A stretch of 64,000 nt of DNA from Kiritimatiellia bacterium (GTDB lineage Bacteria; Verrucomicrobiota; Kiritimatiellia; RFP12; UBA1067). This document shows positions 1 to 64,000 of the stretch, one piece after another (within the stretch, counting starts at the first letter, position 1; the number at the start of each line of letters is the position of its first letter). The notes beneath the pieces were generated by a model. It saw only the letters and a program-made list of their open reading frames with translations, had not been told where the DNA came from and ran no database searches. Location: NCBI GenBank assembly GCA_050949565.1, contig JBMNFY010000010.1:96001-160000 (forward strand), read 5' to 3'. The position numbers and the translations under genes were made by a program.

Positions 1-29
1 TTCTCGATGTGCGACATGTAGTTTGACAT
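1..29 (-). CDS. 5' end of a gene running off the window edge (MSNYMSHIE...)
   Basis: ATG at 29 on the minus strand with a GAGGAG RBS just upstream; divergent from gltX; too short to assign a product. Confidence 0.5.
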
Positions 30-241
30 TTTTCTACTCCTCGATTGTATGATGCTGAGGCTCCAACTTGGTCCACGTAAACCTTTACACGACCATAGCC
101 CCATGATACGAGGGGATGTGCCATTAGGGCAAGCGCAATTATTGTAAAATTACCCGCCGTAACTCCCCGCTTGTCTCGCGGGAGGCGGGAGGGTACACTG
201 ACACTGCTTAAATGGTGAGAGGTTCGTGCCCCTCGCTTGCA

Positions 242-294
242 GGTGTGGCACGGGCATCTTGCCCGTGTTTCATGGGCGGGACGCCCATGCCACG
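242..294 (+). repeat. REP-like double palindrome (GTGGCACGGGCATCTTGCCCGTG...CATGGGCGGGACGCCCATGCCAC)
   Basis: Near-identical copies at 22593-22645 (-), 29388-29440, 29444-29496 and 45485-45537. Confidence 0.85.
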
Positions 295-330
295 AGGTTT
301 TTTGCGAGAGATTTCAAAGGAGTTTTTAAG

Positions 331-1662
331 ATGTCTGTCAGAGTCCGTTTTGCGCCGAGTCCCACCGGCAACGTCCATATCGGTAACATCCGTGCGGCTA
401 TCTTCAACTGGCTGTTCGCACGCCATGCCGGCGGCAAGTTTCTGCTGCGGGTGGAGGATACGGACCGCGAACGCTCGACACAGGCGGCGATTGATACGCT
501 GCTCGATTGCATGCGCTGGCTGGGATTGGACTATGACGAGCCGGAGGTTTATCAGAGCCAGCAGATCGCACGGCATCTGGCGGTGGCGGAGGATCTGGTC
601 AACCGCGGACTGGCCTACAAGGATAACAAGGGCGGCGGCGGTGAGTGTGTGATTTTCCGTATGCCCAAGACGGGATGCCTCGCGTATACCGACTTGGTCA
701 AGGGTACGATCAAAAAGAAGGCGGAGGATACGCAGGATTTCGTGATTGTGCGCTCGGACGGCACGCCGGTGTTCCACCTCTCGAATGTGGTCGACGACAT
801 CGACATGGGCATCACGCATGTGATTCGCGGTGACGATCATGTGGAGAACACCTTCAAGCATATTGAGTTGTTCAAGGCGATGGGGGCAGCGGTGCCGCAG
901 TACGCGCACCTGCCGATGATCGTCAACAACCAAGGGAAGCCCTATTCCAAGCGTGATGGAGCGGCCTTTGTGGGCGAGTTCAGGGAGCAGGGCTATCTGC
1001 CTGAGGCGCTTTTCAATTTCCTGTTGCTGCTGGGATGGGCACCGGGCGATGACCGCGAGGTGTTGACGCGTGATGAGATGATCGAACTGTTCACGCTCGA
1101 ACGCTGCAAATCGAGCGCGGCGCGTTTCGACCTCAAAAAGCTGATATGGATGAACGGCGAGTATATCCGTCGGCAGCCGCGCGAGGTGTACGCGGCGGAG
1201 TTCACGGCGCGCGTTGAGGCGGCCGGACTGTCGGTCGAAGGGCGGGATCTGGACGGCATTCTGGATCAGATGCAGGTGCGTACCAAGTTCTACTCCGAGA
1301 TACCGGGGTCATGTTCCTACTTCTTTACGGAGGAGTATCCGTTCGATGAAAAGGGCGTGGCGAAGCGGCTGAAGGTCGATGGCGTGCCTGAACTGCTGGA
1401 CGAAGTGGCACAACGGTATGAGGCGTTGCCGAGCTTCGATGTGCAGAGTACACACGAGGTGCTGATTGCGATGGGCGAGGAGCGCGGCGTCGGTCTGGGC
1501 GCGTTGGTGCATCCGGTGCGTGTCGCGGTTTCGGGGATGACCGAAGGTCCGGGGCTCTTCGAGATGCTGGTGCTGATCGGTCGCGATTCGGTCTGCGCAC
1601 GGCTGCGCCGCGTGGCACAGCGGTTGCGTGACGACACGCTCCCCGACGAGGGAAAGCAGTGA
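331..1662 (+). CDS. gltX: glutamate--tRNA ligase
   Basis: VRFAPSPTG, HIGN, LRVEDTD, THVIRGDDH and the KMSKS-equivalent KPYSKR; AGGAG RBS before ATG 331. Confidence 0.95.
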   Translation: MSVRVRFAPSPTGNVHIGNIRAAIFNWLFARHAGGKFLLRVEDTDRERSTQAAIDTLLDCMRWLGLDYDEPEVYQSQQIARHLAVAEDLVNRGLAYKDNKGGGGECVIFRMPKTGCLAYTDLVKGTIKKKAEDTQDFVIVRSDGTPVFHLSNVVDDIDMGITHVIRGDDHVENTFKHIELFKAMGAAVPQYAHLPMIVNNQGKPYSKRDGAAFVGEFREQGYLPEALFNFLLLLGWAPGDDREVLTRDEMIELFTLERCKSSAARFDLKKLIWMNGEYIRRQPREVYAAEFTARVEAAGLSVEGRDLDGILDQMQVRTKFYSEIPGSCSYFFTEEYPFDEKGVAKRLKVDGVPELLDEVAQRYEALPSFDVQSTHEVLIAMGEERGVGLGALVHPVRVAVSGMTEGPGLFEMLVLIGRDSVCARLRRVAQRLRDDTLPDEGKQ

Positions 1663-2010
1663 GTCGGGGGCGTCCTCGCCCGAAACAACGTGTCTTGCGT
1701 AAGACTGGTGCGCACACAGGCTCGGTTTCAGGTTTCTTTTTTTGACATGATTGACATGATTAACATGATTTGGAGAGCGAGTGTCCCCACGAGCCGCCGG
1801 GGCGCGGCAATGGAGGGCGAGTGTCCTCACGAGCCGCCTTCCGCTGTGCGGAAGGATGATGGACTCAAACCCCATTGCGGAGCACTGGGAGGGGCAAGCG
1901 TCTGCTTGCCCGCGGACGAGCAGACGCTCGTCCCTCCCGCCCAGCGGCGGTCACACCGCTGCCCCAAAAAACTCTGCGTCTCTGCGCCTCTGCGTTAAAA
2001 AAACGCTCAG
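1661..2010. repeat. mosaic intergenic repeat (copy of the composite element family)
   Basis: Collinear similarity with 17955-18250: cgtcctcgcccg..caacgtgtc, gacatgattaacatgatt, gggagggg palindrome, tctgcgttaaaaaaacg. Confidence 0.75.
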
Positions 2011-2033
2011 TAACGGGAGAGGAAGGGAAAACG

Positions 2034-3143
2034 ATGACGATATCTAGGCGAAACTTTTTGGTGCGGGGCGGCGCGGCGGCTTGCGTCGGCGGTGGAGTTC
2101 TCTTAGGTATGCGCGACCGCTCGGTGGCGCATACTCCGGTGCGTTTGGGACTGGTCGGGGTAGGGGGGATCGGCCGGATCAACCTGGAACGTTTTCTCGA
2201 CATGGACGATGTTGCGGTGCGCGTGATTTGTGAGACGCATGCCGGTCGGGCGGCTGCCGCGCGGGAGTGCGTGGCCAGTCGGACTGGCGGGCGCGGCCGT
2301 TGCGAGGTGACGGACGATTACCGCGAAGTGTGCGCGCGTACGGACGTTGATGCGGTGGTGGTCGCCGTGCCCGACAGCCTGCACGCGGAGGTCGCGCTGG
2401 CGGCGGTCGCCGCAGGCAAGGCGGTGTATGGCGAGCCGCCGTTCGCGCATACGCTGGGGCAGGGGCGCGCGCTGTTGCGTGCGCTGGCGCAAGGCGGCAA
2501 CGTCTGGCAGACCGGCGCGCATCTGCGGGGCGAACCGGCGTTTCGACGCGCGGTGGCGGCGGTGCGCGGCGGACGCATCGGGCGCGTGACGCGGATTGAG
2601 GTGGGGCTGGCGGGCGGCGGACGCGGGCCGGCGGGATGGAGCGGCGACACGGACGGCGGCGCGTATCACTGGCGCTGGATCAGCGCACTGGGCGGTGGCA
2701 GCTTGGCGGAAGGGATCGTGCATTACGGCGACATTGCGCTGTGGGGCGCGGGCAAGGAGACGGAAATGCCGATGTCGGTCGTCGGGCAGGGCGAGTTCCC
2801 GCGCGACGGGGTTTTCGACACTGCGACCTCGTTCCGCTTCCTGTGTACCTACCGCGACGGCCTTGAGTTGGAAGTAGCGGATGGCGGTCGGCTCGAAAAG
2901 GGCATCGGCGTGCGGTGGATCGGTGCGGACGGCGCGTGGATCTGGGTGACGCGCGGTGCGATCGCGGCGTCGGCCGACGGGCTGTTGGCAGGGCTGCCGC
3001 CCGCCGCGCTGCGTCCGGTCGATCTCCGGCGCGATTTTATCGAGGCGGTTAGGGATCGGCGACCGGCGTGCGTGCCGCCGGTGGCGGCGTTCCACGCGGC
3101 GGCGCTGGGACAGCTAGGCGACCGCGCCATGCGGGGTGCCTGA
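2034..3143 (+). CDS. Gfo/Idh/MocA family oxidoreductase, Tat-exported
   Basis: SRRNFL twin-arginine signal, GLVGVGGIG Rossmann motif, DVDAVVVAVPD; the EKP motif is altered to EPP. Confidence 0.8.
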   Translation: MTISRRNFLVRGGAAACVGGGVLLGMRDRSVAHTPVRLGLVGVGGIGRINLERFLDMDDVAVRVICETHAGRAAAARECVASRTGGRGRCEVTDDYREVCARTDVDAVVVAVPDSLHAEVALAAVAAGKAVYGEPPFAHTLGQGRALLRALAQGGNVWQTGAHLRGEPAFRRAVAAVRGGRIGRVTRIEVGLAGGGRGPAGWSGDTDGGAYHWRWISALGGGSLAEGIVHYGDIALWGAGKETEMPMSVVGQGEFPRDGVFDTATSFRFLCTYRDGLELEVADGGRLEKGIGVRWIGADGAWIWVTRGAIAASADGLLAGLPPAALRPVDLRRDFIEAVRDRRPACVPPVAAFHAAALGQLGDRAMRGA

Positions 3144-3167
3144 ACAGGAATGTGTGGGAGACGACGT

Positions 3168-3464
3168 ATGAAGATGGTGATGGCGGTCTATAACATCGGT
3201 GTGGACGGAGAGGTCATGGCCGCGATGGACGAGTTGGGCGTGAGTTGTTTCACCAAGATCCCGCGCGTGGTGGGCAAAGGCAAGACCACTGGGCCGCGGC
3301 TGGATGATGCGGTGTGGCCCGGTGCCAACACGATCGCACTTTTTGTGCTGCCCGATGAGCAGGCAAAGGTTGTGATGGGGGCTTTTGCGCATCTGCGCGC
3401 GACCATCGGCAAGAAAGCCGGCGTCAAAGCCTTCCTGCTGGGGATCGAGGGGATGACCGCGTGA
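3168..3464 (+). CDS. P-II-like (PG0541 family) small protein
   Basis: FTKIPRVVGKG...GPRLDDAVWPGAN signature, about 98 aa. Confidence 0.7.
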   Translation: MKMVMAVYNIGVDGEVMAAMDELGVSCFTKIPRVVGKGKTTGPRLDDAVWPGANTIALFVLPDEQAKVVMGAFAHLRATIGKKAGVKAFLLGIEGMTA

Positions 3465-3652
3465 GATTCAACGGCGTTGAATCTCATGCGAAGGAGGATT
3501 TAGGAGGGAGGATTTAGGAGTTTTGTTGCGACCACGCAGTGGTTCGCAACGGCGAGAGTAGAAGCATTGCTCTGTATTTGGACATTGTGGACGTCGTTGA
3601 CCTTATGGACAGGACTCAACTCCTAAATCCTAACTCCTAAATCCTAAATTCT

Positions 3653-3690
3653 AAACCTCCCCGCGCGATTTGTCGCGCGGGGGAGGTTTT
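3653..3690 (+). terminator. GC-rich hairpin, probable intrinsic terminator
   Basis: AAACCTCCCCGCGCGA-ttg-TCGCGCGGGGGAGGTTTT. Confidence 0.55.
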
Positions 3691-3806
3691 GCATCGACTT
3701 TGACCGTAAAATCCTCAATGATATGCAACTTAACCACGGGTAACCTGTGCGCCGCTGACTGTTCGGCGGAGTACGAGCAGGGAATGTCTTGATTGGGTGA
3801 ACGATC

Positions 3807-5021
3807 ATGAAACAGTTCGAGTATGTAGAGGGCGGCGTGACCGCAGCGCAGGGCTTCCGCGCGTGCGGTGTGGCGGCAGGCATCAAGCATAAGGACCGCA
3901 AGGACTTAGCGCTGGTGGTGGCAGATGCGCCGACGGCGGTTGCGGCGGTCTACACCACGAACAAGGTGGCTGCGGCACCGGTGCAGATCGACCGCGAGCG
4001 CACCCGTTCGGGACAGGCTCAGGCGGTGGTGGTGAACAGCGGCTGCGCGAACGCCTGCACTGGCGAGACCGGATTGCAGGACGCGCGCGAAATGGCCCGC
4101 CTGACCGGTGAGGCGCTGGGCATCGACGAGCAACTCGTACTGGTCTGCTCGACCGGTGTGATCGGTGCGCTTCTGCCGATGGAACGCATTGCGGCGGGCA
4201 TCAAGGAGGCAGCCGGTGCCTTGAGCCCGACGGGCGGCAGTGATGCCGCGCACGCGATCATGACGACCGATACCGTGGACAAGCAGGTGGCGGTGGAGTT
4301 GGAGATCGACGGCAAGACGGTGATGATCGGCGGCATGTGCAAGGGTTCCGGCATGATTGAGCCGAACATGGCGACGATGCTGGGGTTCATCACGACCGAC
4401 GCGGCGGTACACCACAAGGCGCTCGACCAGGCTTTGCGTGAGGCGGTGGAGGTGAGTTTTAACCGTGTTGTGGTGGATGGCGACCGCAGTACCAACGATA
4501 CGGTGATCCTGATGGCCAGCGGTGTGGCAGGAAACGAGACGTTGACGCCCTATCATTCGCAGTGGCAGTATTTTGTGGACGCGCTGAAGACGGTTTGTCT
4601 CGAACTCGGCAAGAAGATGGTCATGGATGGCGAGGGCGCGACCAAATTTGTGACGGTGCGTGTGCGCGGTGCAAGGACGGTACAGGACGCGCAGGTAGCG
4701 GCGCGCGCTATAGCCAAATCTGCATTGGTCAAAACCTCGTGGTTCGGGCTCGATCCCAACTGGGGGCGCGTGATCGCGGCGGTCGGCTATTCCGGCGCGG
4801 AGGTCGATGACCAGAAGGCACAGATTTATTACGGCGACATCTGCGCGTATGACCAAGGGCGCGTGGCGGACAAGGCGCTGCTCACGGCTATGCAGGATGT
4901 GATGCGCAAACGGGCTTTTGAGGTGACAGTGGATCTGCACCTCGGCGAGGGCGAGGATACGATTTACACGTGTGATCTCTCGTACGATTACGTGAAGATC
5001 AACGCCGAATACACGACGTGA
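3807..5021 (+). CDS. argJ: bifunctional ornithine acetyltransferase / N-acetylglutamate synthase
   Basis: NSGCANACTG, STGVIG, KGSGMIEPNMATML, DGDRSTND, DGEGATK, DPNWGR. Confidence 0.96.
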   Translation: MKQFEYVEGGVTAAQGFRACGVAAGIKHKDRKDLALVVADAPTAVAAVYTTNKVAAAPVQIDRERTRSGQAQAVVVNSGCANACTGETGLQDAREMARLTGEALGIDEQLVLVCSTGVIGALLPMERIAAGIKEAAGALSPTGGSDAAHAIMTTDTVDKQVAVELEIDGKTVMIGGMCKGSGMIEPNMATMLGFITTDAAVHHKALDQALREAVEVSFNRVVVDGDRSTNDTVILMASGVAGNETLTPYHSQWQYFVDALKTVCLELGKKMVMDGEGATKFVTVRVRGARTVQDAQVAARAIAKSALVKTSWFGLDPNWGRVIAAVGYSGAEVDDQKAQIYYGDICAYDQGRVADKALLTAMQDVMRKRAFEVTVDLHLGEGEDTIYTCDLSYDYVKINAEYTT

Positions 5022-5042
5022 GTTGAGTGGCGGAAGAGCGGC

Positions 5043-5582
5043 ATGACGCAGAAGGCATTTTACGATTGGCAGACAGCGGGCGGAGGTGGGGACGTGATGC
5101 GTCTCGTCTCCGTGCTCGAACGGCTGGATGTGCCTTGGTGCGTGATCGGCGGTATCGCGGTCAACCACTGGGCGGAAGAGCCGATGGTGACGGCTGATGT
5201 CGATCTGGTGATTGCTCTGGATCGCGTCGAGGAGGCGGTCAGCGCGTTGGAGAAAGAGGGATTTAAAGCGGAGCGTTTCCCTGGGTCGATCAATTTGAAG
5301 GGCAGCTCGAAGGTCAGTGTCCAGATTTCCACCGAAGAGCGCTATCGGCAGTTTCCGGCGCGCGCCGTGGCTGCGGATGTGTGGGGCATGCTGATGCGCG
5401 TGGCTTCGCTGGAAGATACGCTGGCGGGTAAGCTAGCCGCGTATGTCGATGAAAGTCGGCGGCCCAGTAAGCGGCAGAAGGATTGGCTGGATATCCTGCG
5501 CTTGGTCGAGAGCCATCCGGAACTTGCGGATAGGTTGCCGGACGAGGTCAGAACAAAACTGAAGGAGGTTGGGCCATGTTAA
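5043..5582 (+). CDS. nucleotidyltransferase-fold protein (AbiEii/DUF6036-like)
   Basis: VIGGIAV...TADVDL motif, SLEDTLAGKL, RPSKRQKDWLD. Confidence 0.65.
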   Translation: MTQKAFYDWQTAGGGGDVMRLVSVLERLDVPWCVIGGIAVNHWAEEPMVTADVDLVIALDRVEEAVSALEKEGFKAERFPGSINLKGSSKVSVQISTEERYRQFPARAVAADVWGMLMRVASLEDTLAGKLAAYVDESRRPSKRQKDWLDILRLVESHPELADRLPDEVRTKLKEVGPC

Positions 5583-6358
5583 AAAACGCTCAACGTTCAA
5601 CGTTCAACGCTCAACGCTCACTGAGTAGCGGGCGGGGACGCCCGCGCTCCCGAACTTGGCACAGCGTAAAACACGCGCTCAACGGGTTGGCGGTTGCCGT
5701 CTGTCTGTTGTTTATCTCCGCATGTCGTACGTCCACGCCGGAGGCGGGGCGGTATCAGTGGTTTTTTGTGCCTAGGGACGCGGACAGAACAGATCGCATA
5801 CTTGTAGCCGATACGGTTACAGGAGAGGTGGCCGAATGGAATGGGGTTTCCTGGTCGTTCTCCGATATGGCACCGCGTTCGACGCCCGATTGGGAGGCCC
5901 TCCGTGCTGTACGAGAAAGCCTGATCAAACAGCGCGAAGAGCGAGAAAAACAGGCTAAAGAAGCCCGTGAGAAACGTGTTGCTCTTGCCAAGCAATACGC
6001 GCAGATGCCGCTTGAAAAACAGGTGGCTTGGGCAGAGATGATTAGCGTTGTAAAAGTCAGCATTAGCAAGAGGCTACACAGTTATCCTGGGATTAAAATT
6101 GAGCCCTTGGAGTCCTTAAAGCGCGAGGGTGGCTTGGATCCGCCTTGCAGGCGGCAATCCTACAAGGCCACCGATGAGGGGCTTGCTGTGCGGTTTAATG
6201 GGATGGTGGACGGCGAACCGATCATGTTCTGTCTGTCACCCACGCCTACCAACATTGAGAATGTTTTCGCCGCGCCGTCGACGATCATTGACGACGTGAA
6301 AGCGGAGATCAAGCGGCAAGAGGAAAAGCAGAAAGATGTGCATGAAGCAGTTTATTGA
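5576..6358 (+). CDS. hypothetical lipoprotein (true start uncertain, probably downstream of the repeat at 5588-5680)
   Basis: LAVAVCLLFISA-C lipobox-like sequence followed by a coiled-coil; the first ~30 codons are repeat DNA; visibly lower GC than neighbours. Confidence 0.5.
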   Translation: MLKNAQRSTFNAQRSLSSGRGRPRSRTWHSVKHALNGLAVAVCLLFISACRTSTPEAGRYQWFFVPRDADRTDRILVADTVTGEVAEWNGVSWSFSDMAPRSTPDWEALRAVRESLIKQREEREKQAKEAREKRVALAKQYAQMPLEKQVAWAEMISVVKVSISKRLHSYPGIKIEPLESLKREGGLDPPCRRQSYKATDEGLAVRFNGMVDGEPIMFCLSPTPTNIENVFAAPSTIIDDVKAEIKRQEEKQKDVHEAVY

Positions 6359-7220
6359 AAAGGCGGCGGTGTTGACCGAGGCACTGCCGTACATTCAGGA
6401 TTTCAAAGGCTCGGTCGTGCTGGTGAAGGTCGGCGGCAGTGTCATGGAGGTTGAGGAGAACCTCGATCGGCTGCTGACAGACATCGCGTTCATGAACGCG
6501 GTAGGCATGAAGACGGTGCTGGTGCATGGCGGCGGCAAGGCGATCTCGCGCGGCATGGAGGCTGCGGGCGTCACGCCGCAGTTCGTGCAGGGTCTGCGCG
6601 TCACCACCGAGGAGGCCATGCGGGTCGTCGAGCGGGTGATCAAGGATGAGGTGAACGCCAAGGTGGTGCGGATGTTGCAGCGGCACTTTGCGAACGCGCG
6701 CCCGTTGCACGGCGATTGGATTTTCGGCGTCGTGAAGAAGACCGGGACTGATCCGGTCAGCGGAGCGGAGTTGGATTGGGGATTTGTAGGCGAGCCGGTG
6801 TCGGTCGACACCCGGCCGGTCGCGGAGATGCTGGATGCGGGCATTGTGCCGGTGGTGACGCCGCTGGGTACGGGGCCGGACGGCAAGGTGTATAACGTCA
6901 ACGCGGATACGGCGGCGGCGGCTTTGGCCAAAGCCATGAAGGTGCGCAAGTTGGCGTTTGTCTCGGATGTGCCGGGGCTATTGATGGACATGAATGACCC
7001 CACGTCGTTGCTGGCTACACTGCGGATCGGCAGTGTGCGCAAGCTGAAGGAGACCGGCGTTGTGGGCGGCGGCATGTTGCCGAAGCTGGACAGTTGCGTG
7101 GAGGCGATCCAGGCCGGTGTGGGCAAGGTCCACTTGGTCGATGGCCGCATGCCGCATTCACTGTTGTTGGAGATTTTTACGAAAAAAGGTGTAGGAACGG
7201 AGATTATTGCAGATGAGTAA
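6342..7220 (+). CDS. argB: acetylglutamate kinase
   Basis: EALPYIQ, VKVGGS, VHGGG, GLRVT, NVNAD, GGMLPKL. Confidence 0.95.
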   Translation: MKQFIEKAAVLTEALPYIQDFKGSVVLVKVGGSVMEVEENLDRLLTDIAFMNAVGMKTVLVHGGGKAISRGMEAAGVTPQFVQGLRVTTEEAMRVVERVIKDEVNAKVVRMLQRHFANARPLHGDWIFGVVKKTGTDPVSGAELDWGFVGEPVSVDTRPVAEMLDAGIVPVVTPLGTGPDGKVYNVNADTAAAALAKAMKVRKLAFVSDVPGLLMDMNDPTSLLATLRIGSVRKLKETGVVGGGMLPKLDSCVEAIQAGVGKVHLVDGRMPHSLLLEIFTKKGVGTEIIADE

Positions 7221-8412
7221 GAGTAAAGACATTGCCGCTTTGTTTAACCAGTATGTGATGCAGACCTATGCGCCGACCGCGACGATAACCAGCGGTAGCG
7301 GTTGCAAGGTGCGTGATCCGGATGGCAAGACCTATCTCGACTTCACGTCGGGCATTGCCGTACACAACGTCGGGCATTGCCATTCGACGGTGGTCAAAGC
7401 GGTTCAAGATCAGGTCGCCACGTTGGGGCACTGCTCCAATCTTTTTTACAACGCGAGTCAAGCGCTGCTGGCGCAGCGGCTCTCTAAACTTTCGCTGAAC
7501 GGCAAGTGCTTCTTCTGCAACTCCGGCGCGGAGGCTAACGAGGCGATGATCAAGCTCGCGCGCCTGTGGGGACACGAGAAGGGCAAGTTCGAGATCATCA
7601 CCATGCAGAACTCCTTCCACGGACGCACGCTCGCGACGATCGCCGCTACAGCGCAGACCAAGGTTCAGAAAGGCTTCGACCCGTTGCCGATCGGCTTCGC
7701 CTATGCGGAGTTCAACAATCTGGAGTCGGTCGCGGCAGCCGTCAACGAACGTACGGTCGGTGTGATGCTGGAGGCGGTTCAGGGCGAGGGAGGCGTGATC
7801 CCTGCCACTGAAGAGTTTATGGTCGGCGTGCGCAAGTTGTGCGATGAGAAGGGCCTGCTGATGCTGTGCGATGAGGTGCAGTGCGGTATGGGGCGCACCG
7901 GCAAGTGGTTCGGCTGGCAGAACTATTCGGTCACGCCGGATGCCTTCACGCTTGCCAAGTCGTTGGCCGACGGCATTCCGATGGGGGCGTTGATCGCTTC
8001 GCCCGCGCTGTCCGACGTCTTCACGCCGGGCACTCACGCCTCGACCTTCGGCGGTAATCCGGTGTCGAGCGCGGCAGCGATGGCGGTGCTGGATGTGATA
8101 GAGGAGGAGGAGTTGCTCAAGCGTGCCGAAGAGACCGGCGCGTTGTTTGCCGAAGGGCTGAGTCTCTTTGTCGATAAGCACAAGCAGGTGCTCGAAATCC
8201 GCGGCAAGGGCCTGATGCTCGGCATGGTGGTCGAGGGCTCCGCCAAGGAGGTCGTGGACATGTGCCGCGACATGGGGCTACTCTGCTGCGTGGCCGGTGA
8301 GCATGTGGTGCGCTTCCTGCCACCGCTGAACATCAAGGACACGGACCTTGAAGAGGCGCTGGAGATGATCGGCGATGCACTGGACGAGTTGTACGGCGAA
8401 GAAGAGAATTAG
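7213..8412 (+). CDS. argD: acetylornithine aminotransferase (class III)
   Basis: CNSGAEANE, SFHGRT, DEVQCGMGRTG, TLAKSL, HASTFGGNP; follows argB. Confidence 0.92.
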   Translation: MSKSKDIAALFNQYVMQTYAPTATITSGSGCKVRDPDGKTYLDFTSGIAVHNVGHCHSTVVKAVQDQVATLGHCSNLFYNASQALLAQRLSKLSLNGKCFFCNSGAEANEAMIKLARLWGHEKGKFEIITMQNSFHGRTLATIAATAQTKVQKGFDPLPIGFAYAEFNNLESVAAAVNERTVGVMLEAVQGEGGVIPATEEFMVGVRKLCDEKGLLMLCDEVQCGMGRTGKWFGWQNYSVTPDAFTLAKSLADGIPMGALIASPALSDVFTPGTHASTFGGNPVSSAAAMAVLDVIEEEELLKRAEETGALFAEGLSLFVDKHKQVLEIRGKGLMLGMVVEGSAKEVVDMCRDMGLLCCVAGEHVVRFLPPLNIKDTDLEEALEMIGDALDELYGEEEN

Positions 8413-8417
8413 GATTT

Positions 8418-9707
8418 ATGCGGGACAATACACGTAGGGGATTCTTGAAGGCAATGCTGGCGGCCTCGACTGCGCCGGCTTGGATTCCGTCTGCGGCGTT
8501 TGGCGCGAATGAGCGGCTTGCGCTGGCGGTGGTGGGCACGGGTGGCCGCGGTCGGCATCTGGCGCGGCAGTTCGCTAAGCTCGACGAGGCCCGCGTGGTG
8601 GCGGCCTGCGATGTGGACGCGCGCGCGCTGACGACGTGCGTCACGGAAATGCACAAGGCCTATGGTGACGCTGCCTGCGCCGGATATGCCGACTTCCGCG
8701 AGATGCTCGTGCGTCCGGGCATTGACGGCGTGATCATCGCGACCCCTGACCATTGGCATGCGCTGGTCGGCATTGCAGCGGCGAGAGCAGGCAAGCACAT
8801 CTTCTGTGAAAAGCCGCTGGCTAATTCGATCGGCGAGAGCCGCGCGTTGCGTGATGCCGTGCGCCGCGCTGGTGTGGTATTGCAGACTGGGTCGTGCGAA
8901 CGCTCCCGCGATTCGGCGCGTTATTGCTGCGAGGTGGTCCGCAACGGCTACATCGGACAACTGCATACGATGTTCATCCACCTGCCGACGGATCAGGGAC
9001 ACCATGATCAGGTGCGCCGCCACACCGTGCTACCGGCTGCCGAGACGCCGCCGATTGAACTGAACTATGACATGTGGCTCGGCCACACGCCGAAAATCCC
9101 CTACTATCCAGGATTGCATCCCGGAAGTTGGCGCTTTAATTTGAGCTTCGGTTGTGGCGAAATGTCTGACCGCGGCGCGCACGTGATTGATTTGGCGCAA
9201 CTCGGCAATAATAGCGACGGTAGCGGTCCAGTCAAGGTCTCAGCGCGCGGTTGGGATGACCAGCACGGCCTCTACAACACGCCGATGGCCTTTGAGTTTG
9301 AGAACATCTACGCCAACGGCGTCAAGATGATCGGCGGCACCACACGCAGTCCGCGCGGCGTACGTTTTGAGGGTGATGAAGGCTGGATCTTCCTGCGTAT
9401 CCACGAGGGGACGTTGGAGGCCTCTGACGAGAAACTACTGAAGCTCGATCCGGCGACCTTCAAGGTGCAACTCGGCCGTACGCGCAGCCACGAACAGAAT
9501 TTCATCGATGCGGTGAAGCGCGGCGTGCGCCCCTTCGCCGATGTGGAGATCGGGCACCGCAGTTGCACGGCTTGTCTGGTCAACATGATCTCGATGCGGC
9601 TGGGGCGTCCGCTGACCTGGGACCCGCTCAAGGAACGGTTTGTCAACGATGCCGAAGCCAATCGTTTGATGACGCCGAAGATGCGCGCGCCGTGGTCGTT
9701 GTCGTAA
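8418..9707 (+). CDS. Gfo/Idh/MocA family oxidoreductase, Tat-exported
   Basis: TRRGFL signal, GTGGRG, IATPDHWH, CEKP. Confidence 0.9.
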   Translation: MRDNTRRGFLKAMLAASTAPAWIPSAAFGANERLALAVVGTGGRGRHLARQFAKLDEARVVAACDVDARALTTCVTEMHKAYGDAACAGYADFREMLVRPGIDGVIIATPDHWHALVGIAAARAGKHIFCEKPLANSIGESRALRDAVRRAGVVLQTGSCERSRDSARYCCEVVRNGYIGQLHTMFIHLPTDQGHHDQVRRHTVLPAAETPPIELNYDMWLGHTPKIPYYPGLHPGSWRFNLSFGCGEMSDRGAHVIDLAQLGNNSDGSGPVKVSARGWDDQHGLYNTPMAFEFENIYANGVKMIGGTTRSPRGVRFEGDEGWIFLRIHEGTLEASDEKLLKLDPATFKVQLGRTRSHEQNFIDAVKRGVRPFADVEIGHRSCTACLVNMISMRLGRPLTWDPLKERFVNDAEANRLMTPKMRAPWSLS

Positions 9708-9740
9708 GCCGATGACTTTGATGGCAGGGGTTGAACCGTT

Positions 9741-10337
9741 ATGACCGAGCCTGAGGATAGGGCGAATGAAGCGGAGCGAACAGCGCAGGCGCGTGTTCGG
9801 CTCCGCCAAATTTTCGTGAGTTTCGCCAAAATCGGTGCCGTGTTGTTTGGCGGCGGGTACGCCATGCTGCCGCTGCTGGAGCGCGAAGTGGTCGATCGGC
9901 GTAAGTGGTGCCGACTTGAAGAAATGACGGATTACTACGCCATGGCGCAACTGGTGCCCGGCGTGGTGGCGGTGAATACGGCCATGCTGATCGGCCATCG
10001 TTTGCGTGGATTTTGGGGAACCGTCGCGGCGACATTGGGCGTTGTGTTGGCACCGTTCTTGGTGATTCTGGCCTACGCGATAGCCTTCGATCAAATGCGT
10101 GACTCAACTTTGCTGGCCAATGCAATGTCGGGCTTGCGTCCGGCAGTGGCGGGCTTGATGTTGGGCGTGGCGTACACAATGTTCATGCGCAGTTGCAAGA
10201 CGCGGCTGGGTACCGGCGTATCGTTAGCTGTTGCATTTTTAACGCTCGTGTGCGGTGTCAGCGCGGTGACCGTGATCCTGCTGGGCGTGGCGGTCGGCAT
10301 CGGTTGGTTCGTATTGGAGGCACGGCGGCGGCCATGA
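9741..10337 (+). CDS. chromate transporter, short-chain CHR subunit 1
   Basis: KIGAVLFGGGYAML, AQLVPG, LRPAVAGL. Confidence 0.88.
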   Translation: MTEPEDRANEAERTAQARVRLRQIFVSFAKIGAVLFGGGYAMLPLLEREVVDRRKWCRLEEMTDYYAMAQLVPGVVAVNTAMLIGHRLRGFWGTVAATLGVVLAPFLVILAYAIAFDQMRDSTLLANAMSGLRPAVAGLMLGVAYTMFMRSCKTRLGTGVSLAVAFLTLVCGVSAVTVILLGVAVGIGWFVLEARRRP

Positions 10338-10924
10338 ATCTTTTTGTCAAACTGGCCTATGTGTTTTTCAAGATAGGTCTGCTGACGGTCGGCGGCGGCC
10401 TGGCGATGATTCCCATCATCCAGTATGAGATGGTGCGGCGCGGGTGGCTGGACAATCAGCAGTTTTTGGATATCCTCGGGATCGCGGAGATGACGCCGGG
10501 GCCGATTTCAGTCAACACAGCGACGTTCGTCGGGTACCGGGTGATTGCCGATGCGTACACGGGGGCGCTGGCGCTGGCGGTGCTTGGGGCGCTGGTGGGA
10601 ACGGTGGCGGTATGTACGCCCTCGTTGCTTTGCGTCAATCTGTTCGGCGCATTTTGGAGCCGGAACCGCAACCATCCCTGCATGTCGCGCGTCTTTAGCA
10701 TTATGAGGCCGTTGGTGACCGGACTGATTATCACAGCGGCAGTGTCGCTGGTCTTGCATGCGCTATGGGGCGAGTCTCTCAAAGGCATGACAGAGCGCCT
10801 GCCTGATTTGCGCATGGCGGCGATTGCGGCGGCGGCCTTTGCGCTTACGGCCTTTGGCAAGGTCTCGCCGGTCGTTGTCTTGCTCGGCGGCGCCTGCGCC
10901 GGAGTTGTGCTAGGGTGGATGTAG
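10334..10924 (+). CDS. chromate transporter, short-chain CHR subunit 2
   Basis: FFKIGLLTVGGG, AEMTPGPISVNTATFVG; ATGA overlap with the first subunit. Confidence 0.88.
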   Translation: MNLFVKLAYVFFKIGLLTVGGGLAMIPIIQYEMVRRGWLDNQQFLDILGIAEMTPGPISVNTATFVGYRVIADAYTGALALAVLGALVGTVAVCTPSLLCVNLFGAFWSRNRNHPCMSRVFSIMRPLVTGLIITAAVSLVLHALWGESLKGMTERLPDLRMAAIAAAAFALTAFGKVSPVVVLLGGACAGVVLGWM

Positions 10925-10932
10925 GAGACGTC

Positions 10933-12306
10933 ATGATCGTCTGTTTCAAGAGATGCGACGAGGCGATGTTGCGCGCGGCGCGCGCGGTGGCGGAGCGTTT
11001 GGTCGCGGCCGGTCATGAGGCGCTGTTTGCCGGCGGGTGCGTCCGCGATGCCTGGCTGGGACGTCCCTTTAAAGACATCGACATCGCGACATCCGCCACT
11101 CCCGATCAGGTCGAGGCGATTTTTGCAGGGCATACGGTGGCGGTCGGCAAAGCGTTCGGTGTGGTGCTGGTGTTGCGCGACGGTTATACATTCGACGTTG
11201 CGACGTTCCGCACCGATGGCGACTACGCGGACGGCCGACATCCTGACGACGTGCATTTCGGGACGCCTGAAGACGATGCTTTGCGTCGGGACTTCACCGT
11301 GAACGGCCTGTTTTGTGAGCCTGCCAGCGGGGTGATCCGCGACTATGTGGGCGGCGTGCCGGATCTGAAGGCACGTGTGATCCGGGCCATCGGCGATCCT
11401 GTCGCCCGCTTTCGTGAGGATCACCTGCGCATGTTGCGCGCCGCGCGCTTTGCGTCAGTGCTCGATTTTACGCTTGATCCGGCGACACAGGCGGCGATGA
11501 TGGCGCATGCAACGTGGATCAAGTGGGTCAGCGCGGAACGTATCGCGTCGGAAATGACCCGCCTGCTGTGTGAGTCGCCGCGTCCCTCCGTGGGGCTTCG
11601 TCTGCTTCGCGTGACCGGCCTGTTGCGGGAGTTCCTGCCGGAGGTCGAGGCACTGTACGGTACGGAACAACCGCCGCGCTACCACCCCGAAGGCGATGTC
11701 TGGACGCACACCTGCCTCATGCTTGATGACGTTCCGGCACCGCGTGACCCCGTGCTGGCGTGGTCGCTGCTGCTGCATGACATTGGTAAGCCCGTCACAT
11801 TCTGCCGGAAAGACGATGCGGAAGACGATGGAAACCAAATCCGTTTCCCCAGCCACGCGCCGGTGGGGGCGGCAATGGCCGAAGTCATTTTGAAGCGGTT
11901 GAAGCAACCGACCGCACTGATCGAGCAGGTCAAGGCGGTGGTAGCGGATCACATGCGAGGGGCCGACGCTGAAAAGATGCGTCCCGCAACCTTGCGGCGC
12001 TTTATGGGGAGTCCCGTTTTCCCTGTCCTGCTGGAGGTCATGCGCCTGGACATCAAGCACAGCAACAAGCAGTCCGCGCCGTGGCTCTTTTTGAAAGAGG
12101 CGTTTGAGGCGTTCCGCGCCGAACCGGTTCTGCCGCCGCCGTTGGTCAGGGGACGGGATCTGGTGGCGTGGGGAATCGCACCGGGGCCACGCGTGGGGGC
12201 GATGTTGCGCGAGTTGTATGACGCCCAACTAGAGGGGCGGCTGACAACCCGCGAAGAAGCACAGGCGTATGTCGCGAGCTTGGACGGCACGCCTCTTCAT
12301 CAATAG
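10933..12306 (+). CDS. cca: CCA tRNA nucleotidyltransferase / poly(A) polymerase family with HD domain
   Basis: GGCVRD, DIDIAT, RRDFTVN, EDHLRMLRA, HPEGDVWTHT, LLHDIGK. Confidence 0.85.
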   Translation: MIVCFKRCDEAMLRAARAVAERLVAAGHEALFAGGCVRDAWLGRPFKDIDIATSATPDQVEAIFAGHTVAVGKAFGVVLVLRDGYTFDVATFRTDGDYADGRHPDDVHFGTPEDDALRRDFTVNGLFCEPASGVIRDYVGGVPDLKARVIRAIGDPVARFREDHLRMLRAARFASVLDFTLDPATQAAMMAHATWIKWVSAERIASEMTRLLCESPRPSVGLRLLRVTGLLREFLPEVEALYGTEQPPRYHPEGDVWTHTCLMLDDVPAPRDPVLAWSLLLHDIGKPVTFCRKDDAEDDGNQIRFPSHAPVGAAMAEVILKRLKQPTALIEQVKAVVADHMRGADAEKMRPATLRRFMGSPVFPVLLEVMRLDIKHSNKQSAPWLFLKEAFEAFRAEPVLPPPLVRGRDLVAWGIAPGPRVGAMLRELYDAQLEGRLTTREEAQAYVASLDGTPLHQ

Positions 12307-12441
12307 CCGCTAAGAGCGCAAGGCAAAACCTTCGCTCACGCGAGAATAATGCGCGGTCTGACTTGACAGGAACAAGTGGGTGGCGTATAAGGGGGTATGG
12401 TGTGGACCGGGCAATAACGTGCAGCAACGCAGAGGAGACGA

Positions 12442-15400
12442 ATGATGATACCAATTAGACGAAATGCATGGTGCGGAGTGGTTGCGATTTTCGTGTGCGC
12501 GGTAGCGTGGGCAGCGCGGGCGTAACTGCCCTCGGTGGGACACGGCAGAACCGTGGAAACACTGGTGACCGGTGTTGTGGCCGAGGCGGATGCGGTGGTG
12601 GTAGCGGGGACGTTGCGTAAGCTTGGCGAGGGGCGTCTGGCTGTGACGGCGTCGCACTTCACCGGCGGCACGATTGAAGTCGATCAGGGCACGCTGGCGC
12701 TGGATGCCAGTAGCTCGCTCTCGGTCCCCGTGCTGCCACCGCATATTCTCTCCAACAATCTGTTGCTGTGGGTCGATGCCACAACCAATGTGGTCATGGA
12801 CGGTGGGTCGCCTGCCCAGGTGCAGCGTTGGTGCGATGTGCGCGAGACCGACACGGCGGCGCCGACCCTGATGTATGCCGGACGTTACGGGGAGCATCCG
12901 GGGCCTACATTGGCGAGCCATGACTGGCTGGGTGCGAAACAGTATCTCGAGTTTGGCACAATGAAAAGCAACGGCTGCTGGCTCGCGCTGATGCAGCCCG
13001 GCGCGGGCGGGACGGTCACCAGCAACAAGACGCTGACCGGCAAGAGCTTTTTCGCGGTGCGCGGCACGCAGGGCGGCAACGGGTATCACGGGTTCTTCTT
13101 CGGCAGTTGGAGCGGTAGCGGCAACGGCGGAGACAAGCATTTCCACACCGGGTCTTCCGGCGCAACGCAAACGCCGTTGTTCGCCGAAGAGGCGGCGGAC
13201 AGCCTGCGCAACGGCTGGGTGTCGCTGGACGGTCGCCGCATCAACGGGTTCATGCAGTATCCGCACGACTGGTACGAGCTGGTCGGCGTTCACCTGCCCG
13301 CCGGCACGGCGAACTTTTCGAATTTTTTCAACGACCGCAACTATGCCTACGCGCCGACTACCACCACGAATTTCCGTCAGGGCGGCGGTCAATTGGCCGA
13401 GGTGCTGGTGTTCGAAAATGCGCTGAGCGAGAACGACCGGCTGGCCGTGGAGGCGTATCTGCAGAGCAAATGGTTCAACCGAGCCCAGCAGGGTGTGGTG
13501 GCGGTGCGCGCCGGGGCTGCGGCCGAGTTCCAGGTTGAGCCGGGCGAGACCCTCACGCTGGGCGGGCTGGACGGCGACGGCCTGCTCGTCAAGCGCGGCG
13601 GCGGCGCGCTGCACCTGCGGCGGCAGGCCGGGCTGCCGAAGAGCGCGCTGTACGTGGCGGAGGGCGGTGTAACGGTTGGTCCGCTGGTGAAGCGCGACGA
13701 TGTCGACGTGACGGTCACGACCAACGGCGCGGCGGATTTCGCGACGGGCGGGCGGCGTGTCACGGTGGCCGATGGCAGCATCGGCGTGCAGACGCTGGCC
13801 GAGGCGGGCGTGTTAGCCAAGGCCGGGGCCGGCGTGTGGTCCACGGCGGAGATTCCTCAGGGTGTGAAGACGGTGCGCGTGGAGGCGGGCACGCTCCGTC
13901 TCGCGCCGCCGATCGTGCCGCGCGTCGCCGCTTGTGATCGGCAGCGTGCCGAACGCGGACTTTGAGAAGACAAGTGGTTCGATGGGCGCTGGCGCCTGGG
14001 GGTACGGTTCTTCTAACGCAGAGTGGACTTTCATGCCGCAACGAAGATCACGGAGATCGGCGCTACCAATCAGGTCGACAAGGGTGCGGGCCTGGCCACG
14101 CCCGGCTCGCCCTGGCTCGCGGCATGGGTCCCGCTACTCTGGGGCGGGCGTGTGGTCGCCTTTGTGCAGCGTTCCGGTACCATGGAGGGGACGGTCACGT
14201 TACCGCAGGCGGGCGTGTACCGGCTGACCTTCGCGCATGCGCGGCGCACATCACACGTCCTGCCGCATCTGCTGGAGGTGGTGTTTGACGGCGTGGCGGT
14301 GGGCAAGGTCGAGGCGAATAGTGATTTATTCACGCGCCGCGACATCCGTCTGCCGTACCGTGAGGCGGGTAGCTACAGTCTCATGTTCCGTGGTGTACAC
14401 ATCGAAGCGGGCGACCGCACGTCGCTGATCGACGACATCCGGCTGGAGCGAGTGGAGGAAGATGGCAATTTGGTGCAGGACGGCTCCTTCGAGGAGACCG
14501 GCGATCTCACGCTGCGGCTCAATAGTCAGACACGCTACGAGATCGGCTCGGTGTTGAACGGTCGCGGCTGGACCTTCTCCCCGACGCGGTGACCAACCTC
14601 CTTAGCGGTGGTGTCACCGGCACGAATATCGCGGCGGCGGGCGTGGCCGAGGATCTGGGCGGCTGGATGGTGAGCCCGGTGCAGGACGGCTCCTTCGAGG
14701 AGACCGGCGATCTTACGTTGCGGCTCAACAGCCAGGCGCGCTACGAAATCGGCTCGGTGTTGAACGGCCGCGGGTGGACCTTCTCCGACGCGGTGACCAA
14801 CTTGAACCTCAGCGGCGGTGTCACCGGCACGAATATAGCGGCGGCGGGCGTGGCCGAGGATCTGGGCGGCTGGATGGTGAGCCCTGTGGCCGGCGGGCGC
14901 ACGGCTTTCCTGTTCGGCGACGGCAAACTGCGTACGACGGTGACCTTTCCATCCGGCGGCGTCTACCTTTACCGGGTTTCGTTCTTGGGCGCGGGCGGTG
15001 CTGGCGGATCACCGTTCACGCGGGCGGCTGCGTATACGAGCGTGAATGCCCGGCACACGCTGGACGTGACGTTCGATGGTACTAAAATTGCGCCGATCAG
15101 CCTTGGGCCGCCGGGGTTCCAACCATTTGAAGTGACGCTGCCGGCGGTGACGCAGGGCCAGACCGCCGTGATCGGCTTTGAGGGCAGCAGCGGCACGAAC
15201 GGTCATATGCGCATCGGCTTGATTGATGACGTGCGCGTGACTTATGTGGGGCCGTCCGTGGTACAGGAGGGCGGATTCGAAAACCCGGTCACGTGGGGCT
15301 CCACGGTTGCTCCCGGCGGAGCGGCGTGGTCGTTCACGTCGACCGCCGATAGCGGTGATCCCGACACCAAGAGCGGAATCTGCGTGGAGCGCCAGCCCTT

Positions 15401-15965
15401 TGCGTTCGCTGTGCCGATGGGACGGCAGGTGGGGTGGATACAAAGGACCGCCTCGATCCGGCAGTCGGTGACCTTCCCGGAGGACGGGTACTACGCGGTC
15501 TCGTTCATGGCGGCCGCGCGTACAGAGGGGAATTACTCGCATACGGGCCATGACCTTGCGCTAATGCTCAACGACGTGGCGGTGGGCACGGTGACCACGA
15601 CCGATTATCTGTACGAGCGCTACACGTTCCGCCTGCCGTACGTCAAGGCCGGCGTGTCGTATCTGCTTGCATTCCAGGGGCTCAACTCAGCCGGGGGCGA
15701 CCGGTCGTCGGCCATCGATGATGTGCGCGTAACGCGGCTGGCGGTGGCCGAGGAGTATGTGCCCTTCCCGGAGGGATTGACAATCGAACTGGCCGAGGGC
15801 GCGAAACTGACGCTGGATTTTGCGGGCACGCAGCCGTTGCACGCCCTGCGCATCAATGGCCGTCATGTGAGCGGCACCGTTTCGGCGGCGACGCACCCTG
15901 CGGCCATCACCGGCACCGGTACGTTGCAATTGCCGAACCTCGGATCATTGCTGTTTTTACGTTAA
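12442..15965 (+). pseudogene. large secreted protein (autotransporter-associated beta-strand repeats, lectin/CBM-like domains), broken by a stop codon, three frameshifts and a duplication
   Basis: RBS plus signal peptide from 12442; in-frame TAA 12523-12525; reading continues through ORFs 12535, 13934, 14023 and 14589; LRKLGEGRL and LAKAGAG motifs, repeated GSFE...IDDVR domains. Confidence 0.7.
14472..14884 (+). repeat. imperfect tandem duplication of about 206 bp
   Basis: 14472-14677 repeats at 14678-14884 with scattered substitutions and small indels. Confidence 0.9.
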
Positions 15966-16009
15966 AAATCCGCTACTCAAAGCGGCGCGGCTTTGCTAAA
16001 CTTCCGACC

Positions 16010-16246
16010 ATGAAATTGAAACTGAAGAAAGAACCCGATGCTGTCACAGCGATTCCGGAAGAGCCCAAGGCGTCCGGCGGAGCCTTTATCTCGGCGCGTC
16101 ACCGCAACCCGGCCGATGAACTGGCTACGCAGGGAACGGGAGCGGGCGACAAGATCGGCGGCATCTGCGCGATCATCGCCACCATCTTTCTGGCGATCAT
16201 CACCTTCCTGATGTACGCGAACTGGGATCTGATTAAGTCCGCCTGA
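16010..16246 (+). CDS. small hypothetical membrane protein
   Basis: 78 aa with one C-terminal transmembrane helix; codon usage matches neighbours; fills the gap between genes. Confidence 0.65.
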   Translation: MKLKLKKEPDAVTAIPEEPKASGGAFISARHRNPADELATQGTGAGDKIGGICAIIATIFLAIITFLMYANWDLIKSA

Positions 16247-16274
16247 ACCGGAGACGGAGGCAGATTTGATCACG

Positions 16275-17015
16275 ATGCTACGCAGATGGCTGTGGCGTCT
16301 GCGAAGTTTATTTTCGAGGGCACCTGCCGCGATGACGCTCGCGGCAGTGTGTCTTTTTGTTTTTTTGATGCAGCAGACGGCGGCACGGACCGAGTTTGTC
16401 TATGGTTACAGCTATGGTCATGTGCTACTCTCTTGTTTCGGTCTGAACGGTGCGCTATTGAGCCGGGGCTTCTTCTGGCAGCCGCTGACCTATATGTTTC
16501 TGCACGCCAGTTGGATGCATCTGGGGCTGAACATGCTGACGGTGCTGCTTTTCGGCTCGGGGCTTGAGTCGGAGATCGGCGGACGTCAGTTCTGGCAGGT
16601 CTTTCTGTGGGGCGGCGTGCTGGGCGGACTGGGCTGGTTGGCCGTGACGGCGGTGCTGCCCATGTTGCCGCCGCTGTCGGCGTTGACGCAGTGGATGCCG
16701 TCTGCTCTGCGCGCCTGGATCGGTACGGCGGACGCGGCGGGGCGCTCGCTGGATACGGCACTGTGTATCGGTGCGTCCGGCGGGGTGTTCGCCCTGATCG
16801 GGGCGTATGCCGCACTCTTCCCGCAACGCGAGGTGTATGTGCTGGTGTTGGTTTTTCCGGTACGCATGAAGGCACGCACGTTGGCGTGGTTGCTGGGCGT
16901 GGTCACCGTGATTGAAGCGGTGCTGGTGCAGTCGCAGGTGGCGTACGCGGCCCATTTGGCCGGTGGCCTGAGTGGGTATCTGTGTGGACGTCGGATAAGA
17001 GGAGGCGGGCGATGA
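16275..17015 (+). CDS. rhomboid family intramembrane serine protease
   Basis: WQPLTYMFLH..WMHLGLNM, IGASGG, AHLAG. Confidence 0.92.
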   Translation: MLRRWLWRLRSLFSRAPAAMTLAAVCLFVFLMQQTAARTEFVYGYSYGHVLLSCFGLNGALLSRGFFWQPLTYMFLHASWMHLGLNMLTVLLFGSGLESEIGGRQFWQVFLWGGVLGGLGWLAVTAVLPMLPPLSALTQWMPSALRAWIGTADAAGRSLDTALCIGASGGVFALIGAYAALFPQREVYVLVLVFPVRMKARTLAWLLGVVTVIEAVLVQSQVAYAAHLAGGLSGYLCGRRIRGGGR

Positions 17016-17893
17016 CGACGGTGTGTGATGTGATGGATGATCTGCGGGCGATGGCCGCAGTCAAAGCAGCGTTGGCCGAGGACGTGGGCGAAGGCGACGC
17101 GACGACGCTTGCGCTGGTGGATCCCGCCGCGCGTGCGACCGGCGAGATTCTGGCGCGCGAGGCGTGCCGCGTGGCGGGGGTGACGGTGGCGCGTGCGGTG
17201 CTGACTTGTGTCGATCCTGCGTTGCGCGTGGCGGTCATCGTGCCGGATGGCGAGACGGTTGAGCCCGGCGACACGATTCTGACGATCGAAGGCAAGGCGA
17301 CCTCGATTCTGACGGCGGAGCGCACAGCGCTCAATTTCATGCAGCGGATGTGCGGCATCGCCACGTTGACCGCGCGTTTCGTGAAGGCGGTCGAGGCGTA
17401 TGGGACGATGATTCTCGACACACGAAAAACCACGCCCAATCTGCGTCTTTTCGAGAAGTACGCTGTGACGTGCGGCGGCGGCACGAACCATCGCTTCGGC
17501 CTCTACGACCGCGTGCTGGTCAAGGATAACCACCGCCGCCTTTGGCAAGGGGGGGACCCCGACCGGCTGGACTTAGCGGTGGCGGCGGCGCGTGAAGCCT
17601 TTCCGCTGCTGGAGGTCGAGATCGAGGTCGAGAGCGTGGCCGAATGCCAAAGTGCGTTGCGTGGTCGGCCAGAGTGGATCATGCTCGACAACATGTCATG
17701 TGAGATGATGCGCACATGCGTGGCGCTGTGCCGTGGCGTGTCGAAGACCGAAGCTTCGGGCGGCATCACGCTGGCGCGGGCGCAAGAGGTTGCTGCGACC
17801 GGTGTCGATGCGATTTCGCTGGGTTGTCTGACACATTCCGCGCCTTCGGTGGATCTGGCGCTGGAGTGGCGTGCAGAGGTAGGTAATAGGTAG
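17012..17893 (+). CDS. nadC: nicotinate-nucleotide diphosphorylase (carboxylating)
   Basis: ERTALNF, DTRKTTP, NHRFGL, KDNH, IMLDNM, EASGGI. Confidence 0.95.
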   Translation: MTTVCDVMDDLRAMAAVKAALAEDVGEGDATTLALVDPAARATGEILAREACRVAGVTVARAVLTCVDPALRVAVIVPDGETVEPGDTILTIEGKATSILTAERTALNFMQRMCGIATLTARFVKAVEAYGTMILDTRKTTPNLRLFEKYAVTCGGGTNHRFGLYDRVLVKDNHRRLWQGGDPDRLDLAVAAAREAFPLLEVEIEVESVAECQSALRGRPEWIMLDNMSCEMMRTCVALCRGVSKTEASGGITLARAQEVAATGVDAISLGCLTHSAPSVDLALEWRAEVGNR

Positions 17894-17909
17894 TAGGTAA
17901 TAGGTGAGG

Positions 17910-18370
17910 TAATCAGTGTGCGAAGATCATGCGTTTATGGTGAAAAGGGGAGCGGTGAGTCGGGAGCGCGGGCGTCCTCGCCCGCAACAACGTGTCGTGC
18001 AAAAGACTGATGCGCATACGCGCTCCGTTTTTAATTTTGACATGATTAACATGATTTGGAGGGCGAGTGTCCCCACGAGCCGCCTTCCGCTGTGCGGAAG
18101 GATGATTTCAAGGTTTGTTGCGGAGCACCGGGAGGGACGAGCGTCTGCTCGTCCGCGGGCAAGCAGACGCTTGCCCCTCCCAGCGGCGGTCACGCCGCCG
18201 CCCCGTAAAAGGTCTCAGCGTCTCCGCGTCTCTGCGTTAAAAAAACGTTCAACGCTCAACGCTCAACTTCCAACGCTCAACTTTCTGCGGGCGGGGACGC
18301 CCGCGCTCCCGGCTGTGTGCACACAAAACACGCGCTCGACTCGCATGCCCCCCCTGGCACCAACCGATTA
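17910..18370. mobile_element. composite MITE-like element with conserved ends and palindromic cargo
   Basis: Starts TAATC and ends AACCGATTA; both end modules recur inverted at 22470-22750; single ends occur at 32126-32203 and 45595-45696. Confidence 0.55.
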
Positions 18371-18379
18371 CGAGAAGGA

Positions 18380-19147
18380 ATGACTGTGATGCGAATGGTG
18401 GTGGTGGATGTCGGGAATACGTCGACGAGCATCGGGCTGTATGAAAACGGCCGGGTGTCCCGCGTCAGCCGTGTGAAGGGCGGCATCAAGGAGGAGCCGG
18501 AGCGTTGCGCCAAAGCGTTGCGCGAAGCCGCGCACGGCGGGGCTGTATGCGGCGCGGTGCTCGGGTCGGTCGTACCGAACGTGAACGCGGACTGGATACA
18601 GCTTGTGCAACGTGAACAGGGGGGCTGCCGCTTGCTGACGGTGGATGCTACATTGCCGATGGATGTGACGGTCGACTATCCCGATCCCTCGAGCATCGGC
18701 GCGGACCGTCTGGCGGGGGCGTGCGGCGGGGTGCGGCGCTACGGTGCGCCATTGATCGTGGCGGATTTCGGTACCGCGCTGACCTTCGATGTCGTGACGC
18801 CCGACCGGCGCTATGTCGGCGGGGCGATCACGCCGGGGCTGCCGCTGATGACCGACTACCTCTACGAACGCACGGCGCTGTTGCCGCGCGTAGTGTTGGA
18901 AGGGCCGTGTCCGGAACTGGGGCGCAGCACGCAGCAGGCGATGCGTATCGGCGCACAGATCGGTTACCGCGGGATCGTGCGCGAGATTGTGACGTATCTG
19001 AGCGCGTCGCAGGACTGTACGTTCACGCTTGTGGCGACCGGCGGCTATGCCGACTGGGCGCTCAAGGATAGCGGTATGGCATTCACGTTCGATCCCGATC
19101 TGACACTTTTTGGACTGGGATGCATAGGAGAAAAGTCATGGGCATGA
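18380..19147 (+). CDS. coaX: type III pantothenate kinase
   Basis: VDVGNT, IGADR, DFGTALTFD, GGAITPG, ATGG. Confidence 0.93.
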   Translation: MTVMRMVVVDVGNTSTSIGLYENGRVSRVSRVKGGIKEEPERCAKALREAAHGGAVCGAVLGSVVPNVNADWIQLVQREQGGCRLLTVDATLPMDVTVDYPDPSSIGADRLAGACGGVRRYGAPLIVADFGTALTFDVVTPDRRYVGGAITPGLPLMTDYLYERTALLPRVVLEGPCPELGRSTQQAMRIGAQIGYRGIVREIVTYLSASQDCTFTLVATGGYADWALKDSGMAFTFDPDLTLFGLGCIGEKSWA

Positions 19148-20055
19148 AACCGACAGTTGTGATTTTGGCGGCGGGTATGGGCAGCCGCTACGGCGGACTT
19201 AAACAGGTTGATCCGGTGGGGCCGTCGGGCGAGACGATCATGGATTACTCAGTCTACGACGCTCTGCGTGCGGGCTTCGGACGTATCGTGTTCGTGATCC
19301 GGCGCGATTTTGACGAGATATTTCGCACCACGATCGGCGCGCGATACGCGAGGGCGGTGGAGGTCGCGTACGCTTATCAGTCGCTCGATGACCTGCCGGA
19401 GGGGATGAGCGTGCCTGCCGAGCGCACCAAGCCGTGGGGCACGGCGCATGCGATCCGCGCCGCGCGTGAGGTGGTCGACACGCCTTTCGCTGCGATCAAC
19501 GCCGACGATTTTTACGGACGTGACGCTTTCCAGCAGCTCGCCTCCTTCCTGAACACGACTGCGGCGGGTGATGCCGCGAAACCGCGCTTCGCGATGGTGG
19601 GGTACCGGCTTGACCAGACGCTCTCCGGACATGGCAGCGTGGCGCGTGGCATCTGCGATGTGGGGCCGGACGGTCTGCTGGTATCTGTAACCGAGATGAC
19701 GCAACTCGTGCGTGTGCCGGGCGGTGTGGAGAACCGCGATGATCCGGAGCGTCCGGTCGCGTTGACCGGTGCCGAGCGGGTCTCGATGAACCTCTGGGGC
19801 TTCACGCCGGCGCTGTTCGACGCATTGGAGTGCCGTTTCCCGGCTTGGCTGGTGGCGCACGCGGACAATCCCAAAGCGGAGTGGTACATTCCGTTTGTGG
19901 TGGATGAAATGATCCACGACGGCGCGGCCGAGGTGACGATGCTGCCGACTGAGAGCGCTTGGTTCGGCGTGACCTACCGCGAAGACAAGCCGCGCGTGGT
20001 CGAAGCGGTACGGCAGCTCGTCGCGGCAGGGGAGTATCCAGAGAAGCTCTGGTAG
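19144..20055 (+). CDS. sugar-phosphate nucleotidyltransferase
   Basis: ILAAGMGSRYGGLKQ, KPWGTAHA, INADDFYG. Confidence 0.88.
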   Translation: MKPTVVILAAGMGSRYGGLKQVDPVGPSGETIMDYSVYDALRAGFGRIVFVIRRDFDEIFRTTIGARYARAVEVAYAYQSLDDLPEGMSVPAERTKPWGTAHAIRAAREVVDTPFAAINADDFYGRDAFQQLASFLNTTAAGDAAKPRFAMVGYRLDQTLSGHGSVARGICDVGPDGLLVSVTEMTQLVRVPGGVENRDDPERPVALTGAERVSMNLWGFTPALFDALECRFPAWLVAHADNPKAEWYIPFVVDEMIHDGAAEVTMLPTESAWFGVTYREDKPRVVEAVRQLVAAGEYPEKLW

Positions 20056-20066
20056 CGCGGCGACGG

Positions 20067-20801
20067 ATGCGCGGTCTGACCACATTCATGACGAAAGTGA
20101 TCGACGGGGTTTACCCGCGCGTCTGTCCGGGGTACGGCTGCGGTCGGCTGTCGGAACGGACCGGACGTCACCTTTGTAATGATTGCCGCGCCAAGATCGA
20201 ACTCTACAGCACGAGTCTATGCAAGCTGTGCGGTCGCGAAATCGAGGGGCGGGTACGGCATGACTTCGTGTGCAGCGTCTGCCGCGCGGCACCGCCGCAT
20301 TACGACCGTGCGCGTGCGGCCGGACACTTCTCCGGCGTGCTGCGCGACATGGTGCACGCCTTCAAGTATAACAGTGCCCTCTGGTTGTGCGCCGATCTCA
20401 CGGATTTACTGCAAGGCTGCTTGATGGCGCATTTCGATGCCAATGCGGTGGACGTCGTGCTGCCGGTGCCGTTGCATCCGGTGCGGCAGCGCGAACGTTC
20501 CTACAACCAGTCGGTGTTACTGGCACGCGAGTTGGCGCGACGCATCGACCGTCGTTGCGACACGCGCGCCTTGGAACGCGTGCGCGTCACGGAGACGCAG
20601 ACGCACCTCAACGCAGCGCGCCGACGCATGAACATGCTGGGCGCGTTTCATGTGGCGCGTCCCGACTGGGTGCGGCAGCGGTGCGTGTTGCTGGTGGATG
20701 ACGTGATGACCACCGGCGCGACGCTCAACGAATGCGCGCGCATGCTGAAGAAAGCAGGCACCCGCACGGTCTGGGCCGTGACCGCAGGGCGCGGGGTGTA
20801 A
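20067..20801 (+). CDS. comF: ComF family protein (zinc ribbon + phosphoribosyltransferase)
   Basis: CxxC clusters, PVPLH..R.RER.YNQ, LLVDDVMTTGAT. Confidence 0.9.
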   Translation: MRGLTTFMTKVIDGVYPRVCPGYGCGRLSERTGRHLCNDCRAKIELYSTSLCKLCGREIEGRVRHDFVCSVCRAAPPHYDRARAAGHFSGVLRDMVHAFKYNSALWLCADLTDLLQGCLMAHFDANAVDVVLPVPLHPVRQRERSYNQSVLLARELARRIDRRCDTRALERVRVTETQTHLNAARRRMNMLGAFHVARPDWVRQRCVLLVDDVMTTGATLNECARMLKKAGTRTVWAVTAGRGV

Positions 20802-20804
20802 AGG

Positions 20805-21080
20805 TTACTTTTTATTCCAACTATCGATCATCTCGCGGGCGCGGTCTTTGCCGCCGAGGTCGAAAGCGAGGCCCACGGCGATCGCGCCGCCGCCAAAGAG
20901 CGCGGCTACCGCGATCGTGACGATCTCTTTGCCCACACCGAGTTACTCAAGGGCCATGCCGGCTCCGAGCAGGAGCACCGCGTAGCGGGTCACGCCGGAC
21001 AGCAGCGCCGCGTTCTGATGAACCTCCTGCGCCTTGGCCACGAGCAAGGCCGATAAAAAATAAGTTTTTTGAACCAACAT
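20805..21080 (-). pseudogene. remnant of a CmpX / TM-helix-repeat (MscS-associated) membrane protein
   Basis: Minus-strand translation ...AGMALE*LGVGKEIVTIAVAALFGGGAIAVGLAFDLGGKDRAREMI; in-frame TAA at 20943-20945. Confidence 0.65.
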
Positions 21081-21211
21081 TTTTTCTTTCTTCAAAAACT
21101 CAAAACTCTTGCTTCGTTCTTCCCCTCCAGCTTATTATATACCCGTAACCATGATTTGGGTCATGGTGGATGATGTTCGTGTCCCCTTCCTAAAAAGAAA
21201 GGTCGACGATC

Positions 21212-22453
21212 GTGAACAAGCACGATTGGAGCAGATTCCTCGCTGCGGTTGCGGCGACATTCGCGGCGGTTGCCGCGAGCGCCATCCCTGTCGGGGTGAC
21301 GGTGAACGGCACCCCGCTCGACTCCGGCGGCCCGTCGTACGGCGCAGGTTGGTTGTACGATCCAGGTTCTTCCACCCTTTTCCTCTTTGGCACGGGCCCC
21401 TTCACGCTTTCGGGTATCAATGTGATTGGCGGCGTGCGCGTCGTCATCTCCGAGAGTGTGACGAGCATGGTTGCGTTTTCGAACCTAACGCTCCGGGCAA
21501 CGGGCGATAACCGGTGTGCTTTCGCGCTGGAGACGAACGCCTGCGTCTCGCTCTTCCTTGCAGGGGAGAACACGCTCATGTCGGGTGAGAACCGTGCGGG
21601 TATCGAGGTCGCGGCGGGGCGGACCCTCTCCGTCACCCATGCATCCGATGACGCGATGGGTTCACTGACGGCGATGGGCGGCGATTACGGCGCGGGCATC
21701 GGCGGCGGCGACCAAGGCGCGGGCGGTACGGTGACCATCAACGGCGGCATGGTTGTCGCAAACGGCGGCCTTAGCAGCGCCGGCATCGGCGGCGGATGGA
21801 GCGGTGCTGGTGGCACAGTGACCGTCAGTGGCGGCACGGTCTTCGCGCAGAGCGGTGCTGGCGGCACGGACATCGGATCCGGCTACAACGGCGCGATCTC
21901 TGGCGCGAACCTCTTTACCGGCGGCTCGATCCGTCTCGCGAACGACACCATCACCCCCGCGCCCAGCAACGGCACAGCGCGTGTCTGGTGCGTGACGGTG
22001 CCGGGGCTCACGCCAGGTGCGGCGGTCGAAATAGCCCTGCCTGCGGAGAACCTCCCGGCCTACTTCGGCGTGAATGGCCTTTTCGCCGACGCTGTCGGTT
22101 GCATCTACCTGTGGCTCCCAGACGGCGACTACGCTTTCACGGCGAACAACATCGACTACACAGCCACCGTGGATGGTGCGGCGGTCACGGCCTCCGTCAG
22201 CGTTGACGCGCCGCTCTTCGCCACGGACGGCACGGCGCTCGTCTTCGACGGCGTGTTGCTCTCCATCAAAATCACCAACGCTCAGAACGGCGTCATGTAC
22301 ACGCTCTACGCGACGGACACGTTGGGCGGCTCTTGGATACTGGAGCAGGTCGTCCAAGCTCAGGCAGACGGCGATCTTGTCTTCGAGAACATCAGCGCGT
22401 CGCCGACAAAACGCTTCTTCAAGGTGAGGGCCAGCGCCAGTTCACCCCAGTAA
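21212..22453 (+). CDS. secreted glycine-rich protein with AGIGGG repeats (beta-helix, Cthe_2159-like)
   Basis: Signal peptide; repeated GAGIGGG..GGTVTI.GG units; C-terminal RFFKV strand. Confidence 0.7.
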   Translation: MNKHDWSRFLAAVAATFAAVAASAIPVGVTVNGTPLDSGGPSYGAGWLYDPGSSTLFLFGTGPFTLSGINVIGGVRVVISESVTSMVAFSNLTLRATGDNRCAFALETNACVSLFLAGENTLMSGENRAGIEVAAGRTLSVTHASDDAMGSLTAMGGDYGAGIGGGDQGAGGTVTINGGMVVANGGLSSAGIGGGWSGAGGTVTVSGGTVFAQSGAGGTDIGSGYNGAISGANLFTGGSIRLANDTITPAPSNGTARVWCVTVPGLTPGAAVEIALPAENLPAYFGVNGLFADAVGCIYLWLPDGDYAFTANNIDYTATVDGAAVTASVSVDAPLFATDGTALVFDGVLLSIKITNAQNGVMYTLYATDTLGGSWILEQVVQAQADGDLVFENISASPTKRFFKVRASASSPQ

Positions 22454-22469
22454 CAGGGACGAGGAATGC

Positions 22470-22750
22470 AGGACGCGAATCGAGTGCGTGTTTTGTGTGT
22501 GCACAATCGGGAGTGCGGGCGTCTCCGCCCGCTCTGTGAAAGGCCGGTTGGGATTCCGATGCGCGGTTTGGTTCCCAAGGGAGCAAAAACCCCGTAACAT
22601 GGGCGTCCCGCCCATGAAACACGGGCAAGATGCCCGTGCCACACCCTTTTGCAAGACACGTTGTTGCGGGCGAGGACGCCCGCGCCCCCGACTCTCTGCC
22701 TTCCTCTCACCAGAAACGCATGATCTTCGCCCCCTGTCGCTAACCGATTA
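22470..22750. mobile_element. composite MITE-like element, inverted copy carrying a REP-like palindrome
   Basis: Ends are reverse complements of the ends of 17910-18370; the interior holds the GTGGCAC repeat at 22593-22645. Confidence 0.55.
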
Positions 22751-22899
22751 CCCAAAAATCTCAAAAAAGCTCTTGCTTTGCTCCTCTCCTCGTTTTATCA
22801 TACGCTCGCTTCATGGCGGGAATCATGTTTGTGTTTCCTCCAATTCTAATTTTCGCGTCTCTTGTCTCTCTTCACCTCTAAACCGGAAGGAACAGACCG

Positions 22900-23256
22900 A
22901 TGGATAAACCGAACTGGATCAGACTTCTCGCTGTGGTCGCGGCGACATTCACGGCGGTTACCGCAATCGCTGCCCCTGTCGGGGTGACGGTGAACGGCAT
23001 CCTGCTCGACTCCGACGGCTCGGACGGTGAGGGCTGGATGTACGCCTCGTTCACGCTCACGCTTACGAACACGGGCCCCTTCACGCTTTCGGGCACGAAC
23101 ACGGCCGGCGCGGTGCGCGTCGTCGTCTCGGACGGCATCGCCAACACGGTGGCCCTCTCGAACCTGACCCTCCGGGCGACCGGATGCGTCCAGTGCCTTC
23201 CTGAGGGTCTTGGCACAATAAATCGGAAAGAAAACGCAAACAGGTTGAAGATATAG
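22900..23256 (+). pseudogene. truncated paralog of the 21212 secreted protein
   Basis: First ~94 aa align (LAVVAATF, PVGVTVNG, TGPFTLSG, SNLTLRATG); similarity ends abruptly near 23183. Confidence 0.75.
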
Positions 23257-23352
23257 CTACCATTGCCAACCGACCGGACATCTGGCATGGTATTGGTATC
23301 CGGCGCTTCGACAAACGCTCGCCGGGCTGATACTGATCAAGGAGTTTTACAC

Positions 23353-24315
23353 ATGCACACAGATGTTTCACGTCGCGGTTTCATGTCTGCCGCTACAGCG
23401 GCATGCGGAATGTTGTCTGCCTCTGGTGTCCGCGCCGCGGCTCCGGCACCGGTGGCGACGGGGAGTACCTTCCGTTACGCGCTCAATGCCGCTACCCTCC
23501 GTGGCTACAAATTGTCGCTCTCGGAACAAATCGTTCTGACGGCCCAAGCCGGTTACACCGGCATTGAGCCGTGGGTTGACGACATCGCCAAGGCTGCGGC
23601 CGGTGGTACCCCGCTCAGTACACTCAAACGGCAATGCGCCGACGCCGGACTCTCGGTGGTCAGCGCAATCAGTTTTGCGGCGTGGGCTGTTGATGACGAC
23701 ACCGCACGCGCCAAGGGCATGGAGCAGATGAAGCGGGATATGGATCTCGTCGCACAGATTGGCGGCACCCATATCGCGGCGTCGCCCGCCGGTGTCTACG
23801 GGGCCAACGTTAAGCTCGACCTCGACCGCGCCGCTGAGCGCTACCGCGCCGTGCTGGAACTGGGACGTAGCATGAGCGTGATTCCCCAAATTGAGTTCTG
23901 GGGTTCCTCCGCGAATCTCTCGCGCCTCGACCAGTGTATCTACGTCGCCGCACGCGCCGCGCATCCTGATGCCTGCGTGCTGGCGGACGCTTACCACATG
24001 TACCGCGGCGGCAGTGAGGCGGCATCGCTGCGGCTGCTCAGCCGCAGTGCGACGCACTGCTTCCACATGAATGACTATCCGGCCCAGCCGGCACGCGAAG
24101 CCCTCAAGGATAGTGATCGCGTCTGGCCGGGAGACGGCATTGCTCCGCTCACGGAGATACTCGCGATATTCCGGCAGAACCACGCGTCCGTCTGGCTCTC
24201 GGTCGAGCTTTTCAACGCCACCTACTGGAAACAGCCCGCGCCCGAGACCGCGCGCACTGGCCTTGCAAAGATGCAGGCCGTGGTCGCCGCGCTCGATGCC
24301 GCTTCCAAGCGCTGA
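23353..24315 (+). CDS. sugar phosphate isomerase/epimerase (AP endonuclease 2 TIM barrel), Tat-exported
   Basis: SRRGFM signal, GIEPW, DAYHMY, FHMNDY, DRVWPGDG, SVELFN. Confidence 0.88.
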   Translation: MHTDVSRRGFMSAATAACGMLSASGVRAAAPAPVATGSTFRYALNAATLRGYKLSLSEQIVLTAQAGYTGIEPWVDDIAKAAAGGTPLSTLKRQCADAGLSVVSAISFAAWAVDDDTARAKGMEQMKRDMDLVAQIGGTHIAASPAGVYGANVKLDLDRAAERYRAVLELGRSMSVIPQIEFWGSSANLSRLDQCIYVAARAAHPDACVLADAYHMYRGGSEAASLRLLSRSATHCFHMNDYPAQPAREALKDSDRVWPGDGIAPLTEILAIFRQNHASVWLSVELFNATYWKQPAPETARTGLAKMQAVVAALDAASKR

Positions 24316-24389
24316 GAAATGCAAGCAGGCATTGATTTTGGCGGGGTATTGGCCTAAACTTGGCACCCTATTCAGAAAGTGAAGGGTTT

Positions 24390-25427
24390 ATGACACTTGC
24401 GGAATTAGATTCACAACAGGCGGCTTCGTTGGCCGAGGTCACAGCGGCGGCGGATGCGGCCGCACTGGAACAGGTGCGTATCAAATATCTGGGACGTAAC
24501 GGTTTGCTGCCGGCGATCATCAAGCAGATGAAGGAAGTGCCGGCCGCGGATCGGCCGGAGTTCGGCAAGCGCGTCCAGGCGTGGCGTGCCGCACTGGAGA
24601 GCGCGCTGGCGGAACGTGTGGCAGACGCCGCTACGGGCAAGAAGGAGCGGGCGGCCTTTGACTGCACGCTGCCGGGACGCTGGTTCGCGCCGGGCGCCAA
24701 GCATCCGGTGTCGCGCGTGATCGAAGAGACGGCCGCGATCTTCGGACGACTGGGTTTTACGGTCGCGGACGGGCCGGACATCGAGACGCGCTTCAATAAC
24801 TTCACGGCGCTGAACACGCCCGCGCACCATCCTTCGATGGATGCTTCCGACACCTTCTGGCTGACGGACGACCGGCTGCTGCGTACCCAGACTTCGCCGG
24901 TGCAGATCCGTGTCATGACCAGCCATACGCCGCCGGTGCGGATCATCACGCCGGGGCGCACCTACCGCCGCGATACGACCGACGCCACGCACAGTGCGAA
25001 TTTCCATCAGATCGAGGGCCTCTACGTGGATACGAAGCCGGTGTCGCTCGCGGACCTCAAGTCGACGTTGGCGTACTATGCGCGGGAGATGATGGGGGCC
25101 GAAGCCGGCGTGCGTTTCCGGCCGCACTTTTTCCCGTTCACCGAGCCGAGCGTCGAGGTGGACTTCTCCTGTCACGTCTGCGGCGGCAAGGGTTGCCGCG
25201 TCTGCAAGATGAGCGGCTGGATCGAGATCGCCGGCGCGGGCATGGTGGATCCGCGCGTGTACGAGCACGTCAATCAGGCACGCGGCGATCACGCATACGA
25301 TCCGGCGACGGTTTACGGCTATGCCTTCGGTTTTGGTGTCGAGCGTATCGCGATGGTCAAGTACGGCATCCCTGACATCCGTTGGTTGTACGAGAATGAC
25401 GTCCGCTTCCTGAGCCAGTTGGCGTGA
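24390..25427 (+). CDS. pheS: phenylalanine--tRNA ligase alpha subunit
   Basis: LLRTQTSPVQ, FHQIEGL, FPFTEPS, CxxC zinc insert, AFGFGVERIAM. Confidence 0.97.
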   Translation: MTLAELDSQQAASLAEVTAAADAAALEQVRIKYLGRNGLLPAIIKQMKEVPAADRPEFGKRVQAWRAALESALAERVADAATGKKERAAFDCTLPGRWFAPGAKHPVSRVIEETAAIFGRLGFTVADGPDIETRFNNFTALNTPAHHPSMDASDTFWLTDDRLLRTQTSPVQIRVMTSHTPPVRIITPGRTYRRDTTDATHSANFHQIEGLYVDTKPVSLADLKSTLAYYAREMMGAEAGVRFRPHFFPFTEPSVEVDFSCHVCGGKGCRVCKMSGWIEIAGAGMVDPRVYEHVNQARGDHAYDPATVYGYAFGFGVERIAMVKYGIPDIRWLYENDVRFLSQLA

Positions 25428-25481
25428 GGCGGAGGGTATGGCGCAGAGTGCCGTGGTGAGCGAAAGAAGGAATTTTCGGAA

Positions 25482-27896
25482 ATGAAAGTACCGATCAGTT
25501 GGTTGAATGAGTTTGTGGATGTGTCGGATCTGTCGGTCAAGGAACTGGCCGACAAGCTGACGTTTTCTGGCGTAGAAGTGGAGGCGATCGACGAGGTTGG
25601 CGTGACGCTCGATGACGCCTTTGTGGTGGGGGAGGTGCTGACCTGCGAGGCGCATGCAAACTCGGATCACCTGCATGTCTGCACGGTGTCGGATGGCGAG
25701 AAGACGTGGCAGGTGGTGTGCGGAGCGCCGAATGCGCGCGCCGGCCTGACCGTCGCCTTTGCGCGTATCGGGGCGGTGATTCCCGAGGGCGGGTTCACGA
25801 TCAAGAAAGCCAAGCTGCGCGGCGTGGAGTCGTTCGGCATGCTCTGCTCGGCGCGTGAACTGAAGCTCTCTGACGATCACTCAGGCATCATGGAGTTGGA
25901 TCCGGCGTTGAAGCCGGGGACGCCGTTGCGCGATGTGCTGCCGCCGCCCGAGACGGTGCTGGATCTGGAGATCACATGGAACCGTCCCGACTGTCTCTCG
26001 ATCATCGGCATCGCGCGTGAATTCGCCGCGCTGCTGAAGCGGCCGCTGCGTCTACCCTCGATAGACTTTACCGAGACCGAAGAACCGGTGGAGCGCTTCG
26101 CGCAGGTGCGCGTGGATGATCCGGTCAAATGTCCGCGCTATACGGCGCGTGTGATGACCGGCGTGCAGGATGGGATAGCACCAGACTGGATGCGGCGTCG
26201 GCTGGAGTTGTGCGGCGTGCGATCGATCAGTCTGACGGTGGACGTGACCAACTACGTGATGTTGGAGTGCGGCCAGCCGCTGCATGCGTTTGACTACCGC
26301 ATGCTGGCGGATCATACGGTGGTGGTGCGGTGCGCTACGCCGGGCGAGACAATCACAACGCTGGACGGTGTGAAGCGTACGCTCGATCCCAGCATGCTGG
26401 TGATCGCGGATGCCAAGGTGCCAAGCGCGGTGGCGGGCGTGATGGGCGGCGCGGGTAGCGAGATCGCGGCAGACTCCGCGCATGTGTTGCTGGAGAGTGC
26501 GCTCTTTGATCCGGCCTCAACCAAATTCACCGCCACACGGCTGGGACTCAGCTCCGAATCATCGCGCCGCTTTGAGCGCGGGGTCGATCCGGATCTTGCG
26601 GATTGGGCAAGCCGCAGGGCGGTGGCCTTGCTGGTCGAGCATGGACAAGCGCGCGTGGCGCGTGGCGTAATCGACGTTGATAACCGCACTTGGAAAGCGG
26701 GCGAGGTGACGTTGCGTTTTGCGCAAGCGCAGGCGTTGATCGGCGTGGCGTTGCCGCCCGATGAGATGGTCGGGCTGCTGACATCGCTAGGGCTTGAAGT
26801 GATCGCGCGTGATGCGCAGAGCGCGACCTTCCGCATTCCCTCGTGGCGGCTGGACTTGACGCTGGAAGCGGATCTGATCGAAGAGATTGCGCGTCTGCAC
26901 GGACTGGATGAAATTCCAGACCGCATGCCGGACGCGACGGCGGTCTCGACACTTGACGACCGGCCGTTCCATGCACGGGTGCGCTGCCGTAGCATCTTGT
27001 TGGGCATGGGCTTCAGCGAGGCGATGCACTACAGTTTTCTTTCCGCGCAAGAACTGGATGCGTTTGACACGCGCCGGACGGCGTCGCGGGCGGTGCTGCC
27101 GAATCCGGTGAGCGCCGATTACGGCGTCCTGCGCGATTCGCTACTGCCGCAACTTGCGGGTTCACTCGGGCGCAATGCATCGCGTCAGGTCGAAAGCGCG
27201 GCACTCTTTGAGATGGGGCGCGTCTTTTTCAAGGATGCAGATGGCGCGTGCGGCGAGGAGGAGCGCGTGTCCTTGGGGATGATGGGGCCGTTCGGACGTT
27301 CCGCGGTGGACCGTCGGCGTGCGGTCACCAACGAGGAGGCGATGCTCTGGCTCAAAGGCGCGGTGGAGAATCTGGCGGCTGCCATGCATGCCGGAGAATT
27401 GGCATTCGAGCGAGGCGAGCATCCGGCGATGGAAGAGGGGTGGGCGGTTGACATCCTGCTCAATGGCGAACGCATCGGATGCATGGGGCTGATATCAGCC
27501 GCGCTGCGTCACCAGTGGCGCATGACAACGCCGATGCCGCTGGCTGAACTAAAGCTGACACCACTGCTGGCCGGCAAGGGTGCCACATCCGGTGTCAAGC
27601 CGGTACCGCAATATCCGGCGGTGCGCCGCGACATCGCGTTTGTGGCGGACGCAGCAGTGACGCATCGTGACATTGTGGAGACAGTGCGTCAGGCCGCCCC
27701 AAGGGAATTGACTAAAGTCAGGCTTTTTGATACATTTGAATCAAAAGAAATCGGGAAGGGGAAGCGTAGCATGGCGTTCACTTTGGAGTTCCGATCGCCC
27801 GACCGGACGCTGACAGATCCCGAAGTAAATGCGGCGTTTGCCAAGATCGTCCAAGCGCTTAAGAGTGGATTGGACGTCGAGGTACGCGAAGGTTGA
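25482..27896 (+). CDS. pheT: phenylalanine--tRNA ligase beta subunit
   Basis: VCGAPN, RGVESFGMLCS, NRPDCLS, GQPLHAFD, RFERGVD, FDX-ACB C-terminus. Confidence 0.97.
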   Translation: MKVPISWLNEFVDVSDLSVKELADKLTFSGVEVEAIDEVGVTLDDAFVVGEVLTCEAHANSDHLHVCTVSDGEKTWQVVCGAPNARAGLTVAFARIGAVIPEGGFTIKKAKLRGVESFGMLCSARELKLSDDHSGIMELDPALKPGTPLRDVLPPPETVLDLEITWNRPDCLSIIGIAREFAALLKRPLRLPSIDFTETEEPVERFAQVRVDDPVKCPRYTARVMTGVQDGIAPDWMRRRLELCGVRSISLTVDVTNYVMLECGQPLHAFDYRMLADHTVVVRCATPGETITTLDGVKRTLDPSMLVIADAKVPSAVAGVMGGAGSEIAADSAHVLLESALFDPASTKFTATRLGLSSESSRRFERGVDPDLADWASRRAVALLVEHGQARVARGVIDVDNRTWKAGEVTLRFAQAQALIGVALPPDEMVGLLTSLGLEVIARDAQSATFRIPSWRLDLTLEADLIEEIARLHGLDEIPDRMPDATAVSTLDDRPFHARVRCRSILLGMGFSEAMHYSFLSAQELDAFDTRRTASRAVLPNPVSADYGVLRDSLLPQLAGSLGRNASRQVESAALFEMGRVFFKDADGACGEEERVSLGMMGPFGRSAVDRRRAVTNEEAMLWLKGAVENLAAAMHAGELAFERGEHPAMEEGWAVDILLNGERIGCMGLISAALRHQWRMTTPMPLAELKLTPLLAGKGATSGVKPVPQYPAVRRDIAFVADAAVTHRDIVETVRQAAPRELTKVRLFDTFESKEIGKGKRSMAFTLEFRSPDRTLTDPEVNAAFAKIVQALKSGLDVEVREG

Positions 27897-27955
27897 CAAT
27901 TTTTGTTCTTTGAGAGGTGCCGGGGATGGTGAATGACCCCGGCGAGTGAAAAGAA

Positions 27956-28135
27956 GTGGGCCCTGCTTTGTGCGCGGATACGCAGTATTTCTCTGACCTT
28001 CAAGTTGTATCGGGAGTTCGAATGTGGCGCAGCAAGGATACCTGCCTCGAGCAGATCCGGATGGCGTCACCTAGGACACCCACCTCATGAGTGAGGTTTC
28101 AGAGATCCTGCAATACGGCAAAGTGGGGCTTTTTT
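27956..28135 (+). ncRNA. ssrS: 6S RNA
   Basis: About 175 nt rod: 5' GCCCTGCTTTGTGCG pairs with 3' CGGCAAAGTGGGGC and GCAGTATTTCTCTGACCT pairs with AGGTTTCAGAGATCCTGC; central bubble with GGGAG and CCCACCT; U-tract after; lies downstream of pheT. Confidence 0.8.
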
Positions 28136-28151
28136 TCGGGAATTAGCTATC

Positions 28152-28994
28152 ATGCATAAATTAGGGATCGTCATGGGGACGGGGCTTGCGGTTGTCGTTG
28201 CCACGTTCGTGGCACGTGCGCAGCTTCCGGAGGTCACGGAAACGGCTCTTGCCGAGCTGGGGACCACGCTCGGACAGCCGTCCATGAGCGGTTTTGTGTT
28301 CATTGAGGGGCGCTACATCAAACCGCCCTATACAGTGACGCGGCGCGGTAACGCGATTTTTATCAACCGCATTCAAATCGAGCAGCCTGTAGCATGGCCG
28401 CGTAATGTGGCTCCTGCTCCGGCGGCTGCGCGCGCGATCGACGCGGACGGTGATTTTGAGCCGATCACGCCGGATGCGGCGCAACCTGAATCTCCGCAAC
28501 CCGTTGCGGCGGACGCGCAGGCGAAAGTTGTGCAGAGTATCGATGACCTTTTCGCAGACGACGATGACGATCCGGCGCCTGCGCCGCAACCCGCCGCCCC
28601 TGCGCCAGCGCAAGCGACCACATCTCCGGAAGAGCGCGAGCGTGAAAAGGCGCTTGTGATTGAAAGTCTCGAACGTATCCGTTCCGGCTACGAACAGGCG
28701 TTGGCGCGCGGCGAAATCTTTTTCTTCGGGCAACGGCATAACCGCGTGAACGGCACCTACGGTACCGCAAGAACGCTGATAGAGGTTTTGCCGAGCGCAC
28801 TGCGGTATGCGGAGTCACCGCTTGATTTGCAGAACAAACTCAGACAGGGCGGTGTCTATTTTCTCGATATCGGGATTTGCGGCGAAGTCTTCCGGCACAA
28901 AAACACGTTCCCGTTGCTGGAAGAGAGACTGCGCAGAATCAAGGCAGACGAGGCGCTCGAAGCAGCAAGGAAAAAAGCTGCGCGCCCTTGGTGA
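28152..28994 (+). CDS. hypothetical exported protein with Pro/Ala/Asp-rich linker
   Basis: Signal peptide ending VARA, 280 aa, codon usage matches neighbours. Confidence 0.65.
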   Translation: MHKLGIVMGTGLAVVVATFVARAQLPEVTETALAELGTTLGQPSMSGFVFIEGRYIKPPYTVTRRGNAIFINRIQIEQPVAWPRNVAPAPAAARAIDADGDFEPITPDAAQPESPQPVAADAQAKVVQSIDDLFADDDDDPAPAPQPAAPAPAQATTSPEEREREKALVIESLERIRSGYEQALARGEIFFFGQRHNRVNGTYGTARTLIEVLPSALRYAESPLDLQNKLRQGGVYFLDIGICGEVFRHKNTFPLLEERLRRIKADEALEAARKKAARPW

Positions 28995-29020
28995 CCGTGC
29001 AAGAAGAAAGGTTGTCAACG

Positions 29021-29371
29021 ATGCGGACGAAACACACAGTGAATGAGCCTGTTTTTAAACGCGTGGCCAGTATTCTGGCATCGATCGACTCACCCAAGGA
29101 GATGTGCACGTTCCTGGAAGAATTACTGACGCCTGCCGAGGTACGCGACATCACCTTGCGCTGGCAGTTGCTGGAGCGGCTCGCGGAAGGTGTCACGCAA
29201 CGCAAGATCGCCGAAGAACTGCGGATCAGCCTGTGCAAGATCACGCGCGGCTCAAAAATTTTGAAACAACAGGGCGCCGTGACGGCGCGTCTGCTCGGAA
29301 CAGGGAAGTCTGCCGGGCGGACGAAGGCGAAGGCTCATCGTGTGTGTTCACAGAAAAAAACGGCAGAATGA
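29021..29371 (+). CDS. TrpR-like (YerC/YecD) HTH regulator
   Basis: FLEELLTPAE...RW...TQRKIAEELRISLCKITRGS. Confidence 0.85.
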   Translation: MRTKHTVNEPVFKRVASILASIDSPKEMCTFLEELLTPAEVRDITLRWQLLERLAEGVTQRKIAEELRISLCKITRGSKILKQQGAVTARLLGTGKSAGRTKAKAHRVCSQKKTAE

Positions 29372-29387
29372 TAGAGGCTCTTCAGGG

Positions 29388-29496
29388 TGTGTGGCACGGG
29401 CATCTTGCCCGTGCTTCATGGGCGGGACGCCCATGCCACGCGGGGTGTGACACGGGCATCTTGCCCGTGTTTCATGGGCGGGACGCCCATGCCACG
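29388..29496 (+). repeat. two tandem REP-like double palindromes
   Basis: Same unit as 242-294, repeated twice. Confidence 0.88.
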
Positions 29497-29513
29497 AAAG
29501 GTAGGTCAATGAG

Positions 29514-30713
29514 ATGCAGTTAATTTCAAGCGAGATTCAAAGCCAGATGGCGGGCTCTTCATGGATCCGCCGCATGTTTGAAAAAGGCATTGAGCTGAAA
29601 AAACAGTTCGGCGCAGAGAATGTCTTCGATTTCAGTCTTGGCAACCCAGACATCCCGCCGCCGTCCTGTGCGGCCGACGCATTGCACGGGCTGGCCGAGC
29701 GCGTGGCACGTCCATTTGGTATGGGGTACTGCCCCAACTCTGGCCTGCCGGAGTTCCGCGAAGCATTGGCGGCATATCTGAGCGTGCAGCAACAGGTGAC
29801 GGTGCAGGCCGCGCAGGTGGTGGTCACTTGCGGTGCAGCCGGTGCGCTGACCTCCTTTTTCCGCGCGGTGTTGGAGCCGGGCGACGAAGTGCTCTGTCCC
29901 GCGCCCTATTTTGTCGAGTACGGCTCCTACTGCGGACACTTCGGCGGTGTGCTCAAGGCCATACCGTCGTTGCCGCCCGATTTCCAGCCGGATATCGCGG
30001 CGATCGAAGCGGCGGTGACCGAGCGCACGCGCGTGTTGCTGATCAATTCGCCGAACAACCCGACTGGGTGCGTCTACTCGCAGCGGACGCTGACCGCGTT
30101 GGCTGAGTTGGTCAACCGCGTCAACGCTACACGCAAGCGGCCGCTGTATCTGTTGAGCGACGAGCCCTACCGCTTTTTAGCGTATGACGGTGCGGTGGTG
30201 CCGCCGATTCTGCCGCTGTCGCCATTCGCGCTGGTGTTGGGCTCTTTCTCGAAAAACCTCTCGATGGCCGGTGAGCGTGTGGGGTATCTGGTCGCTAGTC
30301 CCGCTATGCCGGATGTGGCGACGCTCATCAATGCGGTCACCCTGACCAACCGTACGCTGGGTTTCGTGAACGCGCCGGTGCTGGGGCAGCGCCTGGCGAT
30401 GGCGTTACTCAACGAGAGCGTCGATATCTCCGTGTATGCGCGCCGGCGTGAGGCCATGGCGCAGGTATTGCGCGCGGCCGGCATCCGCTTCACGTTGCCG
30501 CAGGGCGCCTTCTACTTTTTCCCGGAAGCACCGGGCGGGGACGACCAGGCCTTTATTCAGGCGCTTCTCGCGCAGAATGTGCTGGCCGTGCCGGGCAGTG
30601 GATTCGGCCTCGGCGGATATTTCCGGTTGAGTTTCAGCGTGGAAGATGCGGTGATCGAGCGTTCGGCGGCTGGTTTCAAAGCCGCTGTCGCTGCTGTGTC
30701 GAGCGCACGCTGA
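29514..30713 (+). CDS. PLP-dependent aminotransferase class I/II (aspartate aminotransferase-like)
   Basis: DFSLGNP, INSPNNPTG, SDEPY, SFSKNLSMAGERVGY. Confidence 0.92.
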   Translation: MQLISSEIQSQMAGSSWIRRMFEKGIELKKQFGAENVFDFSLGNPDIPPPSCAADALHGLAERVARPFGMGYCPNSGLPEFREALAAYLSVQQQVTVQAAQVVVTCGAAGALTSFFRAVLEPGDEVLCPAPYFVEYGSYCGHFGGVLKAIPSLPPDFQPDIAAIEAAVTERTRVLLINSPNNPTGCVYSQRTLTALAELVNRVNATRKRPLYLLSDEPYRFLAYDGAVVPPILPLSPFALVLGSFSKNLSMAGERVGYLVASPAMPDVATLINAVTLTNRTLGFVNAPVLGQRLAMALLNESVDISVYARRREAMAQVLRAAGIRFTLPQGAFYFFPEAPGGDDQAFIQALLAQNVLAVPGSGFGLGGYFRLSFSVEDAVIERSAAGFKAAVAAVSSAR

Positions 30714-30738
30714 GCGCGGTAGGATTGTCTTCTTCAAG

Positions 30739-32118
30739 ATGCGGAGGTGCGGGATGATGCGAGTCAAGATCGGTGTCGTCGGAATGTTGGTAGCGTGCGG
30801 CGTTTGGCACTCGGCAGCGAAAGACTTCACAGGGCCGGATGAGTGGCACACGGTCCACACCAACGCGGTAAAGGCTTGGCAAACCGCCCAGTCCAAAGCT
30901 CTGCCCGCCGACACCGTGTGGCGCGGGGTCGTTGCGGACCGGCAGCGGCGCGAGGTGCGCTTGCTGGCCGAGGCGGTCGGACACCGGGTCGGGATTACGG
31001 CGGAGTTTCTGTTGGTGGGGCCGCTGAGCGACCGCGCCTACGAGGCGGTGGCCGTGACGGTCGCGATGCCTGGCGACATCGTGCGCGCCGTTGAAAGTTT
31101 GGGGCTCGCGCGGGGCGGGTGTATCGGCAGCCGTCCGTTTCGCTTCTGGCCCTGCGGTGAACGTATCACGGCTACGGTGCGCCGCCTTGATGTACCGGAT
31201 GCGCCGGCCCGTCCGCTACAGGTTCTAATCAATGACGCAGAGAAAGAGAATCCGCTGGTGGGCGAGGGCGGCCTGGTTTTCACGGGCGCGCGCTGGGAGG
31301 GTGGGGGATGTTCGGCGGACACCAATATGCCGTCTTCTATCATCTCACTGTACAATGCGCCCGACACGGTTTTCGATGTGCCTTTTCGGGTCAGTCAAGG
31401 CGAGGTCTACGGCAGATTGTCGTTGGCGGAGGCTCTGCCGTACGGAGCACCGCTTGAGATCGTACTGCGTCCGCTGATGCCCGCCGATGGGCGCCCGCGT
31501 GTGCTGCCGCTGACAGTTTCGGCCACATGGAATGGCGAACGGGTGACGCTCACCTGCACCCATGCCGACGGAAGCAAGACCAAAGAGGGGGATATGGCCG
31601 AGGTTCTGACTTGGTTGCACGCGCAGTCCGAAGCCGGTCGCGAACCGTATCTGACTATACATTTTGACGATGCGATGCCGCTACGCCGCGCGGTGGGTGT
31701 GGCGCACGTCTTCGACATTGTGGACGGCAAGGGCATCAAACTGGACGGTAAGGCCGACGACGGGCTCTATCCCAGAGCCTTCCTGCCGCAGGAGAAGTGG
31801 CGCGAACACAAGGACCGCCACCCGCAACCGTTCGAGTTGCATGTGACGCAAGCGGAGGGCGGTACGTTGAGTAAGAAACTGGTCTTCATCGAAGAGGATT
31901 GGACGGTCGAGGGACTCGACCCCAAACTCACGCCGCGCGACTATCCGTTCACGGAGTGGGAAGAGTTCCCCAAACTCGTGATAAAGGCCGGCGGAACTGA
32001 CAGCAAGGTACGCCTGCTCTTTGTCCACGCGCCGGCAGACCTGCCGCTCAGTACCTTCATGCCCGGCGTCCGCGCAGTCGCCGACCGCCTCAACTTGGTT
32101 TACGTGTTTGGCAATTGA
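30739..32118 (+). CDS. hypothetical exported protein with YdjY-like N-terminal domain
   Basis: Signal peptide; EFLLVG....AYEAV..PGDI..A...LG and VFTG...SIISLYN pattern. Confidence 0.55.
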   Translation: MRRCGMMRVKIGVVGMLVACGVWHSAAKDFTGPDEWHTVHTNAVKAWQTAQSKALPADTVWRGVVADRQRREVRLLAEAVGHRVGITAEFLLVGPLSDRAYEAVAVTVAMPGDIVRAVESLGLARGGCIGSRPFRFWPCGERITATVRRLDVPDAPARPLQVLINDAEKENPLVGEGGLVFTGARWEGGGCSADTNMPSSIISLYNAPDTVFDVPFRVSQGEVYGRLSLAEALPYGAPLEIVLRPLMPADGRPRVLPLTVSATWNGERVTLTCTHADGSKTKEGDMAEVLTWLHAQSEAGREPYLTIHFDDAMPLRRAVGVAHVFDIVDGKGIKLDGKADDGLYPRAFLPQEKWREHKDRHPQPFELHVTQAEGGTLSKKLVFIEEDWTVEGLDPKLTPRDYPFTEWEEFPKLVIKAGGTDSKVRLLFVHAPADLPLSTFMPGVRAVADRLNLVYVFGN

Positions 32119-32236
32119 GCCGAGCAATCGGTTGATGACAGGGGGCATGCGAGTCGAGCGCGTGTTTTGTGTGTTCGCAGTCGGGAGCGGGCGTCCCCGC
32201 CCGCTGAACGTTGAGCGGTGAATGTTGAAAGTTGAA

Positions 32237-32534
32237 CCTAAAAAGAGCAGTTGAACCTTCAACTCTCTTTGGTTTCTGGTTTCTGGTTTCAAGGTTTCAA
32301 GGTTTCATGGTTTCATCCAAATCGGGATCGGGATCGCTATCGGGATCGATTGTTTAACCACGGAACACACCGAACACACGGAAAGGCATGGCTCTGTTTC
32401 CGTGTGTTTAGTGTGTTCCGTGGTTCCAATCAGAAATGGCGTTCTGCACCAAATAGGTGCGGCGCGGATCTCAACGGAAGCCAATGTTTACGGGGCTTTG
32501 CTCAAAATCTGCATGCTCAACTGCTCTTTTTAGG
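32237..32534. mobile_element. MITE-like element bounded by perfect 18-bp inverted repeats
   Basis: CCTAAAAAGAGCAGTTGA at 32237-32254 and its exact reverse complement at 32517-32534; non-coding repetitive interior. Confidence 0.65.
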
Positions 32535-32746
32535 GTAAATGTTTCTGGATTGCCATCCAATGAAACCCCCGACCACACCATCACGTCTGACAATGGATGC
32601 CCACCCTGATCGATGCAACAAAGGACGACTTTCATTCTGGCTATTGCATTGTAAGATCCCCTCTTCCTCCTCCCCTCAACGTTGATTTGTGCCACCACGG
32701 CAAAAGCAACCATACAGGTCAAAACAACAGCAGTAAGTTTTTTCAT
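32471..32746 (-). pseudogene. truncated partner (putative immunity) gene
   Basis: Signal/TM start, then KVVLCCIDQGGHPLSDVMV, equivalent to KVTLRVVDSRGNPVPDADV of the intact partners; cut at 32534 by the MITE. Confidence 0.6.
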
Positions 32747-32835
32747 TCCAGACCTCCTTTGACGACGACATCCCTGAACACATTGTACACGTAGAAAAAC
32801 GCCACATCTTTCAAGTCACTGTGTTTCCAGCGTCG
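32743..32835 (-). pseudogene. orphan hydrolase C-terminal stub
   Basis: RRWKHSDLKDVAFFYVYNVFRDVVVKGGLE* aligns with RWLHGDLKDMAFFYNHKLFEDVTAKGGLK*; its stop overlaps the next ATG. Confidence 0.8.
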
Positions 32836-32867
32836 TGCGGAACACAAGCCCCTTGATTATCCGCTTA

Positions 32868-34031
32868 TCACGGATAAGGTCCTTTGATCTCAAGATTCGT
32901 ATCACCCGGATTCGGATTCAGATAATACGACAATAGCACACCGCAGTAATTAGTCCCACGATCAGAGCCGCCGAACTCAAAATCGCTGACCACTGCAAAC
33001 CGCTTTCTTTCTCCTCTCCGCACGGCAACCACCCAGTACTCCTCTTTGCCGAGTGCGACATTGCTCAATATCTTGTCTTTTGTCCGAACCATGCCGAGCG
33101 TTAAGTCAGAGACCCACCCTGAATCCGGCGGCGCATACGCGAATTTGAAATCGCTGAATGAATCCTTGCGCATGGCCGCGATAGTTGCACCGCTCTCCGC
33201 CGTGACCACAAAACAGTTGGAGTAACAGTATGGTTCCGTATATTGCCATGAGTCAAACCAAAATGACAGATCCGCGACCTTCCCCGTCCCGAACGGTTCA
33301 ACCAAATCTCCGGTTTCGACGTCAAAACCCACTGTCTGATGCTTGGGGAATGTAAGCCATAACCTGTCTTTGCGTTGCATGCTAACCGGATTGCGCTTCT
33401 CCTTCAGCACGATTTCAACTGTCGGATTCCACGGCAGCCAGCGTCCGTCTTTGGCACAATCGTAACCGTTCTTGAAAAACCAGTATCGGATCACAGATGA
33501 ATAATGAGCTTGTTTTTCAATGGTGAAATTCACAAAACCCATGTTCTCGTTTTCAAGAGAGACTATTCCGTCCGCATCGGTCTCGATTTCAAAACGTCTC
33601 TTGTCTTTTGGTTGTCTTTGATTAAAGAATGCGCCTCTGACGGTCGCACTTGGAACGGGAAGCCCGCTGGAGTCAACCACACGGAGTGTGATGGCACCGA
33701 GCAAGCCGTGCTCCACCCCGCGCCTCATTTCCGGCGTATCAACCAACTGTTCGGGCAATCCGTGGTCTATTTCCAGAACCGTTACCGCACCAGAACCGAT
33801 ACTCAGCCTGCTTGTTCTGAACACATTCGATGGCTTCGCCGTCTGCTCTCGATAATTGCCAGATGTTCCAACTGCATTTTGGGCTCTAACAATCGAAGCC
33901 GCTTGTCCGGCCAACTTGTCCTCCGGCCTTCCAGTAATAGTCTCCGTGTGCTTCACAGGCCATCTTGACAAAAGGAACAATAATATGCCCGTCAAAACAG
34001 TTGCGATCACCACATATAGTGCCTGTTTCAT
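32868..34031 (-). CDS. membrane-anchored partner protein with carboxypeptidase-regulatory-like domain (putative immunity protein)
   Basis: N-terminal TM, ITLRVVDSSGLPVPSATV, CAKDGRWLPWNPTVEIVLKEKRNP, NPNPGDTNLE; paralog of 35713-36864. Confidence 0.7.
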   Translation of the reverse strand: MKQALYVVIATVLTGILLFLLSRWPVKHTETITGRPEDKLAGQAASIVRAQNAVGTSGNYREQTAKPSNVFRTSRLSIGSGAVTVLEIDHGLPEQLVDTPEMRRGVEHGLLGAITLRVVDSSGLPVPSATVRGAFFNQRQPKDKRRFEIETDADGIVSLENENMGFVNFTIEKQAHYSSVIRYWFFKNGYDCAKDGRWLPWNPTVEIVLKEKRNPVSMQRKDRLWLTFPKHQTVGFDVETGDLVEPFGTGKVADLSFWFDSWQYTEPYCYSNCFVVTAESGATIAAMRKDSFSDFKFAYAPPDSGWVSDLTLGMVRTKDKILSNVALGKEEYWVVAVRRGERKRFAVVSDFEFGGSDRGTNYCGVLLSYYLNPNPGDTNLEIKGPYP

Positions 34032-35635
34032 TTCAAGCCTCCTTTCGCGGTGACATCCTCAAACAGTTTGTGGTTGTAGAAGAATGCCATGTCCTTCAAA
34101 TCACCGTGCAGCCAGCGCATTTGTAAATCATCATGATTCCGCCCCCATCCGTTGGGACGGGCAACCGTATCCATGTTGATATTTCTATTAGGAAGCGGAT
34201 TGCCAGCGACATCCTTGATGTTAACGATTTGTCCCCCAGTCGGCCCCGACAACGCAGGTAGCCCTCGCGCTAGTAGCTCATTCTGCGTTGCGACGGGGAT
34301 TGTGTTGGTGAACATGGACGCGGGGCAGCGCAGGAACACCGGATGCTCGCCGAGTTCGGAGAGTAGGACGGATTCGGTCTGCACGGCAGGCGGATAAAAG
34401 GCGCCGTTGGGGGTGATCATATGGAAACCCGGACCGACCGCGCCCGACCATGAACTGGTCACGGCGGGTTCCTGATAGGTGTAGCTGTAGACGAAGCCCC
34501 ACCCGGCCCAGGATGTGCCCTCTGGGGTGACACCTTGGCTGAGACGGCCTTTGTGAACCTCCTGCTTGTGCCACGCGAACCATCCCCACGTCAGTTTATC
34601 CCAGATATCCATCCCTTCATTACTGCTGGGAGTGCCAGAAAAGAGTTCCAGCACCTCGTCGCCAGATGAGTAGTAGTTGTAAAGCTCGGTCAAGGCAGAC
34701 ACAGATGCGAGACGGTCCTTCCACGTGAGTTTCCTGCGGTCATCGGTCGGGTCGCCGGCAAAGAACTCGTGCCACTTGGCGCTCCAGCAGGTGTTGGTGT
34801 AGTCGCGCCAGTGTTCATGTGCCATCCAGTTGGCGGTGTCGGGCAAGTCACACCAATGAGACGAATCAAATGCCTCCGCCGCGACAGCGGCGTGGAACAT
34901 GAAGTACTTGTGAACGCTCATGCCGTGGTCGGCGATGGCCGATGAGACGACCATGTTGCCGAGACTGTGCGCCATGATGACCTTCTGGCCCAAAAGTCTG
35001 TTGACATAGCTCTTGAGGTGCGGCGCGGTTGCGAAGGCGGAGACCACATCTTCGTGGTAGCGAAAGACGTTTATGCCGCCAATATCGCCCCGCCACGTCA
35101 CCCCGTGGAAGCGCGCTTTGGAGCCGGACTGCCAGAGGCGCTTGAACATCTCGGAGTGCCAGGCGCGCGCCTCTTCCGGCGTGACGTTGAAGCCGTGCAG
35201 GAAGACGACGTTCGTGCCGTTCGCGGGCGGGAGGCAGGAACCCGGCGTCACGGCGGCGGCGCCGTCGCGCAGGTTGACGCGGGCGTACATCTGCTCCACG
35301 GGCGCGACGTGCAGGGGCAGCGACTTCTCCAGGACCTTCCTGCCTTTGCGCCAGATTTCAAGGACGAGGGGCTCGGTGGTCGCCGCGCGGCCCTCGATGA
35401 GGATGACGCCCTTGGACGGGTCGGCGCGGACGGCATCGGCGAAGACGCCGGGGAGCGCCACGCCGTCGGCGGTGATCTTGCGCGTGGCAACGGTCGGCGC
35501 GGCGGATGTTTGTTCCGGCGAGCGGCTGGCGTGTTCCACCACGGCAGCGCGTTTTGTCGTTTGGGTACGGACAACAAACAAGGCTATTATCGCCAGCACA
35601 AAAGATGCAACAATGATGACAGAGCGTTTGTTCAT
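34028..35635 (-). CDS. alpha/beta-hydrolase variant cassette fused to a partner-type N-terminal anchor
   Basis: VFLHGFNV, AHSLG, YNYYSSGDE, WLHGD; first ~49 aa resemble the N-terminus of 35713-36864. Confidence 0.75.
   Translation of the reverse strand: MNKRSVIIVASFVLAIIALFVVRTQTTKRAAVVEHASRSPEQTSAAPTVATRKITADGVALPGVFADAVRADPSKGVILIEGRAATTEPLVLEIWRKGRKVLEKSLPLHVAPVEQMYARVNLRDGAAAVTPGSCLPPANGTNVVFLHGFNVTPEEARAWHSEMFKRLWQSGSKARFHGVTWRGDIGGINVFRYHEDVVSAFATAPHLKSYVNRLLGQKVIMAHSLGNMVVSSAIADHGMSVHKYFMFHAAVAAEAFDSSHWCDLPDTANWMAHEHWRDYTNTCWSAKWHEFFAGDPTDDRRKLTWKDRLASVSALTELYNYYSSGDEVLELFSGTPSSNEGMDIWDKLTWGWFAWHKQEVHKGRLSQGVTPEGTSWAGWGFVYSYTYQEPAVTSSWSGAVGPGFHMITPNGAFYPPAVQTESVLLSELGEHPVFLRCPASMFTNTIPVATQNELLARGLPALSGPTGGQIVNIKDVAGNPLPNRNINMDTVARPNGWGRNHDDLQMRWLHGDLKDMAFFYNHKLFEDVTAKGGLK
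34870..35488. repeat. homology arm of about 620 bp, repeated at ~37652-38270
   Basis: Long exact matches at a constant offset of 2782 bp, e.g. gaagcgcgctttggagccggactgccagaggcgcttgaacatctcgg. Confidence 0.9.
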
Positions 35636-35690
35636 TTCAGATCCCCCTTCTGGACAATGTCGTCAAACAGAGGCGCGATGTAGGAGCCGC
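35632..35690 (-). pseudogene. orphan hydrolase C-terminal stub
   Basis: SYIAPLFDDIVQKGDLK* matches the hydrolase C-terminal pattern; its stop overlaps ATG 35635. Confidence 0.65.
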
Positions 35691-35712
35691 AAAACACTTG
35701 CTCCTGTTCGTC

Positions 35713-36864
35713 CTATGGATATATCTCTTTCCCTTCTAAATTCCGATCATTGTTGGTTGGATTGTAGCGATACTGCAATAACATGTATCCGGTTTCTCCG
35801 TCACGACTTTCGTCAAAAACAAATCGGTAGAACTTGCTGTATAATGATTCCAATATCTTACCGCTTTCGTCGGTAACGCATCTTGATTTCATGATGATAT
35901 AATTATCAGCCGACAAGCTCGTGTCTACCTCAATAACCGTTGGGGTGCGCCTGAATGAAAAAGAAAACTCACGGGTATATCCTGAGGCTGGTGCTTCATG
36001 TAGAGAGACAAACTGGCTATACAAATCCTTCTGCAGAATGATTGCCCCGCATCCCTCGTCAAACGACAGAACAAGGTCTTTTTTTAGGTTAGATCGATCA
36101 TTCCCGTTTGATGTGTATGTTAAAAAGAAATCAGCTACCGTTCCTGACCCATGGGGATCAACCAGTGCTCGTTTTTTACAATCAAACCCAACACGAATTC
36201 CTTTGGGCAAAAGAACTTTAATGTTCTGCACGGAAATCAGGTCGATCGGGTTACGTTTCTCCTTCATCACAACTTCCAGCGTGGGGTTCCACGGAACCCA
36301 TCTTCCGTTTTCAGCGCAGGGTTTGCCTTCGCGGTAAAACCAGTAATTGCGGTAGGTCCTGTAGTATCCCTCTTTCGAGGCATGGAAATGGACGTCCGAC
36401 TCCGACATGTGCTTCGCCGTGAAAAACCCGTTTTTATCGGTCTTGCCGTCAACGGAGTACGGGCCGCGATGGAAGAAGGCGACCTTGACATCGGCGTCCG
36501 GCACGGGGTTGCCGCGCGAGTCCACCACGCGGAGCGTGACCTTGGCGAGCGCGCCGTTCCTCTTCGCGTCCTTGACGGCCGGCGTGTTAGGCCCCCGTTC
36601 GCCGAGCTTGTACTCCTGCTGCGCCTGTGTCAGGTAGAGGGTCGAGCCAGGGGCGCAAAAGGGATGGGCACCGCCCTCGCGCGGACGCGTTTCCTTTTTC
36701 CCGCCCATAGTGACAACGGCTGGCACGGCAGATGTTTGTTCGGAAGCGCGGCGGACTTCGCTTGAAAGGGCAGGCGGTTTTTCGACACGGCTTCGGGTAA
36801 AAACAAGTCCGACCCCGAATATGACTAACGCAAAAACCGTGATGATAATCGTTCGCTTGTTCAT
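35713..36864 (-). CDS. membrane-anchored partner protein with carboxypeptidase-regulatory-like domain (putative cognate immunity protein)
   Basis: ATGA-coupled to the large hydrolase; TM anchor, VTLRVVDSRGNPVPDADV, KEGYY, CAENGRWVPWNPTLEVVMKEKRNP, NPTNNDRNLE. Confidence 0.7.
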   Translation of the reverse strand: MNKRTIIITVFALVIFGVGLVFTRSRVEKPPALSSEVRRASEQTSAVPAVVTMGGKKETRPREGGAHPFCAPGSTLYLTQAQQEYKLGERGPNTPAVKDAKRNGALAKVTLRVVDSRGNPVPDADVKVAFFHRGPYSVDGKTDKNGFFTAKHMSESDVHFHASKEGYYRTYRNYWFYREGKPCAENGRWVPWNPTLEVVMKEKRNPIDLISVQNIKVLLPKGIRVGFDCKKRALVDPHGSGTVADFFLTYTSNGNDRSNLKKDLVLSFDEGCGAIILQKDLYSQFVSLHEAPASGYTREFSFSFRRTPTVIEVDTSLSADNYIIMKSRCVTDESGKILESLYSKFYRFVFDESRDGETGYMLLQYRYNPTNNDRNLEGKEIYP

Positions 36865-39800
36865 TGTAAATTCCCCTGTTCAACAATGCTGTCGAAAATC
36901 TTGTGGTTGTAAAAATACGACATGTTCTTGATGTCGCCGTGCAGCCATCTGTCCTGATAGGTGCCATGCATCCTCCCCCAACCGTTTGGACGATAACTAA
37001 TATCATTCATATCAACATTGTTATCGCTCAAAATTTCAGGGACATTCCTATTCCCCGCCGCGCCGGAGAGGGCGGGAACCGCCTTGGCGAGGAGGGCGAA
37101 TCGGTCGGCCTCCGTGATCGGGTTTGCGAACATGCTGTCGGGAGCATGCCGGAAGCTGATGCAGACGAGGCCGGTGAGTTCCGTTTCCGAAAAGGCGTTC
37201 GCCTCGGCGGCGGTGTGGAGCGGGTGCGGCTCCTCGTTCATCATGGAGACCAGCTCAAAGCCCCAGCCCGCCCACGAGGTGCCGAAAAGCCCGGCAAATT
37301 CGTCTATCCCGGTGCGCCCCTTGTACAGTTCCTGTTTCTGCCATGAGTAGCGTTCCCTACCCGTCACGACCGGAATGCCGAGGTGAAGCTCAACCCCCTC
37401 CGTGGGAATGGGAGTCCCGTCGTACTGCTCGAAAATCTCATCCCCTGACGAATAGTAGTTGTAGAGACCGGGCAGGCAGGCGGTGAAACGCCCCTTCCAT
37501 GTGAGCGAGTGGCGGTCGTCATTCCCGAACACAAGATCAGGGTCGAACAACTGGTGATAAAGGGCGGACCACGTTCTGGGCAGGTAATCTGCCCAATCTT
37601 CATGCACCATGTTGTTGGCGGCGACCGTGGCGTTCCAGAGCGTGGGGTCGTACGCCTCGGCGGGGACGGCGGCGTTGAACATGAAGTACTTGTGAACGCT
37701 CATGCCGTGGTCGGCGATGGCCGAGGAGACGACCATGTTGCCCAAGCTGTGCGCCATCATGATTTTCTCGCCGGACAAGCCGTTGACGTAGTTCTTGAGG
37801 TGCGGCGCGGTTGCGAAGGCACTGACCACATCCTCGTGGTAGCGAAGGGCATTAGGCCATCCGATGTCACCCTCCCACGTCACCCCGTGGAAGCGCGCTT
37901 TGGAGCCGGACTGCCAGAGGCGCTTGAACATCTCGGCATGCCGTGCGCGCGCCTCTTCCGCATTCACATTGTAGCCGTGCAGGAAGACGACGTTCGTGCC
38001 GTTCGCGGGCGGGAGGCAGGACCCCGGCGTCACGGCGGCGGCGCCGTCGCGCAGGTTGACGCGGGTGTACATCTGCTCCACGGGCGCGACGCACAGGGGG
38101 AGCGACTTCTCCAGGACCTTCTTGCCCTTGCGCCAGATTTCAAGGACGAGGGGTTCGGTGGTCTCGGCGCGGCCCTCGATGAGGATGACGCCCTTGGACG
38201 GGTCGGCGCGGACGGCATCGACGAAGACGCCGGGGAGCGCCACGCCGTCGTCGGTGATCTTGCGCGTGGCGGCGGAGGCGAGTCCCGCGACGTCCGAAAC
38301 GAGGAAGGCGCCGGCGTCGTTGGTGGAGAGCGCGGTCGGGACGTAGGCGAGCGCGTTCCTGGCGTGGCGGAGCTTGATCTCGATCCTGCCGCCGCCGGGC
38401 ACCGCGTCGAGAAGGGCGAGGGCTTCGCTAAGATCCAGCCACACGGGGAAGAAGTCCGGCAGGTCGGCGCGGCCGTTGACGCGCTTGTCCCTGAAGTTGG
38501 CCCTGGACAGCCAGCCGGAGGACCGGCCGGGCCGGTCGCTTTCGCCCTCCGCGACGTCGCCCGTGTCCGCGTCGTCGTTGATCCAGAGGCGGAAGGTGTC
38601 CCCGGACACTTCAGCGGGGGAGATCTCGCGGTCGCGGTTGTAGTCGGGGACGAGCCCGGCGCGGATGACGGTGATCCGGGCGCTCTTCCCGGCGGCGTAG
38701 AAGGTGTCGCCCTCGTTATGGACGCCGAGGATGCCGTCGGGGTCGTCGGCGAGGACGGCCATGCCGGGCGCGGAGGCGTCCGGGGAGAACTCAAGCGTGT
38801 CGTCGTAGTCGGGGCGGGGGGTGTCGTCGTAGTCGGGGTCGGTGGCGACGTGTTCGAGCGCGACCTCGTAGGTCGCTCCGGCGGCAAGCCTGACGGTGAG
38901 CGGGTCGGGCTGGCCGAACGCGCGGTTCACCAGCGTCCAGCCGGGGCGGGCGTCGCCGGATACCGGGGTGACCGTCAGGCGGTATTTTTCGGAGTGGCTG
39001 CCGCTCGTGTCGCCGAAGAGGACCGTGAAGGGGACGGCCTCGCGGGGCTGGCTGTCGGCGGGGTCGAGCGGGTCGAACTCCGGCATGTTCCGGAACTCCC
39101 AGTAATCGTTCAGCCCGTCGCCGTCGGTGTCGGGGTTGAGCGGGTCGGTGCCGGCATCCACCTCGTTGCCGTCCGCAAGGCCGTCGCCGTCGGTGTCGTA
39201 ACCAAACGGGTCGGTGCCGAGGGCAAGCTCCGCGCCGTCGTTCAGCCTGTCGTCGTCGGTGTCGGGGTCGAGCGGGTCGGTGCCGATCCCGAAGCGGTAT
39301 TCCAGCGCGAGGCCGTCCGCGACGGACGCTGTTTCGCATGAAAACTGGAGCGCCTGCGGGACCGTCCGCGCCCCCAGCGTGGCCGAGCGCCCGTCGCCGT
39401 AGCCGCCGACGTTCCGGTAGAACACGCGGAAGCGGTTCGAAACGCCCTCCTCGAAGACAAGTTGGAACGAGACGAGGTTGTTCGTGGTCGCGCCGCCGGA
39501 ACGGAAGCCCGCGTCTTTGTATTCGATGACGCAGTGGCGGTGGCCGTTTGTCGTGACATCCGCCAGCGTGACGGCGGAACCGAGGTCTGCGGGGTAGAGG
39601 CACAGGTCGTCCCAGAACCCGGCGGCGAGCAGGCCGCAGCCGGACGGCATGTACGTATCGCCCATTTCGTCATTGGCGTGCCGCCCGGTGCCGATCGTCC
39701 CGGCTCCCGGGAAAAACCCGGCGATCCCGTTGGCGTTGGCCGACAGGTTGGTCAGCACCCGCCCCCCGAAGAAGAGCGGAAACGGGAGCGGCTCCTCCAC

Positions 39801-41132
39801 GCAGCCCCCGTTCATGTCGGGCGCGAACCGCGCGGTCAGGTCCGTCCCGCCCGACGCGTCGAACCACCGGAAGGCCGTCGCCGCGACCGACGGCGGGCCG
39901 TATTCCTCCCCGTCCGTGAGGCCGTCGTCGTCGCTGTCGCTGTCGCGCGGATTCGTCCCCAGCGCGGCCTCCAGGGCGTTCGAAAGCCCGTCGCCGTCGG
40001 GGTCGGCGTCGGGGCCGTCGCTCCCGTCGAGCGGATTCAGTCCCAGCGCGATCTCCGCGCCGTCGGGACACCCGTCGTTGTCCGTGTCGGCGTCGTCCGG
40101 GTCGGTGAGATAGACCCATGTCTCCATCGCGTCGGAAAGGCCGTCGCCGTCCGCGTCGATGAGCGGGGCGGCGCGGAAAAACGCGGAGGCTGACACCTCC
40201 GCATTGAACCGTGTGGCGACGTTTGTGTAGGCCACGCCGGAGACATAAAGGGAGTCGGCCGTGTTCGTGACGGCCGGCCCCTCGGGGCCCTCCGCCCGCA
40301 CGGGAGGGGGGAGCAGGTTCAAGGGAATCGAGTTGGATGCGGAGCCCCCGGACGGCTCGACCGGGATCTGCGCCAGCGGATGCCACGCGGTGCCGCCCGC
40401 CGCGTTCGTCGCGTCGAGGCGCGGCGCGCAGAGGATGTCCAGCCGGTTCCCCGGCAGCGGATGGCCGTCCGGCCACGCCAGGGCGATCTGCACGGCATTG
40501 GAGTCCACCCGGATGCCCGTGAACCGCAGCCCGTTCGTCCCGCCCGTCCCGCCTCCGCCCGGCGGGTTCCAGAAGCTCTGCCGCGCCTCCGCATAGGCGC
40601 CGAGGTTGGCCGCGTCGACAAAATGCCATTCCATGTCGACATGCGACGGCAGCAGCAGCAGGCGCGTGAAGTCCAGCGCGGACTGGGAGACGCCGTTCGT
40701 CGGCGCGTCCGGCACGCCGTGCAGCTCCGCGATCCAGTCCGGGGTGTAGCCCGCGCCGAGCAGCGGCGGCAGCGTGTCGAACAGGGAGCCGCCCGCGTTG
40801 TAGAAGCCGATGACGCCGCTCGCGTCGTCCGTGCGCAGCGTGACGGGGAAAATCTCGACCCCGCCGAAATTCGTCGCCGTGAGCCCCCCCAGGAACCCCG
40901 CGCCGAATCCGTTCGTGGCGGCCGCCGTCCGGTCGACCGCCCCGCCCCACACCGTGAGGACGCGGTTCGTCACGGGGAAGAACACCCCGATGCCCGACGC
41001 CTGCTCCCGTTCGTACGCCAGCGCCAGGTCCGTCACGTTTTGCGGCTCGCCCGCAAATCCCGGAGGGGGGAAGCCCGCCGCCGCCCGCGCGAGCGTCACC
41101 AGCACGAAACAGAGACGCAGGACGGCAGGCAT
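36861..41132 (-). CDS. large secreted protein with TSP3-like Ca-binding repeats and C-terminal alpha/beta-hydrolase (putative polymorphic lipase toxin)
   Basis: Signal peptide from Met 41132 (ORF open to 41246); two clusters of DxDGDGLxD repeats; VFLHGYNV, AHSLG, SSGDE, WLHGD. Confidence 0.75.
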   Translation of the reverse strand: MPAVLRLCFVLVTLARAAAGFPPPGFAGEPQNVTDLALAYEREQASGIGVFFPVTNRVLTVWGGAVDRTAAATNGFGAGFLGGLTATNFGGVEIFPVTLRTDDASGVIGFYNAGGSLFDTLPPLLGAGYTPDWIAELHGVPDAPTNGVSQSALDFTRLLLLPSHVDMEWHFVDAANLGAYAEARQSFWNPPGGGGTGGTNGLRFTGIRVDSNAVQIALAWPDGHPLPGNRLDILCAPRLDATNAAGGTAWHPLAQIPVEPSGGSASNSIPLNLLPPPVRAEGPEGPAVTNTADSLYVSGVAYTNVATRFNAEVSASAFFRAAPLIDADGDGLSDAMETWVYLTDPDDADTDNDGCPDGAEIALGLNPLDGSDGPDADPDGDGLSNALEAALGTNPRDSDSDDDGLTDGEEYGPPSVAATAFRWFDASGGTDLTARFAPDMNGGCVEEPLPFPLFFGGRVLTNLSANANGIAGFFPGAGTIGTGRHANDEMGDTYMPSGCGLLAAGFWDDLCLYPADLGSAVTLADVTTNGHRHCVIEYKDAGFRSGGATTNNLVSFQLVFEEGVSNRFRVFYRNVGGYGDGRSATLGARTVPQALQFSCETASVADGLALEYRFGIGTDPLDPDTDDDRLNDGAELALGTDPFGYDTDGDGLADGNEVDAGTDPLNPDTDGDGLNDYWEFRNMPEFDPLDPADSQPREAVPFTVLFGDTSGSHSEKYRLTVTPVSGDARPGWTLVNRAFGQPDPLTVRLAAGATYEVALEHVATDPDYDDTPRPDYDDTLEFSPDASAPGMAVLADDPDGILGVHNEGDTFYAAGKSARITVIRAGLVPDYNRDREISPAEVSGDTFRLWINDDADTGDVAEGESDRPGRSSGWLSRANFRDKRVNGRADLPDFFPVWLDLSEALALLDAVPGGGRIEIKLRHARNALAYVPTALSTNDAGAFLVSDVAGLASAATRKITDDGVALPGVFVDAVRADPSKGVILIEGRAETTEPLVLEIWRKGKKVLEKSLPLCVAPVEQMYTRVNLRDGAAAVTPGSCLPPANGTNVVFLHGYNVNAEEARARHAEMFKRLWQSGSKARFHGVTWEGDIGWPNALRYHEDVVSAFATAPHLKNYVNGLSGEKIMMAHSLGNMVVSSAIADHGMSVHKYFMFNAAVPAEAYDPTLWNATVAANNMVHEDWADYLPRTWSALYHQLFDPDLVFGNDDRHSLTWKGRFTACLPGLYNYYSSGDEIFEQYDGTPIPTEGVELHLGIPVVTGRERYSWQKQELYKGRTGIDEFAGLFGTSWAGWGFELVSMMNEEPHPLHTAAEANAFSETELTGLVCISFRHAPDSMFANPITEADRFALLAKAVPALSGAAGNRNVPEILSDNNVDMNDISYRPNGWGRMHGTYQDRWLHGDIKNMSYFYNHKIFDSIVEQGNLQ

Positions 41133-41496
41133 TTTCGCTTTTGTGCTTTTCTTGCTCGTGTCTAGATCACCCGTTGCCTCAATTGCCTTGTCACGACAAC
41201 ATATTATCACACCGCGAAAACGCTTCGCAATCCCTGATTGTCTCATGTCAAACTACTACGTCCCAACAACCATCACTAAACCGGCCACAAATAGCAGTGC
41301 ACTTCTTGATAACGCATCTGTTTTTCATGAAGTTTCATGTGTTTCATGGTTCCACTTGAATGTTGAACGCTATGGTCGTTGCCCAGCGGTGTTGCAAGCA
41401 AGCAGCAACATAAATTGTGGCCGGGTCAGTAACTTTCGCCTGTCGTTTCAGCGTCGGGTATTATATGCTGAGGTAATCGGACAGAGGAGAACGTAG

Positions 41497-42900
41497 ATGA
41501 TCAAACTCACCTTTTTCGGCGCCGCGCAAACCACGACCGGATCCATGCATGTGGTCGAAGCGAACGGAATGAAGATCCTGCTCGACTGCGGGTTGTTTCA
41601 AGGCAGGCGCAAAGAGGCCTTCGAACGCAACCGCAACATGCAGATCACCCCCGCCACCATTGACGCCGTGGTGCTCTCGCACGCGCATATCGACCACAGC
41701 GGCAACCTGCCGACCCTCGCCCGCAACGGCTTTCGCGGCAAGGTCTACTGTACCCCGGCCACGCGCGACCTGTGTGAGATCATGCTGCGTGACTCGGCCT
41801 ATCTGCAGGCGCGCGACCTCGAATACATCAACAAGAAGCGCGCACAGCAGGGCAAGAACCTCTTTGAACCGCTCTATGAGCAGCAGGATGTCGACACGAT
41901 CATGCGTCGCTTCAAGCCCGAACCGCTCAAGCGCCTAGTCGATCTCGGCAATGGCGTCTCGCTGGTCTTTCACAATGCGGGGCACATTTTGGGGTCGGTC
42001 CTGACTCAGCTTGATGTGAAGGACTCCTCGGGCCACTCTCGCCGCCTGCTTTTTACCGGCGACCTGGGACAACCCAACCAGCCGATTCTGCGTGATTACG
42101 ATATGCCGCAGGGTGCCGACATCCTGCTGATCGAAAGCACCTACGCCGACCGCGACCACCCCCCCTCCGATGATGTCAAGGGACGTCTCAAGGGGTTTAT
42201 CGAGGATATCCACCAGTTGAAATCGCGGCTCATCATTCCGGCCTTCAGTGTCGGTCGCACCCAGAACATCCTCTACACCCTGAACCGTCTGACCGAAGAG
42301 GGCCGCATGCCCTCCACGCCGGTGTATGTCGACAGTCCGCTCTCGCTCAAGGCAACCCAAGTCTACGCCAAGCACCGGGAGTGCTATGACGAAGAGGCCT
42401 CGGACATTCTGCGCCAAGGGATCGACCCCATGAAGTTCCCCGGCCTGCGCTTCATCGAGACGCCTGACCAGTCGAAAGCACTGAACGACCTGCCCGGGCC
42501 GCTGATCATCATTGCCGCTTCAGGGATGTGCGAGGGCGGGCGCGTGCTCCACCATCTGCAACGCGCGGTGGGTGATCCGCGCAACATCATTTTGATCGTC
42601 GGCTTTCAGGCCGAGCATACATTGGGACGCCGCATTGTGGAACGCCAGTCGCCCCTCAAGATTCTGGGCGACGAGTTTGAACTGAACGCGCGCGTCCACA
42701 CGATCAACGCCCTTTCGGCGCATGCCGACCGCACGGCGTTGATGCGCTGGTTCGACGGCATCAAGGGAACGCGCCTGAGCCGTGTCTTCGCGGTTCACGG
42801 CGAACCCGAAAAGGTGGCCGCTATGACTGAACTGGTCAAGCAGCACGGCGTGGAGAACGTTGTCGCGCCGGTGCCGGGGCAGACCTTCAAAAATGTCTGA
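41497..42900 (+). CDS. MBL-fold beta-CASP ribonuclease family protein
   Basis: DCGLFQG, SHAHIDHSG, AGHILGS, ESTY, AASGM, SAHAD, VHGE. Confidence 0.92.
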   Translation: MIKLTFFGAAQTTTGSMHVVEANGMKILLDCGLFQGRRKEAFERNRNMQITPATIDAVVLSHAHIDHSGNLPTLARNGFRGKVYCTPATRDLCEIMLRDSAYLQARDLEYINKKRAQQGKNLFEPLYEQQDVDTIMRRFKPEPLKRLVDLGNGVSLVFHNAGHILGSVLTQLDVKDSSGHSRRLLFTGDLGQPNQPILRDYDMPQGADILLIESTYADRDHPPSDDVKGRLKGFIEDIHQLKSRLIIPAFSVGRTQNILYTLNRLTEEGRMPSTPVYVDSPLSLKATQVYAKHRECYDEEASDILRQGIDPMKFPGLRFIETPDQSKALNDLPGPLIIIAASGMCEGGRVLHHLQRAVGDPRNIILIVGFQAEHTLGRRIVERQSPLKILGDEFELNARVHTINALSAHADRTALMRWFDGIKGTRLSRVFAVHGEPEKVAAMTELVKQHGVENVVAPVPGQTFKNV

Positions 42901-45303
42901 CGGCAACGGACAGGGGATGAAACGTCTTCGCGGACTTGGCGTTTGTCTGGCGGCCGCCGCCTTCGGTGCCGTCACGCTGGCGTCGCAGACGTTGTTGCTG
43001 CGGCGCTTTCTGTGGCGTTTCGAATCCACCGAGTTGGGTGTCGCGATCTTCTTCTCCTCATGGCTACTCGGTGGTGGCCTGGGCGCGGCGGTCGCCGCCA
43101 CGCCGCCGGGCCGCCGACTCGTTCCGCCTGCTGGCCCGTTACGTATGGTTGCCGCCTCTGGTCTGTGCGCTTCTCTACTTCGCGCACTATGCCGTCATCG
43201 GCAACCTGCGCGCCTGGATGGGGTTGCCCGCCTACCACGCCTTCCCGCTGCTCCATCTGGCGCTCGGTTGCCTGCTGGCCAATCTCCCGTTCTGCTTCGC
43301 GATCGGCTGGGGCGTGCCCGCGTTCTGCCTGGCCCTCGAAAACCAAGGGCTTCCGGCGGGACGCGCCTTCGCCGCCGAAGCTTTGGGCTCGGCGCTCTGC
43401 GGAGCACTCGTGACGGCACTGTTGGCCGTCGGCATTGCGCCGGATCCGCGCGACGTAGCGGAATGGTATCGCTTCTTTCCGCAAACCGATACCGCGCCGG
43501 GCCGCTTTGAAACCGGCGGCGGCACCACGCTCTACGGCACGCACGGCGACTCTTTCTACGCTCTCACTGCGGGTGGCGTCAGCGAACTACTGCCGGAAGG
43601 CGACCGCGCCGTTGAACAGGCCGTGCTTGCGCTCTCGCAGCGTCCTTATGCGACCAACGCCCTGCTGATCGGACAGGTGCAACTCGCCACGGCCCGCGCC
43701 TTGGAATCGCTGCGGCCTGACCTTGCCATCACATGGTGCCCCCCGGACGCACGCTACGGAACGCTGCTGCTCAACGCCGTCACCGCCGCCGGCGCCCGCA
43801 CCAACATCCGGGCACCGGGCGTCCAGCCCCGCCGATTCTTGGCCGAGCAACCGGAGAGCAGCTTCGATCTCGTCTTGGTGCAACCGCCCCCTTCGACATC
43901 GCTTGGCGGTGCGGCCTGGCACGATCCGGCGTTCATCCGTGCCGTGAGGCGCGTCACGCAGCGTACCGGCGTCGCGCTGTTCGCGCTGCCGTGTGACGTC
44001 GCGCATGTGACACCGGAACGCGCCGCCCTGCTGGATGCGTTCGTCCGTCCGCTCCGTCAGGTCTGGCCCGAGAGCGGCGTGCTGGTGCCCGGCGCTGGCG
44101 GCTGGTGGATCGCCGCGCAGATTCCGGGACTGGCCTACGGAGCGGATACCGCGCCCGCCCGCTTTGCCCTGTTGAAAAAGAGTGCGCGATTCCCGACTGA
44201 AGCGGTCGCCCTGCTCTACGACGCACCGCGCGCGGCGCGGTTGGCCGAGGCCTGCCCGGCACTGGATCCAGCGCAGCGCGTCTTTCATCTGGAAGGGTTT
44301 CGCGTCGAGCGTGTGCTGGCACTGGGACTGGCCGACGCCATGCGCACCGAGTATCCGGCCTCGACACCTGCCGCTACGCTCGCCTGGTTGACTGGCCATG
44401 GAGGGAATAGGGGAGGCCGACTGCTCGGCCTGTTGCTCGTGATGCTGTGGGCCGCTCCGGTTGCACTGGGCAATGACCGTCATGCGTCGCGCCGCTTGTG
44501 GACAGCGTGGCTGGCCAGTTGCGGTGCATTTGGACTCGTCATGTCATTAGCGATAAACTATCAACTCCACGCACGTTTCGGTGCGCTCTATGCGCTGGTT
44601 GGTGCGGGTAGCGCGCTCTATCTGGGCGGCCTGTTCTGCGGCAACCGAATGAGCGAACGGCTGACCGCACGCTGGCCGGTCGAGAGCATCGCATGGCGCG
44701 TGGCGGCACTTCTGCTGCCGCTGGCACAGGCAGGTGTGGCGTGGGCGATCCTGTCGGGGTGCACTCATCTGAGTGCGGCATGGAGCGTTGTCGCGCTCTG
44801 CCTGCCTGCTGGCGTGGCGGCCGGTGCCGCCGTGCCGGTGGCATTGGGTGCGCGGCGCGATCGGCGCACCGAGGATACGGCCCTTTTCGTGCTGGCCGAT
44901 GCCGCAGGCGCGGCATTGGCCGGACTCGCCTTCACCGTGCTTGGTGCCGCTCGCGGGTCTTAATGGTGCGGTGCTTTACTTCGCGGCCTTGGCTGTCGGG
45001 ATCGGCCTCTGCGTAGCGGCGGGCGGTGAAACGCCGCGATTGGCAACCGGCCTGGCTCTGGTTATCGCGACGGTTTTGTTTATCGTCGGCTTGCGCCCCG
45101 CGCAATTTGACGAGCGGCCAACTCGGCGTGAGTCACACGCCGCCGCTCAAGAGACGCGCACACGCACATCGCGTCCGTCCGTTGCGCTCGATCCCGATAC
45201 GATAGGTCCGCGCGGCATTCCGCGCAAACTGGACGAACCGCGCATCCGCGAGCAGTTGCGCACGGGCAGGCTATCGACAAACGAAGCCGCGTTCTGGGAG
45301 TGA
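42893..45303 (+). pseudogene. membrane-fused spermidine synthase-like protein with two +1 frameshifts
   Basis: SQTLLLRRFL...ELGVAIFFSSWL.G.GLG, AEALGS, SFDLVLV, GALY, ADAAGAALAG; frames join near 43124 and 44943. Confidence 0.6.
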
Positions 45304-45484
45304 GCGATTTTTGTGACCACCGAGTGGTCACAAAGACGAGTGTAAAAAAGGACGGCGTGATCGCCGCCGGGCTCGCGAGGCGCCGGGAGGGGCAAGCGTC
45401 TGCTTGCCCGCGGACGAGCAGACGCTCGTCCCGACGATCAAAAACAAAAAAGAAACGAGGGCCTTGCAAAACCCCTTGCCTGCA

Positions 45485-45537
45485 GGTGTGGCACGGGCAT
45501 CTTGCCCGTGTTTCATGGGCGGGACGCCCATGCCACG
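45485..45537 (+). repeat. REP-like double palindrome within a mosaic repeat block (45311-45696)
   Basis: Identical to 242-294. Confidence 0.85.
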
Positions 45538-45703
45538 AGAGGTTTTACAAGATCCTCGAAACATCTGCGCAATCCGCGGATGAAACCGGAAACCGCAAGA
45601 CACGTTGTGGCGGACAAGGACGTCCGCGCCCGGCTCTCTGCTCCCCTTTTCACCAGAAACGCATGATCTTCGCACCCCCCTGTCACTAACCGATTACCGG
45701 CCA

Positions 45704-45737
45704 TTGACACCGACGACGAGTATCACTATAGTATCAC
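45704..45737 (+). promoter_or_regulatory. sigma70-type promoter of the TA module with an overlapping direct repeat
   Basis: TTGACA-17 bp-TATAGT; AGTATCAC repeated twice across the -10; ATG follows 6 nt later. Confidence 0.6.
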
Positions 45738-45747
45738 CATGAAAACG

Positions 45748-46005
45748 ATGAAAACGGAACTCGTGACTACTCTCAAGCGTCAAGCCACGTGACTCATCGC
45801 GCAAATTCAGAAAGATCGCGAACCGGTCTTGATCACTGAGCATGGCCGACCAGCCGTCTACCTCATCGATGTGCAGACTTTCAATGAGCAACAGGACAGG
45901 ATTCGGATTCTTGAGGGTATTGCGCGTGGAGAACGCGCAGTACAAGAGAAGCGCACTGTCGCGCACGATCAGGCCAAGAAAAGGATGAGGCGATGGGGCG
46001 TCTGA
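45748..46005 (+). pseudogene. Phd/YefM family antitoxin with an in-frame stop
   Basis: MKTELVTTLKRQAT*LIAQIQKDREPVLITEHGRPAVYLIDV...LEGIARGERA; TGA at 45790-45792. Confidence 0.8.
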
Positions 46006-46040
46006 TCTGGGCTGAGTCTGCGCTGAATGATCTGACTTAG
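45993..46040 (+). pseudogene. 15-aa stub of a RelE/ParE toxin
   Basis: MGRLIWAESALNDL resembles a ParE N-terminus and overlaps the antitoxin end. Confidence 0.65.
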
Positions 46041-46582
46041 CCTCGCAACGCGGTCGCGCCGACTACGATCAGCAACAGCCCTAGCAACGCGGTGAGCACG
46101 CCGCTTATCCTGAACAGCGTGGGACGCGCGATACACCAGTCGATCGCCTGGCGCAACTTCCACGGGTAGAGCAGCAGGATCATGCCTTCGACGATGCAAA
46201 TGTAGGCGAACGTCACCACCAGCAGCCGCCAAGGCGAGGCGTGAGCACGCGCCACACGCAGCAGCTCATACGGGAAAAGCACCAGGATGCCGCCCAGCGC
46301 ACGGCACGGCAACAGGTTGTCGAGCCAGAACCACGTAAGCGGAATGCAGACCAGCACGACCACCGGAAGGTACTTTAGAAACGGCCGCAGGAAATCGAGG
46401 CCCATCGCCCAGACGGCGTATCCCGCCCAGATCCATGCCACGGTGCTGATCACCATGCCCGCCACCTTGCTGCGGGGGAACGCCTTGTACACATGCGCCA
46501 TGCGCTCCGGTGCAAGCGCGACAGCCACGCCCGGCAGTAAACAGATCAACCCTAACAAATAACACCAACACGACAACGGCAT
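46037..46582 (-). CDS. hypothetical integral membrane protein
   Basis: About six hydrophobic segments; AGGAG RBS before ATG 46582. Confidence 0.7.
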   Translation of the reverse strand: MPLSCWCYLLGLICLLPGVAVALAPERMAHVYKAFPRSKVAGMVISTVAWIWAGYAVWAMGLDFLRPFLKYLPVVVLVCIPLTWFWLDNLLPCRALGGILVLFPYELLRVARAHASPWRLLVVTFAYICIVEGMILLLYPWKLRQAIDWCIARPTLFRISGVLTALLGLLLIVVGATALRG

Positions 46583-46621
46583 AACAGACACTCCTGTTCT
46601 CAGAAAGCAGGATAGTAGGAC

Positions 46622-46873
46622 TTATTCGGCATCAAGGTCAAGCGGTTCGACACTTACGCCGCCCTTGCCGTCATCCATGATCTTTTCAATTCGCTTCTCT
46701 ACATCGTTCAGAGTCGAGTTGCACTGCTTGACCAGACGTTGCCCCTCTTCGAACAGGGCGATCATCGTATCGAGATCGACCTCACCCGCCTCCATGCGCT
46801 CCACGATCTCTTCCAGACGCTTCAGCGCCGCCTCAAAACTCAACGTTTGCTGCTCTTCAGTATTTTTAGCCAT
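46622..46873 (-). CDS. xseB: exodeoxyribonuclease VII small subunit
   Basis: SFEAALKRLEEIVERME.G...LFEEG. Confidence 0.93.
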   Translation of the reverse strand: MAKNTEEQQTLSFEAALKRLEEIVERMEAGEVDLDTMIALFEEGQRLVKQCNSTLNDVEKRIEKIMDDGKGGVSVEPLDLDAE

Positions 46874-46887
46874 TCCGTCCTCCTTTG

Positions 46888-48237
46888 TCAGCGCACAATC
46901 GATGCAACGCTGCCGTCCTTGAGTTGTGTTGAAATCTCCGTGCCCGATGCAAGGTCACGCACCGAGCGCACCAGCCGACCGTCCGGGCCGCGCGTCAGCG
47001 AATACCCGCGATCCAGCACGGCCAATGGACTCAGCAAGTCGATCTGTCGCGCGTTCCCCGCCACATCTGCCTGCAAGCGTTCCAGCCGCAACCGGCATGC
47101 CCGCTCCAGCCGCCGCGCGTTGTCATCGATACGCGCGCGAGTCAGATGCATGAGTCCCTCACGCACCACGCGCAAACGCCCATGTGCGTGCTCGGTTCGC
47201 TGCCGCCCCTCCCGAACGCGCAGAGCGGCCGCATGGCCCATGCGCATCGCCAGCGTGTCAACCTGCTGGGCGCGGCGTTCGACAAGTAGCAACGGCTGCT
47301 GGAAAAAACGCGAAGAGCGCGCGGTCACCACGCGCATACGCAGCGCCGTGACCTGCCGGAGCAACGCCTGCCGCAAGGCGCGCATATGCTGCGCGAGAAG
47401 CTGCTCCCACTCCTGCTTTGTAGTCACCGCCATTTCGGCTGCGGCCGACGGGGTCGGCGCACGCAGATCCGCCGCAAAATCACACAGCGAAACGTCGGTG
47501 TCGTGTCCCACGGCGGAGATCACGGGAATCGCCGATTCGGCAACCGCGCGCGCCACGCACTCTTCGTTAAACGCCCACAAATCCTCCAGGCTGCCGCCGC
47601 CGCGACCGACGATCAAAAGATCCGCCGGCCATACGCTGTCGGGGCCACAGGTGCGGTTGAAGAGACGCACAGCCGCCGCGATCTCCTGCGCCGCGCCAGC
47701 CCCCTGCACCCTGACCGGCGCCAGACGGATGTGCAGGTTCGGGAAGCGCCGTCCCAGAACGGTCACCATGTCGTGAATCACGGCACCGGTGGGCGACGTC
47801 ACGATACCGATGCGCTGCGACAATACGGGCAGGGGCTGTTTGCGCGCTGCATCAAAAAGTCCTTCCGCTTCCAGCTTCCGCTTCAGCTCCAGAAAGCGCT
47901 GCATCAGGTCGCCAGTTCCCAACGGCTCGATCTTGCGCACGATCAACTGATACTGACCGCGACCTTCAAAAACCGTGATCTCGCCATAGGCGCGGACGCG
48001 CTGCCCATCCTCAAGGCGGGTGCCTGCCGCCACCCCCGACCGCGAACCCGCGAAAAGAACCGCGTTCAACTGGGCACCGGCGTCCTTCAGGCTGAAATAG
48101 GCATGACCCGAAGAGTAGACCTTAAAGTTCGAGATCTCGCCCTCGACCCAGACGCGGCCGACCTCGTCTTCCAGCGTCTGTTTGATGAGACGTGTCAGCT
48201 CGGAGATCGAATAGACTCTGCGCCCCGCTATCTCCAC
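46888..48237 (-). CDS. xseA: exodeoxyribonuclease VII large subunit
   Basis: VWVEGEISN, SGHAYFSLKD, GRGGGSLEDLWAFNEE, SAVGHDTD, APTPSAAAE; GTG start. Confidence 0.95.
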   Translation of the reverse strand: MEIAGRRVYSISELTRLIKQTLEDEVGRVWVEGEISNFKVYSSGHAYFSLKDAGAQLNAVLFAGSRSGVAAGTRLEDGQRVRAYGEITVFEGRGQYQLIVRKIEPLGTGDLMQRFLELKRKLEAEGLFDAARKQPLPVLSQRIGIVTSPTGAVIHDMVTVLGRRFPNLHIRLAPVRVQGAGAAQEIAAAVRLFNRTCGPDSVWPADLLIVGRGGGSLEDLWAFNEECVARAVAESAIPVISAVGHDTDVSLCDFAADLRAPTPSAAAEMAVTTKQEWEQLLAQHMRALRQALLRQVTALRMRVVTARSSRFFQQPLLLVERRAQQVDTLAMRMGHAAALRVREGRQRTEHAHGRLRVVREGLMHLTRARIDDNARRLERACRLRLERLQADVAGNARQIDLLSPLAVLDRGYSLTRGPDGRLVRSVRDLASGTEISTQLKDGSVASIVR

Positions 48238-48238
48238 A

Positions 48239-49051
48239 TCAGGCCCCCTTGCCCGGCGGCGTCTGATCCGCCTCACTCGTTTCCCGATAGCGGTAGGCCG
48301 TGATGCTGAGCGCACGGCCAGTGGCACGGTCAAGCTCCAGCACGGCACCTTCAAGCACGCAGGGACCGCTCGCGACCTCAAAGCGGGACGGCATGCCGGT
48401 CGTGAATTTTCTGAGAACCGGCGCAATTTCGCGGCCGATCACCGAGTAGGCCGGTCCCGTCATGCCGAGATCCGTCATGTAGGCCGTGCCCTTGGGCAGC
48501 AACACCGCGTCGCTGGTCTGGACATGCGTGTGCGTGCCGACCACGGCGGCCACCCGGCCGTCCAGATGGTGGCCCATCGCAACTTTTTCCGAGGTCGCCT
48601 CGGCATGAAAATCCACGATGACCGGCACGTTGCGTGGCAATGTGTTGAGCAACGCATCCATCGCGCGGAACGGGCAGTCCGTCGGATTCATGAAGACGCG
48701 CCCGAGCAGGCTGACAACCGTTAGCGGCCCCAGCGCGGTCTGCACGGTCACGGAGCCTTGCCCCGGCGTGCCGGGCGGAGAATTCACGGGACGAATTAAC
48801 CTTTTCTCGCCGCCGATTGTGTTTTCCAGGTCGCGCTGACCCCATGCGTGGTCGCCCATCGTGATCACATCCGCGCCCGCCGCAAAGATCTCTTGGGCCA
48901 ACGCCATGGTGATGCCGCTGCCCGCCGCCGCGTTCTCGGCGTTGACCACCACGGCATGCACCGCGCTCTCCGCGCGTAACCGCTTCACGACCTCGCGGAA
49001 CACACGTCGCCCAGGGCTGCCCACAACATCTCCTGCCAACAACACCTTCAT
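48239..49051 (-). CDS. ymdB: TIGR00282/YmdB metallophosphoesterase
   Basis: GDVVG, NAENAA, DFHAEATSEK, GTHTHVQT, TDLGMTG; follows rny. Confidence 0.93.
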   Translation of the reverse strand: MKVLLAGDVVGSPGRRVFREVVKRLRAESAVHAVVVNAENAAAGSGITMALAQEIFAAGADVITMGDHAWGQRDLENTIGGEKRLIRPVNSPPGTPGQGSVTVQTALGPLTVVSLLGRVFMNPTDCPFRAMDALLNTLPRNVPVIVDFHAEATSEKVAMGHHLDGRVAAVVGTHTHVQTSDAVLLPKGTAYMTDLGMTGPAYSVIGREIAPVLRKFTTGMPSRFEVASGPCVLEGAVLELDRATGRALSITAYRYRETSEADQTPPGKGA

Positions 49052-49060
49052 GCTCTGTTC

Positions 49061-49241
49061 CCTTGCCTATAACTTGAACTCAGAACGTCGAACTCAGAAC
49101 GCTGAACTCAGAAGTAGAAAATGCCTTGCCTATAACTTGGATGTTTTGCCGCAGTTACCCCATGGTTTTTTCGCGGCGAAGCCGCGCGGCAGGCTAACTC
49201 CTAACTCCTAACTCCTAACTCCTAAATCCTAACTCCTAACT
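49061..49241. repeat. heptamer arrays (AACTCAG-type and AACTCCT-type) with a 16-bp direct repeat
   Basis: CCTTGCCTATAACTTG at 49061 and 49124 brackets one array; (AACTCCT)n at 49196-49241. Confidence 0.8.
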
Positions 49242-49247
49242 GCCTCA

Positions 49248-50825
49248 CTACTTCGCAAACTCGACACAGCGCTTCTCGCGCACCACCACGACCTTGATCT
49301 GACCGGGGAACTGCATCGTCGAGGAGATCTGCTGACTGATCTCGCGCGCCATCAGCATCGCATCATTATCGCTCACTTCGTCGGGCTCGACAATCACGCG
49401 CACCTCGCGGCCGGCCTGCACAGCGAAGGTCTTTTTGACCCCCTCGAAGCTGTTGGCAATCGCTTCCAACTTCTCCAGCCGCTGCACGTACACACCCATG
49501 GTTTCTGAACGGGCGCCCGGACGTGCACTTGAGATCGCATCGGCCGCCGCGCACAACACGCCGTAAATCCCCTCGGCTGGCACATCCTCGTGATGCGCGG
49601 CGACGCCGTTGACCACCTCTGGTGCCTCGCCATGCTGCTTGAGAAACTCCGCGCCGATCACCGCATGCGCACCCTGCGTTTCATGGTCCAGCGCCTTGCC
49701 GATGTCGTGGAAGAACCCCACGCGACGCGCGATCGCCGGGTCCGCGCCCATCTCCGCCGCCAGCATGCCCATCAGGTGAGCGACCTCAACCGAGTGCCGC
49801 AGGACGTTCTGTGTGAAGCTGGTACGGAACTTGAGACGTCCCACGCAGCGCAACAGCTCATTGGGCACCCCCTGCACCTGCGCCTCGTAAGCGGCCGCTT
49901 CACCCGCCTCGAAAATGGTCTTATCCATGCTTTCAGACACATTCTGCACAACCTCTTCGATGCGGGCTGGATGGATGCGCCCGTCTGACACGAGTTGTTC
50001 GAGCGCTTGTCGCGCGATCTCGCGCCGTATCGGGTCAAAGCCGGAGATGACGACCGCCTCCGGCGTGTCATCGATCAGCATGGTGACGCCCGTGACGGCT
50101 TCGAGTGTCCGGATATTGCGTCCTTCGCGTCCGATGATGCGTCCCTTGACGTCATCGCTCGGCAGCGGCACCGTGCAGGTCATCATCTCGCCGGCGTGTG
50201 CCAGGGCGAATCGTTGTACGGCGGTCGCAACGATGCGGGCGGCCTCGCGGTCCGCTATTTCCTTGGCCTCTTCCTGCGCGCGGCGGATCAAGCTACCTGC
50301 TTCGCTGCGGAACTCCTGTTCAGCATTCTGGCGTACCTCTTTGCGGGCTTCTTCGTGCGTCATTCCGGCCAATTTCTGTAAGCGTTGTTCTGCTTCGGCC
50401 CAGCGTTTATCCGCCTCGGCGCGGCGGTTTTGCGCATCCTCCGTCCGGCGCTGCGCCTCTTCCTGTTTCTGTGTGACGGCCTGCTCCTTCTTCTCCAGCA
50501 GGATCGCTTTTTTATCCATGTTTTCTTCACGGATCGTCAGGCGCTCCTCGATGTCTTGCAACTCCCTACGGCGGGCCTTGGTGCTCTTTTCAAACTCCTC
50601 ACGCGCCTTGACGACTTCCGCGCGCGCCAGAATATCGGCCTCTTTCAGCCGATTCCTGACCTCGCTCTCCGCCTCTGCCAGCCTGAGCTGCGCCTGTTTC
50701 TCAATGGCGTCCGCCTGCCAACGGCCGACCAGTCCACGCAATGCATATCCGCCAAGCATGCCGGCCAGCCCGAACAAGAGTCCGACCGTGGCATCGCTCA
50801 CATCGTACCACGTAAAGTTTGTCAT
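49248..50825 (-). CDS. rny: ribonuclease Y
   Basis: TM, coiled-coil, KH (KGRIIGREGRNIR), HD (FHDIGKA), ADAISSARPGAR. Confidence 0.96.
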   Translation of the reverse strand: MTNFTWYDVSDATVGLLFGLAGMLGGYALRGLVGRWQADAIEKQAQLRLAEAESEVRNRLKEADILARAEVVKAREEFEKSTKARRRELQDIEERLTIREENMDKKAILLEKKEQAVTQKQEEAQRRTEDAQNRRAEADKRWAEAEQRLQKLAGMTHEEARKEVRQNAEQEFRSEAGSLIRRAQEEAKEIADREAARIVATAVQRFALAHAGEMMTCTVPLPSDDVKGRIIGREGRNIRTLEAVTGVTMLIDDTPEAVVISGFDPIRREIARQALEQLVSDGRIHPARIEEVVQNVSESMDKTIFEAGEAAAYEAQVQGVPNELLRCVGRLKFRTSFTQNVLRHSVEVAHLMGMLAAEMGADPAIARRVGFFHDIGKALDHETQGAHAVIGAEFLKQHGEAPEVVNGVAAHHEDVPAEGIYGVLCAAADAISSARPGARSETMGVYVQRLEKLEAIANSFEGVKKTFAVQAGREVRVIVEPDEVSDNDAMLMAREISQQISSTMQFPGQIKVVVVREKRCVEFAK

Positions 50826-50991
50826 AACATGAATCCTAACGCGTTTCCGCCTATTACCGTCCACATCCGCGACCGCACAAGCATCGGCACAACCGGTCAC
50901 GGGTCCATTCACACACGATCTTAACCTTTTTAACGCGCCGCTTCAACCCCATCTGTATTGACTTCCCGGCCGAAAATGCGACAATCAACAC

Positions 50992-51867
50992 ATGAAAACC
51001 GTGTTTATTTCCTTGTTGATCGCCGTTGGATTCTTGGCTGCTCCTTCCGTTTCCGCGCAGGCACCGAACCAAGACGAAGCCAAACGGGGTGCCATCGATT
51101 GGCAGCCGACGAAGACCGATACCTGGAAGCGTTTCACGCGCCACCACTTCACGGTGGACGGCAAGTCGTGCTGGGTGGCGGTTCCGCCCAGTCCACGCTC
51201 CGGTAATCCGTGGGTCTGGTGCATGGAGTTCCCCACGGCATTTGACGACCGCACCGGCGTCGTGCCGCTGGTGGAGAACGGCTTCTACTACGCCTACATG
51301 AACGTCGGCAACACCTTCGGCAGTCCGGCTGCGCAGGAGCATTTCGACCGCTTTTATGAGCACATGACCGCGAAGGGGCTCAGTCCGCGTGTCTCGCTGA
51401 TCGGTGTCAGCCGCGGCGGTCTCTACGCATACCGGTTTGCCTCCCGCAACCCCGCGCGCGTTGTCTGCATCTATGGCGATGCGCCGGTCTGCGACTTCAA
51501 AAGCTGGCCTGGCGGCAAGGGTAAAGGTAAGGGCAGCAGTGGTGACTGGCAAAGCCTACTGAAACACTACGGTTTCAAGGACGAGGCGGAAGCTCTGGCG
51601 TATCCCGGTAATCCGGTTGACACCCTTGCGCCCTTGGCCGCAGCCAACATCCCGTTGATTCATGTAGTCGGCGACACCGATGACGTTGTGCCGGTCGAAG
51701 AGAACACGGCGGTGATCGAGCAGCGTTACAAGGCTTTGGGCGGCACGATCACTGTCTTCCACAAGCCTGGCGTGGGTCATCATCCGCACGGCCTTGATGA
51801 TCCCGCGCCTGTGGCCGAGTTGATCCAGACCTACACGACGCGCCGGGATACCGAGAAACGTCAGTGA
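50992..51867 (+). CDS. secreted alpha/beta hydrolase (esterase)
   Basis: Signal peptide, GVSRGG nucleophile motif, GDTDDVVP, GHHPHG. Confidence 0.85.
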   Translation: MKTVFISLLIAVGFLAAPSVSAQAPNQDEAKRGAIDWQPTKTDTWKRFTRHHFTVDGKSCWVAVPPSPRSGNPWVWCMEFPTAFDDRTGVVPLVENGFYYAYMNVGNTFGSPAAQEHFDRFYEHMTAKGLSPRVSLIGVSRGGLYAYRFASRNPARVVCIYGDAPVCDFKSWPGGKGKGKGSSGDWQSLLKHYGFKDEAEALAYPGNPVDTLAPLAAANIPLIHVVGDTDDVVPVEENTAVIEQRYKALGGTITVFHKPGVGHHPHGLDDPAPVAELIQTYTTRRDTEKRQ

Positions 51868-53249
51868 CGCAAAGCAACACCGACATCTTGCTGGTGGGCG
51901 TGAATGCGCGTTACAGCCATTGCGCGTTCGCCGCGCGATCGCTGATCGCCAATCTGGGTGCGCTCGCACCGCGCGCCAGTCTGTTGGAGTGTGATCTGGA
52001 GATCACGCCGCTGCAGCTTGCACAGCGCATCCTTGCTTATTCGCCGCGCGTGGTCAGCTTCACAACCTACCTTTGGAACGTGCGCCTCGTCGAGGCGACC
52101 GCGCGCATCCTGCGCAGGGTATCGCCCGGCGTGCGCCTTGTAGCCGGCGGTCCTGAGCTTACCGCCGACTACCCGCACACCGACCTGTTCGACACCGTGA
52201 TCGTAGGGGAGGGGGAATCCGCCTTCCGCGCCTTCTGTGAAAGTGTGCTGACTGACGATGACGAATCCCCGTTCCCTGCTGTCGTGATCAAGGATACGGG
52301 AGAAAACCCCGCCACCCTCGCGCTGCCTTACGATCTCTACACCGACACCGACCTCGCCCAACGTACGGTTTATGTTGAGACGAGCCGCGGCTGCCCATTC
52401 TCCTGCGCTTACTGCACGTCGGCTGGCACCGGCCTCCGCCTGCTCCCGCTCTCGCGCCTGCTACCCGCCTTTGACCGACTCTGGCAGCGTGGTCTGCGTC
52501 AGTTCAAGTTTCTTGACCGTAGTTTCAATGCACCGGTCGCACACGCCTGCGCGGTACTCGACTTTTTCCTCGACCGCGTCACCGACGATACCCGCCTGCA
52601 TCTAGAAATCCAAGCCGATTGCCTGCACCCGGATGTGCTCAAGCGACTGACCGCTTTCCCAAACGAGACCCTGCATCTCGAAGTCGGTGTCCAGACCTTG
52701 ACCCCGCACGTCGCAGCCACGATCGGTCGCAGTCCCGACACCGCGCACACGCTTGAAAATGTACGCGTCTTGACGCAAGAGACCGGCGCGACGGTTCATG
52801 CCGACCTGATTTTTGGATTGCCCGGCGAGGACGAGGCGGCCTTCGCGCGCAGCTTCAACAAACTGGTCACCGTCTGCGCTCCCCCCAAAGTGCAGGTCAA
52901 CTTGCTGAAAGGCCTGCCGGGCACGCGTTTCGTGCGCGAGGCGCAACGCTTCGGCCTCGTCTTCAACCCCGAACCGCCTTACGAACTGCTGTACTCTGAC
53001 GCGATGGACTTTGCAACGCTCGCGCGAGTCCAGCGTTTCGCGCGTTGCTGGGAGTTGGTACACAACCGCGGCCACTTCGGCGAGGCGTGCCGTCGCCTGC
53101 GCATGCTGGCCGACGGCGATCCCTACGCCTGCTATCAGGCGTTGACCGACCATCTGAGCGCGGCCGAAGGCAAGCTCTTCGCTATTGCGCGTGCGCGTCT
53201 CGCCGTCCTGCTGGATGACTTTCTCTCCGCCCAATCCCATGAGTGTTGA
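51864..53249 (+). CDS. B12-binding domain radical SAM protein
   Basis: ETSRGCPFSCAYC, FKFLDRSFN, EVGVQT, HADLIFGLPGE. Confidence 0.9.
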   Translation: MTQSNTDILLVGVNARYSHCAFAARSLIANLGALAPRASLLECDLEITPLQLAQRILAYSPRVVSFTTYLWNVRLVEATARILRRVSPGVRLVAGGPELTADYPHTDLFDTVIVGEGESAFRAFCESVLTDDDESPFPAVVIKDTGENPATLALPYDLYTDTDLAQRTVYVETSRGCPFSCAYCTSAGTGLRLLPLSRLLPAFDRLWQRGLRQFKFLDRSFNAPVAHACAVLDFFLDRVTDDTRLHLEIQADCLHPDVLKRLTAFPNETLHLEVGVQTLTPHVAATIGRSPDTAHTLENVRVLTQETGATVHADLIFGLPGEDEAAFARSFNKLVTVCAPPKVQVNLLKGLPGTRFVREAQRFGLVFNPEPPYELLYSDAMDFATLARVQRFARCWELVHNRGHFGEACRRLRMLADGDPYACYQALTDHLSAAEGKLFAIARARLAVLLDDFLSAQSHEC

Positions 53250-53997
53250 ATCCATTACGCCTTACAGCAGTGGCGAACGCAAGCGCGAGCAGATCACGCA
53301 AGCCTTCGATGTGATTGCACACCGCTACGACCGTCTTAACCGCATTCTTTCGTTCGGCATCGATAGCGGTTGGCGGCGGCGTGCGTTGCGTCTGCTCGTA
53401 CAAGATCAACCACCGCCGGAGCGTATACTGGATGTTGCGACGGGAACGGCGGATTTCGCGATCCTCGCCGCACGCCGTCTGCCGCGCGCCCACATCACGG
53501 GCATTGATCTGTCGGCGGGCATGCTGGCGACAGGCCGTGCAAAAATCGAACGTGCGAAATTGTGTGACCGTATTGATTTGGTACACGGGGACTGTCTGGA
53601 ACTGCCGTTTGCGGATGGCTCGTTTGATGCGGTGACCGTTGCCTTCGGCGTGCGCAATTTTGAAAACATCGCGGCGGGGCTGGCAGAGATGCGCCGCGTG
53701 CTCGCGCCGGGCGGATGCGTTGTGATCCTTGAACTTTCACAGCCTGAGCGTATGCCGATGCGCGCACTCTTCCGGCTCTACCTCAGGGGCGTCATGCCGC
53801 TGCTCGGGCGTCTCTTCTCAGGACACGTACAAGAGTACCGCTATCTGCCGGCTTCGATCGAACAGGTGCCGCAAGGCCAAGTTATGCTGGATTTGCTGTG
53901 CGCGGCTGGCTTTGACGCCTGCCACAGCACGTGTTATACCTTCGGCATCTGCTCGTGCTACACCGGGAAAAACCATGAGACACCTGAAGTCTCATGA
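53239..53997 (+). CDS. menG: demethylmenaquinone / ubiquinone methyltransferase
   Basis: FDVIAHRYDRLNRILSFGID..WR, LDVATGTAD, VAFGVRN, YRYLP.SI. Confidence 0.9.
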   Translation: MSVESITPYSSGERKREQITQAFDVIAHRYDRLNRILSFGIDSGWRRRALRLLVQDQPPPERILDVATGTADFAILAARRLPRAHITGIDLSAGMLATGRAKIERAKLCDRIDLVHGDCLELPFADGSFDAVTVAFGVRNFENIAAGLAEMRRVLAPGGCVVILELSQPERMPMRALFRLYLRGVMPLLGRLFSGHVQEYRYLPASIEQVPQGQVMLDLLCAAGFDACHSTCYTFGICSCYTGKNHETPEVS

Positions 53998-54131
53998 AAC
54001 CTCGGTTTCATTCTGGGTGTTTTGGGTAGCTGGGATTCAACGAAGTTGAATCGCATCAGCCAATCTTTCGCCTTGCGAATGATGCGCATATCTGATTAAC
54101 TATGCGCGTTTTCGAGCGGAAGTGAACGCGA

Positions 54132-54911
54132 ATGAGTGAAACCGCAACCAAAGAGTTGGCCGAAGTCCGCTGGCGCAAGCTTCGCGACCTCGTGCATGAA
54201 CACGGCATCCTGCGCGTGGAGGAGTTGGCCGCAGAGCTAGGGGTCTCAGCCGCCACGGTGCGGCGTGATTTGGCCGCGCTCGAGGCCTCCGGTGAGTTGC
54301 GCCGCATCCATGGCGGTGCCATGGCACCGGAACGGTGCGCTGCGGAACCGTTGTTCGACGATAAGACCGCTATGGCCGCGCCGGAGAAACAACGCATCGC
54401 CGAAGCCGCCCTCACGCTTGTTGGCCCGCGTGATGTCATCTATCTCGACGGTGGCAGTACGACCGTCGCGCTGGCGCGCTTACTCATTCCGTTCAAGCAG
54501 TTGACCGTCGTTACCAACTCGTTGCGCGTGGCGCAGGTTTTCAGTAACGGCGGTCCCCGCATGATCCTGACCGGCGGCGAGTGTCGCTTGCTCAGCCAGA
54601 CGTTCGTCGGGCCGCTCACGCGCGCGGTGCTGGATCAGATGCATCTCGATATCGCTTTTATGGGCACCATCGGTGTTTCGGTCCAGCAGGGTATGACCAC
54701 CACCGATCCAGCCGAGGCTTTCACCAAAGAGCAGGCGATGGCGCGCGCCTCACGCATCGTGCTGCTGGCCGACAGTACGAAGTTCGGTAAGACGAGCTTC
54801 GTGAGATTCGGTACGATCGACCAGATTTCTACCGTGATCACAGACAAACAGATGCCGACCGCTGAGCGGAAGGCGTTCCAACGCGCCGGAGTCGATACCA
54901 TTCTTGTTTAA
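54132..54911 (+). CDS. DeoR/GlpR family transcriptional regulator
   Basis: LGVSAATVRRDL, RIHGGA, LDGGSTT, VVTNS, DSTKFG. Confidence 0.93.
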   Translation: MSETATKELAEVRWRKLRDLVHEHGILRVEELAAELGVSAATVRRDLAALEASGELRRIHGGAMAPERCAAEPLFDDKTAMAAPEKQRIAEAALTLVGPRDVIYLDGGSTTVALARLLIPFKQLTVVTNSLRVAQVFSNGGPRMILTGGECRLLSQTFVGPLTRAVLDQMHLDIAFMGTIGVSVQQGMTTTDPAEAFTKEQAMARASRIVLLADSTKFGKTSFVRFGTIDQISTVITDKQMPTAERKAFQRAGVDTILV

Positions 54912-54940
54912 CCCCACACTAACCGAAAGACACGATCATT

Positions 54941-57238
54941 ATGAGTACGAACAACTACCTCAGCACGCTGAAACCGAAGTTCAAGCCGACCGTCCACTCG
55001 CTCGGCAAGATCCCCGCCTACCAGTACAAGGGTTCACTGAAAGAGGAACTCGCCGCTGGCACCCTCACGCCCGCTCAGACTGTCGATGTGTTGGAAGACA
55101 TGTTGATGATCCGCGAGTTTGAAGAGATGATCGTCAAGCTGCGCTCCGGCGCGTACGATGCTTGCAAAGGCTATCAGTACCGCGGTCCCACGCACGTCTC
55201 GATCGGACAGGAAGCCACATCCGTCGGTTGCTGCGCGGCGATGCGCTATGACGACCAGATCACCTCGACCCACCGCGGTCACGGCGATTCACTGGCCAAA
55301 GGGTGCGCCGCCATCCGCGGCATGAGCGTGGACGAGTTGAAGGCCCGTATTCCGGATTGCAAAGCTGCCAAGCGCAAAGAGCTGATTGAAGCCGCCCTGG
55401 AAGATCACGTCTACCGGGCGATCGCTGAGCTGTTCGGCAAAGAGGACGGCTACTGCAAGGGGCGCGGCGGCGGCATGCACATCGCGGATTTCTCGGCCGG
55501 CCACCTTGGCGCTAACGCGATCGTCGGCGGCGGCGTGCCGATCGCCACCGGTTCAGCGATCAGCTCGCGCTACTTCAAGAATGGCAAGGTCACCTGTTGC
55601 TTCGCGGGCGACGGCGCTTACGCCAACGGCGTCGTGCTGGAGTCGCTCAACTGGGCTGCCATGGGTCAGTTCGCCAATCCTGACTACACCAAGGAGCCTT
55701 TCGGTCTGCCTATTGTCTATGCCATCATCAACAACCACTATGGCTTTACCGGGCGCACGGACGGCGAGGTTTCGGGCACCGCCACGGTTGCGCGTCGCGC
55801 GGCTGGCTTCGCGGACAACAACATGCACGCCGAGGTGATTAACGGCATGGATATTCTTGCCTGCATGGACGCCATGCGCCGCGCAGCCGAGCTGTGCCGC
55901 AAGGGCGAAGGTCCCGTGTTGCTGGAGTTCGACACCTACCGTAACTACGGCCATTCGCTCGGCGACCCGCGTAACGAATACCGCACTAAAGAGGAAGAGG
56001 CCGCATGGAAGGCGCTCGACCCGATCGCGAACTTCGAGCAGCAGATGCTCGACAACGGCTGCATCACGCCCAAGAAGCTCGCCGATCTCAAAGCCAAGGT
56101 GGCTGACCGCAATGCCCGCATGGCAGCCAAGGCCGCGTGGTCACAGGATCCCGATCCGGCCGACGTGATCAAATACATGTACACCGACACCCGCGTGGAC
56201 ACGGTGCCCGAGGAGTTCGCCACCGTCAAGCCCGTGGGCGAGTTGCCTGTGATCAAGCGCACTGAAGACGGCCAGATCACCTACAAGGACGCGATCAAGG
56301 AAGCGATGATCGAAGAGATGCTGCGCGACAGCCGCGTGGTGCAATGGGGCGAGGACATCGCCGAGTACGGCGGCGCCTTCAAGGTCACCAAGGGGCTGAC
56401 CGAGGCTTTTGGTCGTGACCGCGTCTTCAATGCGCCGATTTCGGAAGCCTGCATCTGCGGCACGGCGGTCGGTGCGTCCATGACCGGCCTGCGTCCGGTG
56501 GTCGAGCTGATGTATATGGACTTTGGCCTGATGGCCTCCGACCAGATTTCCAATCAGGCGGCCAAATGGCACTACATGTCCGGTGCCAGCATTGAGGTGC
56601 CGCTGGTCATCCGCGCCTCGGTCGGCGGTGGCAAGGGCTACGGCGGCCAGCACTCCCAGACGCTGGAGTCAATGTTCGCCCACATTCCGGGGCTTTACGT
56701 CGTCTATCCGGCCACGCCCTACGATGCCAAAGGCATGCTGAAGAGCGCGATCCGCGACAACAATCCGGTTCTCTTCGTTGAGTCGCAGATCATGTACAAC
56801 TACAAAGGCGTGGTGCCGGCGGAAGAGTACCTGATCCCGCTGGGCAAGGCCGATGTCAAACGCGCCGGCGATAAGGTTTCGATCATCACGTGGGGGCCGA
56901 TGCTCTACGAGGCGCTGAAGGCGGCGGACACGCTCGCTGCGCAGGATATCTCAGCCGAGGTTGTCGACATCCGCTCACTGGTGCCGCTGGACATCGAGAC
57001 GATCCTCGCCTCGGTGCGCAAGACCGGCCGCTGCGTGGTTGCCAGCCATTGTGTCGACATCGGTAGCTACACCGGCGAGATCGCGTCGCGTATCATGGCC
57101 GAAGCCTTTGATTCGTTGGACGCTCCGGTTCTGCGCGTCGGTGCCAAGAACGGCATCGCGCCGCAGGCCTATTCGCTGGAAGACGCCTTCCTGCCGCATG
57201 ACCGCGACATCGTCGCCGCAGTGAACCAGCTTCTCTAA
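54941..57238 (+). CDS. fused alpha/beta E1 component of a ThDP-dependent 2-oxoacid/acetoin dehydrogenase
   Basis: GQEA, STHRGHG, GGGMH, GDGA...NN, then GEDI, PISE, GLRPVVE, QHSQ. Confidence 0.9.
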   Translation: MSTNNYLSTLKPKFKPTVHSLGKIPAYQYKGSLKEELAAGTLTPAQTVDVLEDMLMIREFEEMIVKLRSGAYDACKGYQYRGPTHVSIGQEATSVGCCAAMRYDDQITSTHRGHGDSLAKGCAAIRGMSVDELKARIPDCKAAKRKELIEAALEDHVYRAIAELFGKEDGYCKGRGGGMHIADFSAGHLGANAIVGGGVPIATGSAISSRYFKNGKVTCCFAGDGAYANGVVLESLNWAAMGQFANPDYTKEPFGLPIVYAIINNHYGFTGRTDGEVSGTATVARRAAGFADNNMHAEVINGMDILACMDAMRRAAELCRKGEGPVLLEFDTYRNYGHSLGDPRNEYRTKEEEAAWKALDPIANFEQQMLDNGCITPKKLADLKAKVADRNARMAAKAAWSQDPDPADVIKYMYTDTRVDTVPEEFATVKPVGELPVIKRTEDGQITYKDAIKEAMIEEMLRDSRVVQWGEDIAEYGGAFKVTKGLTEAFGRDRVFNAPISEACICGTAVGASMTGLRPVVELMYMDFGLMASDQISNQAAKWHYMSGASIEVPLVIRASVGGGKGYGGQHSQTLESMFAHIPGLYVVYPATPYDAKGMLKSAIRDNNPVLFVESQIMYNYKGVVPAEEYLIPLGKADVKRAGDKVSIITWGPMLYEALKAADTLAAQDISAEVVDIRSLVPLDIETILASVRKTGRCVVASHCVDIGSYTGEIASRIMAEAFDSLDAPVLRVGAKNGIAPQAYSLEDAFLPHDRDIVAAVNQLL

Positions 57239-57271
57239 TCACGGAAACGAACGGACCTGTTTAGAGTCGAA

Positions 57272-57308
57272 CGGGATGGCGGAATATTCGCCATCCCCTT
57301 TTTTTTTG
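57272..57308 (+). terminator. intrinsic terminator
   Basis: GGGATGGCG-gaatatt-CGCCATCCC followed by a long T tract. Confidence 0.88.
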
Positions 57309-57445
57309 TTTTGTGAGAACGCCGAATGTCGAACGTCAAACATCGAACACAGAAGTGTTAAACTTGAAGCTAGGAACCCTCTTCATCTCATTATTGCATC
57401 TGTGCGGCAGACGTGCTACGGTCTAGCGATGAAGGAGGAGCAGTC

Positions 57446-57859
57446 ATGTCCCTGACACGTTTCAGCGTCTCGTTGGAAGAGTCGCTCATGCGGCAGTTCG
57501 ATGCGAAAATCAAGGCGGAGCGTTGTCCGACCCGCTCGAAGGCGGTCGGCGACCTGATCCGCGCCAGTCTGGTGCAGACCGAGTGGCAGGACGGAGAAGA
57601 GGTGGCTGGCGCGATCGTGCTGGTCTACGACCACCACACCAGCAACATTGTTAAAATCCTCACGCAGGTTCAGCACGACCACCACACGGCGATCATCTCG
57701 ACGCAGCATGTGCATCTCGATCATCACAACTGCCTAGAGATCATCGCCGTGCGCGGCCAACCTTCCGAAATCCACACGCTGCTCAACCGCCTCAAAGCCA
57801 TCAAAGGGCTCAAGCATGTGTCGCTGGCGGCCGGGACGACGGGCGAGCGGCTTGTGTAG
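57446..57859 (+). CDS. nikR: nickel-responsive transcriptional regulator
   Basis: RFSVSL, TRSKAVGDLIR, VYDHH, HVHLDHHNCLE. Confidence 0.93.
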   Translation: MSLTRFSVSLEESLMRQFDAKIKAERCPTRSKAVGDLIRASLVQTEWQDGEEVAGAIVLVYDHHTSNIVKILTQVQHDHHTAIISTQHVHLDHHNCLEIIAVRGQPSEIHTLLNRLKAIKGLKHVSLAAGTTGERLV

Positions 57860-57914
57860 TGAACAGACAATATAATAACGGGCTGGGCGGAAACAATTTG
57901 TGATTTGAGATTGG

Positions 57915-58310
57915 AGCCCTTGGCGGTCGCACGTCGCGGGTCACGAGTCAACCCCTCTTATTGCGACCACGTAGTGGCTCGCAATCTTGAGAGCAAAAGC
58001 ATTGCTCGGTTTTTATTTTGGAGTGCGAGTGACAAGAGCCGCGCTGTGCGCGGGTCGCGGCACCGCTTTCCGGTCCGTCCACGCTAAAGCGGCGTCGCGC
58101 GGAATACCGCTTGCCGCCGCTCCAAATCATTTGCCAGACTTGCGAGCATCTTAAATTGAGTTGTGGGCTCCGCCTGCAGGAGTTCGTTAGTGCATGAGCG
58201 TTGAGCGCAGAGCCAAAGCCCCGGAGTGGCGGCTTCACCTTAGCCCAGGGTAAGCGGAACGCCGCCTTGGGTCTGGGTCACGCCAACATTCGTGGCCTGA
58301 AGGGCCACTT
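57915..58310. repeat. cluster of several REP-like palindromes
   Basis: ttgcgaccacgtagtggctcgcaa; ttggagtgc...ccgcttt / aaagcgg...gctccaa; agcccaggg...ccttggg..ggcctgaagggcc. Confidence 0.5.
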
Positions 58311-58391
58311 CAAAAAACGAGCCACGTGGGGATCTGTTATATTCCTGTTAAATCGGTATTAGACGACTAAAGGGACAGGTGTTTGGACGAC

Positions 58392-58600
58392 TCATGGAGA
58401 ATCCTTGGTCTTTGCCTCTTGCAATTGCAAGATGAAGCGGTCGTAGTCCGACAGGAAGAGTTTGTCTTGGAGATTGTAGTGATCCACTGAACGTGTGACT
58501 TGGCGTCCACCTTCCTACTGAACTATTCGAAATTTTCGAATAGTTGCCTCTGGTAGCAATTCGAGGCTCTCGAATATCTTCTTGATGTGATAATTGACGT
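58392..58600 (-). pseudogene. internally deleted RhuM-family remnant
   Basis: VNYHIKKIFESLELLPEATIRKFRIVQ*EGGRQVTRSVDHYNLQ joined in frame to DKLFLSDYDRF...*. Confidence 0.7.
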
Positions 58601-58840
58601 CTAAATACCTGTCCTTAGTCGCGCTCAGCTTTGTGACCACTTGGTGATCACAAAAAGTTAGACAACCAAGGGATGGGTAATTTGAAGCGCCCGCTGCCCA
58701 CTGCTCACTGCCCATTACCTATTACTTCTTACCTCTTACCTCTTACTTCCAACCGCGTGGTCCGCGGTGAAATTGTTCTCGTGACTGACACGGGGTGCAA
58801 AGTATGCTACAGTGTGCCGTCACGGAAGGAAAACTAGGTC

Positions 58841-60307
58841 ATGTCAGAGGAACAACAACAATCGGTCAATGAGTACCGCGCGCAGCGCATTGTGAATCTC
58901 CGGAAGCTGGAGGAGTTGGGCTTCGAACCGTACGGACGGGCGTTCGAACGTACCCGTCTTTCCGAAGTACGCGCTGGATTTGAAGAGGATAAAAAAGTGC
59001 GGGCGGCGGGTCGGCTGATGACGATCCGGCGCATGGGCAAGGCCTCGTTCGCCACGATCAGCGACGGGACGGCCAACTTCCAGATCTTCATCAAGAAGGA
59101 TCTGCTCAGCGAGACGTTGTTCGAGGGCTTCAAACATCTGGACCTTGGCGATTTCATCGGGGTCGAGGGGCGGCTTTTCACGACCCGCGCGGGCGAGCCG
59201 ACCATTGAAGTGCATTCATGGAGTTTCCTGGGCAAGGCGATTTTACAGCCGCCGGAGAAGTTCCACGGCTTGCAGGATGTCGAGGAACGCTACCGCAAGC
59301 GGTATCTGGATCTGATGATGAATCCCGAGTCGCGCGACCGCTTCAACAAGCGCAGCGCGATCCTCGCGGAAATCCGTAACTTTTTGCATGCCCGCGGCTT
59401 TATCGAGGTCGAGACTCCGATGATGCAGGCTCAGGCCGGCGGCGCCGCTGCCAAGCCCTTCTACACGCACCACAACGCGCTCGATACCGAGATGGTGATG
59501 CGTATCGCACCGGAACTCTACCTCAAGCGCCTGATTGTGGGCGGTTTCGACAAGATTTTCGAACTGGGCAAGAACTTCCGCAACGAGGGCATCGACCGCA
59601 CGCACAATCCTGAATTCACGGTGCTCGAGGTCTACGAGGCGTATGGCGACCGCACCTCGATGAAGGCGATTATCGAGGGACTGCTGCCGCACCTCTGCGA
59701 GAAGGTTTTGGGACGCCTGACCGTCGAGTACGGCGAAGCCAAGGAGATTTTAGACTTCACGCCGCCTTACCGCGAGATCGCCTACAAGGACGCGGTCAAG
59801 GAGATGATGGGGCAGGACTGGTTCGATTTGACGGTGCAGCAGGCGCGTGCCAAGGCAGAGGCACAGGGGCTTGAGATCGATCCGGCGTGGGATCACCTAC
59901 TGATTACCCACGAAGTTTACGACAAATTGGTTGAAAAGACGTTGCGTCAGCCGACGTTCGTGACGCGCGTTCCGCGTCAGTTCGTGCCGCTGGCCAAAGC
60001 CTGCGCGGATGATCCGGAACTGGTCGACGTCTTTGAGTTTGTCGTTGCCGGCAAGGAGTTGTGCCCCGGCTATACCGAGCAGAATGACCCCGAAGCGCAA
60101 CGCAAAGCGTTTGCCGACCAGGTGGGCGAAGACACGGAAAAGATCGACGAGGATTTTATCACCGCGCTGGAGCACGGCATGCCGCCGACGGGCGGGCTCG
60201 GTATGGGGATTGACCGGCTGGTCATGATGCTGACCGGTACCGAGGTGATTCGCGACGTGATTCTCTTCCCGCAGCTGAAGAAACTGCAAACTCCCAGTCG
60301 GCAGTAA
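58841..60307 (+). CDS. lysS: lysine--tRNA ligase (class II)
   Basis: RRMGKASF, RYRKRYLDL, RIAPELYLKRL, FRNEG, HNPEFT, GMPPTGGLGMGIDRL. Confidence 0.97.
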   Translation: MSEEQQQSVNEYRAQRIVNLRKLEELGFEPYGRAFERTRLSEVRAGFEEDKKVRAAGRLMTIRRMGKASFATISDGTANFQIFIKKDLLSETLFEGFKHLDLGDFIGVEGRLFTTRAGEPTIEVHSWSFLGKAILQPPEKFHGLQDVEERYRKRYLDLMMNPESRDRFNKRSAILAEIRNFLHARGFIEVETPMMQAQAGGAAAKPFYTHHNALDTEMVMRIAPELYLKRLIVGGFDKIFELGKNFRNEGIDRTHNPEFTVLEVYEAYGDRTSMKAIIEGLLPHLCEKVLGRLTVEYGEAKEILDFTPPYREIAYKDAVKEMMGQDWFDLTVQQARAKAEAQGLEIDPAWDHLLITHEVYDKLVEKTLRQPTFVTRVPRQFVPLAKACADDPELVDVFEFVVAGKELCPGYTEQNDPEAQRKAFADQVGEDTEKIDEDFITALEHGMPPTGGLGMGIDRLVMMLTGTEVIRDVILFPQLKKLQTPSRQ

Positions 60308-60479
60308 GGCAGTGGGCAGTGGCGGTAAGGCTGTGAGGCGGTAAGGCAGTGAGGCGGTAAGGCTGTGAGGTGGCTCAGAACGCAGAACGTAGAACACAGA
60401 ACGCAGAAGTAGAAAACTCCTAACTCCTAAATCCTAAATAATCCGGGGGCGCGTTCAACGGAGTTGAATCGCCCCCGGG
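60302..60479. repeat. short tandem-repeat arrays followed by a GC hairpin
   Basis: ggtaagg/gtgaggc units, (CAGAACG)n, AACTCCT units, then CCGGGGGCG...CGCCCCCGG. Confidence 0.7.
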
Positions 60480-60548
60480 TTGAAGCTTGACTCTCATTGA
60501 AGAAACACGGAAAATACGCTCGTTTTCAATTCATTAGGAAATAACAGC

Positions 60549-61313
60549 ATGCGTGTAATAGGCGTGATCCCGTCGCGCTGGGGTTCGACGCGGTTTCCAG
60601 GCAAGAGCCTGCACCCGATTTGTGGGAAGCCATTGGTGCAGTGGGTCGTGGAAGCGGCGCGGCGGGCGAGTGCGCTTGATGACATTATGGTCGCCACTGA
60701 TGACGTCCGGATTGCGGACGCGGTGTCCGGTTTTGTCAAAGTGGCGATGACGCGCGCCGACCATCCATCCGGCACCGACCGGGTGGCCGAGGCGGCGCAG
60801 CCCAGCGATGACGATATCGTGATCAATATCCAGGGGGACGAGCCGTTGATCGATCCGGCGCTGATCAACGCGCTGGCCGCGCGTATGAAGGCAGATGCCG
60901 GCTGGGCCATGGCGACCGCTGCGTGTCCGATCCGTTCGATGCGCGATCTCGAAGCGCGTACGGTGGTCAAGGTGGTGTTGGCGCGTGACGGCGGGGCGCT
61001 TTACTTTTCGCGGCTGCCGATTCCGTGTCGCCGCGACGGTGAACCGGATTTGGCGTCCGGGCTCTATCTGCGCCACCTGGGCATCTATGCCTATCGCGGC
61101 GCGTTTCTGAAGCGGCTCGTGCGGGAGCCGCCGTGCCTATTGGAGCGGACTGAGAGTTTGGAGCAGTTGCGTGCCCTCTATCTGGGCGCGCGTATCGCGG
61201 TCATTCAGACCGAGGATTTGGGTGTGGGCGTTGACACGCCGGAGGATGTGCCGGCGGTCGAAGCAATGCTTAGGCAAAGAGTGGAAAGCGAAGGCCAGGA
61301 GTCGAAAGAGTGA
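60549..61313 (+). CDS. kdsB: 3-deoxy-manno-octulosonate cytidylyltransferase
   Basis: IPSRWGSTRFPGK, SGTDR, NIQGDEP, ALYFSR, ESLEQLR. Confidence 0.95.
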   Translation: MRVIGVIPSRWGSTRFPGKSLHPICGKPLVQWVVEAARRASALDDIMVATDDVRIADAVSGFVKVAMTRADHPSGTDRVAEAAQPSDDDIVINIQGDEPLIDPALINALAARMKADAGWAMATAACPIRSMRDLEARTVVKVVLARDGGALYFSRLPIPCRRDGEPDLASGLYLRHLGIYAYRGAFLKRLVREPPCLLERTESLEQLRALYLGARIAVIQTEDLGVGVDTPEDVPAVEAMLRQRVESEGQESKE

Positions 61314-62128
61314 GCGTGAAACAGGTCAAAGTGGGCAACGTCGTGTTCGGCGGCAAGCGGCTGGCATTCATTGCCGGACCGTGCGTGATTGAGTCGACCA
61401 AGGGCACGGTGGACCTCGCGGCGCGTCTGGTGCGGCTCGCAGAAGAGCTGGAGGTGCCGCTGGTTTTCAAGGCTTCGTTCGACAAGGCGAACCGCACCTC
61501 GGTGGATTCCTATCGCGGGCCGGGGTTGGTCGAAGGACTGGCGGTGTTGCAAGAGGTGCGTGACCGCTTCGGGGTGCCGGTCCTGACCGACATCCATGAG
61601 CCTGATCAGGCGGCGATTGCCGCCGAGGTGGTGGACATCCTGCAGATTCCGGCGTTCCTGTGCCGTCAGACTGACCTCGTGGTGGCGGCGGCGGAGACCG
61701 GCAAGGCGGTCAACGTCAAGAAGGGGCAGTTCCTCGCGCCTGAAGACATGGTCAACGTGATTGAGAAGATCCGTTCGGCCGGAAACGACAAGATCATCCT
61801 GACCGAGCGCGGGGCGAGCTTTGGCTATCACAATCTGGTGGCGGATATGCGCAGTTTGCTGATTATGCGTGAATTGGGCGTGCCGGTGGTGTTCGACGCC
61901 ACACACAGCGTGCAGCGGCCGGGCGGCGCGGGCAAGATGAGCGGGGGGGACGGACGCTGGGCACCGGCCTTGGCGCGCGCTGCGGTGGCGACGGGGGTCG
62001 ACGGCGTGTTCATGGAGACGCATGTCAATCCTGCCGAAGCCCTCTCGGACAAGGCGAACGCCATTCCCTTCAAGGATTTGAAACGATTGTGGCAAACGCT
62101 GGGAGCGATTCATGGTCTGGTGCGCTGA
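61310..62128 (+). CDS. kdsA: KDO8P synthase
   Basis: IAGPCVIE, SFDKANRTS, QIPAFLCRQT, KKGQF, DATHSVQ. Confidence 0.96.
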   Translation: MSVKQVKVGNVVFGGKRLAFIAGPCVIESTKGTVDLAARLVRLAEELEVPLVFKASFDKANRTSVDSYRGPGLVEGLAVLQEVRDRFGVPVLTDIHEPDQAAIAAEVVDILQIPAFLCRQTDLVVAAAETGKAVNVKKGQFLAPEDMVNVIEKIRSAGNDKIILTERGASFGYHNLVADMRSLLIMRELGVPVVFDATHSVQRPGGAGKMSGGDGRWAPALARAAVATGVDGVFMETHVNPAEALSDKANAIPFKDLKRLWQTLGAIHGLVR

Positions 62129-62657
62129 ACAGAGGCGCAGCGTATTGCGCGTGGCGCTGGCGGTCTTCGCGGCGAGCGTCGTCCAGGCGACGGCGACGGC
62201 CGAGGATCCGGACGTCGCGCGTTGGTTCAACCGGCACGACGATGCTGCGTGGCGTCCGTTGGCCGAACGTTGGTCAACGGCCAAGGCGGCCATGACGACG
62301 CCGGTCGAAAACCTCGCGTTGCCGCTGGACTACTACGAAGACGGGCGCATCCGGGCGCGGTTGCGCGCGGAAAAGGCGCAGGTCTTCACGAACGGCTTGA
62401 TTTTTGCGGAAGGTGTGACGGTAGAGCTTTTGACGGCCGAGGGAAAGCCAGACGGCGTGCTCACGGCCGAGGGATGCCTGTTTGATCGCGAGGCCCGGCA
62501 CGGGTACTGCGATGGTCGGGTGACGGTTGAAAAGGACAATGACCGGCTTAAAGGGCGCGGTATGTACTTTTCAACGGTGGGCGAGTATATTAAGATCATG
62601 GGCGAGTGCGAGATACGGACGTATCGCATTCGGAGTAATTTCGGGAGGCTCTTATGA
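62112..62657 (+). CDS. LptC-like LPS export protein
   Basis: N-terminal hydrophobic segment and beta-jellyroll-like pattern; sits between kdsA and lptA/lptB. Confidence 0.55.
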   Translation: MVWCAEQRRSVLRVALAVFAASVVQATATAEDPDVARWFNRHDDAAWRPLAERWSTAKAAMTTPVENLALPLDYYEDGRIRARLRAEKAQVFTNGLIFAEGVTVELLTAEGKPDGVLTAEGCLFDREARHGYCDGRVTVEKDNDRLKGRGMYFSTVGEYIKIMGECEIRTYRIRSNFGRLL

Positions 62658-63280
62658 AACTGAAACGGTTTACGGGGATGATTGTCGTGGCGGCGGGGTT
62701 GCTGGCGGCGGCAGGTGTGTTTGCCCAAGCGGCGGCGGATGGCGGCGCGGCCAAGGAGGTCGGAGAGGCCAAGGAAGCCGGCGCAACCAAGGAAGCCGGC
62801 GTGGCCAAAGTAACCGATGCGAAGGCGGCGGGGGCTGGGACGCAGGCGGAACCCCAGCGCGAGGCGGTGATCACCGCTGAACGCATTGAGTTTGACAATA
62901 AAGAGGGTGTGATCCTTTTTGATGAAAATGTGGTGGTGGACGACCCACAGTTCATGATGAGCTCGGACCGCCTGCTGGTGTTCATGGAGGGAACCAACGA
63001 CGTGCAGCAGATTATGGCGGTCGGCAAGGTGGTCATCACCAACCTCAACCGGTTGGCGAGTTGTGACAAGGCAGTCTATACCAGAAAGGATGGCCAGATC
63101 GTGATGACCGGCAATGCCCGCCTGATGCGGCAGGGCGATGAGGGCGGCGAGGTGACCGGTAACCGCATTACGTTCTGGCTGGACGATGAGCGGATGGAGG
63201 TGTCGCCGGGACGCGTGGTGCTGCCGCCGGGTACCTTCAACAAAGCCGACACCAAGAAACTGATCCCGCAGGGAATGTGA
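62654..63280 (+). CDS. lptA: LptA/OstA family protein
   Basis: ITAERIEF, AVGKVVI, CDKAVY, MTGNARL, VTGNRIT; precedes lptB. Confidence 0.8.
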   Translation: MKLKRFTGMIVVAAGLLAAAGVFAQAAADGGAAKEVGEAKEAGATKEAGVAKVTDAKAAGAGTQAEPQREAVITAERIEFDNKEGVILFDENVVVDDPQFMMSSDRLLVFMEGTNDVQQIMAVGKVVITNLNRLASCDKAVYTRKDGQIVMTGNARLMRQGDEGGEVTGNRITFWLDDERMEVSPGRVVLPPGTFNKADTKKLIPQGM

Positions 63281-63288
63281 TTTCACGA

Positions 63289-64000
63289 ATGAATGATGCA
63301 GTTGAACAAAACATCGAGCGAGAGCCGGATATTCAAGCGGACGGCTTGGTGAAGCATTACGGGACGCGCACCGTCGTGGATGGTGTGTCGCTGCACGTCT
63401 CGTGTGGCGAGATCGTCGGTCTGTTGGGGCCTAACGGAGCGGGCAAAACGACCACCTTTTACATGGTGGTGGGCTTGGTGCGTCCGAATGACGGTACGGT
63501 CACGTTCCGCGGGCAGGACATCACGCGCATGCCGGTCTACCGTCGTGCGCGGCTTGGACTGGGTTATCTGGCGCAGGAGCCCTCCACCTTCCGTAAGCTG
63601 ACGGTGGAGGAGAATGTGCTGGCGATTCTTGAAACCATGGATTTGACGAAAGCCGAACGCCGCGCACGCGCCGAGGAACTGCTCGCCAGCCTGAACCTGA
63701 CGAAGGTTGCCCGGCAACGCGCCTACACGCTGAGCGGCGGCGAGCGGCGCAAGCTTGAGATCGCGCGCGCACTGGTGCGCAGTCCGGCGATCCTGATGCT
63801 GGACGAACCGTTCAGCGGGGTGGATCCGTTGGCGGTGCATGACATCCAGGAGATCGTCAGGGGGCTGCGCGACCGCGGGCTCGGCATCATCGTGACCGAT
63901 CACAACGTTCGCGAGACGCTGTCGATCGTGGACCGTGCTTATCTCGTTTATGACGGTAAGATCCTGCGCGAAGGATCGAGTGATTTCTTAGTGCAGGATG
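63289..64000 (+). CDS. lptB: LPS export ABC transporter ATP-binding protein (partial, runs off the window)
   Basis: GEIVGLLGPNGAGKTTTFYM, LSGGERR, LDEPFSGVDP, TDHNVRETL. Confidence 0.93.
   Translation, partial: MNDAVEQNIEREPDIQADGLVKHYGTRTVVDGVSLHVSCGEIVGLLGPNGAGKTTTFYMVVGLVRPNDGTVTFRGQDITRMPVYRRARLGLGYLAQEPSTFRKLTVEENVLAILETMDLTKAERRARAEELLASLNLTKVARQRAYTLSGGERRKLEIARALVRSPAILMLDEPFSGVDPLAVHDIQEIVRGLRDRGLGIIVTDHNVRETLSIVDRAYLVYDGKILREGSSDFLVQD

Follow-up and report, generated by a model that had tools for sequence, protein, structure and literature searches.

A candidate Sec-exported hydrolase toxin with partner genes and orphan cassettes in a Kiritimatiellia bacterium

In a bacterium found in anaerobic digesters, the 64,000-nucleotide stretch of a Kiritimatiellia contig analysed here (the window) carries on its minus strand an array of hydrolase genes, hydrolase remnants and partner genes. 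It is fairly probable that the array encodes a polymorphic toxin that is Sec-exported and independent of a T6SS, together with an immunity protein that faces the periplasm and orphan cassettes that have been displaced. The layout of the array, the conservation of catalytic and partner motifs, the pairing of cassettes across genomes and the compositional mosaic of the locus all bear on this reading.

Results

Organization of the array

Read as ORFs, the genes follow each other on the minus strand in the order H1, P1, stub 1, H2, P2, stub 2 and P3, which is the order that the initial annotation had given. H1 is an ORF at 36861-41246 (1461 aa), or 36861..41132 (1424 aa) if counted from an internal Met at 41132 that precedes a signal-peptide-like stretch; it has 98% identity to a 1432-aa protein in the database. 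Next comes P1, the partner and putative immunity protein (35713..36864, 383 aa; supported by ORF call, AF2 model and Pfam). Stub 1 (35632..35712) is a remnant of a hydrolase tail recognized by direct reading of the sequence, and H2 (34028..35635, 535 aa) is an orphan cassette with a complete hydrolase domain, assigned by ORF call and identity to H1. P2, the partner of H2 (32868..34031, 387 aa), was assigned by ORF call and identity to P1. A second tail remnant of 34 aa, stub 2 (32743..32847; sequence reading and phmmer), leads into P3, a truncated partner-type ORF of 91 aa (32471..32746; ORF call). The H1/P1 and H2/P2 overlaps measure 4 bases each, and all junctions of the array are ATGA overlaps. 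The four hydrolase C-termini reported earlier can all be found in the sequence, and every one of them runs into a partner-type start in this way.

H2 is a chimera that begins with a partner-type signal anchor (residues 1-47), joined in frame to the hydrolase pre-domain. Stub 1, too short to give an HMM match, reads ...LFDDIVQKGDLK up to its stop, and its ATGA end falls on the partner-type start codon of H2. Stub 2 reads ...VFRDVVVKGGLE up to its stop, and ends in the same manner on the start codon of P3; it matches the hydrolase tail in phmmer (E=1e-8) and is 62% identical to H2 residues 506-534 in a search of the own genome. P3 retains the signal peptide and the beginning of its first beta domain, and from about 32538 downwards enters a high-copy repeat element of ~300 bp (32237..32534, strand not assigned), recognized by its copy count in the genome. 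This element bounds the array and cuts P3, with boundaries at 32534-32538. It occurs in the genome in 31 copies of at least 250 bp (mean identity 92.9%; 176 matches in all), and is also multi-copy in genomes of the same genus.

The hydrolase domain

The hydrolase domain of H1 (36864..38276, minus strand, 471 aa), supported by a 20-sequence alignment and an AF2 model, comprises an alpha/beta-hydrolase with a short beta pre-domain in front. Its motifs include an HG oxyanion motif, an AHSLG nucleophile motif, SSGDE and WLHGD. H100, G101, S177, D253, R255 and H446 are among the invariant residues of the alignment (A1), and the AHSLG serine is kept in 20/20 sequences. More generally, the HG, GxSxG, acid and His motifs vary little or not at all across 20 homologs, and all of them are intact in both H1 and H2. 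The hydrolase domains of H1 and H2 are 64% identical overall. Both reach the last residue of the protein, as is the rule in the family: in 120 homologs, a median of 0 residues follows the domain, with more than 30 in only 2/120.

The only Pfam family above the cut-off for this domain is DUF900 (PF05990; 24.6-26.6 vs 20.5 bits). The match extends from the HG motif to the nucleophile and covers only positions 22-114 of the 232 in the profile (E=2.1e-5 in H1), and H2 matches the same family. A Pfam hmmscan of the domain with E up to 5 listed DUF900, Hydrolase_4, DUF1405 and DUF676 alone. The AF2 model (pLDDT 63.5, pTM 0.70) is poor in the variable half of the domain, and its fold matches are generic esterases and lipases tied at the top, with Tle3 among many such ties (8boz, Z 11.1, rmsd 4.3, 210 aligned). 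The hydrolase profile matches pancreatic lipase RP2 at E=0.0035. Judged from sequence and predicted fold, the enzyme is an alpha/beta-hydrolase and cannot be placed more narrowly. The earlier designation as a lipase is thus too specific, since lipases and esterases share the top rank among the matches.

Carrier and pre-module

H1 begins with a signal-peptide-like stretch and an N-terminal module, continues with TSP3 repeats (five TSP3_bac matches in Pfam, E=7.5e-22), and ends in a pre-module and the C-terminal alpha/beta-hydrolase. The pre-module of ~260 aa (38280..39068, minus strand) was delimited by iterated jackhmmer, and is present in 119/120 homologs, at a median distance of 18 aa upstream of the hydrolase domain. 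It carries a motif of the type WINDDxD...NGRxDLxDFFPVWL, has no match in Pfam, and no solved relative was found in a structure search. It may serve in membrane targeting or translocation. The TSP3 repeats, present in 88/120 homologs and missing from 32/120, are frequent and not obligatory. The initial annotation had described the carrier as a signal peptide plus TSP3-like repeats; a signal-peptide-like N-terminus is present, but the repeats do not define the carrier, and the pre-module is the more constant part. The exported proteins have a Sec signal peptide and a length of 1.4-3.6 thousand residues. In homologs, the N-terminal regions bear LamG (Laminin_G_3), RCC1, beta-helix and LTD domains, which would also suit surface enzymes of glycan degraders.

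The partner proteins

According to an AF2 model (pLDDT 88.2), P1 is composed of an N-terminal TM anchor (helix at residues 3-24), a disordered linker and two domains that are all-beta. Residues 102-204 resemble transthyretin-like domains (VIA Z about 9), and residues 207-377 form a beta-sandwich similar to BfrB/HmuY (VIA Z 11.0); Pfam gives a weak CarboxypepD_reg match. P2 is 29-34% identical to P1. The two share the motifs GRWxPWNPT..KEKRNP and NPxxxDxNLE, as the initial annotation had noted, and the columns of these motifs show little or no variation across 11-42 homologs. An N-terminal hydrophobic segment is present in 174 of 203 family members and a lipobox-like motif in 13; a second TM segment occurs in none. 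Model and family N-termini agree on a predicted exported topology for the partner.

Distribution in other genomes

A search of the own genome placed the hydrolase and partner families at this one locus. As the same layout recurs in dozens of genomes, the arrangement is not due to chance. Adjacency was assessed at 31 loci retrieved by the partner alone from Kiritimatiellae and other PVC genome bins. These contain 49 partner ORFs, 29 of them directly behind a hydrolase tail (19 with the exact 4-base overlap), 11 behind another partner, 6 at a contig edge and 3 in neither situation. Conversely, 29/32 hydrolase-tail ORFs precede a partner, the other three being terminal stubs. Both families are present in 17 of 41 genomes of the order, the partner only in 3, the hydrolase only in 4, and neither in 17; with HMMs, two of the four hydrolase-only genomes were then seen to contain partner pieces next to the hydrolase. 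A complete hydrolase without downstream partner was encountered in one case (G025:C106). Lone partners occur, lipoprotein-type ones among them, and the partner-only genomes number three.

Many loci contain 5'-truncated hydrolase fragments of varied length, each followed by a partner, and many have tandem partner arrays with 4-5 copies behind one hydrolase. Orphan cassettes are also found in G029, G009, G001, G015, G024 and other loci. Signal peptides are present on the full-length forms and mostly lacking on the orphans. The architecture of a full-length exported protein and its partner followed by pairs of orphan C-terminus and partner, which the initial annotation had recognized in a single contig, is real and kept across Kiritimatiellae and other PVC genomes. 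The arrays are variable, and adjacency is usual rather than obligate. The families are large: one length class of the hydrolase holds at least 740 proteins, and the partners form about 1,900 clusters at 50% identity.

At the level of the genus, the family is present at this site in 2/7 genomes, and four others have the same flanking genes without it. This distribution bears on the idea that H1 is a cell-surface adhesin or matrix protein, with a hydrolase that remodels the envelope or matrix of the producer itself and a partner that acts as receptor or anchor, in the absence of any antagonism. The TSP3 region does resemble the Myxococcus surface proteins CglD and MtsD, at scores far below the cut-offs (63.8 bits vs 400 and 36.2 vs 800, respectively), and the N-terminal module has two paralogs in the own genome, both without hydrolase. 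Yet the family is patchy, multi-copy with orphans in some genomes and missing from about 40% of the genomes of the order, which suggests an accessory rather than a housekeeping envelope function. An adhesin would also leave the cassette mosaicism described below unexplained, and we regard this explanation as unlikely.

Mosaic structure and cassette exchange

H1 and H2 share a direct repeat of 619 bp with 90.6% identity (blastn; arms at 37654..38270 and 34872-35488, both on the minus strand), which spans the pre-domain and the N-terminal half of the hydrolase. At the protein level, identity is about 90% up to the AHSLG nucleophile, and abruptly falls to 20-50% after it. Composition follows the same division: GC3 declines from 0.91 in the carrier and 0.90 and 0.89 in the conserved halves of the two hydrolases to 0.73 and 0.68 in their variable halves, and is lowest in the partners (0.46-0.62), in a genome with a GC content of 0.604. 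The earlier impression of a GC-rich N-terminal region with AT-richer tips and partners is borne out by these values. The direct repeat is a likely substrate for cassette exchange through recombination.

Comparison with other genomes supports such an exchange. For the C-terminal half of H1, identity amounts to 65% with the first cassette in G009:C161 and 72% with the first one in L039, and P1 is 51% and 70% identical to the respective partners. The C-terminal half of H2 has its counterparts in the second cassette of G009 (73% identity) and the main cassette of G029 (51%), and here the partners are 53.5% and 58% identical to P2. The type that is orphaned in our array is therefore the expressed tip in G029. 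The G029 protein is 86% identical to H1 over 691 carrier residues and 77% in the conserved hydrolase half, but only 41% in the variable half. The G029 carrier belongs to another family than the source genome, and G009 to another genus, which has the A-type and B-type cassettes in the same order as the array. By sequence comparison, the cassette types remain paired across genomes. Partner identity correlates with that of the variable half (rho 0.47) hardly more than with that of the conserved half (rho 0.40), in a weak test with non-independent pairs.

Turnover of the array looks slow rather than rapid, since 14 DNA runs from at least 12 studies contain 0.91-0.95 of its sampled words. Among the nearest relatives, the C-terminus stays the same, with 98% identity for P0080 and 93% for the C-terminal domain of P0081. 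The slow turnover, these constant C-termini and the cassette order shared with G009 count against a polymorphic toxin. To the extent that the sequences tell, variation sits inside one enzyme family, in its C-terminal half, and does not involve swaps between toxin folds. No alternative toxin fold on this carrier beside this partner was seen among the homologs examined; a CHAP match on a related N-terminal module (E=0.0076), weak and under the cut-off, at most hints at another one. The proposed polymorphism would then be one of cassettes within a single hydrolase family, to which all tips belong.

These data can be set against a nutritional role. H1 could be a secreted or surface-attached esterase or lipase for lipids or acylated glycans in digesters, and the partner its dedicated helper in the periplasm, serving to fold it or hold it inactive before export; the array would then have arisen by duplication and decay, and not in an arms race. 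Lif foldases and PhlB-type inhibitors of secreted phospholipases would be functional parallels. As expected for a helper, the partner has a membrane anchor, and its gene is translationally coupled and invariably follows the hydrolase gene. The glycan-binding or adhesin-like N-terminal domains of homologs (Laminin_G_3, beta-helix, RCC1, LTD), the retention of the same array in close relatives and many samples, and the membership of every variant in one enzyme family point in the same direction. However, a helper does not explain why 5'-truncated enzyme fragments each have their own partner, why 4-5 tandem partners stand behind one hydrolase, or why lone lipoprotein-type partners exist. Differing paired cassettes on the same carrier and the AT-rich mosaic of tips and partners are not accounted for either. 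Moreover, Lif foldases are helical, whereas the partner is modelled (pLDDT 88) as purely beta beyond its TM helix, which argues against a Lif-type steric chaperone. Taken together, we consider a nutritional enzyme with helper rather unlikely.

Export and expression

Pfam did not find Rhs, VgrG, PAAR, TPS or LXG parts in H1. TPS/FHA, RHS/YD, MAFB-N and LXG were likewise not reported in H1 or seven large homologs, and are missing from the precomputed Pfam lists of the 120 homologs listed. The initial annotation had come to the same conclusion for Rhs, FHA, LXG, VgrG and PAAR from the sequence of H1. Searches of the 92%-complete genome with PF05943 (TssC) and PF05638 (Hcp) gave 0 matches, with a positive E. 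coli control. Delivery of H1 by a T6SS was ruled against, in view of the absence of TssC and Hcp matches from the genome and of VgrG and PAAR from H1. Five secretin genes score above the cut-off in the genome.

RNA-library contigs (metatranscriptomes from three studies) cover H1 in long pieces, the H1/P1 junction and P1. They also span the P1-stub-H2 junction and touch H2 and parts of P2; carry-over of DNA is possible in such libraries. The downstream cassettes might be regarded as decaying duplicates without present function, in which case only H1, with or without P1, would matter. In favour of this, both stubs as well as P3 are clear remnants, the repeat element truncates P3, and H2 has no carrier. 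Against this, H2 (535 aa) and P2 (387 aa) are intact ORFs with all conserved motifs, the second cassette is intact in another genus (73% and 53.5% identity), and the RNA-library contigs reach both genes. Complete loss of function downstream of P1 appears very improbable.

Discussion

A polymorphic toxin with orphan cassettes would operate as follows. The N-terminal signal peptide would direct H1 to Sec export, and the protein would then probably exit the cell by a type II-like route, or remain on the surface. The lineage-specific module and the Ca-binding TSP3 repeats could form a stalk or adhesin, with the ~260 aa pre-module and the C-terminal serine alpha/beta-hydrolase as the business end. 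The hydrolase is most likely an esterase or (phospho)lipase, and would act on an envelope component. P1, presumably coupled to H1 in translation, would be held by its inner-membrane anchor with two beta domains in the periplasm, where it would bind and block the cognate hydrolase and so protect the producer and its kin. Specificity would reside in the partner and in that C-terminal half of the hydrolase which is variable. The remainder of the array (H2/P2, both stubs and P3) may consist of older, displaced cassettes that provide extra immunity genes and a reservoir, and recombination in the conserved 619-bp stretch could bring the H2/P2 type onto the carrier.

A more far-reaching proposal is put forward tentatively, as a possibility that we doubt more than we believe. 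The array may belong to the main interbacterial weapon of the Kiritimatiellae, a very large and so far unrecognised family of Sec-exported hydrolase bacteriocins that are independent of injection machines. In this case, the pre-module would be a new device for crossing the outer membrane of the target, and specificity would lie in the catalytic C-terminal half, read by a new periplasmic immunity fold with transthyretin-like and HmuY-like domains.

Among known systems, the T6SS effectors and immunity proteins of the Tle/Tli type resemble the array in combining a GxSxG alpha/beta-hydrolase with an adjacent gene for an exported immunity protein, predicted and putative in our case. An exported immunity protein encoded next door suggests action in the periplasm or on membranes. 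Unlike in Tle/Tli systems, the genome gave no match to TssC or Hcp, VgrG, PAAR and adaptor parts are lacking, and a Sec signal peptide is present. Pfam at E up to 0.1 gives no Tle-associated family for the hydrolase, only the partial DUF900 match; the models in question are those that we take to represent Tle1-4. To our knowledge, Tle loci carry no orphan C-terminal cassettes.

Myxococcus SitA proteins are Sec-exported polymorphic lipoprotein toxins that are moved by outer-membrane exchange. H1 would be similar, as a proposed Sec-exported polymorphic toxin that reaches neighbours without an injection machine, but it differs from SitA in having no lipobox. DUF900 proper, as far as described in the relevant part of PMC11878206, is an alphaproteobacterial family of alpha/beta-hydrolases with an N-terminal TM segment or lipoprotein signal, whereas the hydrolase discussed here is the tip of giant proteins.

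In the parts of Zhang et al. 2012 (PMC3482391) considered here, signal-peptide polymorphic toxins that use Sec/T2SS are listed, Tox-ABhydrolase-1/2/3 are given as alpha/beta-hydrolase toxin domains, with Tox-ABhydrolase-1 equal to DUF2235, and the structure of Imm66 is given as mostly alpha, that of Imm69 as alpha+beta. By these descriptions, the partner, modelled as all-beta, differs from Imm66 and Imm69, the immunity proteins associated with Tox-ABhydrolase-2/3. With Sec-dependent toxins and alpha/beta-hydrolase toxin domains already on record in these parts of PMC3482391, the suggestion of an undescribed polymorphic toxin class was too strong. What appears undescribed is the family of hydrolase, pre-module and partner, for which literature searches found no description.

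The closest parallels are MafB/MafI of Neisseria and the T2SS/Sec class, as far as covered in the same parts of PMC3482391. As in these systems, a signal peptide is the sole recognisable export signal and is followed by a lineage-specific module, the (putative) toxin is C-terminal with an immediate downstream gene, and orphan cassettes have their own partners. Stalks with TSP3, RCC1 or LamG are outside the repeats listed there for the T2SS/Sec class, and neither 'TSP' nor 'thrombospondin' appears in that portion of the text. Compared to MafB, the array lacks MAFB-N/DUF1020 according to Pfam, and its tips vary in the C-terminal half of one hydrolase family, whereas MafB carries unrelated toxin folds. 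The immunity protein of MafB is small and cytoplasmic, while the candidate here is modelled as a membrane-anchored, periplasmic beta protein of two domains.

Finally, Rhs and CdiA loci have displaced 5'-truncated C-terminal modules with immunity genes downstream, a conserved stretch for recombination, and AT-richer tips. The array likewise has displaced 5'-truncated modules with partners, a conserved stretch common to main and orphan genes, and AT-richer tips. RHS/YD and FHA repeats, a TPS domain and a VENN or PxxxxDPxGL boundary are absent from it (Pfam). Instead, the boundary between constant and variable parts lies inside the catalytic domain, just past the nucleophile.

Organization of the array

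Reading of the ORFs bore out the feature list of the initial annotation, with every feature in its place on the minus strand. The full-length exported protein H1 occupies an ORF at 36861-41246, in which a Met at 41132 is followed by a signal-peptide-like segment. Downstream lie the partner P1 (35713-36864, 383 aa), the second, carrier-less hydrolase cassette H2 (34028-35635, 535 aa), the partner P2 (32868-34031, 387 aa) and the truncated partner P3 (32471-32746, 91 aa). The H1/P1 and H2/P2 junctions are both four-base overlaps. The P1-H2 and P2-P3 gaps hold hydrolase remnants that end in LFDDIVQKGDLK and VFRDVVVKGGLE, respectively, and in both cases the stop codon forms an ATGA with the next partner-type start codon. 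The second remnant is still recognisable against the hydrolase tail (E=1e-8; 62% identity).

Pfam finds five TSP3_bac repeats and a partial match to the alpha/beta-hydrolase family DUF900 in H1, DUF900 in H2, and weak CarboxypepD_reg/Ig-like matches in the partners. It detects no Rhs, VgrG, PAAR, TPS or LXG domains in the array proteins, as had been proposed for Rhs, LXG, VgrG and PAAR parts. The mosaic composition ascribed to the array is equally evident from GC3 values, which are 0.91 for the carrier (the long part of H1 before the hydrolase), 0.90 and 0.89 for the conserved hydrolase halves of H1 and H2, 0.73 and 0.68 for their variable halves, and 0.46-0.62 for the partners, at a genome GC of 0.604. 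H1 and H2 share a direct repeat of 619 bp with 90.6% identity (38270-37654 and 35488-34872). H2 is chimeric: its residues 1-47 are a partner-type signal anchor that closely resembles the start of P1 and is in frame with the hydrolase pre-domain.

P3 runs into a repeat element of ~300 bp at 32237-32534, which has therefore truncated the array at its distal end. The genome holds 31 copies of 250 bp or more (mean identity 92.9%), out of 176 hits in all, and same-genus genomes hold further copies. Just upstream of H1, at 41318-41354, lies a fragment of ~35 bp from this repeat family (88 hits), so that members of the family bracket the array. A DNA scan located two more repeats of ~100 bp, at 29389-29497 and 45457-45557, with many copies of 92-97% identity in genomes of the genus. 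An Rfam match in the ~300-bp element, to a plant miRNA family, was rejected as chance (26.7 bits versus a gathering score of 245). There was no clean empty site in same-genus genomes, where the flanking genes are on separate contigs with unrelated neighbours. Joints in read contigs that skip ~8.9 kb (32392 to 41321) were rejected as array deletions, since all that supports them is 21-31 letters of a short repeat, high in copy number and found at both ends. No joint between the H1 and H2 repeat arms was present among the assembled contigs, which drop rare variants. Metatranscriptome libraries from three studies yielded long contigs over H1 that differ from it little or not at all, as well as contigs that span the H1/P1 junction, P1, the passage from P1 through the stub to H2, and parts of P2. 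These contigs are compatible with transcription of the array, with the provisos that DNA carry-over is possible and that contig depth cannot rank the genes.

The hydrolase domain

At the protein level, H1 and H2 are ~90% identical over the N-terminal hydrolase half and the short beta pre-domain before it, to just beyond the AHSLG nucleophile, and 20-50% identical thereafter. The variable part is thus the C-terminal half of a single catalytic domain, and not a domain of its own. In an alignment of 20 hydrolase sequences, the HG motif, the Ser of GxSxG, D-x-R, the N/S in YNYYSS and the His of WLHxD are invariant, and H1 and H2 each retain all of them.

The AlphaFold2 model of the H1 hydrolase domain is of moderate quality (pLDDT 63.5, pTM 0.70) and poor in the variable half. 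Foldseek and VIA-align searches with this model returned a flat list of alpha/beta-hydrolases (top E ~1e-4, Z 10.7-12.6), led by small lipases and with Tle3 among the ties. The best solved relative of the hydrolase profile by sequence is pancreatic lipase RP2 (E=0.0035). In view of the flat fold list and of RP2 as the best sequence relative, we name the enzyme a serine alpha/beta-hydrolase, whose activity is most likely that of an esterase or lipase. Of the earlier designation as a lipase, the alpha/beta-hydrolase fold stands, whereas lipase is only one of the tied fold matches. A search with the hydrolase domain gave 740 proteins at E<=0.001 within the 803-2557 aa length class alone.

The partner proteins

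The model of P1 is confident (pLDDT 88.2). It has a transmembrane (TM) helix (residues 3-24), a disordered linker (26-62), a transthyretin-like/CarboxypepD_reg domain (~102-204) and a second beta-sandwich (207-377), for which the HmuY/BfrB group matches best (Z 11.0, rmsd 3.3, 133 aligned). An N-terminal hydrophobic segment is present in 174 of 203 full-length family members, a lipobox-like motif in 13 of the 203, and a second TM segment in none of them. By topology rules, the hydrophobic N-terminus and the single TM segment place the soluble part of the partner almost certainly outside the cytoplasm.

At E<=1e-30, a partner profile search of 1.84 billion representatives found 1,939 clusters; relaxing the threshold to E<=1e-10 raised the number to 5,665, with the weaker matches taking in unrelated Ig-repeat giants. 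Family members from Kiritimatiellae are named "hypothetical protein" or "Ig-like domain-containing protein" at source; the ESM Atlas yielded only "hypothetical protein" clusters of Verrucomicrobiota. Three uncontrolled runs of complex prediction for the H1 hydrolase domain and P1 residues 95-383 scored 0.73, 0.00 and 0.00, which speaks neither for nor against binding. If the array is a toxin/immunity system, as argued below, then the partners would be a large putative immunity family, without a name so far, with a confidently modelled fold.

Linkage of hydrolase and partner

In the window's own genome, both families are confined to the array locus. In single-protein queries of 41 genomes of the order, 20 had the partner and 21 the hydrolase (both in 17, partner alone in 3, hydrolase alone in 4, neither in 17). 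HMMs revealed partner pieces next to the hydrolase in two of the four genomes that had seemed to have it alone, and one contig, G025:C106, was confirmed to carry a complete hydrolase truly without a downstream partner. A third carrier copy in genome G029, P0168 (G029:C11:258540-259475; L081:6316-11001), likewise has no adjoining partner gene. Its identity to the homolog P0083 is 86% over 1838 aligned columns, which take in residues 1-1806 of P0083. The hydrolase domain of P0168 breaks off at position 328 of the 465 in the profile, so that the His motif is missing. Thus the one full carrier observed to lack a partner has a broken enzyme.

In 19 of 20 chosen loci, a full-length hydrolase of 600-3,600 aa is followed by an overlapping partner, in a set that is biased because it was picked with both family tables known. 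Many of these loci continue with runs of partners, or with hydrolase fragments that lack their 5' end and are each paired with a partner. Signal peptides are present on the full-length hydrolase forms and mostly absent from the orphans. An unbiased set of 31 loci was obtained by scanning 185,579 species genomes with partner motifs alone, taken from an 11-row partner alignment; the bins are labelled Kiritimatiellae/-ia, Verrucomicrobia/-ota, Lentisphaerae, Victivallales and Opitutia, and a few carry odd labels. A hydrolase tail directly precedes 29 of the 49 partner ORFs in this set, with the exact four-base overlap in 19, and another partner precedes 11; the upstream neighbour is a contig edge in 6 cases and neither in 3. 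Conversely, a partner follows 29 of 32 hydrolase-tail ORFs, the remaining three being terminal stubs. The adjacency on which the initial annotation had set store therefore recurs in loci found through the partner only. Tandem partner genes behind a single hydrolase, mostly without hydrolase fragments in between, were noted in L024 (five; G037:C35:4178-9991) and L021/L049 (four; G024:C43), and among the five L024 ORFs the one at 6113-7951 has 612 aa.

The coupling of the two genes would also be accounted for if the enzyme were an esterase or lipase secreted for nutrition, with a periplasmic inhibitor or helper of its own, and so would the adhesin-like N-termini. This main alternative to a toxin/immunity system leaves the orphan fragments, the partner arrays and the exchange of cassettes unexplained, and we consider it rather unlikely.

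Carrier and pre-module

All seven of seven large homologs contain TSP3_bac repeats (6-16 each), with RCC1, Laminin_G_3 or beta-helix in some. By a crude motif pattern, at least two TSP3-like motifs are present in 88 of the 120 best hydrolase homologs. The TSP3-repeat carrier envisaged at first is hence frequent, but not obligatory. A stretch of ~260 aa directly before the hydrolase, the pre-module (38280-39068), occurs in 119 of the same 120 homologs, and the median gap between its end and the hydrolase is 18 aa; the hydrolase sits at the very C-terminus throughout. Pfam and a PDB sequence search (E=1.7) gave no relative of the pre-module. Across these homologs, it is the pre-module, rather than TSP3, that is the true constant companion of the enzyme. 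A role of these long proteins as adhesins or anchors is a less good fit than a toxin/immunity system, and seems improbable.

The genome of the window, which is 92% complete, has no match to TssC or Hcp and has five secretin genes above cut-off. H1 may be exported by Sec and then pass through a type II-like step.

NCBIfam matches the TSP3 region of H1 (residues ~356-448), below threshold, to two surface proteins of Myxococcus, CglD (63.8 bits against a cut-off of 400) and MtsD (36.2 bits against 800); the likeness is one of common repeats and not of orthology. Two paralogs of the N-terminal module of H1 are encoded elsewhere in the genome, both on the minus strand. The first (G000:C10:353065-355557; L038:11065-13557) has 830 aa and 7 TSP3 repeats, and is 36-39% identical to H1 over H1 residues 30-350 and 447-634. 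It overlaps by 4 bases a 1851 aa protein with an RHS repeat match (G000:C10:347513-353068; L038:5513-11068), so that an H1-type N-terminal module adjoins an Rhs-type protein at this site. The second (G000:C17:806233-811386; L037:8233-13386) has 1717 aa, RCC1 and 8 TSP3 repeats, and its C-terminal region gives a weak CHAP match (E=0.0076, below cut-off). Next to it downstream come small proteins with signal peptides (277 and 286 aa) and without a family match. This paralog may carry another envelope-hydrolase tip on a related carrier.

Pairing, exchange and turnover of cassettes

Cassette types remain paired from genome to genome. The variable half of H1 is 65% identical to the first cassette of G009:C161, from another genus, and 72% identical to the cassette of locus L039, and P1 is 51% and 70% identical to the respective partners. 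The variable half of H2 is 73% identical to the second G009 cassette and 51% identical to the main cassette of G029, with 53.5% and 58% identity between P2 and the corresponding partners. G029 belongs to another family of the order; its full-length protein matches H1 at 86% identity over 691 carrier residues, at 77% in the conserved hydrolase half and at only 41% in the variable half. Nearly the same carrier thus has a B-type tip (the H2/P2 kind) in G029 and an A-type tip (the H1/P1 kind) in the window. The B type as main tip in G029, yet as downstream orphan in the window, is what displacement of C-terminal cassettes by recombination would predict. That the downstream cassettes are mere decay fits less well, and we regard it as very improbable.

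Rapid turnover is argued against by the A-then-B order common to the window and G009, by the unchanged tip in the closest database relatives (98% and 93% identity), and by the presence of 0.91-0.95 of the sampled words of the array in 14 DNA runs from at least 12 bioreactor or digester studies. Three proteins considered as cases of tip swapping, with the same N-half and a different C-half, were rejected, as they are in fact a frameshifted tail (P0107), a contig-end partial (P0111) and a truncated copy (P0168). A mirror-tree comparison of 30 non-identical hydrolase/partner pairs (34 before removal of duplicates) is too weak to be informative, the partner tracking the variable half with rho 0.47 and the conserved half with rho 0.40.

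Function and relation to known systems

The hydrolase/partner system is real, conserved and a large family. We favour, with some reservation, the view that the array is a toxin/immunity system with displaced orphan cassettes. This view draws on the strictly C-terminal enzyme, the translationally coupled exported partner and the truncated enzyme ends that each keep a partner, together with the partner-only arrays, the paired cassette types, the different tips on one carrier and the AT-rich mosaic. From the location of the exported partner, the enzyme would act in the periplasm or on a membrane, as in Tle/Tli pairs.

Kiritimatiellae are abundant glycan degraders of digesters, guts and sediments; to our knowledge, nothing is known of how they compete. 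If the toxin/immunity reading holds, this would be their first such system, and a case of allelic specificity inside a catalytic domain. The question of delivery would then be how a Sec-exported protein of 150-400 kDa reaches the periplasm of another cell without T5, T6 or T7 machinery. Were the enzyme nutritional, a new secreted esterase with a private inhibitor would be useful for annotation and less surprising. As the members of this large family are annotated "hypothetical" or "Ig-like domain-containing", naming it would improve the annotation of thousands of metagenomic genes.

Neither the combination of hydrolase, pre-module and partner nor any polymorphic toxin of Kiritimatiellae was described in the papers found by our literature searches. 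Titles and abstract starts on toxins and immunity in Kiritimatiellota/Verrucomicrobia held nothing relevant, TSP3 or thrombospondin type 3 with polymorphic toxins led only to work on Myxococcus outer-membrane exchange, and DUF900 with toxin and immunity only to a classification review. The initial annotation had suggested an undescribed class of polymorphic toxins. This goes too far, since the pertinent passages of Zhang et al. 2012 (PMC3482391) already describe a Sec/T2SS class with signal peptides and lineage-specific N-terminal modules, such as MafB, and three alpha/beta-hydrolase toxin families, Tox-ABhydrolase-1, -2 and -3, so that the kind is known. According to the same passages, Tox-ABhydrolase-1 is DUF2235 and linked to T6SS, and Imm66 and Imm69 go with family -3 (PMC3482391).

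The window system does not appear to be a member of Tle/Tli: TssC and Hcp gave no match in the genome, there is no VgrG or PAAR link, and Pfam reported no Tle-type match. It belongs to none of Rhs, CDI, MafB or LXG. Its partner is unlike Lif, and as an all-beta protein it is set apart from Imm66 (mostly alpha) and Imm69 (alpha+beta), going by their descriptions in PMC3482391. The system is best read as a variant of the Sec-dependent polymorphic toxin systems. Among these it is unusual in having no known delivery machine, in variation that, by sequence comparison, appears limited to the C-terminal half of the catalytic domain, in an apparently new conserved pre-module, and in a new two-domain, putatively periplasmic partner.
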